64,000 bases of DNA from Chloroflexota bacterium (GTDB taxonomy: Bacteria; Chloroflexota; Anaerolineae; Aggregatilineales; Phototrophicaceae), in contig JACRPS010000014.1 in the NCBI GenBank assembly GCA_016223085.1, forward strand, positions 73,269-137,268, read 5' to 3'. How positions within the stretch are numbered: position 1 is the stretch's first letter; every line of letters begins with the position of its first letter. The position numbers were made by a program, and so were the translations under genes. Below the pieces are notes generated by a model. That model searched no databases. It worked only from the letters and a program-made list of their open reading frames with translations, and was not told where the DNA came from. This document shows, piece by piece, positions 1-64,000 of this stretch.

Positions 1-428
1 AGATTATGGCGGCGAATTTTGTCAGCGACCAGCGCCTCCAGGCCATCTGTCCCGACCGTTTCCGACTTCAGTTCGACATTGATAATCAGTCGTTGGCCGA
101 CGGCCTCAAACACCTCATCCAGTGTGGGAATGCGCGTGCGGGCGAACTGTGGGCCAAACCAGCTTCCGGCATCCAGTTCGTGGAGCTGGGCGGTGGTCAT
201 CTGCTGGACGAGGCCGGTGCCGTCGGTGGTTTTGTCCACCACCGCATCATGAACAATGACGATTTCGCCGTCTTTCGTCCGCCACACATCCAGTTCAATA
301 CCATCCGCGCCCTGCCTGGCAGCCAGTTCAAAAGCGGGCAGGGTGTTCATCGGCGCGTCGGCACTGGCGCCCCGGTGGCCGAATACGAGGGTACGCCCGT
401 GATAGAGTTCATCCAGCAGGGTTTGCAT
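1..428 (-). CDS. Glycerophosphodiester phosphodiesterase (GDPD family), runs off the window start
   Basis: Not in the ORF track. Manual translation from ATG at 428: MQTLLDELYHGRTLVFGHRGASADAPMNTLPAFELAARQGADGIELDVWRTKDGEIVIVHD, containing the GHRG and E-x-D...HD catalytic motifs of GDPD. Confidence 0.88.
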   Translation of the reverse strand, partial: MQTLLDELYHGRTLVFGHRGASADAPMNTLPAFELAARQGADGIELDVWRTKDGEIVIVHDAVVDKTTDGTGLVQQMTTAQLHELDAGSWFGPQFARTRIPTLDEVFEAVGQRLIINVELKSETVGTDGLEALVADKIRRHN

Positions 429-445
429 GGGGTTATCCGGTGATG

Positions 446-477
446 AAAATAAAAATGCCCATCTCACGACGGGCATT
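446..477 (-). terminator. Intrinsic terminator ending the suf operon
   Basis: Minus strand AATGCCC-GTCGTGAGAT-GGGCATT followed by TTTTATTTT, just after the Rieske ferredoxin stop. Confidence 0.65.
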
Positions 478-500
478 ATCGCTCACAATTGTCGGCTCGT

Positions 501-821
501 CTAGCGCCGCGCGACCTGAATTTCATTCCCCACCACACGCACTGCGTAGGTGGGTACATCCACCAGGGCAGGGGGGGCGGTGACTTTGCCGGTGCGGATG
601 TCAAAGCGCGCGCCGTGACGCGGGCATTCGATTTCGCAGCCGTATAGTTCGCCTTCGGCCAGCGGGCCATCATCGTGTGTACACCGGTCTTCAATCGCGT
701 AATACTGGCCGTCCACGTTAAAAATCGCCACCCAGCGCCGACCGATCTCCGCCACCAGCCGTTCGCCCGGCTGGATTTCGTCGGCGGTGGCGACCGTGAT
801 AAATTCAACGGATGTTGTCAT
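501..821 (-). CDS. Rieske-type [2Fe-2S] ferredoxin associated with SUF
   Basis: CTH...CPRH Rieske ligands (DRCTHDDGPL, ECPRHGARFD); last gene of the suf operon. Confidence 0.92.
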   Translation of the reverse strand: MTTSVEFITVATADEIQPGERLVAEIGRRWVAIFNVDGQYYAIEDRCTHDDGPLAEGELYGCEIECPRHGARFDIRTGKVTAPPALVDVPTYAVRVVGNEIQVARR

Positions 822-824
822 GAG

Positions 825-1226
825 CTACTCGTCTTCCTCGTCGTGTTTTTCCCATTCATCCAGGCCGTATAGCCCGATCATCAGCGTTTTGAGCGACAGC
901 AGGGCGCATTTCATACGGTTGATCGTCAACGGGAAGCCGATGAGTTCCAGCACGTCATCGCGCTTTAGTTGGCGCACTTCGTCCACCGTCCTGCCGATGA
1001 TTTCTTCTGCCAGCATCGAGGCGGTTGCCTGGCTGATGGCGCAGCCCTCGCCATCCCACGCAATTTCTTTAATGCGATTGTTCTCGTCCAGCCGCAGCGT
1101 CAGGTGCAGCCGGTCGCCGCACAGCGGATTATGTTCCTCGTGATCCACGTCAGCCGGGGATAACACGCCCGGATAGCGCGGGTTCTGGGCATGGTCAAGG
1201 ATATTTTCACGGTACATGTCGTACAT
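825..1226 (-). CDS. sufU: SUF system NifU-family scaffold / sulfur acceptor
   Basis: NPLCGD, GCAISQATAS and RMKCA motifs; directly after sufS. Confidence 0.92.
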   Translation of the reverse strand: MYDMYRENILDHAQNPRYPGVLSPADVDHEEHNPLCGDRLHLTLRLDENNRIKEIAWDGEGCAISQATASMLAEEIIGRTVDEVRQLKRDDVLELIGFPLTINRMKCALLSLKTLMIGLYGLDEWEKHDEEDE

Positions 1227-1241
1227 GATTGCGGTTCCCGT

Positions 1242-2492
1242 CTAGCGGTAAAAAGCCTTGCGGGCTTTATACAACGCTTCCACCAGCGCGTCAACCTCAG
1301 ACAGGCGGTTATACAGGTAGAAGCTGGCGCGGGTCGAGGCCGCCAGTCCCAGGTAATGGTGCAGCGGCATGGCACAGTGATGCCCGGCGCGCACGGCGAT
1401 TCCCTCAGCGTCCAGCATTTGTGCCAGATCGTGCGGGTGAATGCCGGCAAAGGTGAAAGCGGCGACCGCGCCCTTCTGCGACACGTCCGGGCCGTACACA
1501 GTTAAATCCGGCACCTCAGCCAGCCGTTCCAGCGCGTATTCGGTGACAGCACATTCATGGGCGTGGACGGTTTCCATACCAATGTTCATCAGGTAATCCA
1601 CTGCGCAGCCCAGGCCAATCGCTTCGGCAATGGAAGGTGTCCCGGCCTCGAACTTATACGGCAGTTCGTTCCAGGTGCTGCCCTCCAGCCGCACGCTGGC
1701 GATCATGTCGCCGCCACCCATCCAAGGGGGCATGGCCTCCAGCAGGGCGCGCTTGCCATACAGCACGCCGATGCCGGTTGGCCCCAGCATCTTGTGACCG
1801 CTAAAGGCGAAGAAATCGGCGTCAAGCGCCTGCACGTCTACCGGCATATGGGGCGTGCTTTGGGCGCCGTCCACCAGAATCAGCGCGCCGGCGGCATGTG
1901 CCTGCCGCGCCATGTCCGCCACAGGGTTAATCGTGCCCAACACGTTCGACACGTGCATGACTGTCACCAGTTTCACGCCGCCCTCATCCAGCAGGCGGGT
2001 ATAGGCGTCCATGTCCAGCGTGCCATCTTCATGCAGCGGGATATACTTGATCGTAAAGCCCTTTTCGGCAGCCAGGATTTGCCAGGGCACGATATTGGAG
2101 TGGTGTTCCATCACCGTCGAAAGCACCACGTCGCCGGGTTTCAGGTTGGCGCGGCCCCACGTCTGCGCGACCAGATTGATGCTCTCGGTTGTGCCACGTG
2201 TGTAGACGATCTCGCGCTTGCTGGCCGCATTGATAAACTTGCGGATTTTCACGCGCGCGCCTTCATAAGCGGCGGTAGCCTGTTCGCTCAGTTTGTGGAT
2301 GCCACGATGCACGTTGGCATTGTATCGGCGGTAATAATCGTCCATCGCCTCGATCACCTGGCGCGGCTTCTGGCTGGAAGCGGCGTTGTCCAGGTACACC
2401 AGCGGCACGCCGGGATGATGTTCCTGATTCAGGATGGGGAAGTCAGCACGTACCGTTTCAACAAAATAGGTACGTTCGAGGGAATGTTCCAT
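1242..2492 (-). CDS. sufS: Cysteine desulfurase, SufS type
   Basis: YLDNAASSQKP, FSGHKM (PLP lysine), RAGHHCA (class II catalytic Cys). Start placed at ATG 2492; the ORF track extends to 2546. Confidence 0.95.
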   Translation of the reverse strand: MEHSLERTYFVETVRADFPILNQEHHPGVPLVYLDNAASSQKPRQVIEAMDDYYRRYNANVHRGIHKLSEQATAAYEGARVKIRKFINAASKREIVYTRGTTESINLVAQTWGRANLKPGDVVLSTVMEHHSNIVPWQILAAEKGFTIKYIPLHEDGTLDMDAYTRLLDEGGVKLVTVMHVSNVLGTINPVADMARQAHAAGALILVDGAQSTPHMPVDVQALDADFFAFSGHKMLGPTGIGVLYGKRALLEAMPPWMGGGDMIASVRLEGSTWNELPYKFEAGTPSIAEAIGLGCAVDYLMNIGMETVHAHECAVTEYALERLAEVPDLTVYGPDVSQKGAVAAFTFAGIHPHDLAQMLDAEGIAVRAGHHCAMPLHHYLGLAASTRASFYLYNRLSEVDALVEALYKARKAFYR

Positions 2493-2532
2493 GATGCTAT
2501 TCCTTGCCGGGCAGCCCCGGCAGTTTGATTCA

Positions 2533-2567
2533 TAAAAAGGGCGCACCCCGGTGAAAAAGCGCGCCCT
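2533..2567 (-). terminator. Terminator-like hairpin between sufD and sufS
   Basis: Minus strand AGGGCGC...GCGCCCT stem followed by TTTTAT; the loop is long. Confidence 0.4.
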
Positions 2568-2572
2568 GCCTG

Positions 2573-3919
2573 TTACTTGCCGGTGATCTTCGCTTCCATT
2601 GCGGCTTGCAGCCGTTCGCGCACCCGTTCAAATGGGATGCGCTGTAAGAGTTCGTCGAAGAACCCTTCGATCACCATTAATTCGGCGGTGGGGCGTTCGA
2701 TGCCCCGGCTCATCAGGTAAAAGACGGGTTCTTCTTCCAGCGTGCCGAAGGTCGCAGCGTGTGAACAGGCCACATCGTCGGCTTCGATCTCCAGCCCTGG
2801 AATCCCATCCATCCGGGCATCCTCGCTTAAGACCAAGTTTCGGCTGGCCTGGAAGCCGTCAATCTTCTGCATCTTCGGCAGCGATTTAATCATGCCCTGC
2901 CATACGGTACGGGCGGAGTCCTTGGCCGCGCCCTTAAACAGCAGGTCAGACGTGGTCAGCGGCGCGTTGTGGTTCTGCTGCGTGTCGTGGTCAAACAATT
3001 GCTCGCCATCGGCGAAGAAAAAGCCGGACATACGGCCATTAGCACCCAGGCCATCCAGTTCCAGTTCCATGTACGCTTTCACCAGCCGACCGCCCATCGT
3101 GCCGTGAATCCAGTCAAGGTTGGCGTTCCGGCCCACGCGGGCACGCTGGTAGCTGAACTCATACGTCTGACGATTCCAGTCCTGCAAACTGACGTATTGC
3201 AGATGGGCGGCGTCGCCCACCAGCAGTTCGGTCGCGCCGATGTAGGCGGAGTGTTCGTCTGCCGGCGTCGAGGCATAATCCACCAGCAGCGTCGCCTGCG
3301 AATTTTCTTCCAGCACCACCAGCACATGGCCCATGCTCGCGCCGGGATGGGTATTGTACATCACCACGTGGAAGGGGAGTTCGGCGACTTTGCCGCGTGG
3401 CACGTACAGGAACACCCCATGCGTCCACAAAGCAGCGTGAAGCGCGGCGAATTTGCCTTCGCCCGGCACTACCGCTTTGGTCATCAGATTCGGGCGTACC
3501 AGATGCTCGTAATCCTGGCAGGCCGTCCGCAGGTCGGTGAAGATGATGCCGTGCTGTACCAGTTCGTCGGCGATCTCGTATTGGACGATTTTGCCATCCA
3601 CAAACGTCAGCAGGCCGCCCTGCTGATCGCCGATCAACGGTTCACGGTTGTAGGCCGGGACCGTATCGCGGGTCGCGCCGTTCGGCGTGGCGATGCGGCT
3701 AGCCTGGTCCCAACGGATGTGCCGGTAATCAGTACGACGCCACTCCTCATCCTGGAGGGATGGCATCGGCATATCTTCATACAGCTCCCAGGCGGCGAGG
3801 CGGCTTTCCAGCAGCCACGCCGGTTCGTCATTCGCCGCGCTCAACTGGCGCACATCGGCCTCTGTATACGTCGGGACAGCAGGCACGCTGGAACGACGGC
3901 GTCCTTTTACGACAACCAC
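2573..3919 (-). CDS. sufD: Fe-S cluster assembly protein SufD
   Basis: EEWRRTD N-terminal motif, PGLEIEADDVACSHAATFG...FYLMSRGI C-terminus. GTG start at 3919 behind a GGAGG RBS. Confidence 0.93.
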   Translation of the reverse strand: MVVVKGRRRSSVPAVPTYTEADVRQLSAANDEPAWLLESRLAAWELYEDMPMPSLQDEEWRRTDYRHIRWDQASRIATPNGATRDTVPAYNREPLIGDQQGGLLTFVDGKIVQYEIADELVQHGIIFTDLRTACQDYEHLVRPNLMTKAVVPGEGKFAALHAALWTHGVFLYVPRGKVAELPFHVVMYNTHPGASMGHVLVVLEENSQATLLVDYASTPADEHSAYIGATELLVGDAAHLQYVSLQDWNRQTYEFSYQRARVGRNANLDWIHGTMGGRLVKAYMELELDGLGANGRMSGFFFADGEQLFDHDTQQNHNAPLTTSDLLFKGAAKDSARTVWQGMIKSLPKMQKIDGFQASRNLVLSEDARMDGIPGLEIEADDVACSHAATFGTLEEEPVFYLMSRGIERPTAELMVIEGFFDELLQRIPFERVRERLQAAMEAKITGK

Positions 3920-3960
3920 AGTTAATCTTCCTCCGGTATCAGATAGTCCTTTACGGCGGG

Positions 3961-3988
3961 GTAGGGACACGGCATGCCGTGTCCCTAC
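3961..3988. repeat. GTAG-type REP-like palindrome, copy 1
   Basis: GTAGGGACACGGCATGCCGTGTCCCTAC, a perfect 28-bp palindrome between sufB and sufD. Confidence 0.85.
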
Positions 3989-3996
3989 TACAGCGT

Positions 3997-5454
3997 TTAG
4001 CCAATCGTGCCTTCAAGCTGGATTTGAATCAAGCGGTTCAGTTCCAGCGCATATTCCATTGGCAGTTCCTTCACCAGCGGTTCGATGAAGCCGTTGACGA
4101 TCATGGCGTTGGCCTCGTCCTCGTTCAGACCGCGACTCATCAGATAGAAAAGCTGGTCTTCACCGATCCGGCTGACCGATGCTTCGTGCCCCATCGTGAC
4201 GTTTTTGGCGTCAACCTCGATGGACGGATATGTATCCGACCGGCTCCGGTCATCCAGCAGCAGCGCGTCGCAGACGACGTTGCTCTTGACGTTATCCGCG
4301 CCTTCAACGATCTTTAGCAGGCCGCGATAGCTGGCGCGCCCGCCGTCCTTGCTGATGGACTTGCTGATGATCTGGCTGGACGTGTTCGGCGCCAGGTGCG
4401 TGATCTTGCCACCCGCGTCCTGATGCTGGCCACGCCCGGCAAAGGCGATGGACAGCACTTCGCCGTGCGCGCCTTCGCCGGCAAGGATAACCGCCGGGTA
4501 CTTCATCGTGACCTTGCTGCCCAGATTGCCGTCCACCCATTCCATCGTGGCGTTTTTATGGGCAACCGCGCGCTTGGTTACAAGGTTGTACACGTTATTC
4601 GACCAGTTCTGAATCGTCGTGTAACGGCAGCGCCCGCCTTCCTTAATGATGATCTCAACGACGGCGCTATGTAGGCTGTCAGAACTATAAATAGGTGCTG
4701 TACAGCCTTCCACGTAATGCACATACGCACCTTCATCCACAATGATGAGCGTGCGCTCGAACTGACCCATGTTCTGCGTATTGATACGGAAATACGCCTG
4801 TAGCGGCATTTCGACATGCACGCCCGGCGGCACGTAGATGAACGAGCCGCCCGACCAAACGGCGGTATTCAGCGCGGCGAACTTGTTATCCGATGACGGA
4901 ATGACCGTGCCAAAATACTCGCGTACCAGGTCTGGGTGTTCGCGCAGGCCGGAGTCCATATCCAGGAAGATGACCCCTTTGGCTTCCAGGTCTTTACGGA
5001 TGTTGTGGTAAACCGACTCCGAGTCGTACTGGGCACTGACACCTTGCAGGTACTTCTGCTCGGCTTCCGGAATACCAAGTCGGTTGAACGTCCGCTTGAT
5101 TTCTTCCGGCACCTCGTCCCAGCTACGGCCTTTTTCGTCCGTGGCACGGACGTAGTAGTAGATATCGTCGAAGTTAATGCTGCTGAGGTCGGCGCCCCAG
5201 GTCGGCATCGGTTTGCTGACGAAGATGTCGTAAGCCTTCAGCCGGATGTCAGTCATCCACTGCGGCTCGCCCTTCATCTCGCTGATCTGGCGCACAATGT
5301 CAGCGTTCAGCCCTTTCTGGCTCTTGTAGGCATACTGCACGTCCGAATCGTGGAAGCCGTAGGTTTCTTCGTAGGAGGCCCGCAGGTCTTTCAGGGCGGA
5401 CTCGTCCTGCGTCAGTTGCTTTTCACTTTTCACTTCATCATGGAAGTCAACCAT
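3997..5454 (-). CDS. sufB: Fe-S cluster assembly protein SufB
   Basis: [35 protein letters not shown]...FYLMSRG motifs. Confidence 0.97.
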
Positions 5455-5466
5455 GCTGTACTCCTG

Positions 5467-6240
5467 TTACTCCGTCGTGCTGTACTTTTCCCGAATCCAG
5501 TCGTAGCCGCGTTCTTCCAGATGCAGCGCCAGTTCCGGGCCGCCGCTTTCCACGATCTGGCCGTTCATCATGACATGCACAAACTGTGGCTGGATGTAGT
5601 TCAGAATGCGCTGGTAGTGGGTGATGACCAGCGCGCCCAGGTTCGGGCCGCGCAGCTTATTGACGCCTTCTGAAACGATGCGCAGCGCATCAATGTCCAG
5701 ACCAGAGTCAGTTTCGTCGAGGATGGCGATACGCGGTTCGAGCGTTGCCATCTGCAAAATCTCAGCGCGTTTCTTTTCGCCACCGCTAAAACCTTCGTTC
5801 AGGTAACGCCCGGCGAAGCTATGATCCATCTGGAGCAGGTCCATCTTGGACTTCAGCAGGCGACGGAATTCGGGGATCGAGATGCCCTTGCTGTCCGGGT
5901 CTTTGGCTTTCATCCGCGCGGTAATCGCCTGCCGCAGGAAGTTTGCCAACGTGACGCCGGGGATGGATACCGGATATTGGAACGCCAGGAACAGGCCGGC
6001 GCGGCTGCGTTCATCCGGTGTCATTTCCAGCAGGTCTTCGCCGTCAAAAATGATCTGGCCGCCCGTCACCTGATAAGCCGGGTGGCCGAGCAGAACGTTT
6101 GCCAGCGTGCTTTTGCCAGAGCCATTCGGCCCCATCAGGGCATGAACTTCACCCTGCTTGACGGTCAGGTTAACACCACGCAGGATTGGCTTGTCTTCGA
6201 CCGAAGCGTGTAGATTGCGGATTTCCAGTGCAGCGCCCAT
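5467..6240 (-). CDS. sufC: Fe-S cluster assembly ATPase SufC
   Basis: GPNGSGKST Walker [12 protein letters not shown] signature, [13 protein letters not shown]. Second ATG (6240) fits AGGAGG spacing. Confidence 0.97.
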
Positions 6241-6307
6241 GCGGGGCATCCTCCTATTTTTACGTCGGGTTAAATTATGATCGTACCCAGGGGTTTAAAC
6301 TGCGTCC

Positions 6308-6337
6308 AGTATAACAAAGCCGGGTAGCAGCTGTCAA
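6308..6337 (-). promoter_or_regulatory. Sigma70-type promoter of sufCBDSU-fdx
   Basis: Minus strand TTGACA-N18-TATACT with a TG extended -10. Confidence 0.7.
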
Positions 6338-6433
6338 TATTGCTAATTAATATTAGAAAAATCCTCACAGATTCATCATGTTACGGAATTCACAAGCAAA
6401 ATTTTAGTCCGGTTAAATTGACTTTTTCGGAAT

Positions 6434-6452
6434 AATAATGATAATCTCATTC
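6434..6452. promoter_or_regulatory. Fur-box-like operator
   Basis: AATAATGATAATCTCATTC matches 14/19 positions of GATAATGATAATCATTATC; sits in the sufC/sufT divergent region. Confidence 0.45.
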
Positions 6453-6459
6453 ATAAAAA

Positions 6460-6489
6460 TTGACTTGCTCCGGCAGAGTATGTTACGAT
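6460..6489 (+). promoter_or_regulatory. Sigma70-type promoter of sufT
   Basis: TTGACT-N18-TACGAT with TG extension, 35 nt upstream of the start codon. Confidence 0.55.
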
Positions 6490-6523
6490 ACCGAGGTACT
6501 GTTTTCCAGACAGAGAGAGAACC

Positions 6524-6832
6524 ATGACGGAACAAACGCAAGTCACTGAAGAAGGGCTACGCGAAGCCCTGCGCGATGTGGTTGACCCGGAAATCGGCCT
6601 GAACGTCATCGAACTGGGCCTGATTCGAGACATCAATATTGAGGAAGATCGTGCCCATCTGACGATGATTATGACGACGCCGTTCTGCCCCTATGCGCCG
6701 CAACTGCTGGAGCAGACACGCCGGACGGCGCAAAACTATCTGCGCCGACCGACTACCATTGAGATGGGGCTGGAGATGTGGGACCCCAGCATGATGGAAG
6801 AAGGCGCGGCGGACGACTGGGGGCTGTTTTAG
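6524..6832 (+). CDS. sufT: DUF59 / SufT-family metal-sulfur cluster assembly factor
   Basis: VVDPEIGLNVIELGLI, MTTPFCP and WDPSMM motifs; divergent from sufC. Confidence 0.88.
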   Translation: MTEQTQVTEEGLREALRDVVDPEIGLNVIELGLIRDINIEEDRAHLTMIMTTPFCPYAPQLLEQTRRTAQNYLRRPTTIEMGLEMWDPSMMEEGAADDWGLF

Positions 6833-6946
6833 TTCCGACTTCGCAGTGGTCAATTCCCAGTAAATTCAGAAGCTGAAGCGTAATGATGTGCTTATCGGGG
6901 TGGGCCGCCGTGCGCTCCGACACGTTAGAGGCCGGAAACAGATAGG

Positions 6947-6975
6947 GTAGGGGCGACCACACAGGTCGCCCCTAC
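6947..6975. repeat. GTAG-type REP-like palindrome, copy 2
   Basis: GTAGGGGCGACC-ACACA-GGTCGCCCCTAC between convergent genes. Confidence 0.85.
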
Positions 6976-6985
6976 GGATTCTGAA

Positions 6986-9076
6986 TCACGTGCGCGGGCG
7001 GTTGTTGTTGATGAACTCCTGTGGGTTCAGGTAGTTCGCCAGCAGGACCTGGAGATTCTTGCCCGGCCAGTGCGCCGGGTTGCGCTCCAGGATGTTGGTG
7101 AAGCTCAGATCGAAATGCAGGTGATAGGCGTAGCGGCCAAAGGCGTTGCCAACTTTGGAAATCGGCTGGCCGCGCCGCACGCGCTCACCGACCTTCACCG
7201 CAATCTCCTCCACGTGGGCGTAGCGCCCATACAGCACCATGCCGGTGGATGCCAGCGGGTCGTGTTTGATGATGATGACATTGCCCCACGTCGGCAGCCG
7301 CCCGGCGAACGTGACCACGCCACTGGCCGCCGCGTACACAATCGAGTGTGCGTCGGCGTCGCGGGGGAGGTTGAGGTCCGCGCCGGTGTGATAGGCTTCC
7401 TGCGGCGTGCCGACAAAATACAGCTTGGCAAACGGGCTAGCGTCGTACCACTGGCCCGGCCACACTTTCGTCGAGCGTCGTTCGGCGTCGGTGCCAACCG
7501 GCACATCGTAACCATCGGCCTTGTACGGCTGACCGCTGTCCACCACCTGCCGCCAGCGAATCGCGTCGAAGCCGATTTCCAGGCCGGTTTCGCCGGTCAG
7601 GTCGTTCAGGAAGATCGTGCCAGCGTTGGTCGTCGCTTTGTCCAGTTCGTACACGCCCAGCGGCACCCATTGATTGTCGTAGCGGCTCTGGTCTACGCTG
7701 ACGATGATTTCGCCGGCGGAACCCTTCACGTTGTTGATTTTGTAGCGGGCGTTGCGGCTTGTGCCGTGACGGGCGGCGACAAAGACTGAAATTTCGTATT
7801 TGCCGGACTGCCGAATGGCCGGCGTCCAGCGTGCCCAGACCTTGCTGGTGGTCGGTTCGGTCGCCTTGTAATAAACGGTCCAGCCCCACGTGCCCTGAAA
7901 ACTCTTAAATTCGTCCTGCCCGGTATACGTGCCCTTGGCAAAACCGGCATCATTCGGTTTAACGATGATCTCGTCGCCAATGCCGGGGCTGGGGTCAACC
8001 GGAGGGGGCGGTTGGCCGGGCTTAATCGGCTGGTTGATGACACGCCAGCCGGCGGGCGTAATGGTGCCCAGCCGCCACCAGCTTAAGCCGGGCGCCTGGT
8101 GCCGCTGCGTCGCCAGCGTGATGGCTGTGTTCATCTCGTCGGGCGGCGCATCGGCATCGAGAATCGGGATAATCGGCCTGCCGTAGCTGCCCCAAACTTC
8201 GTAAGTTTCCCGCAGCACTTCTTCCGGGTCGCGCTGGAAGGTGGCCCAGTAAGCCATCGGATGAACGCTATTGATGAACGGATACCATTCCTGTGGGAAG
8301 ATCGTGGCGTAATGGTGGCGGCGCGGGTCAACTCCCATGCCGATGTGGAACGAACCCGGCAGGGCGCGGCGCAGCTTGGTCATAAACGGGCGCACGCCGG
8401 CCTGTCCGCCCTGCCAGAAGCCGGCATACGGCTCAACATCGAGAATCAGCGATTTAACACCGGGGCGGGTGCAGGCCTGGATCAGGATATTCACTTCGGC
8501 ATCGGTATGTGACCCTTTGGGCACCGACCAGGCATGGAATTCCATCCCGTTGGCCTGGAGCACCTGTACCCAGCGGTCAATGCTCTGCGGGCCGTCTATC
8601 GCCAGGCTGCGCTTGGTATCCCAGTAGCCCTGCCACTGAGCGCCATCGCGGGGGGTGGCGTCGCTGATTTTCACCCACAACTGGGTGACATGCGGCGCGA
8701 CCTGCCGGATGCTGCGCACCACCTCTTCGATGGAGTTCTGCGGCAGGACATCGCCCTTCCAGTGCCAGATGCCAATTTTGCCATCATAGGGGGTAGGCTG
8801 GGCGGGTGGCGGCGGCGCGGTAATATTTTCAAAGCTGATTACGCCGGTCGAAACCCAGCCGCCGGTGCCGTACTGCTCCACCCATACCCATCCGCTGCTG
8901 GTGCGTGTGGCCGGGTAATACACTACAATGGTGTTGTTGCGAATGTCGCCAATGTCCTTGTAGTTGGTGCCTGGCCCGTTACGCAGGTTGACGTAAGCGC
9001 CGGTGGTCTTTGCCAGCGCCGTTTGCCCCACGCCGGGTGACGGCGGCTTGGGAACGGGTGAGGGGAATTGACTCAT
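6986..9076 (-). CDS. Multidomain cell-wall hydrolase: SH3b + glycoside hydrolase-like barrel + Golvesin/Xly-like module + M23 peptidase
   Basis: VNLRNGPGTNY (SH3b); LILDVEPY in a beta/alpha region; WARWTP...GKYEISVF...VDQSRYDNQWVPLGVY; HTGADLN and HLHF M23 zinc motifs. The two middle domain calls are less certain. Confidence 0.7.
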   Translation of the reverse strand: MSQFPSPVPKPPSPGVGQTALAKTTGAYVNLRNGPGTNYKDIGDIRNNTIVVYYPATRTSSGWVWVEQYGTGGWVSTGVISFENITAPPPPAQPTPYDGKIGIWHWKGDVLPQNSIEEVVRSIRQVAPHVTQLWVKISDATPRDGAQWQGYWDTKRSLAIDGPQSIDRWVQVLQANGMEFHAWSVPKGSHTDAEVNILIQACTRPGVKSLILDVEPYAGFWQGGQAGVRPFMTKLRRALPGSFHIGMGVDPRRHHYATIFPQEWYPFINSVHPMAYWATFQRDPEEVLRETYEVWGSYGRPIIPILDADAPPDEMNTAITLATQRHQAPGLSWWRLGTITPAGWRVINQPIKPGQPPPPVDPSPGIGDEIIVKPNDAGFAKGTYTGQDEFKSFQGTWGWTVYYKATEPTTSKVWARWTPAIRQSGKYEISVFVAARHGTSRNARYKINNVKGSAGEIIVSVDQSRYDNQWVPLGVYELDKATTNAGTIFLNDLTGETGLEIGFDAIRWRQVVDSGQPYKADGYDVPVGTDAERRSTKVWPGQWYDASPFAKLYFVGTPQEAYHTGADLNLPRDADAHSIVYAAASGVVTFAGRLPTWGNVIIIKHDPLASTGMVLYGRYAHVEEIAVKVGERVRRGQPISKVGNAFGRYAYHLHFDLSFTNILERNPAHWPGKNLQVLLANYLNPQEFINNNRPRT

Positions 9077-9203
9077 AGCAGTCCCTTTCAGCAAGGCAAA
9101 CCATTATCTAACGCAAACACCGAGGATACTAATACAGTTTGGGCTGGGATGCAAAACGAGACAGCCCGCGCTGTCTCGTCAACCTGTTCTGGTGTCAGGG
9201 GCA

Positions 9204-9632
9204 TCATGCGGGGGGCGGATTCGGTTTGTTCTGGAGGCTCTGGGGTGCTAACGCGCCGTCGAGCGCGCTCCACAGTCGTTCCGCTTCAGCCTTGTCGAGT
9301 GTCAAGCCCCAGGTATAGCTGCCAATCCAGCCGGTGACTTCGTAATTGCCATCGTCGCTTTTGTCTACGGTGGTGTGGGTGGTAATGGTGGGCAGATCGG
9401 CGCTGCGCAACGGGGCAGTAGTAATCAGCGCGTTCACTTTGTCCGACCGTTCCGGATACAGCAGTTGCGTCAGGTTAAACCACAGCATCTGCGCGGCACG
9501 CTGTGACAGTACCCGCGTCCACCGGGACGAATCTTCGGCCATGCCGCCCACAACGATGGAGTCGCCGCTGGCCTTGCGTGAGACAAACAGGTTTTTTGCC
9601 TGTCCGTATGACTGTCCGGGTCGCTGTGCCAT
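9204..9632 (-). CDS. Hypothetical protein with an internal two-fold repeat
   Basis: GAGG/AAGGA RBS before ATG 9632; two alignable halves (V.K...G...V.G...S..W...L....A..LW..L). Confidence 0.65.
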   Translation of the reverse strand: MAQRPGQSYGQAKNLFVSRKASGDSIVVGGMAEDSSRWTRVLSQRAAQMLWFNLTQLLYPERSDKVNALITTAPLRSADLPTITTHTTVDKSDDGNYEVTGWIGSYTWGLTLDKAEAERLWSALDGALAPQSLQNKPNPPPA

Positions 9633-9656
9633 GTCCTTACCTCGTGTTTCTACCAC

Positions 9657-10709
9657 CTAACGACTGACGGTGATGATCCCGTCGCCGGGTTCGACCACGC
9701 CAATGAGGCTCGCGCTATCGCCAGTCTGCTCAAGCTGCTGCATCAGCGCCGTGACGTTTTCCGGCGGAACGGCCATCAGCAGGCCGCCCGACGTTTGCGG
9801 GTCAAACAGCAGGCTCTGTTCATACTCGGCAAAACTGTCGTCAAACCGCACCCACTGCTCAAAATAATCGCGGTTGCGCCGCATACCGCCGGGGAAGCTG
9901 TCCTGCTGGCCGTACTGGCGCGCGCCGGGCAGCCAGCGCAGCGCGTTATACTCAATACGAAAGTTCACCCCACCCAGGTGTGCCATTTCGTGGCCGTGCC
10001 CCAGCAGACTGTAGCCGGTGATGTCGGTCATCGCCCGCACACCGAACTGCTGCGCCAGCCGGGCAGCGTCGCGGTTCAGGCGGCTCATGCTGGCGACGGC
10101 GGCGTGGATGTGCTCTGGCTCGGCCAGGCCGTTTTTGAGCGCCGTCGTTATCACCCCCGTACCCAGCGGCTTGGTCAATACCAGTCGGTCGCCGGGCTGC
10201 GCCCCGCCTTTGGTGATGATGCGGTCGGGGTGGACCAGGCCGGTGACAGCCAGACCGTACTTCGGTTCTTTGTCGGTCACAGTGTGCCCGCCGGCAATCG
10301 CCGCGCCGGCCTCGCGCACCTTTTCCGCGCCGCCGCGCAGGATTTCGGCCAGCATTCCCATGCCGTAGCCGTCCGGGTAGGCGACCAGATTGACAGCAAA
10401 AATCGGTTCGCCGCCCATCGCGTAAATATCACTCAGCGCGTTGGCCGCCGCAATTGCGCCAAAATCGTAGGCGTCATCCACGACCGGCGGGAAAAAGTCT
10501 ACCGTTGAGATAATCGCCTGGTCGGCATCCAGGCGATAGACAGCCGAATCGTCGGGCGCGCCCAGCCCCACGACCAGTGCCGGATAATCTTCGGTTGGAA
10601 ACAGCCCTGTCAGCGGTCGCAAAACTTGCGCCAGGTCCCCCGGACCGAGTTTTGACGCTCAACCCGCGCAGGCTGCCAGCGATGTGAGTTTAACGGTAGT
10701 GTTATCCAT
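9657..10709 (-). CDS. selD: Selenide, water dikinase (selenophosphate synthetase) containing selenocysteine at codon 17
   Basis: ATG 10709 gives MDNTTVKLTSLAACAG-UGA(10659-10661)-ASKLGPGDLAQVL, continuing in frame into the 9657..10622 ORF with DDSAVY, TVDFFPPVVDD, DITGYSLLGH and DPQTSGGLL motifs. Confidence 0.95.
10620..10654 (-). promoter_or_regulatory. Putative bacterial SECIS element in selD
   Basis: Starts 4 nt after the UGA: CAAAACT/AGTTTTG lower stem, GGTCC/GGACC upper stem, G-rich apical loop. Confidence 0.75.
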
Positions 10710-10821
10710 GGTCTTCCATCAGTTGCTGCAATCTGCCCTGAGTATAAATTTAGTCCCCATAACAGGCAACCACCAATTCCTAGCCAGTCGGGGGAGCGGC
10801 GAATTGTGAGGATATACCTCT

Positions 10822-10847
10822 GTAGGGACGAGATACCTTGTCCCTAC
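10822..10847. repeat. GTAG-type REP-like palindrome, copy 3
   Basis: GTAGGGACGAG-ATAC-CTTGTCCCTAC with one G:U pair. Confidence 0.8.
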
Positions 10848-10887
10848 ATGGCCGTGCTTTTCTCCGCGTTGCAAACCGGGTTCGGCC

Positions 10888-10916
10888 TTGCGGCTGGCCC
10901 GGCGGTCAGCTATACT
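10888..10916 (+). promoter_or_regulatory. Promoter of tRNA-Pro
   Basis: TTGCGG-N17-TATACT, 11 nt before the tRNA 5' end. Confidence 0.55.
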
Positions 10917-10927
10917 ACAACTCTGTA

Positions 10928-11001
10928 CGGGGTGTGGCGCAGCCTGGTAGCGCGCTTGCATGGGGTGCAAGAGGTCCCGGGTTCGAGTCCCGGCACCCCG
11001 A
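10928..11001 (+). tRNA. tRNA-Pro, anticodon GGG (CCA not encoded)
   Basis: CGGGGTG/CACCCCG acceptor stem, D arm GCGCAGCCTGGTAGCGC, anticodon arm CTTGC-ATGGGGT-GCAAG, T arm CCGGG-TTCGAGT-CCCGG. Confidence 0.97.
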
Positions 11002-11006
11002 TCATT

Positions 11007-11054
11007 AAGCCTTCTGTTTGTGGAAAATAACACAAATGAGAAGGCTTTTTTATT
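11007..11054 (+). terminator. Intrinsic terminator after tRNA-Pro
   Basis: AAGCCTTCT...AGAAGGCTT with inner GTTTGTG/CACAAAT pairing, followed by TTTTATT. Confidence 0.7.
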
Positions 11055-11243
11055 GCTATTTATTTTCAGACTGGTTAAACTTGGTGCGTGGCAAAATTGC
11101 CACACCTTCATTTGAACCTTCGCCGCGGCGTGTGAGTAGGGTAGTTAACAACGCGCGGAGAAGGTTCGCGCAGTTTCCCATGACGGAGCGTGTGCCGTCG
11201 GGAAGCAGGCAGAGTGTTTCACTATAGTTATAAGGAGTAAAGC

Positions 11244-12977
11244 ATGAAGAATATGGGCAAGTTTTTACTGATTGGGATGGCGCTGCTGCTTGTCACGGCG
11301 CTGGTGATCCCCACCTTGGCGCAGGATAAACCCGCGCCGGGTGAGGGCGGGGTCATCATTGAAGGCAACTTCGGCGGCGACCCGGCATCGTTCAGCCCGA
11401 TCACCGGCAGTGACACGGCCTCGGCCCGTATTTCCGGTTTCCTCTATCCCGGTTTCATTGGCGTAGACCCTGCGACCGCCTTGTTCGAAAAGGGGCGTCC
11501 CGATGCGCTGGCAGAGGACTGGACTGTTTCCGAAGATGGTCTGACCTATACTTTCACCCTGCGCGATGACTGGACCTGGACGGATGGCACGCCCATCACC
11601 AGCGCCGACGTCCTGTACACCTGGAAGGCGGCCCAGGCGGCTGCCGAAGGTGTCGTGGACAGCCCGCTGTCGTTCCTGGTGGACAGCATCGAAAGCGTGG
11701 AAGCGCCCGATCCGACCACCGTCGTCGTGAAGATGAAAAGCCCGGACTGCAACGCGCTCAACTCCATCGGCTCTTTGGCCCCGGTGCCGGCGCACGTGCT
11801 GCCCGAAGACGTGTCGCAGCTTAACGACAGCACCGAGAACCTGAACCCGACTGTGACCGGCGGCGTTTTCAGCTTTAGCGAATTCCGCCCGGCGGAAGCG
11901 GTGAGTCTCGTGGCGAACCAGGAGTACGGTGGCGCGACCAACGGCGAAGTGCTGCCTACCGGCTTCATTTACAAAGTTGTGCCGGACCAGACCGTTCTGG
12001 TTGAGCAGTTCATCGCCGGCGAAACCAACGTGATTGATGGCCCGTCGGTCAACCGCCGCGCCGACCTGAAAGCCGACCCGAACCTCAATATGTACGACTA
12101 CCCCGGCAATGCCTGGGACTACCTGGCGCTCAACCAGGCCGACCCGACCAACCCCCAGAATGGTACGGACGAAAGCGGTAACCCGATTGACCAGGGCAAG
12201 CACCCGCTGTTCGGTGACCAGCGCGTCCGCGAAGCGATTGCCAAGGCCATCAACGTGGACGAAATCATCCAGGGCGCAGTCTTCGGTGAAGGCGAACGGA
12301 TGACCTCGACGTTGATTCCGGCGTCGTGGGCGTACAACGAAGACCTTCCGCCGATTGCTTACGACCCCGAAGCGGCCAAGGCGCTGCTGGATGAGGCCGG
12401 CTGGGTGGACGATGACAATAACCCCGACACGCCGCGCGTTTGCCAGGGCTGCGAGTATGCCGAAGAGGGCACTCCCTTCACCTTCGTGCTGTACACCAAC
12501 GAGGGCAACACTCGTCGTGGCGCGGTTGGCACGATTGTTCAGGATCAACTGAAGCAGGTCGGCATCAACGTGGACTTCCAGGCGATTGACTTCAACACCC
12601 TGCTGGAGATCATGGACGGCCAGACGTTCGACGCCGTCATCCTCGGCTGGCGCAACGGCTACCCGGATGACCCCGATATGACCCAGCTGTTCACGCCGAC
12701 CAGCGATGTGGTTGGCAGCGGCAGCAACTTCACCTCCTACTACAATCCGGAGATGGTTGAACTGAACGCCCAGGCCCGTTCGCTGCCCGGCTGCGACCCG
12801 GCGGAACGCAAGGCGCTGTATGATCAGATTCAGGAGATCATGCAGAAGGACCTGCCCTACATCCCGCTGTTCGCCATCAATGGCATGTACGGCGCCCGTA
12901 ATGAAGTTGAAGGCTTCGGGCCATTCCCAAGCCAGCTCTACTGGAACGTGGACACCTGGTATCTGGCTACTCCGTAA
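11244..12977 (+). CDS. Peptide/nickel ABC transporter substrate-binding protein (family 5)
   Basis: Signal peptide; LAEDWTVSEDGLTYTFTLRDDWTWTDGTPITSADVLYT family 5 signature; RVREAIAKAINVDEI. Confidence 0.92.
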   Translation: MKNMGKFLLIGMALLLVTALVIPTLAQDKPAPGEGGVIIEGNFGGDPASFSPITGSDTASARISGFLYPGFIGVDPATALFEKGRPDALAEDWTVSEDGLTYTFTLRDDWTWTDGTPITSADVLYTWKAAQAAAEGVVDSPLSFLVDSIESVEAPDPTTVVVKMKSPDCNALNSIGSLAPVPAHVLPEDVSQLNDSTENLNPTVTGGVFSFSEFRPAEAVSLVANQEYGGATNGEVLPTGFIYKVVPDQTVLVEQFIAGETNVIDGPSVNRRADLKADPNLNMYDYPGNAWDYLALNQADPTNPQNGTDESGNPIDQGKHPLFGDQRVREAIAKAINVDEIIQGAVFGEGERMTSTLIPASWAYNEDLPPIAYDPEAAKALLDEAGWVDDDNNPDTPRVCQGCEYAEEGTPFTFVLYTNEGNTRRGAVGTIVQDQLKQVGINVDFQAIDFNTLLEIMDGQTFDAVILGWRNGYPDDPDMTQLFTPTSDVVGSGSNFTSYYNPEMVELNAQARSLPGCDPAERKALYDQIQEIMQKDLPYIPLFAINGMYGARNEVEGFGPFPSQLYWNVDTWYLATP

Positions 12978-12997
12978 GCAATAAAACAGGATAGACC

Positions 12998-13025
12998 GTA
13001 GGGGCATGGCATGCCGTGCCCCTAC
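12998..13025. repeat. GTAG-type REP-like palindrome, copy 4
   Basis: GTAGGGGCATGGCATGCCGTGCCCCTAC between the binding-protein and permease genes. Confidence 0.85.
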
Positions 13026-13085
13026 CCACAAATGGGCTTCAGCCCGAAAGACCGTTGGCCTCTGTAATGGGGGCATAAGGAACAG

Positions 13086-14165
13086 ATGATGGTAAAATAC
13101 ACGATTCGCCGCCTCATCCAGGCGATTCCAACCTTTTTTGGTATCACCATATTCGCGTATCTGCTGATGTCCCTGGCGCCGGGCGGTCCGGTTGCGGCGA
13201 TGACGTTTGATCCGCGCATCACACCCCAGGAACGCGCCCGCGTGGCGGCGCGCCTGGGTGTGAACGACCCGCTGCCCGTACAGTATTTACGCTGGCTCGC
13301 CGGGGATGACTGGATGCGCTGGGATGCGGATGGCGACGGTGTTGCCGATCATGCATTTCTGCTGCCCCTGGATGCGGACGGCGATGGCGAACCGGAGCCG
13401 CCCGGCACCCGCTTGGGTATCCTGCGTGGCGATTTTGGCCGTTCGTTCTTTGCCCGGCGTCCCGTGTCGGATATCATCACCGAACGGATTCCGGCAACGC
13501 TGGAACTGGGACTGGCATCCCTGTTTTTTGGCGTGGTCATCGGCGTGCCGATTGGCATTATCGCGGCGGTACGTCGCGGCGGAATGTTTGATAGCGCTAC
13601 CCGCGTGATGGCGGTGCTGTTTAATGCTGTGCCCGTTTTCTGGCTCGGCCTGATTCTCATCCTCATCTTCGGCTCCTGGCTAGGCTGGCTGCCGATGGGT
13701 AGTCGCTGCCCGATGATGGTCACGGGCGGTTGCCCTCCCGTGTACCAGCGGCTTCAATACTTGCTACTTCCCACGTTCGTGCTGGCAACCGGCGGTATCG
13801 CCGGCTACTCGCGCTATATGCGCGCCTCCATGCTGGACGTGATTAATCAGGATTACATTCGTACGGCGAAGGCCAAAGGGCTGTCAGCCCGGCAGGTGTG
13901 GTTCAAACACGGTGCACGCAACGCGCTGATTCCGCTGGCAACGTTCCTCGGCCCGGCCATTACCGGTCTGCTGAGTGGCGCGGCCATTACGGAACGGATC
14001 TTCTCCTGGCCCGGTCTGGGTCGTTTGGCGGTGGATGCCGTGGGGCAGTTGGACTATCCGGTGGTGATGGCCGTTGTGATTCTGTCATCGGTAGCCACCA
14101 TTCTCGGCTACATTCTCTCCGACATTATGTATGCGCTGATTGACCCGCGCATCCGGTTCTCGTAA
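13086..14165 (+). CDS. Peptide ABC transporter permease, OppB/DppB type
   Basis: YTIRRLIQAIPTF start, GDFGRS, DYIRTAKAKGL EAA loop, YALIDPRIR end. Confidence 0.93.
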   Translation: MMVKYTIRRLIQAIPTFFGITIFAYLLMSLAPGGPVAAMTFDPRITPQERARVAARLGVNDPLPVQYLRWLAGDDWMRWDADGDGVADHAFLLPLDADGDGEPEPPGTRLGILRGDFGRSFFARRPVSDIITERIPATLELGLASLFFGVVIGVPIGIIAAVRRGGMFDSATRVMAVLFNAVPVFWLGLILILIFGSWLGWLPMGSRCPMMVTGGCPPVYQRLQYLLLPTFVLATGGIAGYSRYMRASMLDVINQDYIRTAKAKGLSARQVWFKHGARNALIPLATFLGPAITGLLSGAAITERIFSWPGLGRLAVDAVGQLDYPVVMAVVILSSVATILGYILSDIMYALIDPRIRFS

Positions 14166-14179
14166 CGAGGGCAGGCCTT

Positions 14180-15124
14180 ATGGCAGCACAATCCCAAACC
14201 GCCGTTGCAAAAATCTCAACCACCAGCGAACGCGCCGTTGGCGAATCGCTCACCACGCTGGCGCTGCGCCGCCTGCGCCGCGATAAACTGACGCTGGTTG
14301 CCATCAGCATTGTTGTGATCTTGACGATTCTCTCGCTCTCCGCGCCGCTGGTGGAACGGGTCCTCAACGTGAGCTACACGCGCACGTCGGTCACTGAAGC
14401 GTTCCTGCGGATTGGCGCGCCCGGCCACCCGCTGGGCACCGATGACCTGGGGCGTGACCATCTGGCACGGCTGCTGTATGCCGGCCAGATATCCCTGATG
14501 ATCGCTTTCTCGGCGGCGCTCCTGTCGCTGGGGATTGGCCTGTCGCTAGGGGTGGTTACCGGCTACTATGGCGGCATCGTGGACGATTTTATCACCTGGG
14601 TGATTACGACGATCAACTCGATACCGTCGCTGTTCCTGCTGCTGATTGTCTCCGCCGTCATTCTACAGAACCCGAATCTGTCCGGTTCGCCATTGGGCGG
14701 TCCGCTGGCGCTGATTCTCATCCTTGGCCTGCTGGGCTGGACGGGCACCACCCGGCTGGTGCGCGGGCAGACGTTATCCATCCGAGAACAGGAATACGTC
14801 ATCAGCGCGCGCGCGGTCGGCGCCTCGCCGCTGCGAATCATGTTCGTTCACATTCTGCCGAACCTGTTTTCCATCGTGGTCATCACACTGGCGATTGACA
14901 TCGGCGTGCTGATTCTGGTGGAATCGGCGCTCAGTTTCCTGGGTTTTGGCGTGAAGCCACCGACGCCAAGCTGGGGCAACATGCTCACCAACGCGCAGAC
15001 CTTCTTCACGAAGGGTGTTCATCTGGTGATTATCCCCGGCCTGCTGATCGTCATCACCGTGCTGTGCCTGTACATCATCGGCGACGGCGTGCGCGATGCG
15101 TTTGACCCCACGACTGTAGACTAG
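14180..15124 (+). CDS. Peptide ABC transporter permease, OppC/DppC type
   Basis: HPLGTDDLGRD, EYVISARAVGAS, ESALSFLGFG...PSWG, GDGVRDAFDP. Confidence 0.93.
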   Translation: MAAQSQTAVAKISTTSERAVGESLTTLALRRLRRDKLTLVAISIVVILTILSLSAPLVERVLNVSYTRTSVTEAFLRIGAPGHPLGTDDLGRDHLARLLYAGQISLMIAFSAALLSLGIGLSLGVVTGYYGGIVDDFITWVITTINSIPSLFLLLIVSAVILQNPNLSGSPLGGPLALILILGLLGWTGTTRLVRGQTLSIREQEYVISARAVGASPLRIMFVHILPNLFSIVVITLAIDIGVLILVESALSFLGFGVKPPTPSWGNMLTNAQTFFTKGVHLVIIPGLLIVITVLCLYIIGDGVRDAFDPTTVD

Positions 15125-15148
15125 ACTCCTATCTGGTTGAAGCCAATG

Positions 15149-15177
15149 GTAGGGGCGAACCATCGGTTCGCCCCTAT
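15149..15177. repeat. GTAG-type REP-like palindrome, copy 5
   Basis: GTAGGGGCGAACC-ATC-GGTTCGCCCCTAT between convergent genes. Confidence 0.85.
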
Positions 15178-15180
15178 ATG

Positions 15181-15702
15181 TTATCCCGGCGTTACCGTTG
15201 CCAGCGCCTGTTGAAGCTGCGTATCCAGCCGCAGCGTCAGTTCATTCTGGATGGCGATCACCTGTTCAATCTGGTCGTTGGTTTCCGCTACGGTATTCCC
15301 CAGGTCAGTCCGTGCGCCGTTGACGTACTCCTGAAAGGCGGTGATGGCCCGATTCATGGCGTCGCCCAGCAGGATTTCCGAATCAACCGCGCAATCCGGC
15401 GTGACGGCCTGATGCGTTGAATCGCGCAGGGCAGCCATAGTTGATAGCGCCTCGCGTATTTCGCCCTTGCTCCTGCCGGCGGCATCGTTCATCACCTGCA
15501 AAAACTCGCTCGCCAGCCGGGTCGTAATTTGCAGCCACAATTCCAGATCGCGTGTGTTGTCACAACTTCCCCGGAATGTCATTTCCGGTGGTGGCAGCAG
15601 GGTGACCGGCGCGGCGGGCGTAGCTTCACCTGCGTCGCCAAGCGCGCAGGCGGCCAGCAGCGGCAGAACGGCGAGGAGTTTGAGAATTCTCGACATGGAC
15701 AT
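15181..15702 (-). CDS. Putative helical lipoprotein
   Basis: Signal peptide with LAAC lipobox; start overlaps the LCP stop by 1 nt. Confidence 0.7.
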   Translation of the reverse strand: MSMSRILKLLAVLPLLAACALGDAGEATPAAPVTLLPPPEMTFRGSCDNTRDLELWLQITTRLASEFLQVMNDAAGRSKGEIREALSTMAALRDSTHQAVTPDCAVDSEILLGDAMNRAITAFQEYVNGARTDLGNTVAETNDQIEQVIAIQNELTLRLDTQLQQALATVTPG

Positions 15703-17504
15703 TATCCCCCTGTGTTTTCCTCCACCGGCGATACACCGGCTGCCGTGCAGGAACTGTAGCTGCTGCCAACAATCACCCTAAAATCCGCCGTGCGATTTGG
15801 GTCGGGTTCGATGCGGACGTTCTCCGGCTTCACGTTCAGAATCCGGGCGATGTCCTGCAGGCTGCTGCCTTTGGTGCGTCCGGTGTAGTCAATCAGAATT
15901 GTGTCCTTATAGGTGGTGCTATCGGCTGCGCCCGCCGCCAGTGCGGTGAAGCCCTCCCATGCCAGACTTTCCGCTGCCACCCGGTCGAAGTTTGGGCTGT
16001 CCGTGCCGTTAAACACTTCGATGCGCGCGCCCTCCACCAGCACCTGATTGGTGGTAGGCGGCTGGTAAAAGTCGTTCAGCAGTTCGAGGATTGGCTCGTA
16101 ATTGGGCAACTGGACAAACGCGCCATCCGGCGGCTGCCAAGGCGTGGTGTGATACAGCCGCGTCATGGTGAACTGTTCCATCCGGCTGGTATCCAGGTTA
16201 ACTGCTAGCGGCAGCAGGCCGAGTACATCCTCAAAACGGAGATTGGTTTTTACCACCTGGGTCGCCTGTTCCCACAGTTCCGGCGCTTTGGCAAGCAGGC
16301 CACTGTCCTTCGCCTTGCGCCAGACGGCGCGCAGGATTTGCTGCTGGCGGCGGCCCCGGTCAAACTCAATCGCGTTATCGCGCGCACGGGCATACCACAG
16401 GGCGCTGTCGCCGTTCATGTGGTAATAGCCGACTGGCAGCGTATACAGGCCGTCAGCATCCGGCGTGGCTTCCGGCGGCGGTGGTGCTTCGATCAGTTCA
16501 TACGCCTGAATCGCGCAGTCAACGGCGATATCCACGCCGTCCAGTGTGTCAATCATCTGCTTGAAGCCGCTGAGATTGATAAGCGCGTAGTAGTGGACGT
16601 TTAACCCCAGGTTGTACAGCAGTGTTTCACGCAGCAGGCCAAAGCCGCCATCCGTCCAGCCAACCTGCTCACCACGCGCATAGGCGAGATTCAGACGCTG
16701 CATCGTCCAGCCGGGGATGTAGACGTACAGATCGCGCGGCAGACTTAACATGGCGACCGTATTGGTGGTGCGGTTGATCGAAACGACGATCATGGTATCG
16801 GTGCGGTCGAAGTTGTCGCCTGTAAGTTCGCCGTCCGTCCCCAGCAGCAGGATATTCATCAGATCGTAACCGTGCCGGTCAAGGGTCGGTACGGCGGTTG
16901 GAATGGCCGTTGGCGCGGAAGCCGCCACGTCGGGATTGACGGTGCTCATCGGTATCAGCGTCGGCAGCGGGCGGGAGGTAGGCGTCGGGCCGCCTTCCGG
17001 GGTAAACGTGCTGGTCGGCAGCGGTGGGGCAGTCGGCGTAAACGTTGCGGTGGGCGACTGCATGGCTGCCGGCGTGTTGCTGGGTGGCAGCAGCACCGGC
17101 TGGCGCGGGGTATTGGTCGCCAGCACCTGCGCGATGGCAATTGGCGACGGAGTTGCTGTCTGGCTTGGCGTAACCGTCGCGGTTGGAGTATGGGTAGCCG
17201 TCGCGGTGCTGGAGGAAGTCGGCGTGAAGGTAGGCGTAGCCGTCGCGCTGGCAGTCGCCGACGGTGTGTGAGTTGGCGTGCTGGTCGGGGTGTGGGTGAT
17301 GAGCGTCGGCGCGATGGCCGTCGCCGTTTGAGCGTAGGCGGAGCGGCGCTGGTCGGCCTGCACCTGTTCATCCACCCGCTGCACCACCGCCTGAACAGCG
17401 CCGGTGCCAAAAACAATAATTCCCACAATCAGGAAAGCCGGCAGCAGGCGAAAGGCCAGAAAACCACCCAGCCGACGAAAACGCGAAGGTTTCGAAACTG
17501 ACAT
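15702..17504 (-). CDS. LCP (LytR-CpsA-Psr) family protein with Thr/Pro linker and LytR C-terminal domain
   Basis: N-terminal TM helix; NILLLGTD...RTDTMIVVS...LSLPRD...ARAR...GRRQQ; IEVFNGT...A...L C-terminal domain. Confidence 0.9.
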   Translation of the reverse strand: MSVSKPSRFRRLGGFLAFRLLPAFLIVGIIVFGTGAVQAVVQRVDEQVQADQRRSAYAQTATAIAPTLITHTPTSTPTHTPSATASATATPTFTPTSSSTATATHTPTATVTPSQTATPSPIAIAQVLATNTPRQPVLLPPSNTPAAMQSPTATFTPTAPPLPTSTFTPEGGPTPTSRPLPTLIPMSTVNPDVAASAPTAIPTAVPTLDRHGYDLMNILLLGTDGELTGDNFDRTDTMIVVSINRTTNTVAMLSLPRDLYVYIPGWTMQRLNLAYARGEQVGWTDGGFGLLRETLLYNLGLNVHYYALINLSGFKQMIDTLDGVDIAVDCAIQAYELIEAPPPPEATPDADGLYTLPVGYYHMNGDSALWYARARDNAIEFDRGRRQQQILRAVWRKAKDSGLLAKAPELWEQATQVVKTNLRFEDVLGLLPLAVNLDTSRMEQFTMTRLYHTTPWQPPDGAFVQLPNYEPILELLNDFYQPPTTNQVLVEGARIEVFNGTDSPNFDRVAAESLAWEGFTALAAGAADSTTYKDTILIDYTGRTKGSSLQDIARILNVKPENVRIEPDPNRTADFRVIVGSSYSSCTAAGVSPVEENTGG

Positions 17505-17569
17505 GCTAACTCCGTAGTCGCGTTGCAAACGGAGCAAGTGTACCTGATTTCACAAGACCGCGCGAACCC

Positions 17570-18949
17570 TCAGGGGAAAATCACCGGGATAACACAGGGT
17601 GTCAGGTTAACATCGCTGATGACGGTGAGTTTAATCCAGTGCAGCCCACGACCGAAGATGGCCGGGTCTATCGTCGCCAGCAGGCCGTTTTCAACTGGCG
17701 TTTCAGACCGCATCAGGAAGTTAAACACGCTGGCATAATCAGGCCGCACCTCAATCTTGTAATACTCGAAGTTGGTGGCTGAGGCGGTGCCGCGTACAGA
17801 GAACACGCCGTTCATCAACTGGCCTGGGGTCAGATTGGTGATCTGCGTGGTCGGTGAAGTGCAGCCCTCGGCTGCGAGGCCGGAGCCGGGCGTAAGCGGC
17901 GGCAGCGGCTGTGGCGCTAGCGGCTGGCGCGGCACGAGGATGGTCTGCCCCGCGTATATCTGGTTGATGTCCTGCAGGCAGTTGGCGCGCTGCAAGCTAC
18001 GCACGCTGCTGCCCGTGGCGCGGGCGATCATGGAGAGTGTTTCACCGCGTTGGACAGTGTAGGCGAACCAGCCAGCCTGCGGCGTGCAGACCGGATTCAC
18101 CACCGGCGGCATGGCCGTTCGCGTGCCGGTCGGTGTCGGTCGGATGCCGGACGTTTCCGTCGGTCGTGGCGTCCGCGATGGCGTGCTGGTTGGCGTTGGC
18201 GTCCGGGTTGGCGTAGAGGTTGCGGTAAAGGTGGCCGTTGCCGTGAAAGTCGCCGTTGGTGTGCTGGTCGGTCGCGGTGTGCGTGATGGGGTGCTGGTTA
18301 GCGTTGGTGTTCGCGTCGGTACCGGCGTTGGGATAGGTGTAACACTGGGCGGCGGGGTGCTGGTCGCGGTCGCCATGGGGATAGGCGTGGCGCTGGGTGG
18401 CGGGGTGCTCGTGGCTGAAGGCTTTGGTGTGGCGCTCGGCGGCGTGGTGCCGGTCGCCAATGGTACCGGCGTCGTGCTTGGCGCGGGTGTACGCGTAGCG
18501 GTAGTCGTTGGCAAGGGGGTGGCGCTCGGTAGTGCTGTAGGGGTGAGCGTTGGCATCGCCGTTGGTGGCAGCGGCGTGCGGCTGGACGTAGCGGTAGCCG
18601 CTACCAGCGGCGCCGTTGTGGCGGCGCGGGTGGGGGTGGCGGTGGGATTGGTTGGTGTTGCCGTTGGCGGCAGTTCGGTAAACGTGGGCGATGGTGGCAT
18701 ATCGGTTGCGGTCGCCGACGGCGGGATTTCGGTCAGTGTGGGCGAGGGAGAAACGGCTGCCGTTTCCAGCGTGGCGGCGGTTGTTGCCGAGGCGGGTAGG
18801 GTGGTCGGAACGACGGCCTGCTGCGTCAACGGCTGGTCGCCACTGCTTGCGCCAGACAGTGACAGGATGACGGCGAACATAATCACAAATGCCAGCACGC
18901 CGACGGCGACAATGGCGACAATCACTTCGTTTCCGACATCGCGCTGCAT
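17570..18949 (-). CDS. Membrane-anchored LysM protein with a long Thr/Pro stalk and C-terminal Ig-like domain
   Basis: One TM helix, about 240 aa of T/P/A repeats, [29 protein letters not shown]...[10 protein letters not shown] LysM. Confidence 0.85.
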
Positions 18950-18952
18950 GAA

Positions 18953-21900
18953 TTATCCTTCGGGTTCCAGAACAGGGTCCAGCGGCAGCGCGAAGTAGAA
19001 GATGCTGCCGACGTTTTCCCGCGTTTCGAGCCACAGCGCGCCACCGTGCGCTTCCGCCAGCGTTTTGGCGATGGACAGCCCGACGCCCGTATCGCCCAGC
19101 CCCTGAATCAGCGGATTCTCGGCCTTATACTTGCGGGCGAAGACACGCGGTAAATCTTCCGGCACGATGCCGCCGCCCCGATCTTCAATCGAAATCAGCA
19201 GGCTGTCCATTGGTTTGGAGAAGTTCAGGCTGTTGGACAGCTTCACTTCCTGCCGGTGCGCCGAGATGTAAATCTGGCTGTCCGGCGGCGACACCAGATA
19301 GGCGTTGGTGAGCAGTTCGTTGATGATCTGTGTCACGGCATCGCGGTCGGCGCGGACGGTGGGGATGCTGTCATCCAGATTGAGGTTGACGGTCAGCCCT
19401 TTTTCGCGGAACTGGTGTTTGGAGTTGGTGATCGCTTCTTCGATGATGTCCACCACGTCAATCGGTTCCGGCGTCAGCGTAAAGCGGTCGGTATCTAGCG
19501 CGGCGATGCGAGTCAGGTCATCCAGCATAAACGTCATGCGCGAGACATTGGCGGCGACACGCTGCAAAAATTTGCGCTGCATCTCTCCCAGAATCCCCGC
19601 CGCTTCATCCAGCAGCAGGTCAATGTAACCAACGATGGAAGTCATTGGCGTGCGGAGTTCCTGCACCATGCCAAGGATAAGTTCCGGGCTGTAGCCACGC
19701 CGTGTCGGTTCCGTGTCCCCGGCGGTGCGCGCCCGGTAGGCGGTGACCTGATCTTCCAGCGCCACCAGCGCGGAACGGGTTTCGTTCAGTTCACGTTCCA
19801 GGCGGTTGCGCTGGTCCGACACTTCTTCGATCATCTTCGTCAGCGAGCCAACGCCATCGGTGCCAATCTGCTGCAGGCGGTCGCGGTCGCCTTCCAGTCG
19901 CGCCAGCAGTTGGTCACGCTCGGTTTCCAGTGCGCGTTTTTCCGCCACAATCCGATCATAGAGTTTCATCAGGTCGCTGCGCTCGTCCGATAGCACCTGA
20001 ATCTGGGTGCGCATCCGCGCCTGTTCCTGGCGCAGTTCGTCCAGTTCCATCTGGTAGCCGGACGCTTCTGCCATCAGGCGCGCTCGCTGCTGTTTCAGCG
20101 CATCCTGCTTCACCAGCAGTTCATCGCGCTCGGCGCGCATCTGGTCGCGCTTTTTGATGGCGGCTTCGCGGTCAGCGGCGAGGTGTTTGATCTCGTTTTG
20201 CAGGGCTTCCAGCCGGGCTTCGCGTTCTTTCTCGCGCTCGATGCGGTCTTCAAGCTGCCTGCGTTCGTTGAGCAGCGCGTCCCGTTCCAGTGTCAGGCTC
20301 TCCAGCCGGGTTTGCAGCATCACCCGCTGTTCGGTAAGCTGGCTGACCAACTGCACCAGTCCCGCCGGGCCGTTTTCAATACCCAGCGCCTTAAGCTGCG
20401 CTTCGATGTCCTTCACGCGGGCGCTAAGCTGTTCACGCTCGATCTCCAGCCGGGCCTTTTCCTGGCTCATGCGTTCCACAATTTCCTGCACAACGCCAGG
20501 CGTGGTGACGAGATTCCCCTGCCGCAATTCCTCTAGCTGCGTGTTCAGGTGGTCACGCTGCTGCTGCAGCTCATCTTTCTCGCGGCGCAGCACGTCAATC
20601 ATCGTCTTCAGCACGCCTTCGTTGCTGGTGGCGGTTGCCCCGGCCAGCGCCGTTTCCGCTTCACGCAGGCGGGCCAGCAACTGGTCACGCTCCTCGCGCA
20701 TCCGCTGCTGCTCGTCGTTGAGGGCGATTATCCGCTGCGATACCGACATACCTTCCTGCGTATCACCCAGCAGATTGGATACCCGGCTGCGTTCGCGGTC
20801 GAGTTCAACCTTCAGTTCCATCACCTGCCGACTGAGTTCTTTCACCTGATCGCGTGAAAGCTGGAGGTTGGCCTGCATCTCTTGTCGCGCGGCCAGCACG
20901 TCGGTATCGCCCACCTGATCGAGCGGCACCCCCTTCACCAGCGCTTCAATCGCGCGTTCTTCCGCTTTCAGGCGCGCGTCGCGGGCGGCGAAACTGAGCG
21001 CGAGCAGGTTGCCGGCGATAATGCCAATGCCCTTGAGCAGTTCGCGTTCGGTTTCTTCCAGTTCGCGTCCACTGTGCGGCAGGCCAATCATCAGCACGGC
21101 GACCAGTTCGCGGCCACTTAGCAGTGGCTGGAAATAGGTTGGGCCGATCACGTCCAGATCAAGCCGGTTGTACAGGTCCTGCAGTTCTTCCTGATTGCGA
21201 TCCGGGAACAGCGGGCGCTGCAAACGGCGTTCGATGGCGTTCACCAGCGTCGGCTGGCTGTCCAGATTCAGCGCAACACCGTTCAGCGGCTGCTGCGCCT
21301 CGCGGTCATAGGCGGCCACGATGTCGGCATAATTGGCATCCTGAAAGGTCAGCACCGCGCCAACATCGGCCTTCAGCACTTCCAGCCCCGCTGAAACAAT
21401 TCGCTGTGGAATATCCGCCGGTGTGGCATCTTCGAGAATGAGGCCGAGTGTTTTCAGCAACTGCACCGAATCGCGCTGTACCGGCGTGAGCGCAGGGGCC
21501 GCCCCAATGGGTGACAGGATACTGTCGGGCGCGGCACTGCCCGGACCATTGCCTGGCGCTGCCGGGACAGGCGGCGCGGCAGGAGACAGATAGGCGGCGG
21601 ACTGCATTAGGACTTCGCCCTGCAAACTGCCGATAACCATGCGGTAGATGACTGCCGGCAGAATCGGCAGCGCCGCCAGGAACGCCAGCCGCAGCAGGCC
21701 GATGTCGCTGCCGATCAGGCTACCCTGCATGGTCTGGAAGAGCGTCGCGCCGTAACCGAGCAGCAGCAGCACAAAAAAGACCAGTTTCAACGGCGCGTCG
21801 GCGATCAGCTTAAAATAGGTCAGTACCAGAATGATGCCCACCGCCGACAGCACCACCGGGATAAACGTCCAGGCGACGCCGTAGGCGCTGAGGTTAAAAT

Positions 21901-22333
21901 CGGTCTGCGCTGCCAGCGCGGGCCATTCACTGCCGGTGAGAATATAGCCGCTGACCGTCGCCAGCAGGAGCAGGAGCACGAGCACATTCGGCAGCCGTCC
22001 CCAGCGGTTGTGGTCCGCCGTTAGAAAGGCCCAGCCCACCAGCACGATGACGACAACGTTGGCGACCCGTTCCAGCGGCACCAGGATAACCGAGGCGTTT
22101 TGATCGGTCAGGATGGCGTACAGGGCGCCGGCCATCATGACGACCCAGGCCAGCACCGATCCCAGCGCCGCCAGCATGTAGCGCCCTGCGGTGCGGTTGG
22201 CGGGATTCCGCAGCCGTTCGCCTAGCGCCACCAGGAGACTGGTCAGGCACAGGGCGACAACGGCGAGGAAGTAGAGCAAATCGCCGGGGGGGCGAACGAA
22301 CAAATTCAGAAAATCCACAGGTGTCTGGAACAC
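18953..22333 (-). CDS. 7TM-GAF-coiled coil histidine kinase-like protein lacking the phosphoacceptor His
   Basis: About 7 hydrophobic helices, GAF-like region, about 400 aa heptad-rich segment, H-box reads MVQELRTP (CAG at 19661-19663), HATPase N box, DRGGG, DTGVGL. Confidence 0.85.
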   Translation of the reverse strand: MFQTPVDFLNLFVRPPGDLLYFLAVVALCLTSLLVALGERLRNPANRTAGRYMLAALGSVLAWVVMMAGALYAILTDQNASVILVPLERVANVVVIVLVGWAFLTADHNRWGRLPNVLVLLLLLATVSGYILTGSEWPALAAQTDFNLSAYGVAWTFIPVVLSAVGIILVLTYFKLIADAPLKLVFFVLLLLGYGATLFQTMQGSLIGSDIGLLRLAFLAALPILPAVIYRMVIGSLQGEVLMQSAAYLSPAAPPVPAAPGNGPGSAAPDSILSPIGAAPALTPVQRDSVQLLKTLGLILEDATPADIPQRIVSAGLEVLKADVGAVLTFQDANYADIVAAYDREAQQPLNGVALNLDSQPTLVNAIERRLQRPLFPDRNQEELQDLYNRLDLDVIGPTYFQPLLSGRELVAVLMIGLPHSGRELEETERELLKGIGIIAGNLLALSFAARDARLKAEERAIEALVKGVPLDQVGDTDVLAARQEMQANLQLSRDQVKELSRQVMELKVELDRERSRVSNLLGDTQEGMSVSQRIIALNDEQQRMREERDQLLARLREAETALAGATATSNEGVLKTMIDVLRREKDELQQQRDHLNTQLEELRQGNLVTTPGVVQEIVERMSQEKARLEIEREQLSARVKDIEAQLKALGIENGPAGLVQLVSQLTEQRVMLQTRLESLTLERDALLNERRQLEDRIEREKEREARLEALQNEIKHLAADREAAIKKRDQMRAERDELLVKQDALKQQRARLMAEASGYQMELDELRQEQARMRTQIQVLSDERSDLMKLYDRIVAEKRALETERDQLLARLEGDRDRLQQIGTDGVGSLTKMIEEVSDQRNRLERELNETRSALVALEDQVTAYRARTAGDTEPTRRGYSPELILGMVQELRTPMTSIVGYIDLLLDEAAGILGEMQRKFLQRVAANVSRMTFMLDDLTRIAALDTDRFTLTPEPIDVVDIIEEAITNSKHQFREKGLTVNLNLDDSIPTVRADRDAVTQIINELLTNAYLVSPPDSQIYISAHRQEVKLSNSLNFSKPMDSLLISIEDRGGGIVPEDLPRVFARKYKAENPLIQGLGDTGVGLSIAKTLAEAHGGALWLETRENVGSIFYFALPLDPVLEPEG

Positions 22334-22436
22334 GGGATACCAGCCTGGTTAGACTCGCGTTGGCTATACTCGATAAGTATAGCATACTCAAACGAATGTG
22401 CTGAATGGGGTTAATTTAAACAAACTTTTACCGGCG

Positions 22437-22465
22437 TTGACGGGCAGAGCGGACTTCGCTACACT
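22437..22465 (+). promoter_or_regulatory. Sigma70-type promoter for the NUDIX-serine hydrolase pair
   Basis: TTGACG-N17-TACACT. Confidence 0.6.
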
Positions 22466-22513
22466 ATCGGCGGGGGCAAAACAGCCCCTGTTGTTTTTAG
22501 GCCGGTGCGTAAC

Positions 22514-22984
22514 ATGTCCAAGCGACAACTGGCAGTGTGGTTACAAAAAGCGCCCTGGACGGTAGCCCTGGCGCGGCAGGTCTGGCGGCTGGGACAACCA
22601 AAATTTTCCGCCGGAGCCGTCGGCGTGGTGTTTAACGAAGCCGGCTGCGTGCTGCTGGTGGAACACGTTTTCCATCCGTATGCGCCCTGGGGTCTGCCGG
22701 GTGGCTGGGTTGACCGGCACGAAAGCCCAGCGGAAACGGTGCGGCGCGAACTGCACGAGGAACTGGGGCTGGTCGTGGAAGTCGGCCCGGTTCTGGTAGC
22801 CGAGACGAACTATCCCAACCATCTCGATCTGGCCTACCTGTGTTATGCCACCGGCGTGATTGGCCGCCTGAGCCGCGAACTGCTGGCCTGGGAATGGTAC
22901 AATATCAATGCTTTGCCTAAACTACAACCGTTTCACGCTCTGGCAATTACACGAGCAATAGCATTTCGCAGTCAAACCTCATGA
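22514..22984 (+). CDS. NUDIX hydrolase
   Basis: GGWVDRHESPAETVRRELHEELG Nudix box. Confidence 0.9.
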   Translation: MSKRQLAVWLQKAPWTVALARQVWRLGQPKFSAGAVGVVFNEAGCVLLVEHVFHPYAPWGLPGGWVDRHESPAETVRRELHEELGLVVEVGPVLVAETNYPNHLDLAYLCYATGVIGRLSRELLAWEWYNINALPKLQPFHALAITRAIAFRSQTS

Positions 22985-24621
22985 GTGTAACCGGATTAGG
23001 AACCAAACGACGCCGGCGCGCGCTGCCGGTCGTTCAATTACTGTCGGTCCTGATGCTGCTGGCCGCCATTGGCCTGTTTGTGCTGCAACTGGTGCAGTTC
23101 AGCCGGGGGCAGGAGCTGCTGCCCGCTGATGTGACGGTGGCCGGTATTCGCGTCGGCAATCTACTGCCGCAGGAAGCGGTCGCCCGCTGGGAACAGGCCT
23201 ATAGCCAGCCCGTAACGCTGTATTATGCCGGCAGTCCCATTTTGCTGGACCCGGCGGCGGTGGGTTTCCGCACTAACCGGGAAACGATGCTGGCGGCGGC
23301 ACGCGCAGCCAGTGACGTAGAAGCCAGTTTCTGGTCACGCTTCGTCAATCATCTGCTGGGGCGAGAAGCACAACAGACGGTGGATGTGCCACTGTCGGCG
23401 GATTTTCAGCGGAATCTGCTGGAGCAGTTTTTGCGGGACATCGCGGCACGTTACGACCGACCGGCAGGGTCGGCGGGGTTTAATCTGGAAACGCTGACGG
23501 TGCGTTCCGGCGCGGAAGGCTACACGATGGACGTGCAGGCGGCCATGTCGCTGGTCGAAGCGGCGCTGTTCAGCCCGGATAACCGGTCAGTCAACCTGCC
23601 GGTGGAAACAGCCAGCGCCAACGAAGGCAACATCAATACGCTGCGCGACATGATTATCGCCTATCTGAATAACGAGGGTTTTATCTACGATGGACAGACA
23701 ACAGTCGCCTCGGTGTTTATCCTCGATTTGAAAACGGGTGAGGAAGTGAACATCAATGGCGACGTAGCGTTTTCTGCCGCCAGTACGATGAAGCTGCCGA
23801 TTCTGATAGATTACTTCCGCCAGTTGTGGTTCCCTGTGCCGAATGATGAAGCGTGGCTGATGGCAAATTCGTTACTGTGCAGCAACAACGCCTCCTCCAA
23901 TCTGCTGATGCAGATCATTGGCGAGCGCGTCTCCGGCCAGCAGGATATTTTTGCCGGTATCAAGGATGTGACTGACAACGCGCAGTATCTGGGCGCGCGC
24001 AACACGTATATCACGGCGCCATTTGATCTGGGCATCGAAGGCCAGCAGTTGGGGTCAATTCCTGCCCCGCGCACATCACCCAACCCGAACTTTAACACCA
24101 GCCCGGACCCGTATAACCAGACAACGGCAGAAGATATGGGCACGCTGTTCAGTCTGGTTTACGACTGCGCCAAATACGGTTCGGGTCTAATGGCGGCCTA
24201 CCCGGACGGCGAATTTACGCAGACCGAATGCCAGCAGATGCTGGAACTGATGAGTGCCAACGATCTGCTGAGGCTGCTGCAAGGCGGTGTCCCGGCAGGG
24301 GTGCGGATTTCCCACAAAAACGGTTGGGTGAGCGACACCAGCGGCGATGCCGGTATCGTCTTTCCGCCGTCAGGGCGGGATTATGTGATTGCGGTCTACC
24401 TGTGGGAGCAGACGGAATTCCAGGATTATACCCGGCTGTGGCCGTTGATCGAGGGCATTTCCCGCGCAGCGTGGAACTACTTTAACCCGGACGATCCGCT
24501 GATTGCGCCGCGTAGCGATCTGCCGGAAACGGCGCAGGAGTGCAAAAACTTCCTGCCGCCGCAGGACCAGCTTGATCTGAACAATATCAATGCCTGGCGC
24601 AGCACGACGCCTGGCTCTTAA
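22981..24621 (+). CDS. Membrane-anchored penicillin-binding / class A beta-lactamase-like serine hydrolase with a PG-binding-4-like region
   Basis: N-terminal TM; SxxK (ASTMK), SNN and HKNG motifs; ATGA overlap with the NUDIX gene. Confidence 0.8.
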   Translation: MSVTGLGTKRRRRALPVVQLLSVLMLLAAIGLFVLQLVQFSRGQELLPADVTVAGIRVGNLLPQEAVARWEQAYSQPVTLYYAGSPILLDPAAVGFRTNRETMLAAARAASDVEASFWSRFVNHLLGREAQQTVDVPLSADFQRNLLEQFLRDIAARYDRPAGSAGFNLETLTVRSGAEGYTMDVQAAMSLVEAALFSPDNRSVNLPVETASANEGNINTLRDMIIAYLNNEGFIYDGQTTVASVFILDLKTGEEVNINGDVAFSAASTMKLPILIDYFRQLWFPVPNDEAWLMANSLLCSNNASSNLLMQIIGERVSGQQDIFAGIKDVTDNAQYLGARNTYITAPFDLGIEGQQLGSIPAPRTSPNPNFNTSPDPYNQTTAEDMGTLFSLVYDCAKYGSGLMAAYPDGEFTQTECQQMLELMSANDLLRLLQGGVPAGVRISHKNGWVSDTSGDAGIVFPPSGRDYVIAVYLWEQTEFQDYTRLWPLIEGISRAAWNYFNPDDPLIAPRSDLPETAQECKNFLPPQDQLDLNNINAWRSTTPGS

Positions 24622-25043
24622 GCCGGCAGCCGTTTGATAATCGTCAGGCAGTTGCGGTTTGCTTCGCGGGAGTAACCGACTTCGTCCATAAATTTCCTGA
24701 TAAAATGAATACCCCACCCACCGCTGCCCCGCCGGTCGAGCGGGGCGGTGGGATCGGGGTCAGGCTGCGCCAGCGGATTAAAAGCCGGACCATCATCCAT
24801 GATGATAATCGTGAAGCGCTGGTTATCCGTTTGGCAAACAATATCTATGATCTGGTTCTCACCGTGCATCCGGTAGGCATGTTCAACGATGTTGGTGCAG
24901 GCTTCATCCACCGCAAGCTGGCAGTGATACGCCGCATGTTCGTCCAGACCGGCTTGGAGGGCAGCCCTGGCAACAAATTCACAGGCGATGGGCACCTGGG
25001 CCAGAACCGCCGCGATCTGGATGTGGCTCTCGTTGACGATCAT
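24618..25043 (-). CDS. Anti-sigma factor Ser/Thr kinase, RsbW/SpoIIAB-like
   Basis: LAVDEACTNIVEHAY, DDGPAFNP, GGWGIHFI...MDEV. Confidence 0.9.
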   Translation of the reverse strand: MIVNESHIQIAAVLAQVPIACEFVARAALQAGLDEHAAYHCQLAVDEACTNIVEHAYRMHGENQIIDIVCQTDNQRFTIIIMDDGPAFNPLAQPDPDPTAPLDRRGSGGWGIHFIRKFMDEVGYSREANRNCLTIIKRLPA

Positions 25044-25066
25044 CGCCCGCGTCCTGATTGAATCCG

Positions 25067-25396
25067 TTAATAACTGCCAACCGCCTCAACCTGCGAGGGG
25101 AATATCTGGAAAATGGTGTCCAGCCCGGCCATTTCCAGGACTTCCAGCACGCGGGGGGAGGGCTGTGACAGCCGTAAATCGCCGCTGCCGCGCACCTTCT
25201 TTAACGCGAACACAATCTCGCGCAGGCCAGCGCTGCTCATGTAATCCACATTGGCAAGGTCGAGCACCAGATGGACATGGCCGCTGTCAATCTCGTGCAT
25301 CAGGGCTTCACCCAGTTCGTGGGCGTTCATGCTGTCAATCCGGCCATGCGCTTCGACCAGCGTCACGCGGTCACGTTCGGTTACATTGATGTTCAT
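25067..25396 (-). CDS. STAS-domain anti-sigma factor antagonist, RsbV-like
   Basis: GRIDS...VLDLANVDYMSSAGL (phosphorylated Ser); start at ATG 25396. Confidence 0.92.
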   Translation of the reverse strand: MNINVTERDRVTLVEAHGRIDSMNAHELGEALMHEIDSGHVHLVLDLANVDYMSSAGLREIVFALKKVRGSGDLRLSQPSPRVLEVLEMAGLDTIFQIFPSQVEAVGSY

Positions 25397-25545
25397 GGGA
25401 CGCTCTCTTTGGTACCACACGGGAACGTCTCTATCATAACAAGTTTGCGTGGGGGATGTGAGGGGAAAGTGAAAATTCGCTGCCCGCCTGCCGGCTGGCG
25501 GTATAATCAAAGGCTGTACGTGTGAGGTTGAAGGACTAAAATCCG

Positions 25546-25824
25546 ATGGACGCGGGAACGCTCCTGTTGATGGTTATCAGTTTTGGGCTGGTGCTGCTGC
25601 TCATCCAGCGGGCGGAAGTGAAGCGGCGGCGGGTGGTGATTGTCCTGCTGCTACCGGTAGTCGGACTGATCGTCCATTATGCCAACGCGCGCGGTTATCG
25701 GCGTGAGGCGCTGGTGGGGTTTATCCTGGCGCTGGTCGTTAACTTTCTGTTCTGGCTGCTGGTTGGGCGTTATAACCCGGTGGGCAGCAGCGACAGCATC
25801 AAGGTGCTGGGGCTGGATGATTAG
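25546..25824 (+). CDS. Small membrane protein with three predicted TM helices
   Basis: Three hydrophobic stretches; GAAGGA RBS; ends at a REP copy. Confidence 0.7.
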   Translation: MDAGTLLLMVISFGLVLLLIQRAEVKRRRVVIVLLLPVVGLIVHYANARGYRREALVGFILALVVNFLFWLLVGRYNPVGSSDSIKVLGLDD

Positions 25825-25829
25825 AGAGG

Positions 25830-25858
25830 GTAGGGACATGGCGGCGCCATATCCCTAC
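25830..25858. repeat. GTAG-type REP-like palindrome, copy 6
   Basis: GTAGGGACATGGCG-G-CGCCATATCCCTAC between convergent genes. Confidence 0.8.
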
Positions 25859-25863
25859 GGATG

Positions 25864-26916
25864 TTAGCCTATGATGTTCAGCGGAATCACGTCGGCGGAT
25901 TGCAGCATGACGACGCTGATCCGCGCGGCGGTGTTCTCCGCCACTGCCCGGAATGCCTGGCCCGCGGGATTGTCGGGGTCGGTGACAACGATGGGACGGC
26001 CATAATCGCCGCCCTTGCGGACATCGGCGTTCAGCGGAATCCGCCCCAGGAACGGCACATTGCGCTCCTGCGCCAGGCTTTCGCCGCCGCCTTCGCCAAA
26101 GAAATCGCCGGCCATGTTCTCCACAATGCCCAGAATCGGCACGTTAAGCTGATCAAACATGGCAATGCTGCGCAGCGCGTCGGCCACTGCCACTTCCTGC
26201 GGCTGGGTGACGATGACTACGCCAGTCAGCGGGAACGACTGCGCCAGAGACAGCGGCGCGTCGCCCGTGCCGGGCGGCAGGTCTACGATCATGTAATCAA
26301 TTTCGCCCCAGTCCACGTCGGTGAAAAGCTGGCGAATTGCGCCGTGCAGCATCGGGCCACGCAAAATCAGCGGCTTGCTGGGGTCGGTCAGGAAGCCGGT
26401 GCTCATGATCTTCACGCCATAGGCTTCTAGCGGCAGCATCATATTGTTCGCTACTCTGGGGCGACCGCTGCCCAGGCCGGTCATCTGCGGCAGGTTTGGG
26501 TTCAGGATGTCGCCGTCAATCAAGCCGACTTTCGCGCCGGCTTCCGCCAGACCAACAGCCAGGTTGGTGGCGACGGTGCTTTTGCCGACGCCGCCTTTGC
26601 CGCTGGCGACGGCGATAATACTGCGCATCGGTACATCCAGCCGCCCGGTCATGCGGCGGTCGGTGGGCACCTGCGCGTCCCACTGGATGTCCAGTTGCTT
26701 GATCGCCGGCACTTTGCCGAGGACGGCGCGTTTGCAGGATTCAATAAACACATTCTTAAGCGGGCAGGCCGGGGTGGTCAGGACGATGGTAAAACGGGCA
26801 GTATCGCCGTCAATCGTCAGGTCGCGCACCATGTTCAGGCTGACAATATCCCGGTGCAGTTCCGGTTCAATGACGGTGCTCAGGGCACGCATCACCTGGT
26901 CTCGTACATCAGTCAT
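25864..26916 (-). CDS. apbC: Mrp/ApbC/NBP35-family P-loop ATPase with N-terminal DUF59 domain; C-terminal CxxC absent
   Basis: [10 protein letters not shown]...[28 protein letters not shown] followed directly by AGDFFGEGG. Confidence 0.92.
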
Positions 26917-26978
26917 CGGTTCTCCTATAAGCAGTTAGCATTTGGCGACGAGTATAAAGCCTTTTTTAAACATCAATA

Positions 26979-27021
26979 ATTATAACCGAGATGAGAAAAA
27001 TTCGTAGTGACATTTGTCACA
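26979..27021 (-). promoter_or_regulatory. apbC promoter: TATAAT -10 plus a CRP/FNR-family-like site
   Basis: Minus-strand TATAAT at 26984-26979, no good -35, and AGTGA-N6-TCACA at 27006-27021. Confidence 0.55.
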
Positions 27022-27055
27022 CAACGCTGTATCTGGATGCTGGCTGAACAACAAG

Positions 27056-27084
27056 GTAGGGGAGGGTCTCAGACCCTCCCCTAC
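27056..27084. repeat. GTAG-type REP-like palindrome, copy 7
   Basis: GTAGGGGAGGGTCT-C-AGACCCTCCCCTAC, perfect 14-bp arms, after nuoI. Confidence 0.85.
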
Positions 27085-27110
27085 GGTGATCACTGTTTCC
27101 TCAGTCGGCG

Positions 27111-27173
27111 TTACCCGCCCTTCTGCGCCTTCTTCTGGCGGATTTTCTCCAGCATCGCCTGCTTGTCAAACTT
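27111..27173 (-). repeat. C-terminal tail module B of NuoI ([20 protein letters not shown]-stop)
   Basis: Identical peptide to 30074..30136; 7 synonymous nucleotide differences. Confidence 0.95.
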
Positions 27174-28151
27174 GGGCTTGCCACCGCCGGCAGGCGTTGC
27201 ATCCGGGCCAGCATTGGCCTGCGTATCCACCACAACCGCGGGTTCCGCGACCTGTTCGGCAGGCGCTGCTTCCGCTACCGTCGTCGGTTCAGACGAGGGC
27301 ATGCCGCCGGCTGCTGCGCGCTTGCGGGCCAGCGCGGCTTCGCGCTTCGCCAGACGCGCGGCCTTTTCCGGGTCTTCGGGCAGCACGTCCTGGGTCTTTA
27401 CGTCACCGGCCACTTCGGCCTGCTTGGTCGAGCTGGCAACGGCAGCAGCCGGTGCCTTGTCGGCGATTTCATCCGCGTCGGTCACAGGCGCTTTGGGCCA
27501 CATGTTGTCAATCGTCGGCTCGACCGGCGTCTTGCCCTGCTTCTTCATCGCCTTAATCACGTCCGGGTGTTCCCAGCCGCCGCGCGCGATGGCTTCTTCC
27601 AGCGCTGTTGTAGGGGCGATGGTCTTCCAGTAGCTTAACGGCTTCGACAACCGTTCTTTGTCGTGGATGTGGTTACGGGTGCGGTCGTAGCTCGCCATCT
27701 CGTAATCGTGGTCCATCTTGATGGCGTCGAAGGGGCAGAACTCGGCGCAGAAGCCGCAGTTCATGCAGATGTCTATGTCAATGAAAAAGGCCGTCGGCTG
27801 CGGGATGGGGCGGCCTGTAGCCGGGTCGCTGCCGCGCACAATCCAGATACACTGCGGCGGGCACACCTTGGCGCAGATGCCGCAACTGGTACACCAGTCC
27901 TCGCCTGGGGCTTCGGGATGGTCGTCGTCGTTCACCACCAGGAACGGCGTGAAGCGGAAGCGCTCCGGCACGGCGATTTTCTCGTCAGGATACTGCACCG
28001 TAAACGCGCCCTGCGCCTTCAAGCCCTGGCGGATTTCAAAGTTATCCTGGCGGAAGTACTTGCGCCCGGCATACCGTAGATCGTCCACGTAGGTGTTGAA
28101 GAAGTGTTTGAAGGTTACAAAGAGGCCCTTGAGTATGCCCTGTCCGTACAT
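27111..28151 (-). CDS. nuoI: NADH-quinone oxidoreductase subunit I (2x[4Fe-4S]) with a long C-terminal extension
   Basis: TVQYPDEK...PERFR, CTSCGICAKVCP, CMNCGFCAEFCPFDAI; GAGGAG RBS before ATG 28151. Confidence 0.88.
   Translation of the reverse strand: MYGQGILKGLFVTFKHFFNTYVDDLRYAGRKYFRQDNFEIRQGLKAQGAFTVQYPDEKIAVPERFRFTPFLVVNDDDHPEAPGEDWCTSCGICAKVCPPQCIWIVRGSDPATGRPIPQPTAFFIDIDICMNCGFCAEFCPFDAIKMDHDYEMASYDRTRNHIHDKERLSKPLSYWKTIAPTTALEEAIARGGWEHPDVIKAMKKQGKTPVEPTIDNMWPKAPVTDADEIADKAPAAAVASSTKQAEVAGDVKTQDVLPEDPEKAARLAKREAALARKRAAAGGMPSSEPTTVAEAAPAEQVAEPAVVVDTQANAGPDATPAGGGKPKFDKQAMLEKIRQKKAQKGG
27312..27374 (-). repeat. Tail module A of NuoI ([21 protein letters not shown])
   Basis: Identical peptide to 30257..30319; 7 synonymous codon differences. 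Confidence 0.95.
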
Positions 28152-28167
28152 CGTCACTCCTCATTTT

Positions 28168-28195
28168 ATAGGGGCGCACGGCCATGCGCCCCTAC
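28168..28195. repeat. GTAG-type REP-like palindrome, copy 8
   Basis: Minus strand GTAGGGGCGCATGGCCGTGCGCCCCTAT between nuoCD and nuoI. Confidence 0.8.
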
Positions 28196-28211
28196 ATCTG
28201 TTATCCTCTAG

Positions 28212-30068
28212 TTACCGGTCCGTCTCACCCAGTACGATGTCAATGCTGCCCAGAATCGCCACCACGTCCGCGACCTTGTGGCCGACGCACATCGGCCCCA
28301 GCGGGGTCAGGTTGATGAAGCTGGGCGCGCGCACGTGATAGCGCCAGGGATTCTGCGGGCCTTTTTCGTCACCGGCGGACACGACGTAGAAGCCAAGTTC
28401 GCCCTTCGGATTTTCAACGCGGCCATAGGATTCGCCCAGCGGCACACGCGGCGTGTGCTGCTTGTTGCCCGCAAAAATCGGTTCGCCCTTGGTGCGTTCC
28501 AGACGCGGCAGAAGCTGCTTGAGGATGCGCACGCTCTCGCGCATTTCGTCCAGCCGAATCAGGTAACGGTCGTAGATGTCGCCGTTGTAGCGCACCGCCA
28601 CGTCGAAGTCGAGTTCTGGGTAGATGCTGTACGGGTCAGCGCGGCGTACGTCATAGGGCACGCCGCTGGCACGCAGCAGCGGGCCGGCGGCGCTGTAAGC
28701 AATCGCCATTTCCGGCGGGAGATAGCCCACGCCGATGGTGCGTGCCTTGATGATTTCGCTGTCGGTGAGGAACGTGTCCAGCTCATCAATGGAGCGCGGG
28801 ATGCGCTCGTTGATGAGTTCCGTCAGGTAATCCATCGTATCGTAGTCGCGCATCATGTCGTTTATCTTGGCCGCGACGCTGTGAATCCGTTCCGGCAGGT
28901 CCTTAAAGACGCCGCCGAAGCGCATGTAGTTGCACATCATACGGCTGCCGGCGGTCGCCTCGAAGAAGTCGAGAATTTTCTCACGTTCGGCAATGGCGTA
29001 CAGGGCGGGCGTAAAGAACGCGCCCAGGTCATTGAGCAGGAAACCGATTGCCCAGTAGTGATTCACGATACGGGTGAGTTCCGTCATCAATACGCGAATC
29101 ACCTCAGCGCGGTAAGTGGGCGGCTGGTAGCGCGTGCCTTTCGATAAAAGCTGCTCGACGGCCAGCGCGTAACCAAGGTTGTTGCCCATGCTGCTGATGT
29201 AGTCCAGCCGGTCGGTGAAGGGCATGTTGTGCAGGAAAGTGTTACGCTCGCCAATCTGCTCGTGATTGCGATGCAGATAACCCATCACTGGCTCCAGCGA
29301 CTCAATCGTTTCGCCGTTGAGCGTCACAATCATGCGGAACACGCCGTGCGTGCTGGGGTGGTGCGGCCCCATGTTCACGACCAGCCGGTCGGTTTTCAGC
29401 GCCTCATCACTGTCAAGTTCCTGTATGCTGACACCCAGGCCGAGTTCGCTGTACAGCGCCTCCTCGGACCTGTCGGTGAGTTTGCTCAGGTCGAAGTCAG
29501 CCGGGTACTGAACGTTTTTGCCATAGACGTTACGTTCCTCAGCGCGGTACACCCAACCGTCCGGCCAGCGGCTGTCAAACGGCTTGTGTTCCTCGGTGTA
29601 ATATGGCTCTTTCCAGTCCTTCCGCATCGGGTGGCCTTCAAAGCCTTCCCACAGCAGGATACGCTTCAGATTTGGATGGCCGGGGAAACGGATGCCGTAC
29701 AGGTCGTAGGCCTCGCGTTCCTGGAAGTCCGCGCCAGGCCACACGTCAATTAGCGATGGGATTTCAGCGTTGTCGCGCGGGGTTTGCGCCTTAAACACTA
29801 GGGCCGGGCCGCCTGCCGTGCGGTAGGCGTGATACACCATCTCCATGTGATCGGAGATGCCGTAATAGTCAACAGCAGTCGCGCTGGACAGGTAATCAAA
29901 CCCCAGCTCGTCACGCAGCATCCGCGCGACTTCGACCAGGTAGTTACGGTCCACAATGATGCCGCTGTAACCCTGACGGGTATCTTCCTGGATGTACTCC
30001 GGGAATTTTTGCTTCAGGGATGTTACGGCTGCGCTAACGTCAGTTACTTCAATCGGATAATCCACCAT
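28212..30068 (-). CDS. nuoCD: Fused NADH-quinone oxidoreductase subunit C/D
   Basis: [22 protein letters not shown]...GHPMRKD (NuoC); [33 protein letters not shown] (NuoD). No NiFe CxxC motifs. Confidence 0.95.
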
Positions 30069-30073
30069 GTTCC

Positions 30074-30136
30074 TTAACCACCCTTCTGCGCCTTTTTCTG
30101 GCGGATTTTTTCCAGCATCGCCTGTTTATCGAACTT
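30074..30136 (-). repeat. C-terminal tail module B of NuoB ([20 protein letters not shown]-stop)
   Basis: Identical peptide to the NuoI C-terminus. Confidence 0.95.
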
Positions 30137-31078
30137 GCCCTTCTGGCCTTCGCTGGCGGTTGCCGTTGCAACGGTTGTCTCAGCGGCAGCCGCCGGCTGC
30201 GCGGCGGGTTCGGGCGCGGTGGCAACCTGACCAGCAACGGTGGCCTCGCCACCCTGGGCAGCGCGCTTGCGGGCCAGCGCCGCTTCGCGCTTGGCAAGCC
30301 GCGCGGCCTTTTCGGGGTCATCGGTGGTCGCAGCCGCTGGCGCCGCAACTGCCGGTGCTACCGCCTTCTTGGCAATGGCCTTCGGCGTGTCGGTGACTTT
30401 AATCGTCGGCGGTAGCTCGCGCACGCCGTAGGGTTTGCCCGCAGCCGCCAGTTCCGCCTGGCGACGAATCAGGTCCATCTGGCGCGGGTCAATGACGTCC
30501 GGACCGAGGATCGGAATCGGTGTCGGCTCGGACGGACCAACGCCGTACCAGGGCACGTCGTCGTGATTCGCCAGCGACTGGCCATCAATCTTCTTTTGCA
30601 GCGCGATCAGGCCGTAGAGCAGCGCCTGTGGCGTGGGGGGACAACCGGGCACGTACACGTCTACCGGCAAATACTGGTCAATGCCAGAGACAACATTATA
30701 CCCTTCCTTAAACGGCCCGCCGCCGCTGGCACATGCGCCCATCGCCAGCACGTATTTCGGCTCCGGCATCTGGTTATACAGGCGGACAATCGGCACGACC
30801 ATCTTTTTTGTAACCGTGCCGGACACAATCATCAGGTCAGACTGGCGCGGGCTGGCACGCATCACCTCCATGCCGAAGCGCGATAGGTCATACCGGGATG
30901 CGGCGGTGGCGATCATTTCAATTGCGCAGCAGGCCAGCCCAAACAGCAGCGGCCACACGGACGACCGCCGACTCCAGTTATAGATTTTGCTCAGGCTGGT
31001 GATGGCGATATTGCCCTGCAAATCATCCGGGATAGGAAATTCAGTGGTGTGCAACTCGCGCAGGTCGAGCTTTTCCAT
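30074..31078 (-). CDS. nuoB: NADH-quinone oxidoreductase subunit B with a long C-terminal extension
   Basis: [52 protein letters not shown]. Confidence 0.95.
30257..30319 (-). repeat. Tail module A of NuoB ([21 protein letters not shown])
   Basis: Identical peptide to NuoI 27312..27374. Confidence 0.95.
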
Positions 31079-31284
31079 TAAGATGTGACCTCCTCATACC
31101 ACTCCCGCAGAATTTCGTTGAGGATGCCATCGTTAGCGAGGGCGGGGTCATCGGCGAAATCAGGGAGCGTGACGATATAATGAAACAACTGCTCCAAACC
31201 CATCGTATCCAAATCTGCATCAGGGTAGGTTTCCATCAAGCTCAGGACAATCTCGTAGCTTGATTCCCAATACAGCTTACACAC
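31078..31284 (-). CDS. iscX: IscX (YfhJ)-like Fe-S assembly protein
   Basis: [10 protein letters not shown]...YPD...L...I..LPDFADDP...N..IL..I...WYEE follows the IscX pattern; TAATG overlap with the nuoB start. Confidence 0.85.
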
Positions 31285-31359
31285 GGTTTCATACCCTGGT
31301 TATGATCTTACCAGACAGGCGGTTAAATTTCGAGCACAAAAGTCTCACCGCCGTCTGTT

Positions 31360-32859
31360 TTATTCCGTGCCGAGGACGGCGTCCGTATCTATCTGCGCCC
31401 GCTGCAGGCGACCGCTGTAATCCACGTACACGGCTTTCCACTCGGTGAACGAGTCCAGTGCCGTTTGCCCAGCCTCGCGCATCCCGTTGCCGGTGCCGCG
31501 CGTACCGCCAAAGGGGAACTGAATTTCCGCGCCGGTCGTGCCGTGATTGATATAGACAATACCGGTCGCCAGATCGCGGATGGCGCGAAAGGCCGCATTC
31601 ACGTTTTCGGTGAAGATGCTGCTGGACAGGCCATAAGCGACCTGGTTATTGATTTCAACCGCTTCATCCAGTGTTTCCACTTCGATGATGGACAGCACCG
31701 GCCCGAAGATTTCCTCGCGGGCGATGCGCATGTCCGGCGTCACATTGTCAAACAGGGTCGGCTGGTAGAAGAAGCCTCTGCCACCCATCGGGTCGGCAAA
31801 ACCGCCTCCGATCAGCAGCGTCGCGCCCTCGCTCCTGCCGATTTCAACATACTGGTGGATGCTCTCGCGGGCCGACCGGCTGACAACCGGACCAACCTGC
31901 ACCGATTCGTCCAGGCCGTAACCAAGTTTGAGCGATCTGGTTTTTTCATACAGCGCGTCCACCAGTTTACGGTGAATGCCCTTCTGCACGATTAACCGGC
32001 TGGTGGCGGTGCAGCGCTGGCCGGTGGTGCCAAAGGCGCTCCAGGTGATTGCCTCAACGGCCAGATCGAGATTCGCATCATCCATGACGATAATCGCGTT
32101 TTTGCCGCCCAGTTCCAGGCTGACCTTTTTGCCCAACTGTGCCGCCTGGGCATACATCCGGTAGCCAACTTCGGTCGAGCCGGTGAACGAAATCACGCGC
32201 ACGTCAGGATGGGTCGCAATCGCGTTCCCGACGGAACCTCCCGGCCCGACGATGATGTTCATGACACCCGGGGGCAGACCGGCATCCTCAAATACACGCA
32301 CAAATTCCGCGCCCAGCTTGGGGGTATCCGAAGCCGGCTTAAACACGACGCAGTTGCCGGCGATCAGCGCAGGCAGCGATTTCCAGCTTGGAATGGCGAT
32401 GGGAAAGTTCCAGGGCGTAATCAGGCCAACAACGCCGACCGGATCGCGGATTGCCATACCAAACTTGTTGGGCATTTCCACCGGCGCGGTATAACCCAGC
32501 AGTCGGCGGCCTTCACCACCAATGTAGAAGGCCATGTCAATCGCTTCCTGCACGTCGCCACGCGCTTCGGCAATGACCTTGCCCATCTCCTGCACCATCA
32601 ACCGGGCGATCGCTTCCTTACGCTCGATGAGCAGTTGGCCGACGCGGTACAGGATTTCCCCACGCCGCGGCGCGGGGGTCAGCCGCCAGCTTTTATAGGC
32701 CACTTTCGCGGCGGCAACGGCAGCGTTGACATCTTCAGGGCCGCTTTTGGCAACTTCAGCAACCACTTCTTCGGTAGCAGGATTGATGCTCTTAAACGTC
32801 TCGCCGGAACGTGCTGCAACCCATTCACCGCCGATGTAGTTTTTCACCAACTCAGACAT
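31360..32859 (-). CDS. NAD(P)+-dependent aldehyde dehydrogenase
   Basis: [37 protein letters not shown]. Confidence 0.95.
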
Positions 32860-32970
32860 GACTGTTTCCTTGTAGCATGAAGATTAATAGTCGTGGTATG
32901 GGAGAGGACGATCACGTCGCCAAGTATACCGGAGCGCTGAATCGTTTGTCAAGAAATGCACAAATGGCGA

Positions 32971-34134
32971 TCAGCGTAATTCCGCGATGGGCAGAGCGAA
33001 GCGAAAAGTGCTGCCCTGGCCTTCCTCGCTGTCCACCTCAATACGGGTCTGGTGGCGGTCGAGGATGAAGCGGACAATCGCCAGTCCGATACCCATCCCA
33101 CCGTAGCGGCGGGTGGAAGAATTATCAATCTGGTAAAACGACTCGAAGATTTTTTCCAGTTTGTCGGCGGGGATGCCGATGCCGTAGTCGGTGGTGGAGA
33201 TCACAACATAACCCCCGTCGCGGTGCGCGGTGATGTCCACCGGCTGCTGGCTGAACTTCAACGCGTTATCCAGCAGCAGTTGTAGTACGGTGGCGATTCC
33301 CTGTTTGTCGGCCAGAACCGGCGGCAGATTATCGTCCAGTTGAACGCGGATGCGGTCAATCTGGTCTTTATGCTCCCAACTGCGGCGCAAATTACGGATG
33401 GCGTATTCGATCATTTCGCTGACCATAACCGCTGTCGGCGTGTGAACGTCCATGCTTTCGTTCAGCAGTTCGTTCAGCAGCGTGATATTGCGGACAACAC
33501 CTTCCAACCGGGCGGTTGCGCCGGTGGCATATTCAATCAGCTTGTTATCGCGGCCCACGTCTTCCGCCAGCAGCGACACAGCGGATTTCATCTGAAGCAG
33601 GGGCGTTCGCAGTTCGTGCGAGACGTTGCGGACAATCGCGTTTTTAAGCAGGTTCACCTCGTCGTTACGGCTTTGGTGGGCCATCACATCCTGCTTCAAC
33701 CGGCGATTGTCAGTCAGCAGGTCGCTGTTGGTGCGGCGGAGCTGGTGATTGGCCGCGCGCAAACTCAGGAAGGTGCGAAGCTGGTGCTCAAAAAACGGAA
33801 AGGCAATGGGGAACAGCAGCACATCGTCCAGGTTGAGCGCCGGCGTTGGTGGTGTATCACACGCCAGCACCAGCAGAGGCCGCTGGTCGCGCTCGGTGCA
33901 GTCGCAAATCGCACTATACAACTTCAGGCTGGCGTCACAGTCGCCGGCTGCGACCAGCGCATCGGGCTGCTGCGTACGGAGCAGACTCCAGGCGTCATCC
34001 ACCGTCCGCGCCACCAGCGTATCATAATGCAGGTTATGCAGTCGGGCAGGCAGGTCAGACAGCCAAGCGGACTGATCGCTCAGGAACAGCGTGACGATGG
34101 TCGGCGTGTGACCATTTAGAGGAGCCTGGAACAT
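32971..34134 (-). CDS. Cytoplasmic sensor histidine kinase with a degenerate N-terminal receiver-like domain
   Basis: VSHELRTPL, LLDNALKF, DYGIGIP, FYQ...GGMGIGL; N-terminal QPDALVAA lacks the phosphoacceptor Asp. Confidence 0.85.
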   Translation of the reverse strand: MFQAPLNGHTPTIVTLFLSDQSAWLSDLPARLHNLHYDTLVARTVDDAWSLLRTQQPDALVAAGDCDASLKLYSAICDCTERDQRPLLVLACDTPPTPALNLDDVLLFPIAFPFFEHQLRTFLSLRAANHQLRRTNSDLLTDNRRLKQDVMAHQSRNDEVNLLKNAIVRNVSHELRTPLLQMKSAVSLLAEDVGRDNKLIEYATGATARLEGVVRNITLLNELLNESMDVHTPTAVMVSEMIEYAIRNLRRSWEHKDQIDRIRVQLDDNLPPVLADKQGIATVLQLLLDNALKFSQQPVDITAHRDGGYVVISTTDYGIGIPADKLEKIFESFYQIDNSSTRRYGGMGIGLAIVRFILDRHQTRIEVDSEEGQGSTFRFALPIAELR

Positions 34135-34219
34135 CTACCAACCCCGCAGTTGACACGGACGTTACAGACTCATCTTAACATAGTCTCTACTACTCCGGCA
34201 ATTGTGATGCCGTTATAAA

Positions 34220-35419
34220 TTACTGACAGCGCCCTAACGTTTGGCAAAGCTGATTGATATGCAGGCGGTCGTGCTGGGCGGTGAAGTGCGCCATTTCCAG
34301 CAGGGTGGTCAGGCCGAAGATGCTGTGCCGCGCCGGTCGCTGCCAGTCGTCGGGTCGCAGCGTCCGCAGCCAGGCCAGCGTGTCCAGCCGTTCGATAGCA
34401 AAACGGCGGGTGGCATTCTGGCCGTCGTCGTCACAGATGCGGGTGGCGCGCGCGCCGGATGGGGTGGGCGGCTCGGCCAGAAAGGGGTTGTTTTCCTTAA
34501 GGATGCGCTCCAGCCGGGCGCGGTGAACCCGGCGTTCGCTTTCCAGCAGGTGACAGATGATCTGAAGCGGCGACCACTCATCCGGGTCCGGATGCTGCTG
34601 CCAGTAGCGCGGCTTGGCGTCCGTCAGCGTGCCAAACAGTGCCGCCAGATTGCCGCGCATTTCCGGCTCGATCATCTCCGGCGTCAGCGGGCGCGGCGCG
34701 AGAGTGTCCAGCCAGTCCCCGGCGCGAACGGCAGCGAAAAAGTCTGACAGCGAACCGGCGGCGTCCGCCGGGCCGGTCGCGCCGGACGACTCCGACTGGA
34801 TGTGATAGGTAGACAGGCCGACCTGCTGCGCCGGTTGAATATCGTTTTTCAGACTGTCGCCAACCATCACTGCTTCGTCGGGTTCCACGCCGATGCGGGC
34901 AACCACTTCCGCGTAAAAGGCCGGGTCAGCTTTGGTCAGACGCATGGTATCGGCGTGGGTGACAAGCGCATAGACGCTAAAATCGTCGGGCAGCCCCGCC
35001 CACGTCAGCCGCTGCTGGATAGCCGCCGCCGGGTAAATGGGATTGGTGGTGATGGCAACGGCGTACTGCCGCCGGCGCAGTTCATCCACCAGCGCGGCGG
35101 CCTGCGGTATGGGTCGCACCTGCTCGCCCAGGGAAGGATACACCTCCCGGTGAAAATCCTCTAGCGCCGTGCGGATTTCCCAGACGGAGATGCCGGTTTC
35201 CCGGCACATCGTGCTCAGGAGCAGGTCCGTATTGGTCTGCTGCAAGTCGCGCGTCCCGGCCAGTGCACGAATCGCGGTGAGAAAGACACGGGACAGATCA
35301 CCGTGTCCCCACCGCTGGCCAAGATACTCCCCAACCAGACGCAGATAGGCTGCGGCGAACACGCGGTCGTCGTTTCGCAGCAGCGTATTGTCCAGGTCGA
35401 GCAGGACGGCCTTAATCAT
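34220..35419 (-). CDS. HAD-superfamily hydrolase fused to a DinB/YfiT domain
   Basis: DLDNT motif I, MVGDSLKND motif IV; WSPLQIICHL and HDRLHINQL DinB histidine triad. Confidence 0.85.
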   Translation of the reverse strand: MIKAVLLDLDNTLLRNDDRVFAAAYLRLVGEYLGQRWGHGDLSRVFLTAIRALAGTRDLQQTNTDLLLSTMCRETGISVWEIRTALEDFHREVYPSLGEQVRPIPQAAALVDELRRRQYAVAITTNPIYPAAAIQQRLTWAGLPDDFSVYALVTHADTMRLTKADPAFYAEVVARIGVEPDEAVMVGDSLKNDIQPAQQVGLSTYHIQSESSGATGPADAAGSLSDFFAAVRAGDWLDTLAPRPLTPEMIEPEMRGNLAALFGTLTDAKPRYWQQHPDPDEWSPLQIICHLLESERRVHRARLERILKENNPFLAEPPTPSGARATRICDDDGQNATRRFAIERLDTLAWLRTLRPDDWQRPARHSIFGLTTLLEMAHFTAQHDRLHINQLCQTLGRCQ

Positions 35420-35772
35420 TCGCCATCCGACTCCAGCGACTTAAAGAACACATCCAGCCCCGGACGTTCGGTGTTACAACGTTCGCAGCCCACGCGGGGG
35501 TCGTCAATTGGGATGCGGTGTTTCAAACAGGTCGCCGTCACCTCCATCTGCCGCCCGAGGCCAAGAAGCCTGGGTTTGATCGTCAGTTTCAGGTTGAGAT
35601 CAGGGCTGGCGTTGGCGTACAGAATTTCGGGAACGGGGCAGATGGCGCAGTAATGTGGACGCCAGGGCAGCGATTCCCGGTTGCCCTGGACAAGGCGGCA
35701 TTCCTGCACGCCGCGTCCCCGGTTATAGTCCTCATAGTAGAAGCGGCATTCCTTGCCTGCCGGTGTTCGCAT
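35416..35772 (-). CDS. Small Cys-rich hypothetical protein, possibly metal-binding
   Basis: Seven cysteines including CAICP and CERC pairs; overlaps the HAD-DinB start (ATGA type). Confidence 0.7.
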   Translation of the reverse strand: MRTPAGKECRFYYEDYNRGRGVQECRLVQGNRESLPWRPHYCAICPVPEILYANASPDLNLKLTIKPRLLGLGRQMEVTATCLKHRIPIDDPRVGCERCNTERPGLDVFFKSLESDGE

Positions 35773-35790
35773 GGATGGATAAACCTCATG

Positions 35791-38589
35791 TCAAACCTGG
35801 CGCGCTTGCAGCCAGTTCTTGGCGATTTCGGGTAGTGCCTGTAACGGGTCGTATTTAACGGTGCAGTCCGGCAGCGACTCCAGGAAACTGACGCCGTAAC
35901 TTTTGCTGATAATGCGGCGGTCAAATACCACCACGATGCCCCGGTCAGTGCGCGTGCGGATGAGCCGGCCAAAACCCTGCCGGAAACGTAGCACGGCGTC
36001 CGGTACGGCGTAGTTCTTAAAGCCATCGTGGTAGCTTTCCGACCGGGCGGCAAAGATCGGGTCGCTGGGCACGGCGAACGGCAGACGCGCGATCACCAGC
36101 GCGCTTAAGGCTTCGCCGGGCACGTCCACCCCTTCCCAGAAACTTTTGGTGCCCAGCAGCACGGCCCGTTCCGCCGACTTAAACCCATCCAGCAGCGCCT
36201 GGCGGCTGCTGCCTTCGCTCTGATCGTAGACGGTGATATTGCCGAGCGCCAGCCGAGGGGTGATGCTCTGCCGCGTCTGCTGGAGATGGGTGTAACTGGT
36301 GAACAGCACCATCATTCGCCCGTTGAGCGCGGCAGCCAGTTCGATCAGCCCGCGTTCAAACTCGCGCTGGTAGTTCGGTTCGTTGGGTTCCGGCATGTCA
36401 CTGGGAATAAATACCAGCGTTGAAGCGCGGTAGTCAAACGGCGACCCCAGTTCCAGCGTCCTGGCGTGTTCGGCGTGCAGCCGTTCGCGCAGGTAATCAA
36501 AGTTGTCTTCGGTTCGCAGCGTGGCGCTGGTCAGCACCACCGTGTCGGTGGTGTTCCAGATGTGCTGGTGCAGTGGCAGACCGACGTGCAGCGGCGCGCT
36601 GTTGATCGCAATGTAGCCGGGGTTCTGGCCGGTGCTGAGCCAGTAGATCATGTTGTCCGCCGGTTCGAGCGTAAAAGCCGTTAGCTGTGCCCGAATCTCG
36701 TTCAGGTGGCGCGCTGCTGCTCCGGCGCTGCTGACCAGATCGTGATAGTTTGGGATGTTGTCCCCGTCCAGCCGTGCCAAACCCTCTGTCAGGCGGAGCA
36801 TGGCGGCGCTGATGACCTCAAAAAACTCGTGCAGCGTTGTCCAGGCGGCCTGACATTGGGCAAACGCTGACTGTCCTCGAAACTGGGGCGTCACCCGAAG
36901 CTGAATCGTATAATCGCCATTGCGGTTATTGGTGGCGCTGTGAAGAAAGTCGCGGAAGGCGTTAAACAGCGCCTTCACGTGGACTTCCATCGCGCCAGTT
37001 GCCGCGCTGATGTGGCGGACAAACGTTTCCAGCCGGGCGAGCTGCTTATCCGGCACATAGCTGCGGACGCTGGCAAGCAGGTCGCCGAGCAGCCCCTTGG
37101 TTGGCCCGCCCAGATCGGCCAGCCGCCGCTGCAAGGTGGCTTCATCCAGCCGGAACGTCAGGCTGCTAGTGGCGGCTTCTTCCAGATGGTGCGCTTCGTC
37201 CACGATCAGGCGGCGGTACTCCGGCAGCACGCGGTTTTCGCCCATCGCGTCGGACAGCAGCAGCGCGTGATTAATGACCAGCAGGTGTGCCGACTCAGCG
37301 GCCTTGCGCGCTTTGTAAAATGGGCACGCGCCCTGCATCACCGTTCGACAGCGATCAAGCGTGCAACCTTCGTCCTCGGCGCTCAAACGGTGCCAGACAC
37401 TGTTTTCGACCGGCCCGCGCAGGCTGATCTCACCCCGGTCGCCGCTGGGGCTTTCCAGCAGCCACACCAGAATCTTAGCCAGCGTGCGCAGTTCGTCTAC
37501 GTGGGTTGGACGGCGGCGGCGCGCGGCGGCGAGGCGGCGCGGGCACAGATAATTGCTACGCCCTTTGAGCACGGCGGCGCGGACGGGAAGATCCAGCGCG
37601 GCGGTCAGCGCCGGGATGTCCTTCTGGATCAACTGGTCCTGCAGGTTGATCGTATTGGTGGAAATCACCACACGCTCACGGTTCTGCTCCGCCCACAGCA
37701 TCGCCGGTAGCAGGTAGGCCAGTGATTTGCCGGTGCCGGTGCCAGCTTCGATCATCACGTGCTGGCTGTCATTAAAGGCATCGGCCACCGCCCGCGCCAT
37801 GTTGATCTGTGGCAAACGTTCTTCATAGCCTGGAATGCGCTGCGCCAGCAGGCCGCCGTCGCGCAGCATGGTCTGCACACTGTCGCTGCTGATCGGCGTG
37901 ATCGTCGCTTCCGGGCGCAGCGGTTTGCCGGTGTCTTCCGGCAGGCCAAACCGTTCGATCATCTCCTGATCGGAAGGCAGTGGCGGCAGTGAACCCGCGC
38001 GGTGTTCGCGCAGCGCCGCCTCAAACACGTGGCGCGCGTCCCACTCCAGGCCCTGCGCTGCCATCGTGATTTCGTACAGCGTGGCGTAGGGCAGCGCCAG
38101 TACTTTTTCCCACAGCGCCCAGTAGAGCAGGGCGGCGGCGCGGGCATCATCCAGTGCGCGGTGAGCGTTGTCAAGGACAATGTTAAACTGACTGACCAGA
38201 CTGGCGAGGTTGTAGCGCGGCGCACGCGGCAGCACCACCGAGGCCAGATCGTAGGTATCTATGCGCAGGTTGGTCTGCAAAATGCCCTGCCGCGCCAGGA
38301 ACGCCAGATCGAAGGCCACGTTATGCGCGACTACCGGCGCATTGCCGACAAACGTGCGGATGGCCGGGATGACCTGCGCGATGGTGGGCGCGCCAAACAC
38401 GGCGTCCGCGTCAATACCGGTCAGGTAGGTGATGTGCGCCGGGATGGGACGACCCGGATTCACGAGGGTTTGATATTCTGCTGTGATGACGCCTTCCTGG
38501 ATTCGAACCGCGCCGACTTCGATAATCGCTTCGGTTTCCGGATCAAGGCCGGTGGTTTCGAGATCGAGGGCGACGAGTTCGCCGCGCAT
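35791..38589 (-). CDS. dinG: DinG-family 5'-3' helicase with N-terminal DEDDh exonuclease
   Basis: ALDLETTG...HNVAFD...HRALDDA; EAGTGTGKS, four Fe-S cysteines (YLC, EGC, DRC, GAC), VDEAHHL, QGFGRLIR. Confidence 0.93.
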   Translation of the reverse strand: MRGELVALDLETTGLDPETEAIIEVGAVRIQEGVITAEYQTLVNPGRPIPAHITYLTGIDADAVFGAPTIAQVIPAIRTFVGNAPVVAHNVAFDLAFLARQGILQTNLRIDTYDLASVVLPRAPRYNLASLVSQFNIVLDNAHRALDDARAAALLYWALWEKVLALPYATLYEITMAAQGLEWDARHVFEAALREHRAGSLPPLPSDQEMIERFGLPEDTGKPLRPEATITPISSDSVQTMLRDGGLLAQRIPGYEERLPQINMARAVADAFNDSQHVMIEAGTGTGKSLAYLLPAMLWAEQNRERVVISTNTINLQDQLIQKDIPALTAALDLPVRAAVLKGRSNYLCPRRLAAARRRRPTHVDELRTLAKILVWLLESPSGDRGEISLRGPVENSVWHRLSAEDEGCTLDRCRTVMQGACPFYKARKAAESAHLLVINHALLLSDAMGENRVLPEYRRLIVDEAHHLEEAATSSLTFRLDEATLQRRLADLGGPTKGLLGDLLASVRSYVPDKQLARLETFVRHISAATGAMEVHVKALFNAFRDFLHSATNNRNGDYTIQLRVTPQFRGQSAFAQCQAAWTTLHEFFEVISAAMLRLTEGLARLDGDNIPNYHDLVSSAGAAARHLNEIRAQLTAFTLEPADNMIYWLSTGQNPGYIAINSAPLHVGLPLHQHIWNTTDTVVLTSATLRTEDNFDYLRERLHAEHARTLELGSPFDYRASTLVFIPSDMPEPNEPNYQREFERGLIELAAALNGRMMVLFTSYTHLQQTRQSITPRLALGNITVYDQSEGSSRQALLDGFKSAERAVLLGTKSFWEGVDVPGEALSALVIARLPFAVPSDPIFAARSESYHDGFKNYAVPDAVLRFRQGFGRLIRTRTDRGIVVVFDRRIISKSYGVSFLESLPDCTVKYDPLQALPEIAKNWLQARQV

Positions 38590-38658
38590 AAAAACTCCGT
38601 GATGATCGGGGGAATGGTTAATTTTGCTAATGGTACTCAAGTATATCACAAGCCAGAT

Positions 38659-38690
38659 TAAAATACCCCTGTCGAAACCGGCAGGGGTAT
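38659..38690 (-). terminator. Intrinsic terminator after the PstS-like gene
   Basis: ATACCCCTG...CAGGGGTAT followed by TTTT on the minus strand. Confidence 0.6.
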
Positions 38691-38706
38691 CGGGCTTTCG
38701 CGTGTG

Positions 38707-38729
38707 GTAGGGGCATGCCATGCCCCTAC
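38707..38729. repeat. GTAG-type REP-like palindrome, copy 9
   Basis: GTAGGGGCAT-GCC-ATGCCCCTAC. Confidence 0.8.
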
Positions 38730-38741
38730 GATTATAATTAT

Positions 38742-40700
38742 TTAACTGCCCGGCGTGGCTTCCGGGGTGGCCTCGACAGTTGCCTCAAGCGTTGCTTCGC
38801 CGGTGGTGGCTTCTGCCGTTGCTTCCGCCGTCGCCTCCGGCGCTGCGGTCGCTTCCGGTGTGGCTTCCGGCGCGGCAGCGCGGGCAAACGCTTCCAGCAG
38901 CGTGGCGCGCACGTCCGGCAGGTCGCCAAAGGACAGTCCCATCAGGCCGGCGTCCTGCACCAGAGTGTAATTCTGATCGCCGAAAGTGAACCACAGGAAG
39001 GACTGCACTTCAACGCGCCGCAGAGCCGCTTCGCTGACGATCAGCAGCAGCGAGTCGGTCAGTGGGTAACTGCCATCGCCGATGGTTTCCTCTGACGGCG
39101 CAACACAGCCGCTGCCGCCATCCACGCTGACGAGCTGAATGTTGGTCTGATTATTTTCCAGCACGCGCTGGTACCCATCCCAGTTCAGCAGCGCCAGTCC
39201 GCCTTCGACATTGGCAACCGCCGCCGCGCGGTACAGCGGGTCAGCGTTTACCTGAATGTCAGCGCGGATAGGCGTGTTCGCGCCGGTGGCGGCCAGCATC
39301 ATGATGTCGCTGTACAGACCGCCAACTGCCGGCGCAAACAGCGTCACCGCCGTTTCCGGGAACTGGTCGTTGACCTGATTCCAGGTGGTCACGGTGTTTT
39401 CACCCGCCGCGCCCCATACTGTCGCAAGCTGGTTGGTCGTCAGGCAGGCCAGATATGGACTGCTGCCATTGGCGACCAGAACGGTAGCACGGTGGCCGAG
39501 TTCGATGGGCAGCGGCGTGATGTTGTTGGCCTGGCAGTTCTGACGCTGTTCGTCGGTCAGGTCACCGTCTGCGATTACCATATCCACTTCGCCGTTGCAC
39601 AGGCGGCGGATGCCGGCAGGGTCGCCCTGCGGCTCAAAGGTGACGGTCATACCAGGGTAGGCGGCGCTGAACGCGCTGGTCACGCTGTCCAGATAGTCCT
39701 TGCCACTGGCCGAACCGGCGATTGTCACCGAACCGGAAATGTCCGCCGGAATGGTAAACTGGTCGCCACCCCGGCTGAACTGCGATTCCTGCGTCCCTTC
39801 CAGCACGGCGCGGTCCGTTTCGAGCATCCGATCTGATGGCGCTGTGAAGTTCTGCGCTTCCACCACCGCCGCTGCTTCGTCGCTCACGATGAAGTTGAGC
39901 GCATCGCGCAGGCCGGTTTTTTCCAGGCTGGCGCGGTTGACGTAAACAAACAGGCCGCTGCTGGCGCCATACTGGCGATTTTCGACCGCCAGCGCCGACG
40001 GTTCGGTGCAGCCAACAGCATCGTTGGTGTTCAGTTGCAGGATTTTGACCGCATCGCCGGCAGCCTGGGCCGCCGCGAGACTGACCGCGCCCACTGCGCC
40101 ATTGGTCTGGCTGACCGCCGTGATGGTGTCCGCATCGCTGGCCTGAACGGCGGCGTCAGCGCGGAGGGCGTCGCCGCCAACGAGGTTATCCAGAATGGCG
40201 TAGGCGCTGCTATCAGCCGGCGGCACGAAGACCGCGAGCGGGGTATTCGGGTAGTTCACATCCACCTGATTCCAGTTGGTGATGTGGCCCTGGGCGCTGG
40301 GCGCAAAGATGGCAGTCAGGTTGGCGGTTGTCAGGCACTGGATGAAGTCGGTCGCGGGGTTGGCGATAATCGCAACCACCTGATGGCCGATCAGCAGTTC
40401 GGCGAATTCCACGTTATTAGACTGGCAGGCGGCGCTTTCGTCAGTGCTGATCGGGCGGTTGGCGGTGACGACATCGTCCCGTCCCTGACAGAACTGGTCG
40501 AAGCCAGCGTTGGTGCCCATGACGGTCGAACTGAGGTTTACATCCGCGCCGCTGGCTTCCACCAGCGCCTCAAACAGCGGCGTGACCGTGCCGGAGCCAA
40601 CAACCGTTACCGCTCCACCGTCCTGCGCCAGCAGCAGGACAGGCACGAGGAGAAGCGCAAGCAGGACGAACAGCCCGACTCGGCGCTGAAATACTGTCAT
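38742..40700 (-). CDS. Secreted protein with two tandem PstS-like periplasmic binding domains and an EAT-repeat tail
   Basis: Signal peptide; VGSGTV...GFDQFCQG...NRPI...CLTT..L...TNWNQV repeated in degenerate form; C-terminal PEATPEAT repeats. Confidence 0.78.
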   Translation of the reverse strand: MTVFQRRVGLFVLLALLLVPVLLLAQDGGAVTVVGSGTVTPLFEALVEASGADVNLSSTVMGTNAGFDQFCQGRDDVVTANRPISTDESAACQSNNVEFAELLIGHQVVAIIANPATDFIQCLTTANLTAIFAPSAQGHITNWNQVDVNYPNTPLAVFVPPADSSAYAILDNLVGGDALRADAAVQASDADTITAVSQTNGAVGAVSLAAAQAAGDAVKILQLNTNDAVGCTEPSALAVENRQYGASSGLFVYVNRASLEKTGLRDALNFIVSDEAAAVVEAQNFTAPSDRMLETDRAVLEGTQESQFSRGGDQFTIPADISGSVTIAGSASGKDYLDSVTSAFSAAYPGMTVTFEPQGDPAGIRRLCNGEVDMVIADGDLTDEQRQNCQANNITPLPIELGHRATVLVANGSSPYLACLTTNQLATVWGAAGENTVTTWNQVNDQFPETAVTLFAPAVGGLYSDIMMLAATGANTPIRADIQVNADPLYRAAAVANVEGGLALLNWDGYQRVLENNQTNIQLVSVDGGSGCVAPSEETIGDGSYPLTDSLLLIVSEAALRRVEVQSFLWFTFGDQNYTLVQDAGLMGLSFGDLPDVRATLLEAFARAAAPEATPEATAAPEATAEATAEATTGEATLEATVEATPEATPGS

Positions 40701-40831
40701 AGGTCGCTCCTTAAAGAAGGGGGTAAGGCGTTCCACTTTTTGCCGGGACGATTGTACTCTCGACTGCTTAATTGTCCAGCCAAACTTTTGCGGTATCATC
40801 AGTAGGGAGTACAGTTGCCGGAGTAAGATAG

Positions 40832-41257
40832 ATGGATGTTTCGGAACCGTCGGTGTATGAGATTGCGGGTGGGGACCCCGCGTTTCAAAAGCTGGTAGAC
40901 GTGTTTTATGCCAGAGTGGAAGCCGACCCGGTGCTGCGCCCGCTGTTCCCTGTCGATTTGGAACCGGGCAAACGCTGGCAGTTCCTCTTTTTGACGCAGT
41001 TTTTTGGCGGGCCGCCGCGTTATGCGGCGGAGCGCGGGCATCCGCGCCTGCGGCAGCGCCATTTCCCGTTTCCGATTGACCAGCAGGCGCGCGACCGCTG
41101 GCTGGCGCACATGCTGGCTGCAATTGACGAGACCGCTATTCCCGAACCGGCGCGGAGCGAGATGCGAACGTACTTCGAGCGCGCGTCCGCGTTTATGATA
41201 AACGCCGACGTTGAACCCGACAATCTGATGAAATGGCAGCCACCCAAACAATCATGA
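40832..41257 (+). CDS. Group II truncated hemoglobin
   Basis: YEIAGG...LVDVFYARV..DPVLRPLF...FLTQFFGGP..Y...GHPRLRQRH...RWL. Confidence 0.9.
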   Translation: MDVSEPSVYEIAGGDPAFQKLVDVFYARVEADPVLRPLFPVDLEPGKRWQFLFLTQFFGGPPRYAAERGHPRLRQRHFPFPIDQQARDRWLAHMLAAIDETAIPEPARSEMRTYFERASAFMINADVEPDNLMKWQPPKQS

Positions 41258-41679
41258 GCCGCCGAACTGCTTCCACAAAACCGCATAAGCAGGCCGTGCC
41301 GCCACCGGTGAACGTTGTCCGTGACCCTGTCACGCTGCGGCTGGTTCGCGGCGTGCTGAAACTGCCGCGCCCGCTGCGGATGATGCTGGTGGCCGTGTTT
41401 GCTCTGGCGGTGACGTTTGCCGTCAGCCCCGTGATTGACGCAGTATACATCCGCTACTTTTTCAGCGAAACCACACGTGTGGTGCCGTCGCTGGTGGCGG
41501 CTGCTGCCGGACTGGTGATGTATGCGTTGGGCTGGGTGGTGTTGATCGGCACGGTTGGCGAAACGCCGCCGGAGCGGATTCTGGTTTTGTGGTACAGTGG
41601 GCTGGGGCTGCTGGTGGTGGCGCTGGTCATCATCATGCTGGCCGCCGGCTGGATGAGCGGACTCGCACCAACCATGTAA
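41254..41679 (+). CDS. Membrane protein with about three TM helices
   Basis: Hydrophobic segments; ATGA overlap with the globin stop. Confidence 0.7.
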   Translation: MSRRTASTKPHKQAVPPPVNVVRDPVTLRLVRGVLKLPRPLRMMLVAVFALAVTFAVSPVIDAVYIRYFFSETTRVVPSLVAAAAGLVMYALGWVVLIGTVGETPPERILVLWYSGLGLLVVALVIIMLAAGWMSGLAPTM

Positions 41680-41689
41680 GGACAAAATC

Positions 41690-42268
41690 ATGAAGACTGC
41701 TGTCGTGTTTGCCGCATGTGGTTTAAGTTTGTTTGTACTGGCAGGCTGTGGTCAGCAAAGCGACGCCCCGCTGCCGACGCTGATGCCGACTGCGCTGCCG
41801 GCAGAAGCGGCAACGGCCACGACCATACCCACCCAGGCGCCCACCAGCACGCCGCTGGTGCGGGCAACTCTGCCGCCGACCTGGACACCATCGCCCGCGT
41901 CGGCCCAGGAACAGCCGACGGAGACACCTTTGACCGCGAATCAGGAGGTGAATATTCCGGCGGAGAAGCCCACGCTGGAAGCCTGCGGCCCGTTCCGCGA
42001 AGACCGGTCGCGCTACAATCCGCAGTTCGTGGCGGGGACCGATGTCATGGTAGCGTGGGTGCCGGCAACCGGCGCTCCCAGTTATCGAGTGAACGTGGTT
42101 GATGAATCCGGCGAGGAATTTTTTGCCGATTACACCGCCGACAGCACGTATACCTTCAAAGCAGACCTGTTCGAGCGCGGCAAACGCTACGGCTGGAACG
42201 TTTACCCGATGGACGCGCTCGGCCAGCAAATGTGTATCAGTGTAGGCGGGGAGTTGTTTCCGCAGTAA
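41690..42268 (+). CDS. Lipoprotein with Pro/Thr linker and C-terminal beta-sandwich-like domain
   Basis: LAGC lipobox; AAGGA RBS. Confidence 0.75.
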   Translation: MKTAVVFAACGLSLFVLAGCGQQSDAPLPTLMPTALPAEAATATTIPTQAPTSTPLVRATLPPTWTPSPASAQEQPTETPLTANQEVNIPAEKPTLEACGPFREDRSRYNPQFVAGTDVMVAWVPATGAPSYRVNVVDESGEEFFADYTADSTYTFKADLFERGKRYGWNVYPMDALGQQMCISVGGELFPQ

Positions 42269-42275
42269 GCAGGAA

Positions 42276-42301
42276 CGGGCATGAGGCGGATACCATGCCC
42301 G
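42276..42301. terminator. Hairpin between convergent genes
   Basis: CGGGCATG-N10-CATGCCCG; no U-tract. Confidence 0.35.
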
Positions 42302-42313
42302 GATTGGTTTCGG

Positions 42314-42610
42314 TCAACCACCGCCGGCGAACAGCGCGCAGAAGTTCATCGAGGATGGATTCGTGGCGCAGCTTGAATACAACAGCACACCGCCAACGCA
42401 GGCGGCGCAGGCAAGCAGCAGTACCAGACAGCCACACCACATCCCCGGCCCGCCGCCGATGATGGTCAGTACCAGTCCGACCAGGTTAAAGACAGTCGAG
42501 CCGATAAACTGGAAGCCAAAAAACAGCAGCAGAACAACCACACATAAAAAGACGAGGACGATGCTGACGAGCAGCAGCGCGCCAATATCCATATTTTGCA
42601 GAAACTGCAT
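42314..42610 (-). CDS. Small Cys-rich membrane protein
   Basis: Two or three hydrophobic helices; WCGC...CAAC cysteines. Confidence 0.6.
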   Translation of the reverse strand: MQFLQNMDIGALLLVSIVLVFLCVVVLLLFFGFQFIGSTVFNLVGLVLTIIGGGPGMWCGCLVLLLACAACVGGVLLYSSCATNPSSMNFCALFAGGG

Positions 42611-42662
42611 GGTGATGAACCTTTGTGCGAAGCCGGCATTGCTCCTAGCTTAGTCGGTTCAG

Positions 42663-43088
42663 TTATGGTTGGCAACTGCCGCTGAAGGATTCCGCCGCCG
42701 TCCACGCATCATCAGGGCCGATACGGGTGTAACATTCGCAGAAGGTGGCCGGGTCGCCGCTGCCCGCCCACAGGAAAAAACGGGTGTCGGTCTGCACGCA
42801 CAGCGCTGTATCCCCTTCGACGTTGTGCAGCGACGGCCAGGAAATGGCAATGCCGCGCACCCGCGCCTCGTTGATGAGCCAGATACGCGCCTCCTGATTC
42901 GGCGCGCCGCCCAGCATGACGGTGATCTGGCCCTGCGTCGCCAGCGTAAACAGCAGGCACGGGCTGACCATGACGACCGCCCACAGCAGCAGCCCCAGGC
43001 CGCAGCCAATGCGCCGGAGAGGGCTGCGTTTCGCCCGTGGCGCGGACTGTGTTTCCGTCACTGGCGGCTGTACTTCAGCCATTGTCAT
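42663..43088 (-). CDS. Hypothetical single-pass membrane protein
   Basis: One TM helix and a Cys-containing extracytoplasmic domain; overlaps the NUDIX gene end. Confidence 0.6.
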   Translation of the reverse strand: MTMAEVQPPVTETQSAPRAKRSPLRRIGCGLGLLLWAVVMVSPCLLFTLATQGQITVMLGGAPNQEARIWLINEARVRGIAISWPSLHNVEGDTALCVQTDTRFFLWAGSGDPATFCECYTRIGPDDAWTAAESFSGSCQP

Positions 43089-43596
43089 TCTCGCTGAATT
43101 GAAACTGCATCACATCGTTAGTGTCGTAGCTGACGTGGACAAACAGCGGCGGGTCGGTGTCGCGCATGGCGAGCACTCGTGGCAGGATGATAGGCAAATC
43201 TTCGACCAGATCGTAGCGGCTGATCTCGTCACACGGTATCCAGTGCAGCGTACCTTCGTCATTGGCGGTCACGTCGCGGCGGTCGCTGACGGCGGTGAAC
43301 ACAAACAGCATGATGCCGGTCGCCTGTCCCGCATCAATGTTGTACACTGCCCGCAGCCATAGGTCGCGTACCGTCAGCCCGGTTTCTTCGGCAATCTCAC
43401 GGCGCGCGCTGCCGTAGGGGTCTTCGTTGCGTTCGATGTGGCCGCCGAGGCCGTTGTAGCGGTTGGGAAAGATACGCTTATGCGACGCGCGTTTCATCAA
43501 TAGCACGTCACCGCCGTTGGTGACAAAACACAGCGTACGCGGGATTACCAGCCAGCGGCCCTGGGTGGCGTCCGCGCCCTGTTCCTGAGCGCCCAT
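43075..43596 (-). CDS. NUDIX hydrolase, possibly nucleotide-sanitising (MutT/MTH1-like)
   Basis: GLGGHIERNEDPYGSARREIAEETGL Nudix box; EGTLHW. Confidence 0.88.
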   Translation of the reverse strand: MGAQEQGADATQGRWLVIPRTLCFVTNGGDVLLMKRASHKRIFPNRYNGLGGHIERNEDPYGSARREIAEETGLTVRDLWLRAVYNIDAGQATGIMLFVFTAVSDRRDVTANDEGTLHWIPCDEISRYDLVEDLPIILPRVLAMRDTDPPLFVHVSYDTNDVMQFQFSENDNG

Positions 43597-43704
43597 TGCT
43601 TGACCTTTCTCTTGCTCTCTCCGCGCGGGTCAGGATTGCCCTTCACGCCGGTTCGTGATACCCTTCTGCCGTTGTTCACACCCCGTCAGACAGGACAATA
43701 TTCG

Positions 43705-44523
43705 ATGACTCTGGCTCGACATGACGCGCCGCCACCTGATCTGCGTATCCTGCCTACCGACAGCTTGCAGCCCCATGAAGAACACGATTCGCAGCGGGCG
43801 ATGCCATTGATCGAACGGCTGCGGAACGAGCAGTATGTCATTAACCCGCCAATTGTTGCGCAGATGGACGCCAATCACTACGTTATCCTCGACGGCGCGA
43901 ACCGTTTCTACGCATTTTCTCATCTCCATTATCCGCACATTCTGGTGCAGATTGCCAACTATGACAGCGGCTACGTTGAACTGAATACGTGGCGGCACAT
44001 CGTCGGGCGCTGGGAGAAAGAACAGTTCCTCGACCGGCTGCACCGGCTGCCGCAGGTGGCGGTGATCGAAGGTTATGACGAGAACGCCATCGCCCATGTG
44101 CTGTGCCGAGATGGGCAAACGCTGGCGCTGCGTGCTGGCGACCAGCCGCGCGAACGTAATGCCGCGCTTTGCGATGTGGTGCGGGTCTACCAGCGGAATG
44201 CCGTGCTGCACCGCACGGCGCTGACCGAGCCGACCGACATCTGGCCGCTGTACCCGGAAGCGATTGCGCTGGTGGTGTTCCCCAGCTACCAACCGGCGGA
44301 CATCCTGGCGGCGGCACAGCAGCGCGCCTTCCTGCCGCCCGGCATCAGCCGGCATATCATTCACGGTCGGGCGCTGCGGGTGAACTACCCGATTGACGCG
44401 CTGCGCGATACAAACGTTTCGCTTGAAGAAAAAAATGCGCGGCTTCGCCAGTGGATGCAGGACAAGCTGGCCCGGCGGCACGTGCGGTATTATGCGGAAG
44501 CGACCTACCAGTTTGATGAATAG
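43705..44523 (+). CDS. ParB/Srx-fold protein resembling SbnI/SerK free serine kinases
   Basis: LQPHE, NPPIV, YVILDGANR, NTWRH, LPPGISRHIIHGRAL and C-terminal VRYYAEATYQFDE track SbnI as recalled along its length; no HTH. Confidence 0.7.
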   Translation: MTLARHDAPPPDLRILPTDSLQPHEEHDSQRAMPLIERLRNEQYVINPPIVAQMDANHYVILDGANRFYAFSHLHYPHILVQIANYDSGYVELNTWRHIVGRWEKEQFLDRLHRLPQVAVIEGYDENAIAHVLCRDGQTLALRAGDQPRERNAALCDVVRVYQRNAVLHRTALTEPTDIWPLYPEAIALVVFPSYQPADILAAAQQRAFLPPGISRHIIHGRALRVNYPIDALRDTNVSLEEKNARLRQWMQDKLARRHVRYYAEATYQFDE

Positions 44524-44532
44524 GGGAGTGGG

Positions 44533-44970
44533 ATGGAACAGACGGTTGAGCAGGCATTATCGCAGGCTAATCTGGTCAGCGACGGTACGGAATATGCGCT
44601 GGTGAAACTGCCGCCCAAAGCGATTACGGCTGCCGCGGGGGTGATCGCCGCTATCGGCGAACCGTTTTGCGCTCTGATCGCCGACAGGAATGAGGTGAGC
44701 CTGCTGATACCGGCGGAAGCGGTGCAGGATTTTGTCAGCCATCTGCCGGGGCATACGCTGGCGGAAACACGCTACCGGTTGATTACGCTCGACGTGGCGC
44801 TGGAACTGTCACTGGTGGGCTTTATGGCGGCGGTCAGTCGGGCGCTGGCGGATGCCGGCGTTTCGATACTACCGTATGCTGCCTTCACCCGCGATCACCT
44901 GCTGGTGCCGGCGGCGCAGTTTGAGCTTGCCATGAAAACGCTGCAACAGCTAAAATCCGCGCGTCCATAA
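44533..44970 (+). CDS. Tandem ACT-domain protein (CASTOR/ACT_7-like)
   Basis: RLITLDVALELSLVGFMAAVSRALADAGVSI...F.RDHLLVP. Confidence 0.8.
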   Translation: MEQTVEQALSQANLVSDGTEYALVKLPPKAITAAAGVIAAIGEPFCALIADRNEVSLLIPAEAVQDFVSHLPGHTLAETRYRLITLDVALELSLVGFMAAVSRALADAGVSILPYAAFTRDHLLVPAAQFELAMKTLQQLKSARP

Positions 44971-44983
44971 GCCGGGGTAGACG

Positions 44984-45343
44984 ATGGAAATCCCGATTTT
45001 TCCGAGCGACCGCCCGCTGCAACCGAAAGACCGGATTCGGATTGAAGACCTGGAGGTAACGCCGTACCGTGACCGCTTCCGGGTGCACATCCACATTCAG
45101 GTGACGCCGTTCCGGGAGCGCCCGAATCTGCTGCTCGTCGCCCGCGATGAGAACAACCGCATCGTCAGCGAACTGAATATCATCGAGACGATGCATCACG
45201 ACATGGAATTTACGATGCACCTGCGCGGTGTGGCCGACCCCGCCGGGGAGTACATGCTGGCGGCGGACCTGTTTTATGAAACCCGCAACCCGCCGCAGGA
45301 CCGGCGCGAAGTTCGCTTTGAAATCCCCGCAGTGGCGCAGTAG
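44984..45343 (+). CDS. Hypothetical beta-rich protein
   Basis: Clean ORF inside the operon with typical codon usage. Confidence 0.65.
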   Translation: MEIPIFPSDRPLQPKDRIRIEDLEVTPYRDRFRVHIHIQVTPFRERPNLLLVARDENNRIVSELNIIETMHHDMEFTMHLRGVADPAGEYMLAADLFYETRNPPQDRREVRFEIPAVAQ

Positions 45344-45352
45344 GCGGGCACG

Positions 45353-45907
45353 ATGCGCCTGTGTTTGACTGAAGCTCAGGGGCACGCACTGGCGCGATAT
45401 GCGCGGGACGCCGCGCCGCAGGAGGCGTGCGGGTTGTTGGCCGGTGTCAGGGAGCAGGTTGAGGAAGTCATTCCTATCCCCAATGCTGCCGCCGACCCGG
45501 TTCACCATTACCGTCTGGATGATGTCATCTTCGCCCGCACCCTGATGCAGCTTGAAGCGCGCGGCCTGGAACTGCTGGCGATCTATCACTCGCACCCAAA
45601 CGGAGACCCCATCCCCTCGCCAACCGACGTCCGGCAGGCGACCTTTCCCGACACACCTTACGTCATTATTGGCCTGTATAATGGTGAAGCGCGTCTCGCG
45701 GCGTGGCGGGTGCGATACGGCGAAGTGACGCCAGTGGAGGTATACGTTGGTTTGCCGGGGACAGCGCCAGCCGTCCGCGAAGCAAAGCTGTCGCGAGCGC
45801 AAATCATTGCAATCTTAATCAGCGCGATTCTGGCATTTGCCTTTATGATTATTCTATCACTGTCGCTGTTGCCGCCCGCGCCGGTGATTGTAACCCCATT
45901 ACCGTGA
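45353..45907 (+). CDS. JAMM/MPN+ (M67, Mec+-like) metallopeptidase with a C-terminal TM helix
   Basis: PQEACGLL and YHSHP...PSPTD motifs intact; C-terminal IIAILISAILAFAFMIILSLSLL. Confidence 0.85.
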   Translation: MRLCLTEAQGHALARYARDAAPQEACGLLAGVREQVEEVIPIPNAAADPVHHYRLDDVIFARTLMQLEARGLELLAIYHSHPNGDPIPSPTDVRQATFPDTPYVIIGLYNGEARLAAWRVRYGEVTPVEVYVGLPGTAPAVREAKLSRAQIIAILISAILAFAFMIILSLSLLPPAPVIVTPLP

Positions 45908-45920
45908 AAGAAGTGTCCTG

Positions 45921-46736
45921 ATGATGGTTGTGCTGATTGCCGTGATTGGCATTCTGGCCGGAGGGCTTGTCAACCTCCTGGCCGACGATTTGCCGCATTA
46001 CCGCCGCCCGCGCCTGCCACGCTACCCGGACGGTACACCGCGACCGGTGGTCGCGTGGCTGGGGATAACGGCATTCTTGGCGGGCAAGCGCGCCGCGCCG
46101 AACGGGGCAAAACTCTCATGGCGGTATCCGCTGGCAGAACTGGCGACGGCCTTCTTCATGTTGCTCACCTATGCGCTGAAGCACGATGATCCTGACGTCA
46201 GCGACGTACAACTGGTGTTCTGGCTGGTGTACATGGCGATTTTTGTGCTTATCACCGTCGTGGACATCGAACACCGGCTGATTCTGTTCGCCGTGATTAT
46301 CCCTTCGTGCGCGCTGGCAATTCTGGACGCGGTGGTGACACCGACGCGGCACGACCCCAACTTGCAGCGGGCGCTGCTGGGCGGGGCGCTTGGCTTCGGC
46401 ACGTTTTTCCTGCTGTACCTCGGCGGCTTTGTGTATACGTATGTTGCCCGCCAGTTGCAGGGGCGGGACATTACCGACGTGGCGTTTGGCTACGGCGACG
46501 TGATGATGGCAACCCTCAGCGGCCTGATTCTGGGGCTGGAAGCAGTTATCTTCGCCATGTTTATCACCGTGTTCCTGGGCGCGGTTGGGGCGCTGGCGTA
46601 CATCGTCGGCAGCCGGATGGCCGGGCGGGGTTACGCGCTGTTCACGGCGCTGCCTTACGGGCCGTACATTGTCGCCGGGACGGTGATTATGCTGCTGTAC
46701 GCGGAGCAGGTGCGGTTCTTCCTGGCGGGATATTGA
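45921..46736 (+). CDS. A24 prepilin peptidase-like aspartic protease
   Basis: SWRYPLAEL, VVDIEHRLI (first Asp), FGYGD (GxGD), ALPYGPYI. N-terminal CxxC pairs missing. Confidence 0.85.
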   Translation: MMVVLIAVIGILAGGLVNLLADDLPHYRRPRLPRYPDGTPRPVVAWLGITAFLAGKRAAPNGAKLSWRYPLAELATAFFMLLTYALKHDDPDVSDVQLVFWLVYMAIFVLITVVDIEHRLILFAVIIPSCALAILDAVVTPTRHDPNLQRALLGGALGFGTFFLLYLGGFVYTYVARQLQGRDITDVAFGYGDVMMATLSGLILGLEAVIFAMFITVFLGAVGALAYIVGSRMAGRGYALFTALPYGPYIVAGTVIMLLYAEQVRFFLAGY

Positions 46737-46738
46737 TC

Positions 46739-46766
46739 GTAGGAACACGATATATCGTGTCCCTAC
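46739..46766. repeat. GTAG-type REP-like palindrome, copy 10
   Basis: GTAGGAACACGATATATCGTGTCCCTAC; its end supplies the mnmA TAG stop codon. Confidence 0.8.
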
Positions 46767-47857
46767 CCTGAACGTTCGATAATTCCCCCACCCAGCACGG
46801 TGTCACCGTCGTAGACCACTGCGCCCTGACCGGGTGTGATGTCCCGCAGCGGCTCGTCAAACTGCACCTGCATTCGCTCGCCGGGCAGGGGTTCAACCCA
46901 GGCGGGCACAGGCTGCGCCTTGTAGCGGATTTTCACCTCGGCGCGGAATGGTTCGGATGGCGTTTCGCCGCTGACCCAGTTTACACGGTGCGCCGTTAGC
47001 GTATCGCTGCCAAGTTCGTCCGCTGTGCCGACAACCAGCGCGTTCCGATACGGGTTCATGGCAATCACGTATAACGGTTCAGGGCTGTTGACGCCTAACC
47101 CCTTACGCTGGCCGATGGTGTAATTCGCCAGTCCGGTGTGCTGTCCTAACACGTCGCCGTTCTTACGCACAATCGGGCCGGGCTGTAGGATGTCCGGCGC
47201 GTAATCGCCCAGGAAGCGGCGGTAGTTGTTATCCCCGATGAAACACAAATCCTGGCTGTCCTTCTTGCTGGCGGTTGGCAGGCCAAAACGCGCTGCGATT
47301 TCCCGCACCTGCGGCTTGGTGTACTCGCCGACGGGGAACAGGGTATGTTTAAGCTGCTGCTGTCCCAGCACACTGAGGACGTAGCTCTGGTCTTTGCGCT
47401 CGTCCAGCCCTTTCTTCAACACGTAGCGTCCGCTTGCGGCCTGCGACACGCGCGCGTAATGGCCGGTCGCCAGGTATTCGGCATCCAGCGCCAGCGCGTT
47501 TTGCAGCAGGAAGTTAAAGCGGATATGCCGGTTGCATTCCAGGCACGGATTGGGCGTCACGCCCTGGCGGTGCTGGTCAATGAAGAACTCGACAATCGTA
47601 TGGCGAAAGACATCCTTGGTGTCCAGCACGTAAAACGGAATGCCGAGTTTGGCAGCGATCCGGCGCGCGTCGGCCATCTGGTCGGGCGTGCAGCAGCGGT
47701 TATGTACCCCGCCACCGAAGGTTTCCTCCGACCACAGGCGCATCATCACGCCGACAACGTTGTAACCCTGTTCCAGCAGCAGCGCCGCCGCCACCGAACT
47801 GTCCACGCCGCCACTCATCGCTACCACGACGCGTACATCTGCGTTATTGCTCATCAC
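46763..47857 (-). CDS. mnmA: tRNA-specific 2-thiouridylase
   Basis: AMSGGVDSS, TPNPCLECN, ATGHY, KDQSY, DSQDLCF, YTIGQRKGLG, TPGQ. Confidence 0.97.
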   Translation of the reverse strand: MMSNNADVRVVVAMSGGVDSSVAAALLLEQGYNVVGVMMRLWSEETFGGGVHNRCCTPDQMADARRIAAKLGIPFYVLDTKDVFRHTIVEFFIDQHRQGVTPNPCLECNRHIRFNFLLQNALALDAEYLATGHYARVSQAASGRYVLKKGLDERKDQSYVLSVLGQQQLKHTLFPVGEYTKPQVREIAARFGLPTASKKDSQDLCFIGDNNYRRFLGDYAPDILQPGPIVRKNGDVLGQHTGLANYTIGQRKGLGVNSPEPLYVIAMNPYRNALVVGTADELGSDTLTAHRVNWVSGETPSEPFRAEVKIRYKAQPVPAWVEPLPGERMQVQFDEPLRDITPGQGAVVYDGDTVLGGGIIERSG

Positions 47858-49026
47858 ACGATCTCACGATTCAACCGGCGAACTTTTTCCACCGCTTCCA
47901 CCAGCGTTTGCACAGCATAATCCACATCTTCGGTCGTAGTCTGCCGCCCGACGGTCAGGCGCAGGCTGCTGCCGGCGGTCTGGCGGTCGTAGCCCAGCGC
48001 CAGCAGGACGCCGGACGGCTCCGGGTTGCCGGTCTTGCAGGCGGAGGCACTGCTGGCGGCCACGCCCTTCAGATCGAGGTGCATCAGCAGGGCATTGCCG
48101 TCCACACCGTCAAAGACAAAGCTGGCGTGAGAGGGCAGCCGGTTCACCGGATGGCCGGTCAACTGCGACCCCGGCACGCGGTTCAGCACACCGTCAATCA
48201 GACTGTCGCGCATCTGGCAGTAGTGCGTGGTATAAGCGTCGAACTCGTCGTAAGCGATTGCCAGCGCCTTCGCCAGCCCAACGATCAGCGGCGTGTTGTG
48301 CGTGCCGGAGCGCCGTCCGGCTTCGTGGCTGCCGCCGCTCTGGCTGGGCACAAGTTCGATGCCGTTCCGCACGTACAGCGCGCCCACGCCCTTCGGCCCA
48401 TAAAACTTGTGTGCTGAGAGACTCAACATATCCACCCCGAGTTTTTGCACGTCGAGCGTTAGCTGCCCGGCGGCCTGCACCGCGTCTGTATGGAACCACG
48501 CACCGCGCTCGTGCGCCAGCGCCGCAAGCTGCGGTATGGGCTGGATGCTGCCAACTTCGTTGTTGGCGTACATCACGCTGGCGACGGTTGTTCCCGGTCG
48601 GCAGGCGTTGGCGAAGTCCTCGACATCCACCACGCCAGTTTTATCCACCGAAATAATCGTGCGCTCGAAGCCCATCAGGTCAGCCATCTGCTGCACCGTT
48701 TTACCGACCGCCGGGTGCTCCAGCGGTGTCGTAACCAGGTGCAGCCCGCGCCCCTGCTGCCGTGCCGTCCAGCCCGCACCGCGCATCGCAAGGTTATCGC
48801 TTTCCGAGCCGCAGCTTGTGAACACGATCTCCGACGGCTGGCAGTTTAAAATGCGCGCCACCGTTTCCCGCGCCGTTTCCACCGCATTTTCCGCGTCGCG
48901 CCCGAAGCGGTGCGCCGACGACGGATTGCCGTATACGTCGCTGAAATACGGCAGCATCGCCTCAACCACGCGCGGATCGGTAGGCGTGGTGGCGGAATGA
49001 TCGAGATAGACGGTACGCGCGGGCAT
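47854..49026 (-). CDS. iscS: Cysteine desulfurase, IscS/NifS class I
   Basis: YLDHSATTP, HTDAVQ, SAHKFYGPKG, SSASAC; overlaps the mnmA start. Confidence 0.92.
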   Translation of the reverse strand: MPARTVYLDHSATTPTDPRVVEAMLPYFSDVYGNPSSAHRFGRDAENAVETARETVARILNCQPSEIVFTSCGSESDNLAMRGAGWTARQQGRGLHLVTTPLEHPAVGKTVQQMADLMGFERTIISVDKTGVVDVEDFANACRPGTTVASVMYANNEVGSIQPIPQLAALAHERGAWFHTDAVQAAGQLTLDVQKLGVDMLSLSAHKFYGPKGVGALYVRNGIELVPSQSGGSHEAGRRSGTHNTPLIVGLAKALAIAYDEFDAYTTHYCQMRDSLIDGVLNRVPGSQLTGHPVNRLPSHASFVFDGVDGNALLMHLDLKGVAASSASACKTGNPEPSGVLLALGYDRQTAGSSLRLTVGRQTTTEDVDYAVQTLVEAVEKVRRLNREIV

Positions 49027-49110
49027 GGCCCTTCCCTTCGTTCAGGAATTTTTACGATCATCTTCTATTTTAATACAAACCGAACTGCCTGTCAGGGCTA
49101 AAAACCGTAA

Positions 49111-50526
<1,416 letters not shown>

Positions 50527-50545
50527 CGGTCGAATTCGTCAGCGC

Positions 50546-50568
50546 GGGGCGAACCAGCGGTTCGCCCC
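50546..50568. repeat. REP-like palindrome, copy 11 (lacks GTA ends)
   Basis: GGGGCGAACC-AGC-GGTTCGCCCC, same core as copy 5. Confidence 0.7.
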
Positions 50569-50647
50569 GATCCAACGGCTTTACTTTACTGGAATGATCG
50601 GCAGGAGCCATCATGCCGTGCTCCGGCCTGAACGGGGATAAAAGAAC

Positions 50648-52120
50648 ATGAGCGTGGCACAGGATCGTATCAACGGCAAACGAACCAAAATTGTCGCTAC
50701 CATTGGCCCGGCCTCCCGGGATGAGGAGATATTGCGGCAGCTCATTCGTAACGGCATGAACGTCGCCCGCATCAACTTTTCACACGGGACCCACGAACTG
50801 CACGGCGAAACGATTGACCGGATTCGCAAAATCGCAGTGGAAGAAAAAGCGGTTGTCGCCGTGATGTGCGACCTGCAAGGCCCAAAAATCCGCATCGGGA
50901 AGGTTGCCAACGAGCCGTTGCTGCTGGAAAAAGGGGATACGATCACCTTCACGCTTGACCCGGTGCCGGGCGAAAACGGTCTGATCTCGCTGCCACATCC
51001 TGAATTTGTGCGGGACATCAAAGCCGGGATGCAGCTATTGCTGGATGACGGCAACATCGAACTGGTGGTGGAGCAGGTGACAAACCGAGGGCTGGTGACC
51101 AAAGTCGTGGTTGGTGGCCCGTTGAGTTCCCGCAAGGGTATCTCCGCGCCAACGGCCCGCCTGTCCCTGTCCGCCATCACCGAGAAAGACCGCAAGGATG
51201 TTGAGTTTGCGCTGGCGAAACAGGCCGATTATCTGGCGATGTCGTTTGTACGGTCACAGGAAGACATCCGCGAACTGCGCTGGCTGCTGCGGCATCTGGG
51301 GGGCGAAATCGCCGTTATTTCCAAGATTGAGAAACACGAAGCCCTCGAAAATATTGAGGAAATCATCGCTGTGTCCGACGGAATCATGGTCGCGCGCGGC
51401 GACCTCGGTGTTGAAACCCCGGCAGAGGAAGTGCCATTCCACCAGAAGCGCATCATCCAATTGTGCAACGCCGCCGGCAAGCCGGTGATTACGGCCACGC
51501 AGATGCTGAGTTCGATGGTGGACAACCCGCGCCCCACCCGCGCTGAAGCCAGTGACGTGTACAACGCGATTGTGGACGGCACCGATGCCGTAATGCTGAG
51601 CAACGAAACGGCTGCCGGCAAGTATCCGGTTGAGGCCGTCAAAACGATGGCAACCATCGCGGTGATCGCTGAGCAAAGTGTGTGGGCGAACCGCCCGCAG
51701 CTTATCAAGCCGATCTACAAACCCAATGCCGAGGGGCGGGAAGCGATCTCCGATGCCATCAGCCAGGCCACCTGCCAGATCGCCGAGGCACTCAATTCTA
51801 AGGCGATTGTCACCTCAACACTGACCGGCTACACGACACGGCGCGTTGCCAAGGAGCGTCCGCGCACGCCGATTCTATGTGTAACACCCAGCGAAATCAC
51901 CTACCGCCGTATGGCGCTGGTGTGGGGCGTGCTGCCGCTGGTCATCCCGGAATTCCACACGATTGACGAGATGATTCGGACGGTGGTGCAGGCAGCGCAG
52001 GATGCCGATCTGGTGTCGCGCGGGGATAACCTGGTGCTGATTGCTGGTGTGCCGTTTGGGGTTGGCGGCCAGACCAATTTTCTCAAAATTCACACCGTTG
52101 GGGAGACTGTTGACATTTAG
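50648..52120 (+). CDS. pyk: Pyruvate kinase
   Basis: TKIVATIGP, ARINFSHG, DLQGPKIR, MVARGDLGVE, ATQMLSSM, DAVMLSNET. Confidence 0.98.
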   Translation: MSVAQDRINGKRTKIVATIGPASRDEEILRQLIRNGMNVARINFSHGTHELHGETIDRIRKIAVEEKAVVAVMCDLQGPKIRIGKVANEPLLLEKGDTITFTLDPVPGENGLISLPHPEFVRDIKAGMQLLLDDGNIELVVEQVTNRGLVTKVVVGGPLSSRKGISAPTARLSLSAITEKDRKDVEFALAKQADYLAMSFVRSQEDIRELRWLLRHLGGEIAVISKIEKHEALENIEEIIAVSDGIMVARGDLGVETPAEEVPFHQKRIIQLCNAAGKPVITATQMLSSMVDNPRPTRAEASDVYNAIVDGTDAVMLSNETAAGKYPVEAVKTMATIAVIAEQSVWANRPQLIKPIYKPNAEGREAISDAISQATCQIAEALNSKAIVTSTLTGYTTRRVAKERPRTPILCVTPSEITYRRMALVWGVLPLVIPEFHTIDEMIRTVVQAAQDADLVSRGDNLVLIAGVPFGVGGQTNFLKIHTVGETVDI

Positions 52121-52131
52121 GCGGCTGCGCC

Positions 52132-52722
52132 CTAATACTCATCCCCTTCAACAAATTCGACTGGCTGCGTCGGGCGTCCCAGGTCGGCTGATGTGGCGCG
52201 CCGCGTCGTCTGCCAGTCCTCCGGGATACTGGCCGGACGTGGCTGGCGTGGGGTTGCCATCGGCTCAACATAGCTGGTGGTCTGCGGCGTGGCGCAGTAG
52301 GGGCATAACTGCCACGACAGTTCCAGCATGTTCCCGCAGCGGACGCAGGGCTTTTTCAGGCGGGTATGACAGTGAGGGCACGCCTGCCAGTTATCCTGCA
52401 CGCGCTGGCTGCAGCCGGGGCACTTCGGTTTTTCTTCGATTTCCTGCAGCAGGGCTTCTTCTTCGAGTGACCGTTCGTAGGATTCACCGAGCGTTTCACG
52501 CGGGCGCAGCAGCAGATAGATGAGCAGGCCGGGCACGGTCAGCACGGCGACGAGCAGCGCCATGCCAAGCTGCGCCAGCGTATCCCGCGAACGCGCCCGC
52601 ATATCGCGGAACGTCCAGATCACCAGCGCCAGCCAGAACGCGATCACAATGAACCCGGCATAAACCGTGATTGCCAGGATAATGTCTTCGGACAGACCGA
52701 GTTCGGTCAGAACGTCACCCAT
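52132..52722 (-). CDS. Two-TM protein with a C-terminal double zinc ribbon
   Basis: CPGC, CPHC, CVRC, CPYC after two TM helices. Confidence 0.8.
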   Translation of the reverse strand: MGDVLTELGLSEDIILAITVYAGFIVIAFWLALVIWTFRDMRARSRDTLAQLGMALLVAVLTVPGLLIYLLLRPRETLGESYERSLEEEALLQEIEEKPKCPGCSQRVQDNWQACPHCHTRLKKPCVRCGNMLELSWQLCPYCATPQTTSYVEPMATPRQPRPASIPEDWQTTRRATSADLGRPTQPVEFVEGDEY

Positions 52723-52810
52723 GCTTGGTTTTCCTGTTGCAGCCATTCCGTACGCTGCCAGTATAGCAGTCCCCCGAACGCGGCGCAAAAGCGGCTGGCT
52801 AACCGGACGG

Positions 52811-54142
52811 CTAGCCGGCGGTGGATAGGCGCCCCGCCAGCAGGCTGACCTCGCCAACGGACACATCGTACTGGTGGCCGGAGGCATAAAACTGGACGTT
52901 TAATATCGCCTTTGGTATCTGGCTGGGGCCGAGCAGCGCAAACAGATTGCCACTTTCGTAGGTGTACCACGATTTTTCGTTGATGCGGTCGTGTTCCTGG
53001 CGGCAGCTACTGCAACTGAGTGGGAAGCCCTCCTGCTGGGGCAGGTAATAGAAGCCGTGATACCAGGTCTGGGGACGGCCATTCTGGTCAATGTAATCCA
53101 CCTGAAGCATCAGCGGGCACTCGCTGCCTTCACGGCCACAGGCGGGAAGCGACTGGTAATTGATGTTAAAACTGGCGCGGACTTCCAGAAAATCGTAGCT
53201 GCTGACGTCCCGACCATTCTGGTCGAAATAGCTCAAACAGCGCGTTTCGCCGTGCGAGGTCGCGTTGTCAGCGCGTACGAACCGCAGCACAACCCGGCCA
53301 TCTTTCCTCTCCGTGCGGTAAGACCCACGCGGTGGGCTGTCCTGCTGGTTGGTGCAGCGCCAGACCGTTGTCACTGGCTGCAGGTCGCCACTGTCGCTTG
53401 GAACGTCAATCGTGTCCTGAAAGGTACTGTTCTGGAGCAGATTGACGAAGGCCGGCCCCAGCGCCACAATAGTCGGCTGGGCGGCAAACACAATTCCCTG
53501 GCTGCCAGCAGGGATATCACGGCCATTGTTCGGGTCCGCCGGGATGATGACAGCCTGCCCATCCTGGTTGTAAACGCGGGTCTGGCTTCCCCGCGCGCTG
53601 ACGGTATACTGGCCGCTGCCACCCAGATCAATCCGAATCCCCGGCGGCACGTTTATGACCAGCCGGAAATTGCGCTCCAGATTGCGATCAACAAAGACAT
53701 CCACATCGCCGGTAAAATTCTCAACTTCGATCTCGTAATTGTTACCGCTCCAGTTGAAGCGAGGCCGGATGGCACGACGCAGGGTAAAGCCGGTGCTGCC
53801 CTTCACGGTCATCGTCGCAATCAGACGCCGGTTCTGGTTGGGGTCGAAGAAAAACACGGTCGCCTGCGACTGGCCGCCGGCGCTCACGTCCACGCTGTTT
53901 TGCAACGCACGTTCGGAGGCTTCAAACTGGCCGTTGATGCCAATCGAACCCTGTCCAACCCTGGCGACTACCTCTAGTGGAATGGATGACTGGAACAGAA
54001 AATAATACACACCCAACCCGGTTGCCAGGCACAGGAAACAAAAGATGGCAAACGACAGCAGCAGCACACCCCACGCCAGCCGCTGCGGATTCACGCGGGG
54101 GCGGGGAAACTGCTGGGGCATCGGGATGCTGGCGTCACTCAT
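52811..54142 (-). CDS. Single-pass membrane protein with a large beta-rich extracytoplasmic region (possibly FecR-like)
   Basis: One TM helix then beta-rich sequence; domain identity uncertain. Confidence 0.6.
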   Translation of the reverse strand: MSDASIPMPQQFPRPRVNPQRLAWGVLLLSFAIFCFLCLATGLGVYYFLFQSSIPLEVVARVGQGSIGINGQFEASERALQNSVDVSAGGQSQATVFFFDPNQNRRLIATMTVKGSTGFTLRRAIRPRFNWSGNNYEIEVENFTGDVDVFVDRNLERNFRLVINVPPGIRIDLGGSGQYTVSARGSQTRVYNQDGQAVIIPADPNNGRDIPAGSQGIVFAAQPTIVALGPAFVNLLQNSTFQDTIDVPSDSGDLQPVTTVWRCTNQQDSPPRGSYRTERKDGRVVLRFVRADNATSHGETRCLSYFDQNGRDVSSYDFLEVRASFNINYQSLPACGREGSECPLMLQVDYIDQNGRPQTWYHGFYYLPQQEGFPLSCSSCRQEHDRINEKSWYTYESGNLFALLGPSQIPKAILNVQFYASGHQYDVSVGEVSLLAGRLSTAG

Positions 54143-54342
54143 ATTGCCGACCTGAGAAAACCTATGTTTTGCTGTAGCCAGTTGAAACAAGACCTGCCAT
54201 ACCTTCACCCGTAAACCTATAGGCAGGTTTGCCGGGAAGTCATTATAACACAAGCGCCCAGTTGGCTGTCTCGACTCGTTTTTGGGGGTCATGTATAATG
54301 AGTGGTATGCGGTCAGTCAATGGAGCATAACGGAGAAAGCTT

Positions 54343-55095
54343 ATGTCCGGGCACAGTAAGTGGTCAACGATCAAGCGCAAAAAAGGCGCGGAAGATGCCA
54401 AACGTGGCAAAATCTTCACGCGGCTGGCGCGGGACATCACGATAGCGGCGCGTGAAGGCGGCGGCGATGAAAATGCCAATCCCAAGCTGAAAATCGCCAT
54501 CCAGAAAGCCAAAGCCAACAACATGCCGAAGGACAACATCGAACGCGCCATTCAGCGGGCCGTTGGCGGCGCTGATGGTGAAAGCCTGGAAGAAATCACC
54601 TTCGAAGGTTATGGCCCGGACGGCGTAGCGTACATGGTAGACGTAATGACCGACAACAAAAACCGCACGCTGGCTGAGGTCAAACGGGCGTTCACCCGCG
54701 CCGGGGGCAGCATGGCGTCAGCAGGGTCGGTGTCGTGGCAGTTTGAACACAAAGGTTATATCACGCTGAAGGGCAGCAATCTGGATTTTGACACCATCTT
54801 CATGGTGGCGGCAGAAGCCGGCGCAGATGATGTGGTGGATGAAGATGGCGTCATTGTGGTGTACACGCCGCGCGAACTATTTGCGGCAGTGGAAGAAGCC
54901 CTGACCAATGCCGGCTACGAGATAGACGAGTCTGAGCTGCGCTGGACGGCTAAAAACGAAGTCGAACTGCCGACGGAAAAAGCCCTGCAAAACATGCGGC
55001 TGCAGGAAGCGCTGGAAGAATTGGACGACGTGCAGTCGGTTGCTTCCAATCTGCTGATTACCGACGAAGTTATTGCCGCGCTTGAGACGGCTTGA
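54343..55095 (+). CDS. yebC: YebC/PmpR family protein
   Basis: MSGHSKWSTIKRKK, NMPKDNIERAI, EGYGP, TDNKNRT. Confidence 0.97.
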   Translation: MSGHSKWSTIKRKKGAEDAKRGKIFTRLARDITIAAREGGGDENANPKLKIAIQKAKANNMPKDNIERAIQRAVGGADGESLEEITFEGYGPDGVAYMVDVMTDNKNRTLAEVKRAFTRAGGSMASAGSVSWQFEHKGYITLKGSNLDFDTIFMVAAEAGADDVVDEDGVIVVYTPRELFAAVEEALTNAGYEIDESELRWTAKNEVELPTEKALQNMRLQEALEELDDVQSVASNLLITDEVIAALETA

Positions 55096-55589
55096 TGCTG
55101 TCGCTTGGTATTGACCCTGGCACGGCGACGATTGGTTATGGGCTGGTGCAGGAAACAGATGACGGGGCGCTTCAGGCTCTCGCTTATGGTGTAATTACCA
55201 CGCCGCCGAGCCTGCCGATGTGGCAGCGCCTGCTGCAAATTTACGACAGCGTGACAGCGATTGTTGAACAGTACCGTCCCGAATACGCTGCGGTTGAAGA
55301 GTTGTTTTTTGCTAAAAACGTAACAACAGCAATTACCGTTGCCCAGGGGCGGGGGGTCATCCTGCTGGCGCTGGCGAAGGCCGGCCTGCCGGTGGCGGAA
55401 TACAAACCGAACATGGTGAAACAGTCCATCTCCGGCTACGGCGGTGCGAAAAAGCCGCAAATGCAGGAGATGGTTCGGATTCTGCTGGGTCTGGATTCGA
55501 TTCCTCGACCGGATGACGCCGCCGATGCGCTGGCGATTGCGATTACGGATATACACAGCCGCCGCTTTGGCGGACTGGCGGATGAATAA
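55095..55589 (+). CDS. ruvC: Holliday junction resolvase
   Basis: LGIDPG, AVEELFF, VKQSISGYGGAKKPQM, DDAADALAIA. Confidence 0.97.
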   Translation: MLSLGIDPGTATIGYGLVQETDDGALQALAYGVITTPPSLPMWQRLLQIYDSVTAIVEQYRPEYAAVEELFFAKNVTTAITVAQGRGVILLALAKAGLPVAEYKPNMVKQSISGYGGAKKPQMQEMVRILLGLDSIPRPDDAADALAIAITDIHSRRFGGLADE

Positions 55590-55601
55590 GGACAGCACAC
55601 G

Positions 55602-56177
55602 ATGATTGCCAGCATTCAGGGCATGGTGGCGGCGACCTTCCGTGACCACGTTGTTATCACCACCGGCGGCATCGGCTACAGGGTGTTTGTCCCGCACACC
55701 ACGCTGGACCGCCTCGATCTGGGGGATGATGCTTTTCTGCACACGACCATGATTGTGCGCGAGGATTCGCTGTCGCTGTACGGCTTCATCACGGCTGAGG
55801 AGCGTGAGCTGTTTGAAATCCTGCTCACGATCAACGGCGTGGGGCCAAAGATGGCGGTGGCAATCCTGAGCACGCTGACGCTGGACAACCTGCGCAATGC
55901 CGTTGTCAGCGAACGGGCGGAAATATTAACCCGCGTGCCGGGTGTGGGTAAAAAGACGGCCCAGAAAATTCTGATCGAACTGAAGGACAAACTGAAATTC
56001 GGGCTGGATACCGCGCCAGTGGTGACCTTTGATGATGTTAACAGCGATGTGCTCGATGCGCTGGTGGCGCTGGGTTATAGTATTGTTGAGGCGCAGACCG
56101 CGATCCAATCCCTGCCGAAGGACGCGCCCCCGAATGTCGAAGACCGGGTACGCTTGGCGCTCCAGTATTTTGCGTAG
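55602..56177 (+). CDS. ruvA: Holliday junction branch migration protein
   Basis: GGIGYRV, VREDSLSLYGF, GVGPKMA, PGVGKKTAQKI, LVALGY. Confidence 0.97.
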   Translation: MIASIQGMVAATFRDHVVITTGGIGYRVFVPHTTLDRLDLGDDAFLHTTMIVREDSLSLYGFITAEERELFEILLTINGVGPKMAVAILSTLTLDNLRNAVVSERAEILTRVPGVGKKTAQKILIELKDKLKFGLDTAPVVTFDDVNSDVLDALVALGYSIVEAQTAIQSLPKDAPPNVEDRVRLALQYFA

Positions 56178-56187
56178 GCAGACGGCC

Positions 56188-56580
56188 ATGACCTCGTCAC
56201 TCAATCAGTATCCCCAGCGGGACGGGCTGTACCGGATTTTGCCGGATGGCGTGGCCGTGCATAACCGCTACCGCGACCAGATTGTGTTTCTCGATGGCCT
56301 GAGCAGTGAAATCTGGCTGCGGGCGGATGGCAAAACCACGCTGCGCGACATCGCGCGGGACATCGCGGGCTGGAGCAGCCAGCCAGTGGATGCGATGTGC
56401 AAAACGGCGGCCATGCTGCTCACCATTCTGAACAGCGAAGGCGTGATGTACCAGCAGGATAACCCGGCTGAACTGCCGTATCACCTGGCGCTACCGCAGG
56501 AAGACCAGGATGTTGACCGGATGTACGCCAGCCTGTCGGCGGCGGGATGGCTGGATGACAAAGGACAGGATCGTGACTGA
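56188..56580 (+). CDS. PqqD / RiPP recognition element-like protein
   Basis: IVFLDGLSSEIWLRADGKTTLRDIA...LLTILNSEGVM fits the three-strand, three-helix PqqD pattern, plus a 40-aa C-terminal extension. Confidence 0.7.
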   Translation: MTSSLNQYPQRDGLYRILPDGVAVHNRYRDQIVFLDGLSSEIWLRADGKTTLRDIARDIAGWSSQPVDAMCKTAAMLLTILNSEGVMYQQDNPAELPYHLALPQEDQDVDRMYASLSAAGWLDDKGQDRD

Positions 56581-57295
56581 AACGTTAATCGGCAAGCGCG
56601 TTCCCGTGCTGGATAAGGGCTGGATTGAACTGGTGGACATGCTGCCACATCCGGCGACCGGCGTATCAGGTGACCTGGCGATTGTTAATGCGGCGCGGGT
56701 GAGCTTTATGGGGGAAAGCAAAGGGCCTGAGAAAGATAAAAAGTTACTGTTTTATTTGCTGCGGGAAAAACACACCTCGCCGTTTGAAATGGTCGAAATG
56801 AAGTTTCGCGTGCGTGCGCCGCTGGTGACGTGGTGGCAGTGGGTGCGGCACCGCACGTTTAATATGAACGCCCAATCCGGTCGGTATACCGAGTTTGAAG
56901 AAAACGACTTTTACGCGCCCGATGTGTGGCGCAGGCAATCTCCCAGCAACAAACAGGCCAGCGAGGGCGAACTGGACCCGGCTGCTGGCGATGCACTGAC
57001 CACAAAACTGTTGCGCCATTATGAGCAGGGTTATGCGCTGTACCGGGAGGCGCTGGACGCGGGCGTATCGAAGGAGATGGCGCGGCTGTTCCTACCCGGC
57101 TTCAGTGTATATTACACCTGGGTGGTAAAGGCCGACGCACACAACCTGATGCATTTCCTCAAGCTGCGGATGGCGCCTGATGCCCAGTATGAAATCCGGG
57201 TGTACGCGCACGCCATCTATCAGGGATTTTTTAAACCCGCGCTACCCTGGACGGCGGAAGCGTTTGAGCAGTATGTGTTAAACCCCAAGCCTTAA
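56555..57295 (+). CDS. thyX: FAD-dependent thymidylate synthase
   Basis: HTSPFE, RHRTFNMNAQSGRY, EMARLFLP, FLKLR...AQYEIR. Start may instead be GTG 56573. Confidence 0.95.
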   Translation: MTKDRIVTETLIGKRVPVLDKGWIELVDMLPHPATGVSGDLAIVNAARVSFMGESKGPEKDKKLLFYLLREKHTSPFEMVEMKFRVRAPLVTWWQWVRHRTFNMNAQSGRYTEFEENDFYAPDVWRRQSPSNKQASEGELDPAAGDALTTKLLRHYEQGYALYREALDAGVSKEMARLFLPGFSVYYTWVVKADAHNLMHFLKLRMAPDAQYEIRVYAHAIYQGFFKPALPWTAEAFEQYVLNPKP

Positions 57296-57312
57296 CCAGT
57301 AGCGCAAAAACA

Positions 57313-57340
57313 ATACGGACACGCCATGGCGTGTCCGTAC
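57313..57340. repeat. REP-like palindrome, copy 12 (GTAC variant)
   Basis: Minus strand GTACGGACACGCCATGGCGTGTCCGTAT between convergent thyX and ftsH. Confidence 0.8.
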
Positions 57341-57363
57341 TCATTCATCGTAGTGAGCGTGTG

Positions 57364-59307
57364 TTACGCTGGCGTCGGCGCCGTCCCCAGCGATTTCAGG
57401 TCGTTGCCTTCATCTGCCTTCAATGAAGATTCCGAGGGCGTTTTGCTGGCAAGTACGGTTGGAAACTGGAATTGGTTGGGGCGAGCCGGGCGGGGTTCGC
57501 CCATGATCGCCAGAAATTCGTCGGCTTCCAGCGTTTCCACTTCCAGCAGCCTCAGCGCAACGGCGTCCAGCTTGGCGCGGTTTTCGTGGATAAGGCGGCG
57601 CGCTTCGTCGTAAGCCCAGCTCACAATCGCCCGCACTTCAGAGTCGATCTCCTGCGCCACCGCTTCGCTGTAGTCGCGCTGTTCGGAGATTTCGCGCCCC
57701 AGGAAGATCATCTCTTCCTTCTGGCCGAACATCATTGGGCCGAGTTTGTCGCTCATGCCGAAGCGCGTGACCATCGCGCGGGTCAGGCGGGTGACCTGCT
57801 CCAGATCGCTGGAGGCGCCGGTAGTGATCTCGTTAAACACGATCTCTTCCGCCGCGCGTCCGGCCAGCGCCGTTACGATCTGGTCCTTGATGCGGGAGCG
57901 CGACACGTAGTTCACGTCTTCTTCCGGTACAAACAGGGTTGAACCGCCGCTCATGCCGCGCGGAATGATCGTCACCTTGCGCACCGGGTCAGCATGCGGC
58001 AGCAGGTAGCCTACAACTGCGTGGCCGGCTTCGTGGAAAGCGGTGATACACTGTTCCTGCTTGTTGATGACCCGGCTCCTGCGTTCCGGCCCCAGCAGAA
58101 TGCGCTCAATCGCTTCCTGGAAATCGTTGTTGGCGATGGTCTTTTTGTTCTTGCGGGCAGCCAGGATCGCCGCTTCGTTGACCATATTTTCAATGTCCGC
58201 GCCAACAAAGCCGGGCGTGACCTTCGCCACCAGCTTCAGATCAACATCGGAAGCGAGGGGTTTGCCCTTCACGTGGACTTTAAGAATGGCTTCGCGGCCT
58301 TTTACATCCGGGCGGTCAAGCACCACGCGGCGGTCGAAGCGGCCAGGCCGCAGCAGCGCCGGGTCGAGGATGTCCGGGCGGTTGGTGGCAGCGATGACAA
58401 TCACGTTGGTGTCGGTATCAAAGCCATCCATCTCCACCAGAATCTGGTTCAGGGTTTGTTCGCGTTCGTCGTGGCTTCCGCCCAGCCCCGCGCCGCGCTG
58501 GCGGCCAACGGCGTCAATTTCGTCAATGAAAATGATGCACGGGCTGTGGCGCTTGGCCTGGCTGAACAGATCACGCACGCGCGACGCGCCTACGCCAACG
58601 AACATTTCCACAAATTCCGAACCGGAGATGCTGAAGAACGGCACACCGGCTTCACCGGCAACCGCTTTCGACAGCAGCGTCTTGCCCGTGCCAGGGCTGC
58701 CCACCAGCAGTACACCCTTTGGGATGCGCGCACCAAGCTGGATAAATTTTTCGGGTTCTTTCAAGAATTCAACCACTTCGGCCAGCTCGGCTTTGGCTTC
58801 GTCGGCGCCAGCGACATCTTCAAAGGTGACGCTCGGCTGGTCGCTGCTGAACATGCGAGCGCGACTCTTGCCAAAGGCTATCGCCTGATTGTTGCTGCCC
58901 TGCGCCTGACGGAGCATAAAGAAAATCAGGCCGCCGATCAGCAGGATGGGCAGCAGGGCCGTCAGCACGCTGAAGCCAACCGCTGGCCAGTTGCTGGGCT
59001 GCTGGAAATCCCACACAATGTTGTCAATCTGTTCCGGTGTGATGCCGAACTGAATCAGTTGCTCCTGTGCACTTGATTCCGGCGCTTTGGTGGATGTGGC
59101 GGTGGTTCGGTCGCGGAACGTCACGATGAGTTGGTCGTCCACGACGCGAATGCTGGCGACGTCATCAGCCTGAATACGGCGCACCAGTTCGCTGAATTTG
59201 ATGGTGCTGGGTTCCTGGTTGCCATTGCTAATTCCGAAGAAAATGACAACAAGCATCAGGCCGATAAACACATACAGTAAAAGATTCCTTGTCCTCGGAT
59301 TATTCAC
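57364..59307 (-). CDS. ftsH: ATP-dependent zinc metalloprotease FtsH
   Basis: Two TM helices, [32 protein letters not shown]. Confidence 0.98.
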
Positions 59308-59511
59308 TCCGGGCCTCCACTAACTCCATCAACCTCGTAAGGTGACTTCTCGGACATGTTTGAGGTTCGTTCCATTTTACACGCTTCACGAGCGATTATA
59401 CAATTGAGGAATTGGCATGCTCACGTGATAGACGTATCATTACGAGCGTTATTATTGTCCTGAATGTTCCTGATCGTGCCTAAAGAAAATGCCAGCAACC
59501 ATGAGAAATCC

Positions 59512-60498
59512 ATGAATTCAGTACAGCAACTGAACGAACGCATCCGCCGCGAAGCCAGTTTCCTGCAAAACGTCCTGGCGGAAACCAACCGTATTATTGT
59601 CGGGCAGGAACGGCTGATGAACCGGCTGCTCATCGCGCTGCTGTGTAACAGCCACCTTCTGATTGAAGGCGTGCCGGGTCTGGCGAAGACCTTGGCGGTG
59701 CGTACGCTGGCGGCGACCATTAGCGCCCGCTTCCAGCGCATCCAGTTCACGCCCGATCTGCTGCCCGCCGACCTGATCGGTACGCAGGTGTATAACCCGC
59801 GCACGGGCGAATTTGCGCCACGCCTGGGGCCAATTTTCAGCAACATCGTGCTGGCAGATGAAATTAACCGCGCGCCGGCGAAGGTGCAATCGGCGCTGCT
59901 GGAAGCGATGGAAGAACGGCAGGTAACGATTGGCGACCAGACCTACCCGCTGCCGGATCCGTTTCTGGTGCTGGCGACCCAGAATCCAATTGAGCAGGCC
60001 GGCACGTACCCGCTGCCGGAGGCGCAGCTTGACCGCTTCATGCTCAAGGTCATTGTGGATTACCCCACGCGCCAGGAGGAACGCCTCATCCTCGAACGAA
60101 TGGCCGGGGACGTGCCGCCGCCGCCGCAAGCGGTCATCGGCGTGGATGTGATTCAGCACGCACGCGAGGTGGTAAACAGTATTTACGTGGACGAGAAGAT
60201 CAAGGACTACGTGCTGAACATCGTATTTGCGACGCGCGACCCCGGCGCAAACGGACTGAAAGACCTGCGGACGCTGATTGATTATGGCGCATCCCCACGC
60301 GCGACGATTTTTCTGCTGCGCGCAGCCAAAGCCCATGCCTTTCTGCGCGGACGGGGATACGTGACACCGGACGACGTGAAAGCCATCGCGCCGGATGTGC
60401 TGCGTCACCGTATCGTGGTTACATTCGAGGCGGAAGCGGAAGCCGTAACGCCGGCGCAGGTAGTGCAGCAGATTTTGAGCCGGGTGGAAGTGCCGTAA
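59512..60498 (+). CDS. moxR: MoxR-family AAA+ ATPase
   Basis: LIEGVPGLAKT, RIQFTPDLLPAD, DEINRAPAKVQSALLE, ATQNPIE, YPLPEAQLDRF. Confidence 0.96.
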   Translation: MNSVQQLNERIRREASFLQNVLAETNRIIVGQERLMNRLLIALLCNSHLLIEGVPGLAKTLAVRTLAATISARFQRIQFTPDLLPADLIGTQVYNPRTGEFAPRLGPIFSNIVLADEINRAPAKVQSALLEAMEERQVTIGDQTYPLPDPFLVLATQNPIEQAGTYPLPEAQLDRFMLKVIVDYPTRQEERLILERMAGDVPPPPQAVIGVDVIQHAREVVNSIYVDEKIKDYVLNIVFATRDPGANGLKDLRTLIDYGASPRATIFLLRAAKAHAFLRGRGYVTPDDVKAIAPDVLRHRIVVTFEAEAEAVTPAQVVQQILSRVEVP

Positions 60499-61385
60499 TG
60501 CTAACCGCCGACACACTGCGTCAAATCCGGCGGATTGAACTGCAAACCCGGCGGCTGGTGGATGATGTATTTGCAGGCGCGTACCACGCCGTGTTTAAGG
60601 GACGTGGCATTGAATTTGATGCGGTGCGGCCTTACGAACCCGGCGACGACGTGCGCGACATTGACTGGAACGTGACCGCCCGCGCCGGAGAGGCCTTTGT
60701 CAAGCGATATGTCGAGGAACGGGAACTGACGGTGATGCTGATGCTCGATACCAGCGCTTCCTGCCAGTTTGGCACGGTGAAGCGCCAGAAGCGCGACGTG
60801 GCCGTTGAACTGGGCGCGGTGCTGGCTTATGCCGCCATCAGCAACAATGACCGGGTTGGGCTGCTGCTGTTCAGCGACCGCGTAGAACACTACGTGCCGC
60901 CGCGCAAGGGACGCAACCATACGTTGCGCCTGATTCGTGATCTGCTCTCCGCCGAGCCGCAGGGCAGGGGGACAGACCTGGCGCTGGCGCTGCAAACCAT
61001 CAACCGCCTGCTCAAACGGCGCGCGATTGTGTTCCTGATGTCTGACTTCCTCGAACCTGTTGAAACGTATGCTGCCGATCTGGCGAGTGCCGCCCGCCGC
61101 CATGATATCATTGCGGTCGTCCTCAGTGATCCACGCGAAGCAGCGTGGCCGGACGTGGGATTGGTGGCGCTGCGCGATGCGGAAACCGGCGGGTTGATAG
61201 TGGCCAATACGTCACAAGCGACCTGGCGCGCCGCGTTCCAGCAGCAGGCGCAGACGGTGGATACGACTCGGCGCAAGGCGCTGGCAAACGCGCGGGTAGA
61301 CCGGATTGACGCGCCAACCGACAGCGATACCGTACAGGCGCTTATCCGTTTCTTTCAGCAGCGGGCGCGGCGATTGGGACGATGA
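60498..61385 (+). CDS. DUF58 protein
   Basis: GRGIEFDAVRPYEPGDDVRDIDWNVTAR...EEREL...LDTSAS. Confidence 0.93.
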   Translation: MLTADTLRQIRRIELQTRRLVDDVFAGAYHAVFKGRGIEFDAVRPYEPGDDVRDIDWNVTARAGEAFVKRYVEERELTVMLMLDTSASCQFGTVKRQKRDVAVELGAVLAYAAISNNDRVGLLLFSDRVEHYVPPRKGRNHTLRLIRDLLSAEPQGRGTDLALALQTINRLLKRRAIVFLMSDFLEPVETYAADLASAARRHDIIAVVLSDPREAAWPDVGLVALRDAETGGLIVANTSQATWRAAFQQQAQTVDTTRRKALANARVDRIDAPTDSDTVQALIRFFQQRARRLGR

Positions 61386-62323
61386 TTCAACAACCGCCAA
61401 GGCGCCAAGGATGCCAAGAGAAGATAAAGGGATTCTATATCCTGATTTTGTGCTTTGTCCTCAGTGGCACAGTAGTTCACAGTCAGGGAGAGGTTCGCGC
61501 TGTCTTTTCGGTGAATAAGGGCGCGCCGCTGATCGGCGAGCCAGTACGCGTAACGCTTACAATTGACGCCCCGGCTGATGCGGTTGTGATGCTGCCAGAC
61601 TTTCCGCTGGAGTGGCCGCCATTTATGGTTACAGGGGTGAGTCCGGCAGTAGTGACAGAGGCGGGCGGAAGAAAAACGCTCCATCAGGAGATTACCGCGA
61701 TTCTCTGGCAGATAGGCGATTTCGAAACACCTGAGACATGGATTGAATATGCTTTGTCCGGTTCACCGGAATCATTTCGTATAGCCGTCGAACCCGCTTT
61801 TTTTACTGTGCCAAGCGTGTTAAATCCAAATGATCTGACGCTGCGCCCACTGAAGCCGCCGCTGGCGCTGCCTTATGTTTCGCCCTGGCTGCTGCTTGGC
61901 AGCACCCTTATCCTGGTGGGGGCTGCTTTTGGGGCAGGGCGGTGGCTGCGCCGGCGCCGGACCGTTCACACAGTCCAGATGCCGGAAGATGTGGTCAGCC
62001 GCACCCTGCGCGAGTTACAGGGCATCAGTACGCTACCCGCCAGCCGCGCTTATCCACTGGTGGGAGATGCGCTGCGGAAATACGTGGAGGAACAGGCCGG
62101 TGTTCCGGCGGAGGAGATGACTACCGAAGAACTGCTGGCGGCGCTGCAAGCGCAGCCGCGTTTCGGCGAACCACACCGGCACGAACTGCGGCGCATCCTC
62201 GAACGGGTTGACCTGGTGAAGTTCGCGCAGTACCAGCCGGAAGCCGATTCAACCCGCAAGCTGGTGCAGGCGGCGGCGCGCTGGATTGAAACGACCGCCG
62301 CGCGGGACGACAAGGCGGCATGA
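61382..62323 (+). CDS. BatD/DUF4381-like membrane protein
   Basis: Signal peptide, Ig-like region, TM helix, EMTTEEL...DLVKFA; position in a MoxR-Bat operon. Confidence 0.72.
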   Translation: MIQQPPRRQGCQEKIKGFYILILCFVLSGTVVHSQGEVRAVFSVNKGAPLIGEPVRVTLTIDAPADAVVMLPDFPLEWPPFMVTGVSPAVVTEAGGRKTLHQEITAILWQIGDFETPETWIEYALSGSPESFRIAVEPAFFTVPSVLNPNDLTLRPLKPPLALPYVSPWLLLGSTLILVGAAFGAGRWLRRRRTVHTVQMPEDVVSRTLRELQGISTLPASRAYPLVGDALRKYVEEQAGVPAEEMTTEELLAALQAQPRFGEPHRHELRRILERVDLVKFAQYQPEADSTRKLVQAAARWIETTAARDDKAA

Positions 62324-63312
62324 TGGTCTTTCGGTTCGCGCATCCGGCGGCACTATTGCTCATCCCCGTGATGGTGCTTGTTTTCATGCTGATCGGACGC
62401 TGGCGAGAGTCACACGCCGTTTTGCACTACTCGGATATGCGGCTGCTGGCCGGACTGCCGGTAAGCTGGCGGGTGCGCTTCCGCCGCCTGCCGGATGCGC
62501 TGCGACTGCTGGCCTGGCTGCTGCTGGCGCTGGCACTAGCGCGTCCCCAGAGTGGTCGGACGCAGGAGATCATTCGCGGGCAGGGAATTGACATCGTGCT
62601 GTCGCTGGACATTTCTGGCAGCATGGCCGCGCTCGATTTCGCGCCGCAGAACCGGCTGGAAGCTGCCAAGACGGTCATCAGCGACTTTATCGCCGGACGC
62701 GAATTCGACCGTATCGGGCTGGTGGTGTTCGCGCAGGATTCGTTCCAGCAAACGCCGCCCACGCTCGATTATGGTACGCTGCTGCGGTCGCTCGAAGAAA
62801 TTCAGCTTGCGCCTGATCTGGGGCTGCCGGATGGCACGGCCATCGGGTTGGGAGTCGCATCGGCGGCCAACATGGTGCGCCAGAGCAAAGCCGCCAGCAA
62901 GGTGATTATTCTGCTGACCGACGGCGCGAACAACGCCGGTGGTATCGGCCCGCTGACGGCAGCGCAGGCAGTGGCGGCATTGAGCATCCGCGTTTACACC
63001 ATCGGCATGGGCAAAACCGGACTCGTGCCCGTACCAGACGACACCGGCGGTACGGTGATGATGGAAAGTGACCTGGACGAAACCACGCTGCAGGCGATTG
63101 CCGATACGACCGGCGGGCGGTACTTCCGCGCCGAAGACCCCGACCGCTTGCAGCGCATCTATGACCAGATTAATGCTTTGGAGCGCTCCGACGTAGCGCG
63201 ACAGGTCTACGTCAACTGGCAGGAGCAGGCGGGTATGCTGCTGGCAACGGCGCTGGCCGCACTGGTGATCGAACGATTCTTGCGGCAGACTGCCTTCCAA
63301 ACCACGCCATGA
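62320..63312 (+). CDS. VWA-domain protein, BatA-like
   Basis: FRFAHP, LALARPQ, LDISGSM (MIDAS), DRIGLVVF, GTAIGLG, LLTDG. Confidence 0.92.
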   Translation: MMVFRFAHPAALLLIPVMVLVFMLIGRWRESHAVLHYSDMRLLAGLPVSWRVRFRRLPDALRLLAWLLLALALARPQSGRTQEIIRGQGIDIVLSLDISGSMAALDFAPQNRLEAAKTVISDFIAGREFDRIGLVVFAQDSFQQTPPTLDYGTLLRSLEEIQLAPDLGLPDGTAIGLGVASAANMVRQSKAASKVIILLTDGANNAGGIGPLTAAQAVAALSIRVYTIGMGKTGLVPVPDDTGGTVMMESDLDETTLQAIADTTGGRYFRAEDPDRLQRIYDQINALERSDVARQVYVNWQEQAGMLLATALAALVIERFLRQTAFQTTP

Positions 63313-64000
63313 CGTTTGTTTATCCTGCTGCCCTTCTCCTGCTGCTGTTGCTGCCCGCCGTGACTGGGTTTCTCGTTTGGCGTGAACGGGCGCGGCAGTC
63401 GGCGCTGCGGCGGATTGGCGACGCTTCCGTTATCCGTCGGGTGATGACGCCGGTCAGCCCGGCGCGCCGCTGGGCGAAAGCCGCGCTGTGGTTGGCGGCG
63501 GTGGCGCTGTTGATCGTCGCAGTGGCGCGCCCGATGTGGGGTGTGGACGTGGAGGTGATCGAAACGCAGGGTGTGGCGGTGATGGTGGCGCTGGACGTGA
63601 GCAACAGCATGAACGCGGCAGACGTGTTGCCCAGCCGCCTGGAACGCGCCAAACTGGGGCTGTGGTCGCTGGTTGAGCAATTGCAGGGTAATGAAGTTGG
63701 CCTCATTCTGTTCGCGGGCACGGCCTTCGTCCAGTTCCCGCTGACGACCGACCTGGCCTCGGCAGAGACGTTTATCAAGGCGGCCAGCAGCGCAGCGATT
63801 TCCCGGCAGGGGACGGACATTGAAGCGGCGCTCCGGCTGGCAAGCAAGGCATTTGACCAGCGCCGCGCGGCGCAGCGCATCGTCGTACTGATGAGCGACG
63901 GGGAAAACTTTGAAGGTGATCCGCTGCGCGCCGCCGACGAAGCGGCGCAGCAAAACGTCACCATTTACACCATCGGCTATGGTGGGACACGGGGTGAAGC
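63309..64000 (+). CDS. VWA-domain protein, BatB-like, runs off the window end
   Basis: Not in the ORF track. MTFVYPAALL...VAVARPMWG...ALDVSNSMNAADVLPSRLERAK...LFAGTAFVQFPLTTD...GTDI...LMSDGE. Confidence 0.9.
   Translation, partial: MTFVYPAALLLLLLLPAVTGFLVWRERARQSALRRIGDASVIRRVMTPVSPARRWAKAALWLAAVALLIVAVARPMWGVDVEVIETQGVAVMVALDVSNSMNAADVLPSRLERAKLGLWSLVEQLQGNEVGLILFAGTAFVQFPLTTDLASAETFIKAASSAAISRQGTDIEAALRLASKAFDQRRAAQRIVVLMSDGENFEGDPLRAADEAAQQNVTIYTIGYGGTRGE

Follow-up and report, generated by a model that had tools for sequence, protein, structure and literature searches.

Matched basic C-terminal peptides on NuoB and NuoI as putative docking helices of a second complex I in Chloroflexota

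Two cluster-binding subunits of complex I encoded side by side with a NuoC-NuoD fusion in a Chloroflexota genome, here called NuoB' and NuoI', end in the same pair of short basic peptides, modules A and B, which are borne on long tails, recur within one genus, and are held by purifying selection at the protein level. We tentatively posit, with somewhat less than even confidence, that the tails are flexibly tethered basic docking helices on the B'CD'I' module of a second, NuoEFG-less complex I, and we infer that their role is to capture a partner. None of the accessible complex I papers mentions C-terminal tails shared between subunits.

The window, a 64,000-nucleotide stretch of DNA from a Chloroflexota bacterium (GCA_016223085.1 JACRPS010000014.1:73269-137268), contains an iscX-nuoB'-nuoCD'-nuoI' operon that encodes the quinone-reducing module of complex I (subunits B, C, D, and I; Table 1). 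The stop codon of the iscX-like gene shares 1 nt with the nuoB' ATG (TAATG), the gene lies upstream of nuoB' in all family genomes examined, and the nuoB' stop is separated from the nuoCD' start by 5 nt. NuoB' belongs to the NuoB/PSST group, scoring 227 bits against TIGR01957 (cut-off 143); the translation shows the N2-cluster cysteine motifs, VPGCPP among them, within a canonical NuoB core, behind which come a conserved extension to about residue 230 and then the tail. NuoCD' has no tail. NuoI', whose reading frame probably begins at the ATG at 28151, judging by the GAGGAG Shine-Dalgarno sequence upstream, consists of a core with N- and C-terminal extensions followed by the tail and carries two CxxCxxCxxxCP motifs, CTSCGICAKVCP and CMNCGFCAEFCP. 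Its score against TIGR01971, 92.6 bits, falls under the 113-bit cut-off; we take it to be a NuoI paralog that is divergent and larger in its core, an assignment supported by its place in the operon after nuoCD'. The hairpin GTAGGGGAGGGTCTGAGACCCTCCCCTAC is probably the operon terminator. The same hairpin is a member of a genome-wide palindrome family. The mrp/apbC gene has its own AT-rich upstream region, and its position directly downstream is kept across the genus and the family.

Table 1. Features of the operon and of the two tails (coordinates are those of the window)
Feature	Coordinates	Strand	Size	Properties
iscX-like gene	31078..31284	(-)	68 aa	Heads operon; pI 4.05, net charge -13; Pfam PF04384 E=3e-14; NCBIfam TIGR03412 IscX above cut-off
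nuoB'	30074..31078	(-)	334 aa	Pfam PF01058 (Oxidored_q6) E=3.3e-28; NCBIfam NuoB subfamily models above cut-off
Module A in NuoB'	30257..30319	(-)	21 aa	aa 254-274
A-B linker in NuoB'	30137..30256	(-)	40 aa	Rich in Ala/Pro/Thr/Glu; unconserved
Module B in NuoB'	30077..30136	(-)	20 aa	aa 315-334, then TAA
nuoCD' (NuoC-NuoD fusion)	28212..30068	(-)	618 aa	Net charge -25; Pfam PF00329 and PF00346; NCBIfam NuoD equivalog NF004739 above cut-off
nuoI'	27111..28157	(-)	348 aa, counted from GTG	Pfam Fer4 families (2x[4Fe-4S] NuoI-type ferredoxin)
Module A in NuoI'	27312..27374	(-)	21 aa	aa 262-282
A-B linker in NuoI'	27174..27311	(-)	46 aa	
Module B in NuoI'	27114..27173	(-)	20 aa	aa 329-348, then TAA
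Hairpin GTAGGGGAGGGTCTGAGACCCTCCCCTAC	27056..27084	(-)		G+C-rich, then T-rich run; read from sequence
mrp/apbC	25864..26916	(-)	350 aa	NUBPL-like Fe-S carrier ATPase; Pfam PF10609 E=7e-85 and PF01883

The original prediction, made from the window alone, was that NuoB and NuoI share a two-part tail conserved as protein, and a recheck of the layout bears this out: both subunits end with modules A and B, whose 41 codons differ between the two genes by 14 synonymous changes (7 in A, 7 in B) and no non-synonymous ones, while the intervening linkers cannot be aligned and nearly all flanking codons differ non-synonymously. As a whole, the tails span 100-130 aa, most of which is Ala/Pro linker predicted to be disordered; linker lengths range from 63 to 131 aa with no conservation of sequence, and in NuoB' of the various genomes of the genus module B lies 63 to 105 aa beyond the core-end marker. 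Mis-assembly or chance is ruled out, since the same tails recur in 24 of 24 further genomes of the genus as well as on many independent metagenome contigs. Nor do the tails stem from a fresh DNA duplication, as had been argued from the codons: among 57 module B sequences from 25 genomes of the genus, pN/pS is 0.06-0.13 for paralogs and orthologs alike, with pS (~0.8) near saturation. All 57 copies match KFDK.AML..IR..K, in which 10 of 15 positions are invariant. The NuoB' and NuoI' tails have paralog-specific synonymous-codon signatures, and because each paralog retains its own signature across species, recent gene conversion between them can be set aside.

The two modules differ in age. Module A, a basic helix striped with Ala and Leu, is ancient and terminates NuoI', and often NuoB', throughout Chloroflexota; depending on the lineage, it is placed either straight on the NuoI' core or after a 60-130-aa Ala/Pro-rich linker. 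Sister genera and over 60 metagenome clusters have this motif as the NuoI' C-terminus, and in the sister genera NuoB' also terminates in a motif of this type; at the family and order level the C-terminal motif reads KAERL[RA]KRE[EA]ALARKRA. NuoI' of Anaerolineales-type genomes terminates in ...REEAKRAEKEAAKEAKRKAR right after the core, and in Caldilineaceae NuoI' ends in ...DAKKARMEELKRKAQERARQRKAE and NuoB' in ...KARAMMEEAKRRAAAKRAG. In many variants the head is acidic and the body behind it basic. Within a genome the NuoB' and NuoI' variants change in concert, with KPWEE..D.RE.RKAAALARKAARAAK on both subunits in G043 and G102 and ARRL.KRQE..ARLAARRAAKK on both in G127; since many of the identical residues have synonymously different codons, these matches are not the product of recent gene conversion. 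Module B is a second helix of ~20 aa (KFDKxAMLxxIRxxK) that was added behind module A in one Phototrophicaceae genus, where all 24 other genomes have it, and is absent from all 198 other genomes of the order. It later took over from module A in part and was also copied to the C-terminus of the canonical NuoH, where it is found in a derived subclade of the genus only. The identical two-part design thus holds in the window but is not constant: A is old and phylum-wide, though many of the genus's species have lost it, and B is a genus-specific addition. In the window's clade module A is still conserved, even though it lies 60 aa before the stop. The suggestion that the tag might mark further proteins of the proteome found no support, as searches of the genome, the genus, and 1.84 billion representative proteins, including a profile search, placed module B only on NuoB', NuoI', and the canonical NuoH.

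Both modules are basic, with net charges of +4 over the 21 aa of module A (+6 over its 18-aa core) and +5 for module B, and module B is predicted to be helical (pLDDT ~81, vs <50 for its linker), in keeping with the initial description of basic helices. The amphipathic face ascribed to module B, however, could not be reproduced: its hydrophobic moment is only 0.11-0.18, its mean hydrophobicity is about -0.5, and in a regular helix F2 lies on the face opposite M7, L8, and I11. Module A has a moment of 0.39-0.44, with two Leu as its only large hydrophobic residues. The tails have no Pfam match at E up to 10 and no PDB family match.

The genome encodes two complex I sets. A full 14-gene nuo operon lies on C12, and its NuoB (169 aa) and NuoI (164 aa) are untagged. 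A membrane-arm operon, nuoA-H-J-K-L-M-M-N (C4:36490-46782), lacks genes for B, C, D, I, E, F, and G; its products include an 815-aa NuoL (NuoL2) with a His-rich insertion and NuoM proteins of 527 and 594 aa. Their complementary gene content and co-occurrence in 12 of 12 sister genomes suggest that this operon likely supplies the partner arm of B'CD'I'. A second NuoH is also present in sister genera. As outlined in PMC8004040, which cites Chadwick et al. (2018, ISME J), '2M' complex I, with two NuoM and no NuoEFG, occurs in Chloroflexota and other phyla. The C4 operon is of this type, having a second nuoM between nuoM and nuoN and no nuoEFG genes, and its NuoL is long; here, however, the B-CD-I genes are split off into an iscX-headed operon of their own. 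Coexistence with a canonical 14-gene operon is also seen in Chloroflexus aggregans (PMC8004040).

Partial complex I enzymes take electrons from other donors, e.g., flavodoxin, ferredoxin, or F420H2 (PMC4453560). We propose that the helices could serve as short recognition peptides with electrostatic steering, which would catch an acidic partner, or keep it bound, where the top of the quinone-reducing module is exposed. The likeliest partner would be the soluble low-potential electron donor that takes the place of NuoEFG, be it a carrier of the ferredoxin or flavodoxin type or a separate input module, and two identical arms per complex might add avidity. Photosynthetic NDH-1 offers a parallel, as it is likewise a complex I without NuoEFG, and its acidic soluble donor is drawn to basic, partly flexible elements near the NuoI homologue; in the cyanobacterial enzyme, ferredoxin sits in a strongly positive pocket to which NdhI and NdhH contribute Lys residues, and NdhV and NdhO K/R clusters (PMC7021789). 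For the Lys-rich, flexible NdhS C-terminus, a "fly-casting" role in catching ferredoxin has been put forward (Schuller et al. 2019, as cited in PMC13249358). In NDH-1, unlike here, the basic elements are separate small subunits (PMC7021789), and since the tails have no Pfam match, homology to NdhS, NdhV, or NdhO is rejected and a functional analogy alone remains.

Several observations sit uneasily with donor docking. In the derived subclade, module B ends the NuoH of the canonical, NADH-oxidizing 14-subunit operon, which has no obvious need of an alternative donor. A simple topology count (8 canonical plus 2 extra C-terminal TM helices, positive-inside rule) would place the NuoH tail outside the cell and so out of reach for any cytoplasmic partner, which counts against docking, and a single monomeric donor would not need identical peptides on both arms. 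The invariant F, D, K, A, M, L, I, and R of module B point to a specific groove rather than to generic electrostatics. A broader and more speculative version, which we consider somewhat unlikely, is a complex-I-specific, transferable "address peptide" system in which one helical ligand has repeatedly been copied among the free C-termini of NuoB', NuoI', and NuoH, the copies staying matched over long periods because all must fit one dedicated, as yet unrecognized receptor; this receptor could be (i) a docking electron-input protein or (ii) a scaffold that organizes both complex I isoforms. If so, the peptide could be used as bait for the long-sought electron donor of the NuoEFG-less Chloroflexota complex I.

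The main rival to docking, possible if doubtful, is that the tails act as structural clamps or tethers, with the helices either binding acidic surfaces of complex I (their own or a neighbor's) or pairing antiparallel by charge, to stabilize an exposed module or to cluster the two isoforms or a supercomplex. The tails are indeed a case of lineage-specific complex I extensions, and those of E. coli and other Enterobacteriaceae provide a precedent: C-terminal extensions of NuoB, NuoI, and NuoF, thus including the same two subunits, are conserved in the clade, stand in for supernumerary subunits, run along the peripheral arm, and enlarge an inter-module interface threefold (PMC8357420). The restriction of the modules to complex I subunits, the free C-termini that we expect for B, I, and H where the two arms meet, and the co-variation of NuoB' and NuoI' all fit such a role; so do the strongly acidic NuoCD', the acidic head and basic body of many module A variants, and the spread of module B to the canonical NuoH, which suits a task common to both isoforms. 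The E. coli tails, however, are 22-45 aa long, ordered, mostly without secondary structure, mutually unrelated, and bridge to NuoEFG (PMC8357420), whereas those of NuoB' and NuoI' are 100-130 aa long, end in the same helical peptides, and sit on a complex without NuoEFG. Their unconserved, predicted-disordered linkers of 60-130 aa are unlike ordered, shape-complementary extensions and, together with the absence of NuoEFG, speak against an E. coli-type stabilizing extension. In addition, identical +5 helices would be expected to repel each other, a NuoH tail, if extracellular, could not meet the cytoplasmic ones, and the basic tails co-occur neither with an acidic NuoH TM9-TM10 loop nor with IscX.

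The tails could instead be handles for Fe-S cluster insertion or repair that recruit the acidic IscX-like protein, a Mrp/NUBPL-type carrier, or both to the two Fe-S subunits. In the operon they are found on exactly the two cluster-binding subunits, the iscX-like gene is translationally coupled to nuoB', and the Mrp/NUBPL-like gene follows the operon in a family-wide synteny. This role is nonetheless unlikely: the IscX-like gene precedes nuoB' in L095-L097, L103, L107, L113, and L114, where NuoB' has no basic tail, L102 and L106 have basic tails and no IscX, and module B is also carried by NuoH, which has no Fe-S cluster.

Still less probable is binding to the membrane or another polyanion, whereby the basic helices would hold a soluble B'-CD'-I' intermediate at anionic lipid until it meets the membrane arm. 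The strongly basic character of the tails and the separate loci of the two arms would be in line with this, and lipid on both sides of the membrane would suit even an outward-facing NuoH tail. But module B has no clear hydrophobic face, its invariant polar D3, K4, and R12 are unexpected under generic electrostatics, and NuoH is an integral membrane protein already. With its low moment, module B does not qualify as a MinD/FtsA-type membrane-targeting helix, although the three comparison helices separate poorly (E. coli FtsA, 0.57; E. coli MinD, 0.27; B. subtilis MinD, 0.11).

An effect on translation, in which the basic C-terminal peptide slows or arrests the ribosome from within the exit tunnel while the linker keeps the folded domain outside, thus aiding co-translational assembly or regulating the downstream gene, is highly improbable. 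The order of domain, linker of at least 60 aa, and conserved peptide close to the stop (2-5 residues away) is reminiscent of force-sensing arrest peptides, the nuoCD' start lies close behind the nuoB' stop, and such a mechanism would be independent of the membrane side on which a tail lies; yet the distance from the motif to the stop codon varies, and module A is conserved in the window's clade despite lying well upstream of the stop. That the tails are functionless remnants of 3'-end duplication, or of gene conversion between GC-rich stretches coding for Ala and Pro, for which the ectopic copying needed to put one peptide on three genes, perhaps favored by low-complexity GCN-rich linkers, might speak, is effectively refuted by the low pN/pS at saturated synonymous sites, the fit of every module B copy to one motif, and the retention of the NuoI' basic helix across the phylum.

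Short helical peptides of comparable design occur elsewhere. Cargo-loading peptides of microcompartments and encapsulins share the plan of an enzyme, a poorly conserved linker, and a short terminal helix common to several cargo proteins, but module B is not amphipathic and the proteins that carry it belong to a membrane complex. Shell genes are present in the genome; a microcompartment encapsulation peptide is rejected on account of this lack of amphipathicity and of the restriction of module B to complex I subunits, and no encapsulin was found in the genome. Module B also has a local likeness, A-[ML]-L-x-x-I-R-x, to the WH2 actin-binding helix of the N-WASP and thymosin-beta type (WH2 stretch KAALLDQIRE). 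The best PDB match is the N-WASP WH2, at E=0.066 over 10 residues; with no LKKV motif and no eukaryotic actin, a WH2 domain is rejected, and the match serves only to illustrate a short helical docking peptide. The tetrapeptide KFDK is also present in thymosin-beta.

NuoB' and NuoI', subunits encoded by the iscX-nuoB'-nuoCD'-nuoI' operon, both carry module A, a 21-aa basic Ala-rich helix, and end in module B, a basic helix of ~20 aa; the linkers between the modules span 40 and 46 aa, respectively. Compared codon by codon, the 41 module codons of the two genes show 7 + 7 synonymous and no nonsynonymous differences, and the codons flanking the modules almost all mismatch nonsynonymously. The original prediction had described this layout and these counts exactly, and its reading of the match as protein-level conservation rather than a fresh duplication is upheld by low pN/pS (0.06-0.13) at near-saturated pS and by paralog-specific codons. 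For module B, pN/pS is 0.06 in NuoB'-NuoI' pairs of the same genome and 0.085-0.13 among orthologs, with pS at ~0.8. Across species, the two paralogs retain distinct synonymous signatures, NuoI' tending to TTT, AAA, and ATA and NuoB' to TTC, AAG, and ATC, which indicates that identity is kept by selection on the peptide; recent gene conversion between the tails is rejected on the same grounds and by the near-saturated pS. Misassembly is excluded by these signatures and by the recovery of the same tails, with the NuoB'/NuoI' pair ~2.8 kb apart, in 24/24 other genomes of the genus (the one genus of Phototrophicaceae that includes the window genome), the close relatives in which the original prediction expected to find them.

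Module B is confined to this genus, which the source names of related proteins and loci assign to Phototrophicaceae within Aggregatilineales (class Anaerolineae, phylum Chloroflexota). A search with the tails found no match in 16 genomes from other families, and 198 further genomes of the order, including 20 that represent 11 other genera of the family, gave no match to the module B profile. Among 1.84 billion representative proteins, that profile matched 12, each of them a whole or fragmentary NuoB', NuoI', or NuoH from this lineage. All 57 recovered copies fit KFDK.AML..IR..K, with 10 of the 15 positions invariant; the motif is missing from the window genome's own NuoH and from a frameshifted NuoI' in one relative, G016. 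There, the 3' end of nuoI' (locus L030, on contig C9 of G016) encodes module B in another frame as ...SINRRCWRKYVRRK..., which could reflect an assembly error or a genuine disruption; G016 NuoH is likewise broken up among several frames (L035). The module A profile, run over 250 genomes of the class, matched nothing except reading frames of NuoB' or NuoI' size, and tblastn with both modules over the 6.0-Mb window genome found two genes only. A tag spread through the proteome, as originally envisaged, is thus not borne out by any of these searches. Targeting to a microcompartment or encapsulin is also rejected: this genome encodes no encapsulin, and it does have bacterial microcompartment shell genes (PF00936, above cut-off), but these cannot be linked to the tails, since the modules occur on no other proteins.

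Module A is the older element. In sister genera and >60 metagenome clusters, NuoI' ends in an Ala/Pro-rich linker followed by ...[DE]xxAAKAERL[RA]KRE[EA]ALARKRA[RK]xxGG-stop, and NuoB' of those genomes carries the same kind of terminal motif. The variants are lineage specific yet common to both subunits of one genome: KPWEE..D.RE.RKAAALARKAARAAK in the relatives G043 and G102, and ARRL.KRQE..ARLAARRAAKK in G127, with approximately half of the identical residues of matched variants encoded by different codons. In NuoI' of the Anaerolineales type, the terminal ...REEAKRAEKEAAKEAKRKAR adjoins the core with no linker. Caldilineaceae have a long linker in NuoI', which terminates in ...DAKKARMEELKRKAQERARQRKAE; their NuoB' terminates in ...KARAMMEEAKRRAAAKRAG. 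Throughout the phylum, the divergent NuoB'/NuoI' lineage is thus characterized by a basic, Ala-rich helix at the C-terminus of NuoI', for which NuoB' often has a counterpart; long linkers were elaborated later. Canonical NuoI of the window genome has no such helix. NuoB' of G043 (L071) and G102 (L072) carries two module-A-like copies with an Ala/Pro linker between them (...EEERRAAALARKAARAAKS...KPWEE..DIREQRKAAALARKAARA.K...), an independent two-module design. A helix-like tail that is basic and rich in Ala, and so resembles module A in character, also terminates canonical NuoE of the window genome (...KMRAWIAEKRAEAAKAKK-stop).

NuoH of the canonical 14-gene operon was the third match to the tails in ~14 genomes of the genus. 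Tagged NuoH is 585-650 aa long, adjoins an untagged NuoI of 164 aa, and ends in an Ala/Pro linker and ...GGAKPKFDKxAMLAKIREKKANKG; NuoH of sister genera has a short acidic end, ...GGD, as does that of the window genome (...TTGGD). In a NuoCD' tree, the window genome groups with G019, G013, G002, and G012 in a well-supported clade that retains the two modules on NuoB' and NuoI' alike and has no module B matches beyond these two subunits, the NuoH end itself having been inspected in the window genome. Other clades lost module A, either on NuoI' or on both subunits, and carry module B on NuoH. The likely history starts with module A on NuoB' and NuoI'; the ancestor of the genus then gained an appended module B on each, and B was later copied to NuoH as A decayed. 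Because the tree is unrooted, this polarity rests on the comparison with sister genera. Such evolution, with a C-terminal peptide matched on two and later three subunits of one machine and an older module augmented and then replaced, is unusual, and the pattern shows how short linear motifs can pass by copying between bacterial genes.

The canonical NuoH of the family (that of the window genome and L013-L017 and L080-L090 from relatives) has additional predicted transmembrane (TM) helices, one N-terminal and two C-terminal, the latter two joined by a strongly conserved acidic loop, ...DDP[IV][IV]TGER.G... (DDPIVTGER). This extension also occurs in members of Aggregatilineales that have no basic tail on NuoB'; loop and tails do not co-occur, so docking of the tails onto this TM9-TM10 loop is rejected. 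In NuoH/ND1, the TM1-2 and TM5-6 loops are cytoplasmic. Counted from these loops and with the positive-inside rule, the module B-bearing tail of NuoH would emerge outside the cell, although its richness in Lys argues for the opposite side; were it outside, the NuoH copy could not have a cytoplasmic partner in common with NuoB' and NuoI'.

Module B carries a net charge of +5; its hydrophobicity averages -0.5 and its hydrophobic moment is 0.11-0.18. As a regular helix it is therefore not amphipathic, contrary to the original prediction, and a role for it as an amphipathic membrane anchor is rejected. With its invariant polar residues, F-D-K-x-A-M-L-x-x-I-R looks like a specific helical ligand, in which an Asp N-cap and a Phe-Met hydrophobic staple would gather F, M, L, and I. 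Positions 9 and 13 tend, by eye, to co-vary (Ala9 usually with Glu13, Glu9 with Gln or Ala13), which would fit helical i/i+4 contacts. For module A, the net charge is +4 (+6 in its 18-aa core) and the hydrophobic moment ~0.4, and Ala and Leu form a narrow stripe. AlphaFold2 modeling of tagged NuoH from a 29-sequence alignment gave a mean pLDDT of 68, with ~81 for the module B helix and <50 for the preceding 40 residues; a single-sequence model (pLDDT 43) was uninformative. Across the genus, module B lies at an unconserved distance from the core-end marker (63-105 aa in NuoB', 66-131 aa in NuoI'). No Pfam family matched the tails at E up to 10, and the only PDB profile matches were to a Cdt1 docking peptide and, at a nonsignificant E=0.066, to a WH2 helix.

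The window genome contains three further nuo-like gene sets (table). Most simply, the tagged B'-CD'-I' proteins would form the quinone-reducing module of the membrane-arm complex encoded on contig C4, which has two NuoM and no NuoEFG; the gene sets are complementary, and they co-occur in 12/12 sister genomes tested, the absence of NuoEFG having been confirmed in the window genome only. A passage in PMC8004040, citing Chadwick et al. 2018, places a NuoEFG-less two-NuoM complex alongside the canonical one in Chloroflexus aggregans. NuoL of the C4 operon contains a long His/Asp/Glu-rich insertion, ...HGMEHGEHHVHAHAHNHDDDH...HAHVESHAEHPHEAHPHFDP..., which might be a metal-binding loop.

Coordinates of the tagged operon, its neighbors, and related genes of the same genome. 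Unprefixed positions are those of the window (C35:73269-137268 of the 6.0-Mb, 37-contig assembly); C4, C9, C12, C29, and C30 are other contigs.
Feature	Position	Strand	Description
iscX-like gene	31078-31284	minus	
nuoB'	30074-31078	minus	334 aa
nuoCD'	28212-30068	minus	nuoC-nuoD fusion, 618 aa
Palindrome	28169-28194		between nuoCD' and nuoI'
nuoI'	27111-28157	minus	348 aa from GTG
Palindrome	27056-27084		after nuoI' stop
mrp/apbC (NUBPL-like)	25864-26916	minus	3' of nuoI' beyond terminator-like hairpin
Canonical nuoA-N operon	C12		14 genes; NuoB (169 aa) and NuoI (164 aa) untagged; long NuoH (567 aa)
Canonical nuoE	C12:226356-226850		
Canonical nuoH	C12:231429-233132		
Membrane-arm-only operon nuoA-H-J-K-L-M-M-N	C4		two nuoM-like genes; without B, C, D, I, E, F, G
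nuoL of membrane-arm operon	C4:39265-41712		815 aa
Third nuo-like cluster	C30:50493-58213		homologues of NuoK, L, N, B, C, D, H, I; 28-49% identity to canonical set
Microcompartment shell gene	C29:76713-76940		
Microcompartment shell gene	C9:38559-39059		

The evidence shows the tail to be a conserved, exposed, tethered basic peptide, predicted helical and restricted to complex I subunits. NuoB' and NuoI' maintain matching copies of it, and its presence on the electron-entry subunit of a NuoEFG-less complex is old. The tails are a genuine, well-delimited, lineage-specific extension of complex I, whose function we infer. To our knowledge, the electron source of NuoEFG-less complex I is known only for cyanobacteria, Campylobacter, and some archaea. 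By analogy with NDH-1, we tentatively posit that the basic helices could steer an acidic partner electrostatically to the exposed top of the B'-CD'-I' module and that this docked partner would most plausibly be the electron donor. In cyanobacterial NDH-1, Lys residues of NdhI and NdhH and K/R clusters of NdhV and NdhO line the strongly positive pocket that receives ferredoxin (PMC7021789), and the flexible, Lys-rich C-terminus of NdhS has been proposed to catch ferredoxin by fly-casting (Schuller et al. 2019, cited in PMC13249358). Partial complex I enzymes with other donors have been described (PMC4453560). A conserved peptide tethered to the electron-entry subunit offers a handle on the donor question, as a pull-down bait or deletion target. 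The main rival, a stabilizing clamp or a tether between complexes, is somewhat less probable; it has a precedent in the NuoB/NuoI/NuoF extensions of Escherichia coli (PMC8357420). These and the NDH-1 docking subunits are the nearest known cases, but their architecture differs and they share no detectable similarity in sequence with the tails; the literature searched contained no description of C-terminal peptides common to NuoB and NuoI. If the tails only clamp, they would be a second, mechanistically different case, beside E. coli, of core-subunit extensions replacing supernumerary subunits. We consider it improbable that the tails serve the co-encoded IscX-like or Mrp proteins as a handle in Fe-S assembly, since IscX-like genes and basic tails co-occur inconsistently, which also weakens an IscX-like protein as obligatory partner. 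Binding to lipid or a polyanion, weakened by the low hydrophobic moment of module B, is slightly less probable still. A nascent-chain effect on the ribosome is very improbable, and a lack of any function, contradicted by the selection analysis, is the least credible of all.

The Mrp/ApbC gene is syntenic with the nuoB'-nuoCD'-nuoI' operon across the genus and the family; its product has no CxxC after the ENM motif, and its cysteines lie only in the N-terminal DUF59-type domain (TPACP...ESCK). For nuoI', the ORF finder picks the GTG at 28157, which directly abuts the Shine-Dalgarno sequence GAGGAG; the ATG two codons on, at 28151, is the more likely start and yields a protein of 346 aa. The two G+C-rich palindromes that flank nuoI' have the form TAGGGG...CCCCTA, and the one after the stop codon itself runs into a T-rich stretch. 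By regex count, 346 palindromes of this type with arms of 9 bp occur genome-wide, suggesting a REP-like family of intergenic repeats.

Follow-up and report, generated by a model that had tools for sequence, protein, structure and literature searches.

Gene content of the locus

The window, by which we mean the whole stretch of 64,000 nucleotides that was analysed, hosts a compact group of genes on its minus strand. Their order is iscX, nuoB, fused nuoCD, nuoI, a hairpin and apbC. The features of the cluster, together with two further sites of sulphur metabolism in the window, are listed here.

31078..31284, minus strand: iscX, 68 aa, matching PF04384 and TIGR03412
30074..31078, minus strand: nuoB, 334 aa, above the cutoffs of PF01058, TIGR01957 and NF005012
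30258..30324, minus strand: NuoB tail motif 1, recurring at 27313-27379 as a direct repeat with 90% DNA identity
30074..30142, minus strand: NuoB tail motif 2 with the stop codon, recurring at 27111-27179 as a direct repeat with 87% DNA identity
28212..30068, minus strand: fused nuoCD, 618 aa, matching PF00329 and PF00346
27111..28157, minus strand: nuoI, 348 aa, matching Fer4 families and TIGR01971 (E=1.3e-26)
27056..27084, minus strand: terminator-like hairpin, a 13-bp stem with 9 G-C pairs, found by pattern match
25864..26916, minus strand: apbC/mrp, 350 aa, matching PF01883 and PF10609
825-6249: SUF genes
47854-49026: IscS-like gene, paired with mnmA (tRNA thiolation)

The operon begins with iscX, and the TAA stop of this gene overlaps the nuoB ATG as TAATG. 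The overlap is read directly from the DNA, as the first-pass annotation had noted, and points to translational coupling of the two genes. That annotation also described nuoB, nuoCD and nuoI without nuoA, nuoH or any other membrane or NADH-input subunit. The open reading frames of the window agree with this, as none within the cluster corresponds to nuoA, nuoH, nuoE-G or nuoJ-N. Both SUF and an apbC gene after the module were correctly reported, although apbC lies past the hairpin, a predicted terminator 27 nt beyond the nuoI stop.

The core of NuoB (approximately residues 1-195) carries the ligands of cluster N2 in the motifs CC, GAC and GCPP. These cysteine motifs, including PGCPP, align with those of the canonical NuoB encoded on contig C12 of the same genome, with all four cysteines in place, and the protein scores 227 bits against TIGR01957, where the cutoff is 143. 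The NuoD part of NuoCD retains HHPSTHG and RLDY, ends in DIVLGETDR and is of the quinone-reductase type (398 bits against NF004739, cutoff 360); relative to the C12 NuoD it is short of one loop, approximately 22 aa long. The fusion of nuoC to nuoD is conserved in 30 relatives. NuoI bears two CxxCxxCxxxCP motifs for [4Fe-4S] clusters, CTSCGICAKVCP and CMNCGFCAEFCP, and its 92.6 bits fall below the TIGR01971 cutoff of 113. A hydrogenase module was also considered and rejected. The hydrogenase encoded on contig C30 is a genuine [NiFe] enzyme of group 4 and displays the motifs RICGIC and DPCFSC, whereas the window NuoD, when aligned with its C12 counterpart and with the large subunit of the C30 enzyme, has no [NiFe] cysteine motifs.

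The NuoB core is followed by a basic, Ala/Pro-rich tail of 139 aa, and the NuoI tail of 148 aa bears the same two motifs. The tails shared by the two proteins had been remarked upon before, and they are real. The repeats are 87-90% identical on the DNA level with differences that are almost all synonymous, and the last 20 residues, within motif 2, are identical in NuoB and NuoI. The tails are under purifying selection. Recent gene conversion is unlikely given the synonymous differences, and the intragenomic DNA identity of 0.78 is no higher than that between the NuoI genes of different genomes. Across the genome the tail motifs occur in NuoB and NuoI only, while phmmer matched the NuoB tail (85 aa) to just three of 1.84 billion representatives, all of them fragments of closely similar NuoB tails. 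On these grounds we rejected a widespread domain; the twin basic tails are confined to the genus and its nearest relatives. Both tails are long and probably disordered. The AF2 model of NuoB gives a pLDDT of 70-91 for the tail helices 255-275 and 318-333 and values under 50 for the linkers, but statements on tail structure are weak because the model is poor overall (mean pLDDT 55).

The product of iscX exceeds the cutoffs of both of its families, with 53.8 bits against PF04384 (E=3e-14, cutoff 25) and 50.8 bits against TIGR03412 (cutoff 40.4). It is very acidic, with a net charge of about -13, is approximately 40% identical to E. coli IscX and has the acidic motifs DF-DDP and YPD-D in common with it. 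An AF2 model with a pLDDT of 94.5 confirms the predicted IscX fold, with 1UJ8 and 2BZT as the best Foldseek matches (TM 0.87, rmsd 1.0-1.3 A). The gene lies outside any isc operon and heads the nuoB-CD-I operon instead. The genome holds no IscU paralogue beyond SufU and has no ISC scaffold. An IscS at 47854 had been named as a possible binding partner; the gene is present, but its neighbour is mnmA and not an ISC scaffold.

Genome inventory and the membrane arm

It had been suggested that the module docks on a membrane arm encoded elsewhere, and such an arm is found in the genome. Judged from its nearest named relatives, the genome falls in the class Anaerolineae. The window cluster is located on contig C35, with no linked N-module. 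Contig C12 hosts a complete 14-gene nuoA-N operon and C30 the hydrogenase, each with its own B, C, D and I, while C8 carries an Mrp-like antiporter-type arm. The remaining arm, nuoA-H-J-K-L-M-M-N at C4:36490-46782, is the only one without B, C, D and I. It contains nuoL (C4:39265-41712), nuoM (C4:41773-43356), a second nuoM (C4:43481-45265) and nuoN (C4:45265-46782); the pair of nuoM genes flanked by nuoL and nuoN identifies it as a 2M arm. A lengthened amphipathic helix of NuoL, long enough to span a fourth pump subunit, would be expected of such an arm; compared by whole-protein length, NuoL has 815 aa on C4 and is also long, at 808 aa, in the canonical C12 operon. With three B/D sets in the genome, the window genes are not the sole nuoBCDI copies and do not simply complete one ordinary split operon. 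Given the full nuo operon, the hydrogenase and the orphan C4 arm, we assign the window cluster as the detached Q-module of the 2M complex I.

We surveyed an even sample of 401 Chloroflexota genomes, 45 of them from the class Anaerolineae. Fused or adjacent nuoC-nuoD genes occur in 35 of the 45 class genomes, and two more (G160 and G416) have other or interrupted NuoC/NuoD matches, bringing the set with a module to 37/45. In all 37 a NuoH match lies apart from these genes, either on a different contig or at a distance of 44-560 kb. The eight class genomes without the module have no NuoH match.

Distribution of iscX

IscX was found in 27/401 Chloroflexota genomes, all from this class and always as a single copy. 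Each of the 27 genes is directly upstream of nuoB, 650-900 bp upstream of nuoCD. No sampled genome without a Q-module carries IscX, including the eight such genomes in the class, and neither do any of the 53 genomes from other classes in the phylum sample that have the same NuoD subfamily (0/53). The linkage that was first seen in the window is therefore conserved across the class. The stop and start of iscX and nuoB overlap or abut in 58/75 loci, a feature conserved across orders.

Closer to the window, iscX is found in 18/18 genomes of the same genus and in most of the order. Among named Anaerolineae loci it is directly upstream of nuoB in about 50/80, e.g. in Aggregatilineales, Anaerolineales, Thermoflexus, Ca. 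Leptofilum and Ca. Flexifilum. In a database search the best 120 matches are all Anaerolineae-type IscX, so other phyla are not represented among them. Nine sampled class genomes keep the Q-module without any iscX, and IscX is therefore dispensable in some lineages. Two long open frames around iscX (G304 and G151) were inspected as candidate IscX-NuoB fusions; neither is a fusion, and both are explained by upstream read-through.

The neighbouring apbC gene

The first-pass annotation proposed that two dedicated iron-sulphur factors bracket the module. This holds for IscX, which is module-specific in its distribution, but not for ApbC. The latter combines an N-terminal DUF59 domain with a NUBPL-type P-loop ATPase (PF10609, E=6.8e-85) and scores 263 bits against NF008669, below the cutoff of 348. 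The sequence following ENM lacks the CxxC, with ENMAGDFFG in place of ENMSxxxCxxCG. The protein has just two cysteines, at residues 51 and 61, neither of them in the ATPase domain, and among the class apbC loci examined CPHC is retained only by Thermoflexus. The genome has no close ApbC paralogue, and homologues are found in 44/45 class genomes, including seven without complex I. ApbC is therefore not specific to complex I: it is the sole homologue in the cell and is kept by genomes that have no complex I. Together with the missing CxxC and a position behind the terminator-like hairpin, this contradicts a dedicated role. We conclude that apbC is the general DUF59-Mrp protein of the cell in a conserved neighbouring position.

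Discussion

In this work, we interpret the window cluster as the detached Q-module operon of a second complex I, the NuoEFG-less 2M type of Anaerolineae, with an IscX that most likely acts on this module alone and an apbC of general function. We give this reading a probability of roughly 0.85. The basic picture is unchanged, as the operon has the ordinary layout for the class, and the split is not new but belongs to the arrangement of Chloroflexi 2M complex I as its published summaries describe it. What appears to be new is that iscX is fixed to the first gene of the module, and that two of the subunits carry matching tails. The link between iscX and the 2M Q-module appears to be undescribed, judged from summaries of Chadwick et al. 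2018.

Elimination and co-occurrence suggest that the module assembles on the C4 arm. Its contribution comprises NuoB carrying N2, the NuoCD that holds the quinone site, and NuoI and its pair of [4Fe-4S] clusters; docked on the NuoA-H-J-K-L-M-M-N arm, these would make up a quinone reductase whose antiporter-like subunits number four. The term 'exchangeable', as used in the first-pass annotation, implies something else, a single B-CD-I module with its own maturation factors that docks alternately on several arms. The module is indeed encoded apart from any arm, and the arms on C12, C30, C4 and C8 would offer a choice of antiporter-type partners. We nevertheless regard this as very improbable. 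Only one of these arms, that on C4, is short of B, C, D and I, as C12 and C30 have their own; identity between the window subunits and their C12 counterparts is no more than 29-54%; and across the class sample a separate NuoH match accompanies the module and is missing where the module is missing. A soluble NuoB-CD-I oxidoreductase that stands alone would fit an operon devoid of membrane genes, yet the quinone-site residues of NuoD and the N2 ligands of NuoB are retained, an orphan arm with nuoA and nuoH co-occurs with the module, and the arrangement has been published, at least in summary form, as 2M complex I. This reading is scarcely credible.

The specificity of IscX also needs to be weighed. 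E. coli IscX is a general modulator of the ISC system, nine class genomes manage without the protein, and the neighbouring apbC proves to be general in spite of its conserved linkage, so a general iron or iron-sulphur factor with no special relation to complex I could be envisaged. The case of apbC, a housekeeping gene linked to the module, illustrates that conserved neighbourhood alone can mislead. For IscX we consider a general factor unlikely. The gene is absent from the eight class genomes that lack the module and from the other sampled Chloroflexota classes, all 27 copies adjoin nuoB with none at another locus, the stop/start overlap persists across orders, and this genome has no ISC scaffold to modulate. 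From the position of 27/27 copies next to nuoB, the overlap and the absence without the module, IscX is most likely a maturation factor or small subunit specific to the Q-module.

The observed gene identities, order, co-distribution and coupling lead us to infer roles for IscX and the tails. IscX may help to handle iron for, or to mature, the three clusters in NuoB and NuoI. Alternatively, it may be a small stoichiometric accessory subunit, for which Nqo15 would be a precedent. The same basic helix ends each tail and presumably contacts one common partner or surface. We tentatively suggest, as a possibility that we rate well below even odds, that an IscX-fold protein left the ISC machinery and became a fixed one-client partner of 2M complex I, either a stoichiometric accessory subunit or a resident iron chaperone, and that the tails in this genus and its nearest relatives are flexible arms that capture the very acidic IscX or an acidic donor, e.g. 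ferredoxin.

The role of IscX in E. coli is still debated. In Anaerolineae, the coupling of iscX with nuoB makes its product a tangible candidate assembly factor, or extra subunit, of 2M complexes that lack NuoEFG. If this is true, IscX would have one defined client in organisms without an ISC system. If IscX serves this one client only, it would join the frataxin-fold Nqo15 of Thermus as an independent second case.

Comparison with known systems

In E. coli iscX (also known as YfhJ) is the last gene of iscRSUA-hscBA-fdx-iscX. The window protein is of the same family and fold, is similar in size and is likewise acidic. In contrast to its E. coli counterpart, the gene is translationally coupled to nuoB and follows the Q-module in its distribution, in a genome that has only SUF and the IscS-like/MnmA pair.

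NUBPL/Ind1 and HCF101 are iron-sulphur carriers of the Mrp/ApbC family that serve complex I and photosystem I, respectively. HCF101 begins with a DUF59 domain and is devoid of CxxC. The window ApbC shares the PF10609 P-loop domain with both, and it has DUF59 and lacks CxxC as HCF101 does. Unlike Ind1, which is specific for complex I, it is the sole homologue of its genome and is kept by genomes without complex I.

The Chloroflexi 2M complex I is summarised as having nuoLM1M2N, a nuoBCDI set apart from the operon and a fused nuoCD (PMC7117926), where the layout is attributed to Chadwick et al. 2018 (Chadwick, Hemp, Fischer & Orphan, ISME J). The main text of Hug et al. 2013 does not describe the nuoBCDI split. 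As far as these summaries go, our genome is alike in its second nuoM, separate nuoBCDI, fused nuoCD and lack of linked nuoEFG, and in the canonical 14-subunit operon alongside. The same summaries make no mention of a leading iscX, a CxxC-less apbC or twin tails.

A connection between small iron-chaperone-type folds and complex I has a precedent. In E. coli, complex I falls by a third when CyaY is lost, and the complex I of Thermus thermophilus includes Nqo15, a subunit with the frataxin fold (PMC1959517). Nqo15 and the window IscX are both small, have an iron-chaperone-type fold and are linked, within one lineage, to the peripheral arm of complex I in bacteria. They differ in the fold itself, which is frataxin in one and IscX in the other, and in gene position, as the Nqo15 gene is neither in nor near the nqo cluster whereas iscX is inside the operon. 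Physical association has been demonstrated for Nqo15; for IscX it is suggested by the gene arrangement.

Extra small donor-docking subunits are carried by NDH-1. The NDH-1 of cyanobacteria and plastids is summarised as an 11-subunit complex I without an N-module (PMC3144371). The window NuoD fits the NuoD models better than the NdhH model, with 398 against 319 bits. Like NDH-1, as far as that summary describes it, the window system joins a core that lacks NuoEFG to a small, putative peripheral-arm protein specific to its lineage.

Gene cluster

The operon is an ordinary, published locus of the Anaerolineae: it encodes the Q-module of 2M complex I, the NuoEFG-less type with two NuoM subunits. 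What we could not find described is the gene at its head, iscX. The five genes (n=5) are all co-oriented, and each assignment was checked and confirmed with Pfam and NCBIfam.

31284..31078, minus strand: iscX, 68 aa; first gene of the cluster, passes the TIGR03412 equivalog cutoff
31078..30074, minus strand: nuoB, 334 aa; passes the NuoB subfamily models
30068..28212, minus strand: fused nuoCD, 618 aa; 5 nt downstream of nuoB, NuoD part passes NF004739
28157..27111, minus strand: nuoI, 348 aa; 54 nt after nuoCD
27084..27056: terminator-like hairpin 3' of nuoI, 13-bp stem
26916..25864, minus strand: apbC/mrp, 350 aa; 194 nt after nuoI

The first-pass annotation was right in every particular at the gene level, i.e. 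the genes, coordinates and the TAATG overlap of the iscX stop with the nuoB start. Alignment with paralogues shows all four N2 cysteines in NuoB and both four-Cys motifs in NuoI; NuoD has the HHPSTHG loop and DY motif and no [NiFe] cysteines.

Complex I loci and the split layout

The assembly has 37 contigs and totals 6.0 Mb; the window spans C35:73269-137268. An inventory of this genome by tblastn searches and ORF maps gave four relevant loci outside the window.

C12:223545-242565: full nuoA-N operon, nuoC and nuoD unfused
C30:50048-57781: membrane-bound hydrogenase operon (group 4 [NiFe])
C4:36490-46782: membrane arm operon, nuoA, H, J, K, L, M, M, N
C8: Mrp-like pair

The nuoBCDI genes of the window are therefore not the sole copies, as the C12 and C30 loci carry sets of their own and the window module is the third B/D set. 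Neither tblastn nor the ORF maps found B, C, D or I genes in the C4 arm operon. Judging by this inventory, the window module is the only B/D set available to C4, the one arm without its own. The earlier proposal that the module docks on an arm encoded elsewhere is thus probably right, as far as genes can tell.

Some features of these loci are worth recording. NuoH, NuoJ and NuoL from the 14-gene C12 operon are unusually long, at 567, 448 and 808 aa respectively, and ~1.3 kb separates nuoL from nuoM. Besides B-, C-, D-, H- and I-like subunits, the C30 operon codes for a pair of antiporter-like subunits, one small membrane protein and a maturation protease; in the hydrogenase large subunit both nickel-iron motifs, RICGIC and DPCFSC, are intact. 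A loop of ~22 aa (MEAVIHHFKLWTEGF...) in the canonical C12 NuoD is missing from the NuoD part in the window (28212-30068), which also has a 17-aa insertion, and the loop is likewise missing from the C30 hydrogenase subunit. The consensus of our alignment (A1) suggests that this deletion is common to the aligned relatives.

The window and C4 together have exactly the layout that McGonigle et al. (PMC7117926) give where they summarise the 2M complex I of Chadwick et al. 2018: two nuoM genes between nuoL and nuoN, nuoBCDI apart from that operon, and a nuoCD fusion. Named relatives of the window's NuoCD come from Phototrophicaceae, Aggregatilineales, Ca. Flexifilum, Anaerolineales, Thermoflexus and similar taxa, which places the genome in class Anaerolineae. 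The nuoC-nuoD pair of this module, fused or adjacent, is present in 35 of 45 sampled genomes of the class, and in two more (G160 and G416) the NuoC/NuoD matches are of another kind or interrupted. In all 37 a NuoH match lies on a different contig or 44-560 kb away; NuoH was found in none of the eight class genomes without a NuoC/NuoD match. The split between nuoBCDI and the arm is ancestral to the class Anaerolineae, and nothing in this distribution (37/37 with separate NuoH, 0/8 without the module) points to the "exchangeable" module that had been proposed.

Outside the class, eight Chloroflexota genomes (G313, G289, G037, G353, G393, G329, G305 and G152) have open frames of 785-1068 aa spanning the NuoCD homologue, which may be larger fusions, e.g. 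NuoBCD. IscX was found in none of the eight.

Fe-S biogenesis neighbourhood

Two further loci in the window concern Fe-S and sulfur metabolism.

825-6249, minus strand: complete sufC-B-D-S-U operon
47854-49026: IscS/NifS-type class I cysteine desulfurase, 390 aa, the only class I desulfurase of the genome

No Fe-S scaffold system other than this SUF operon was found in the genome, and SufU is the only IscU-type scaffold. The desulfurase gene overlaps the start of mnmA (the two together span 46763-49026), a pairing that points to tRNA thiolation, not to Fe-S assembly at large.

The module had been described as bracketed by two dedicated Fe-S factors, IscX and ApbC. For apbC this does not hold up. 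The window gene, with DUF59 and NUBPL-type P-loop domains, is the genome's sole homologue by tblastn and stands behind the hairpin that separates it from nuoI; homologues occur in 44 of 45 class genomes, seven of which lack any complex I. The CxxC motif by which members of this family hold the bridging cluster is absent, with ENMAGDFFG in place of ENMSxxxCxxCG, and the remaining cysteines are confined to the DUF59 domain. This loss is almost class-wide among the window and compared loci L031-L110, by deletion (ENMxGDFFG) or substitution (ENMSYLELPDG), with CPHC kept only by two Thermoflexus loci. On this evidence apbC is not a dedicated module factor, even though its position near the module is conserved in ~29 of 35 genomes.

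In Anaerolineales (L063, L072, L075, L084 and L087-L110) erpA (NF010147, 119 bits against a cutoff of 117) and an ArsR/SufR-like regulator are divergent from (iscX-)nuoB. The regulator is ~205 aa with cysteines at its C-terminus. In the genome studied here the pair lies outside the window, ~157 kb from the module (C35:261091-262240). The module thus lies in a loosely linked Fe-S biogenesis neighbourhood of ancestral origin, and iscX is the one module-specific gene there.

Linkage of iscX to nuoB

The linkage of iscX is conserved. All 18 genomes of the genus, and most of those in the order, have the arrangement iscX-nuoB-nuoCD-nuoI, and iscX is directly upstream of nuoB at ~50 of 80 named Anaerolineae loci, being missing at Bellilinea-like and some further Anaerolineales loci. 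In an even sample of the phylum (401 Chloroflexota genomes, 218 genera) IscX occurs in 27 genomes, all within Anaerolineae and all in single copy, and by coordinate comparison every one of the 27 lies 650-900 bp upstream of nuoCD, i.e. at nuoB. It is absent from all eight class genomes without complex I genes and from all 53 genomes of other classes with the same NuoD subfamily, fused or unfused. At 58 of 75 loci the iscX and nuoB reading frames overlap or join without a gap (ATGA 30, TAATG or TGATG 21, zero gap 7). In full-text literature searches, including the accessory subunit and Nqo15 angles, none of the papers listed mentions IscX in connection with this module.

The 68-aa protein is a true IscX, ~40% identical to that of E. 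coli, with an AF2 model (pLDDT 94.5) that superposes on 1UJ8 and 2BZT (TM 0.87). It is very acidic (net charge near -13). A metagenomic homologue, P0001 (112 aa), has the C-terminal two-thirds partly duplicated in tandem.

Because IscX is strictly co-distributed with the Q-module, keeps its position and is translationally coupled across orders, we argue that it acts on that module. One possibility is that it helps to handle iron for, or to mature, the three [4Fe-4S] clusters that NuoB and NuoI hold; another is that it is a small accessory subunit of the module. In E. coli, IscX competes with the frataxin homologue CyaY for the same site on IscS. Both roles fit the data and both are plausible by analogy, since E. 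coli without CyaY has about one third less complex I and Nqo15, restricted to Thermus, Deinococcus and other close relatives, is a frataxin-fold subunit of Thermus complex I (PMC1959517). Nine class genomes have the module and no iscX at all, therefore IscX is dispensable in some genomes.

Shared tails of NuoB and NuoI

Both subunits carry Ala/Pro-rich C-terminal tails with two motifs in common.

NuoB residues 196-334: tail with motif 1 and terminal motif 2
NuoI residues 201-348: tail with the same two motifs

The DNA coding for these motifs is 87-90% identical between the genes, with differences that are nearly all synonymous, and the final 20 residues are identical, a sign of purifying selection and not of a recent duplication. 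A whole-genome motif search found the motifs on no further protein, and among 1.84 billion representative proteins the only matches were three fragments, closely similar NuoB tails. At 16/18 loci of the genus, and in three very closely related named MAGs, NuoB and NuoI both end in the KFDKxAMLxxIRxxK helix; motif 1 varies, and in other families of the order the tails are short or unrelated. The twin tails are thus limited to this genus and its closest relatives.

The terminal motifs are more alike within a genome (0.86) than between genomes (0.80; p 0.0006 in a permutation ignoring kinship). The AF2 model of NuoB, poor as a whole (mean pLDDT 55), has confident helices at residues 255-275 and 318-333 joined by low-confidence linkers. 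The simplest reading, which is speculative, is that both tails contact one common partner or surface; conceivable candidates are an acidic electron donor (ferredoxin, for example), IscX, itself acidic, or anionic lipid of the membrane.

The recruitment of IscX and the twin tails are worth a targeted biochemical test. While the split of module and arm is the published one, the recruitment is class-specific, fixed in position and translationally coupled, and together with the twin tails it sets this locus apart from the published layout.
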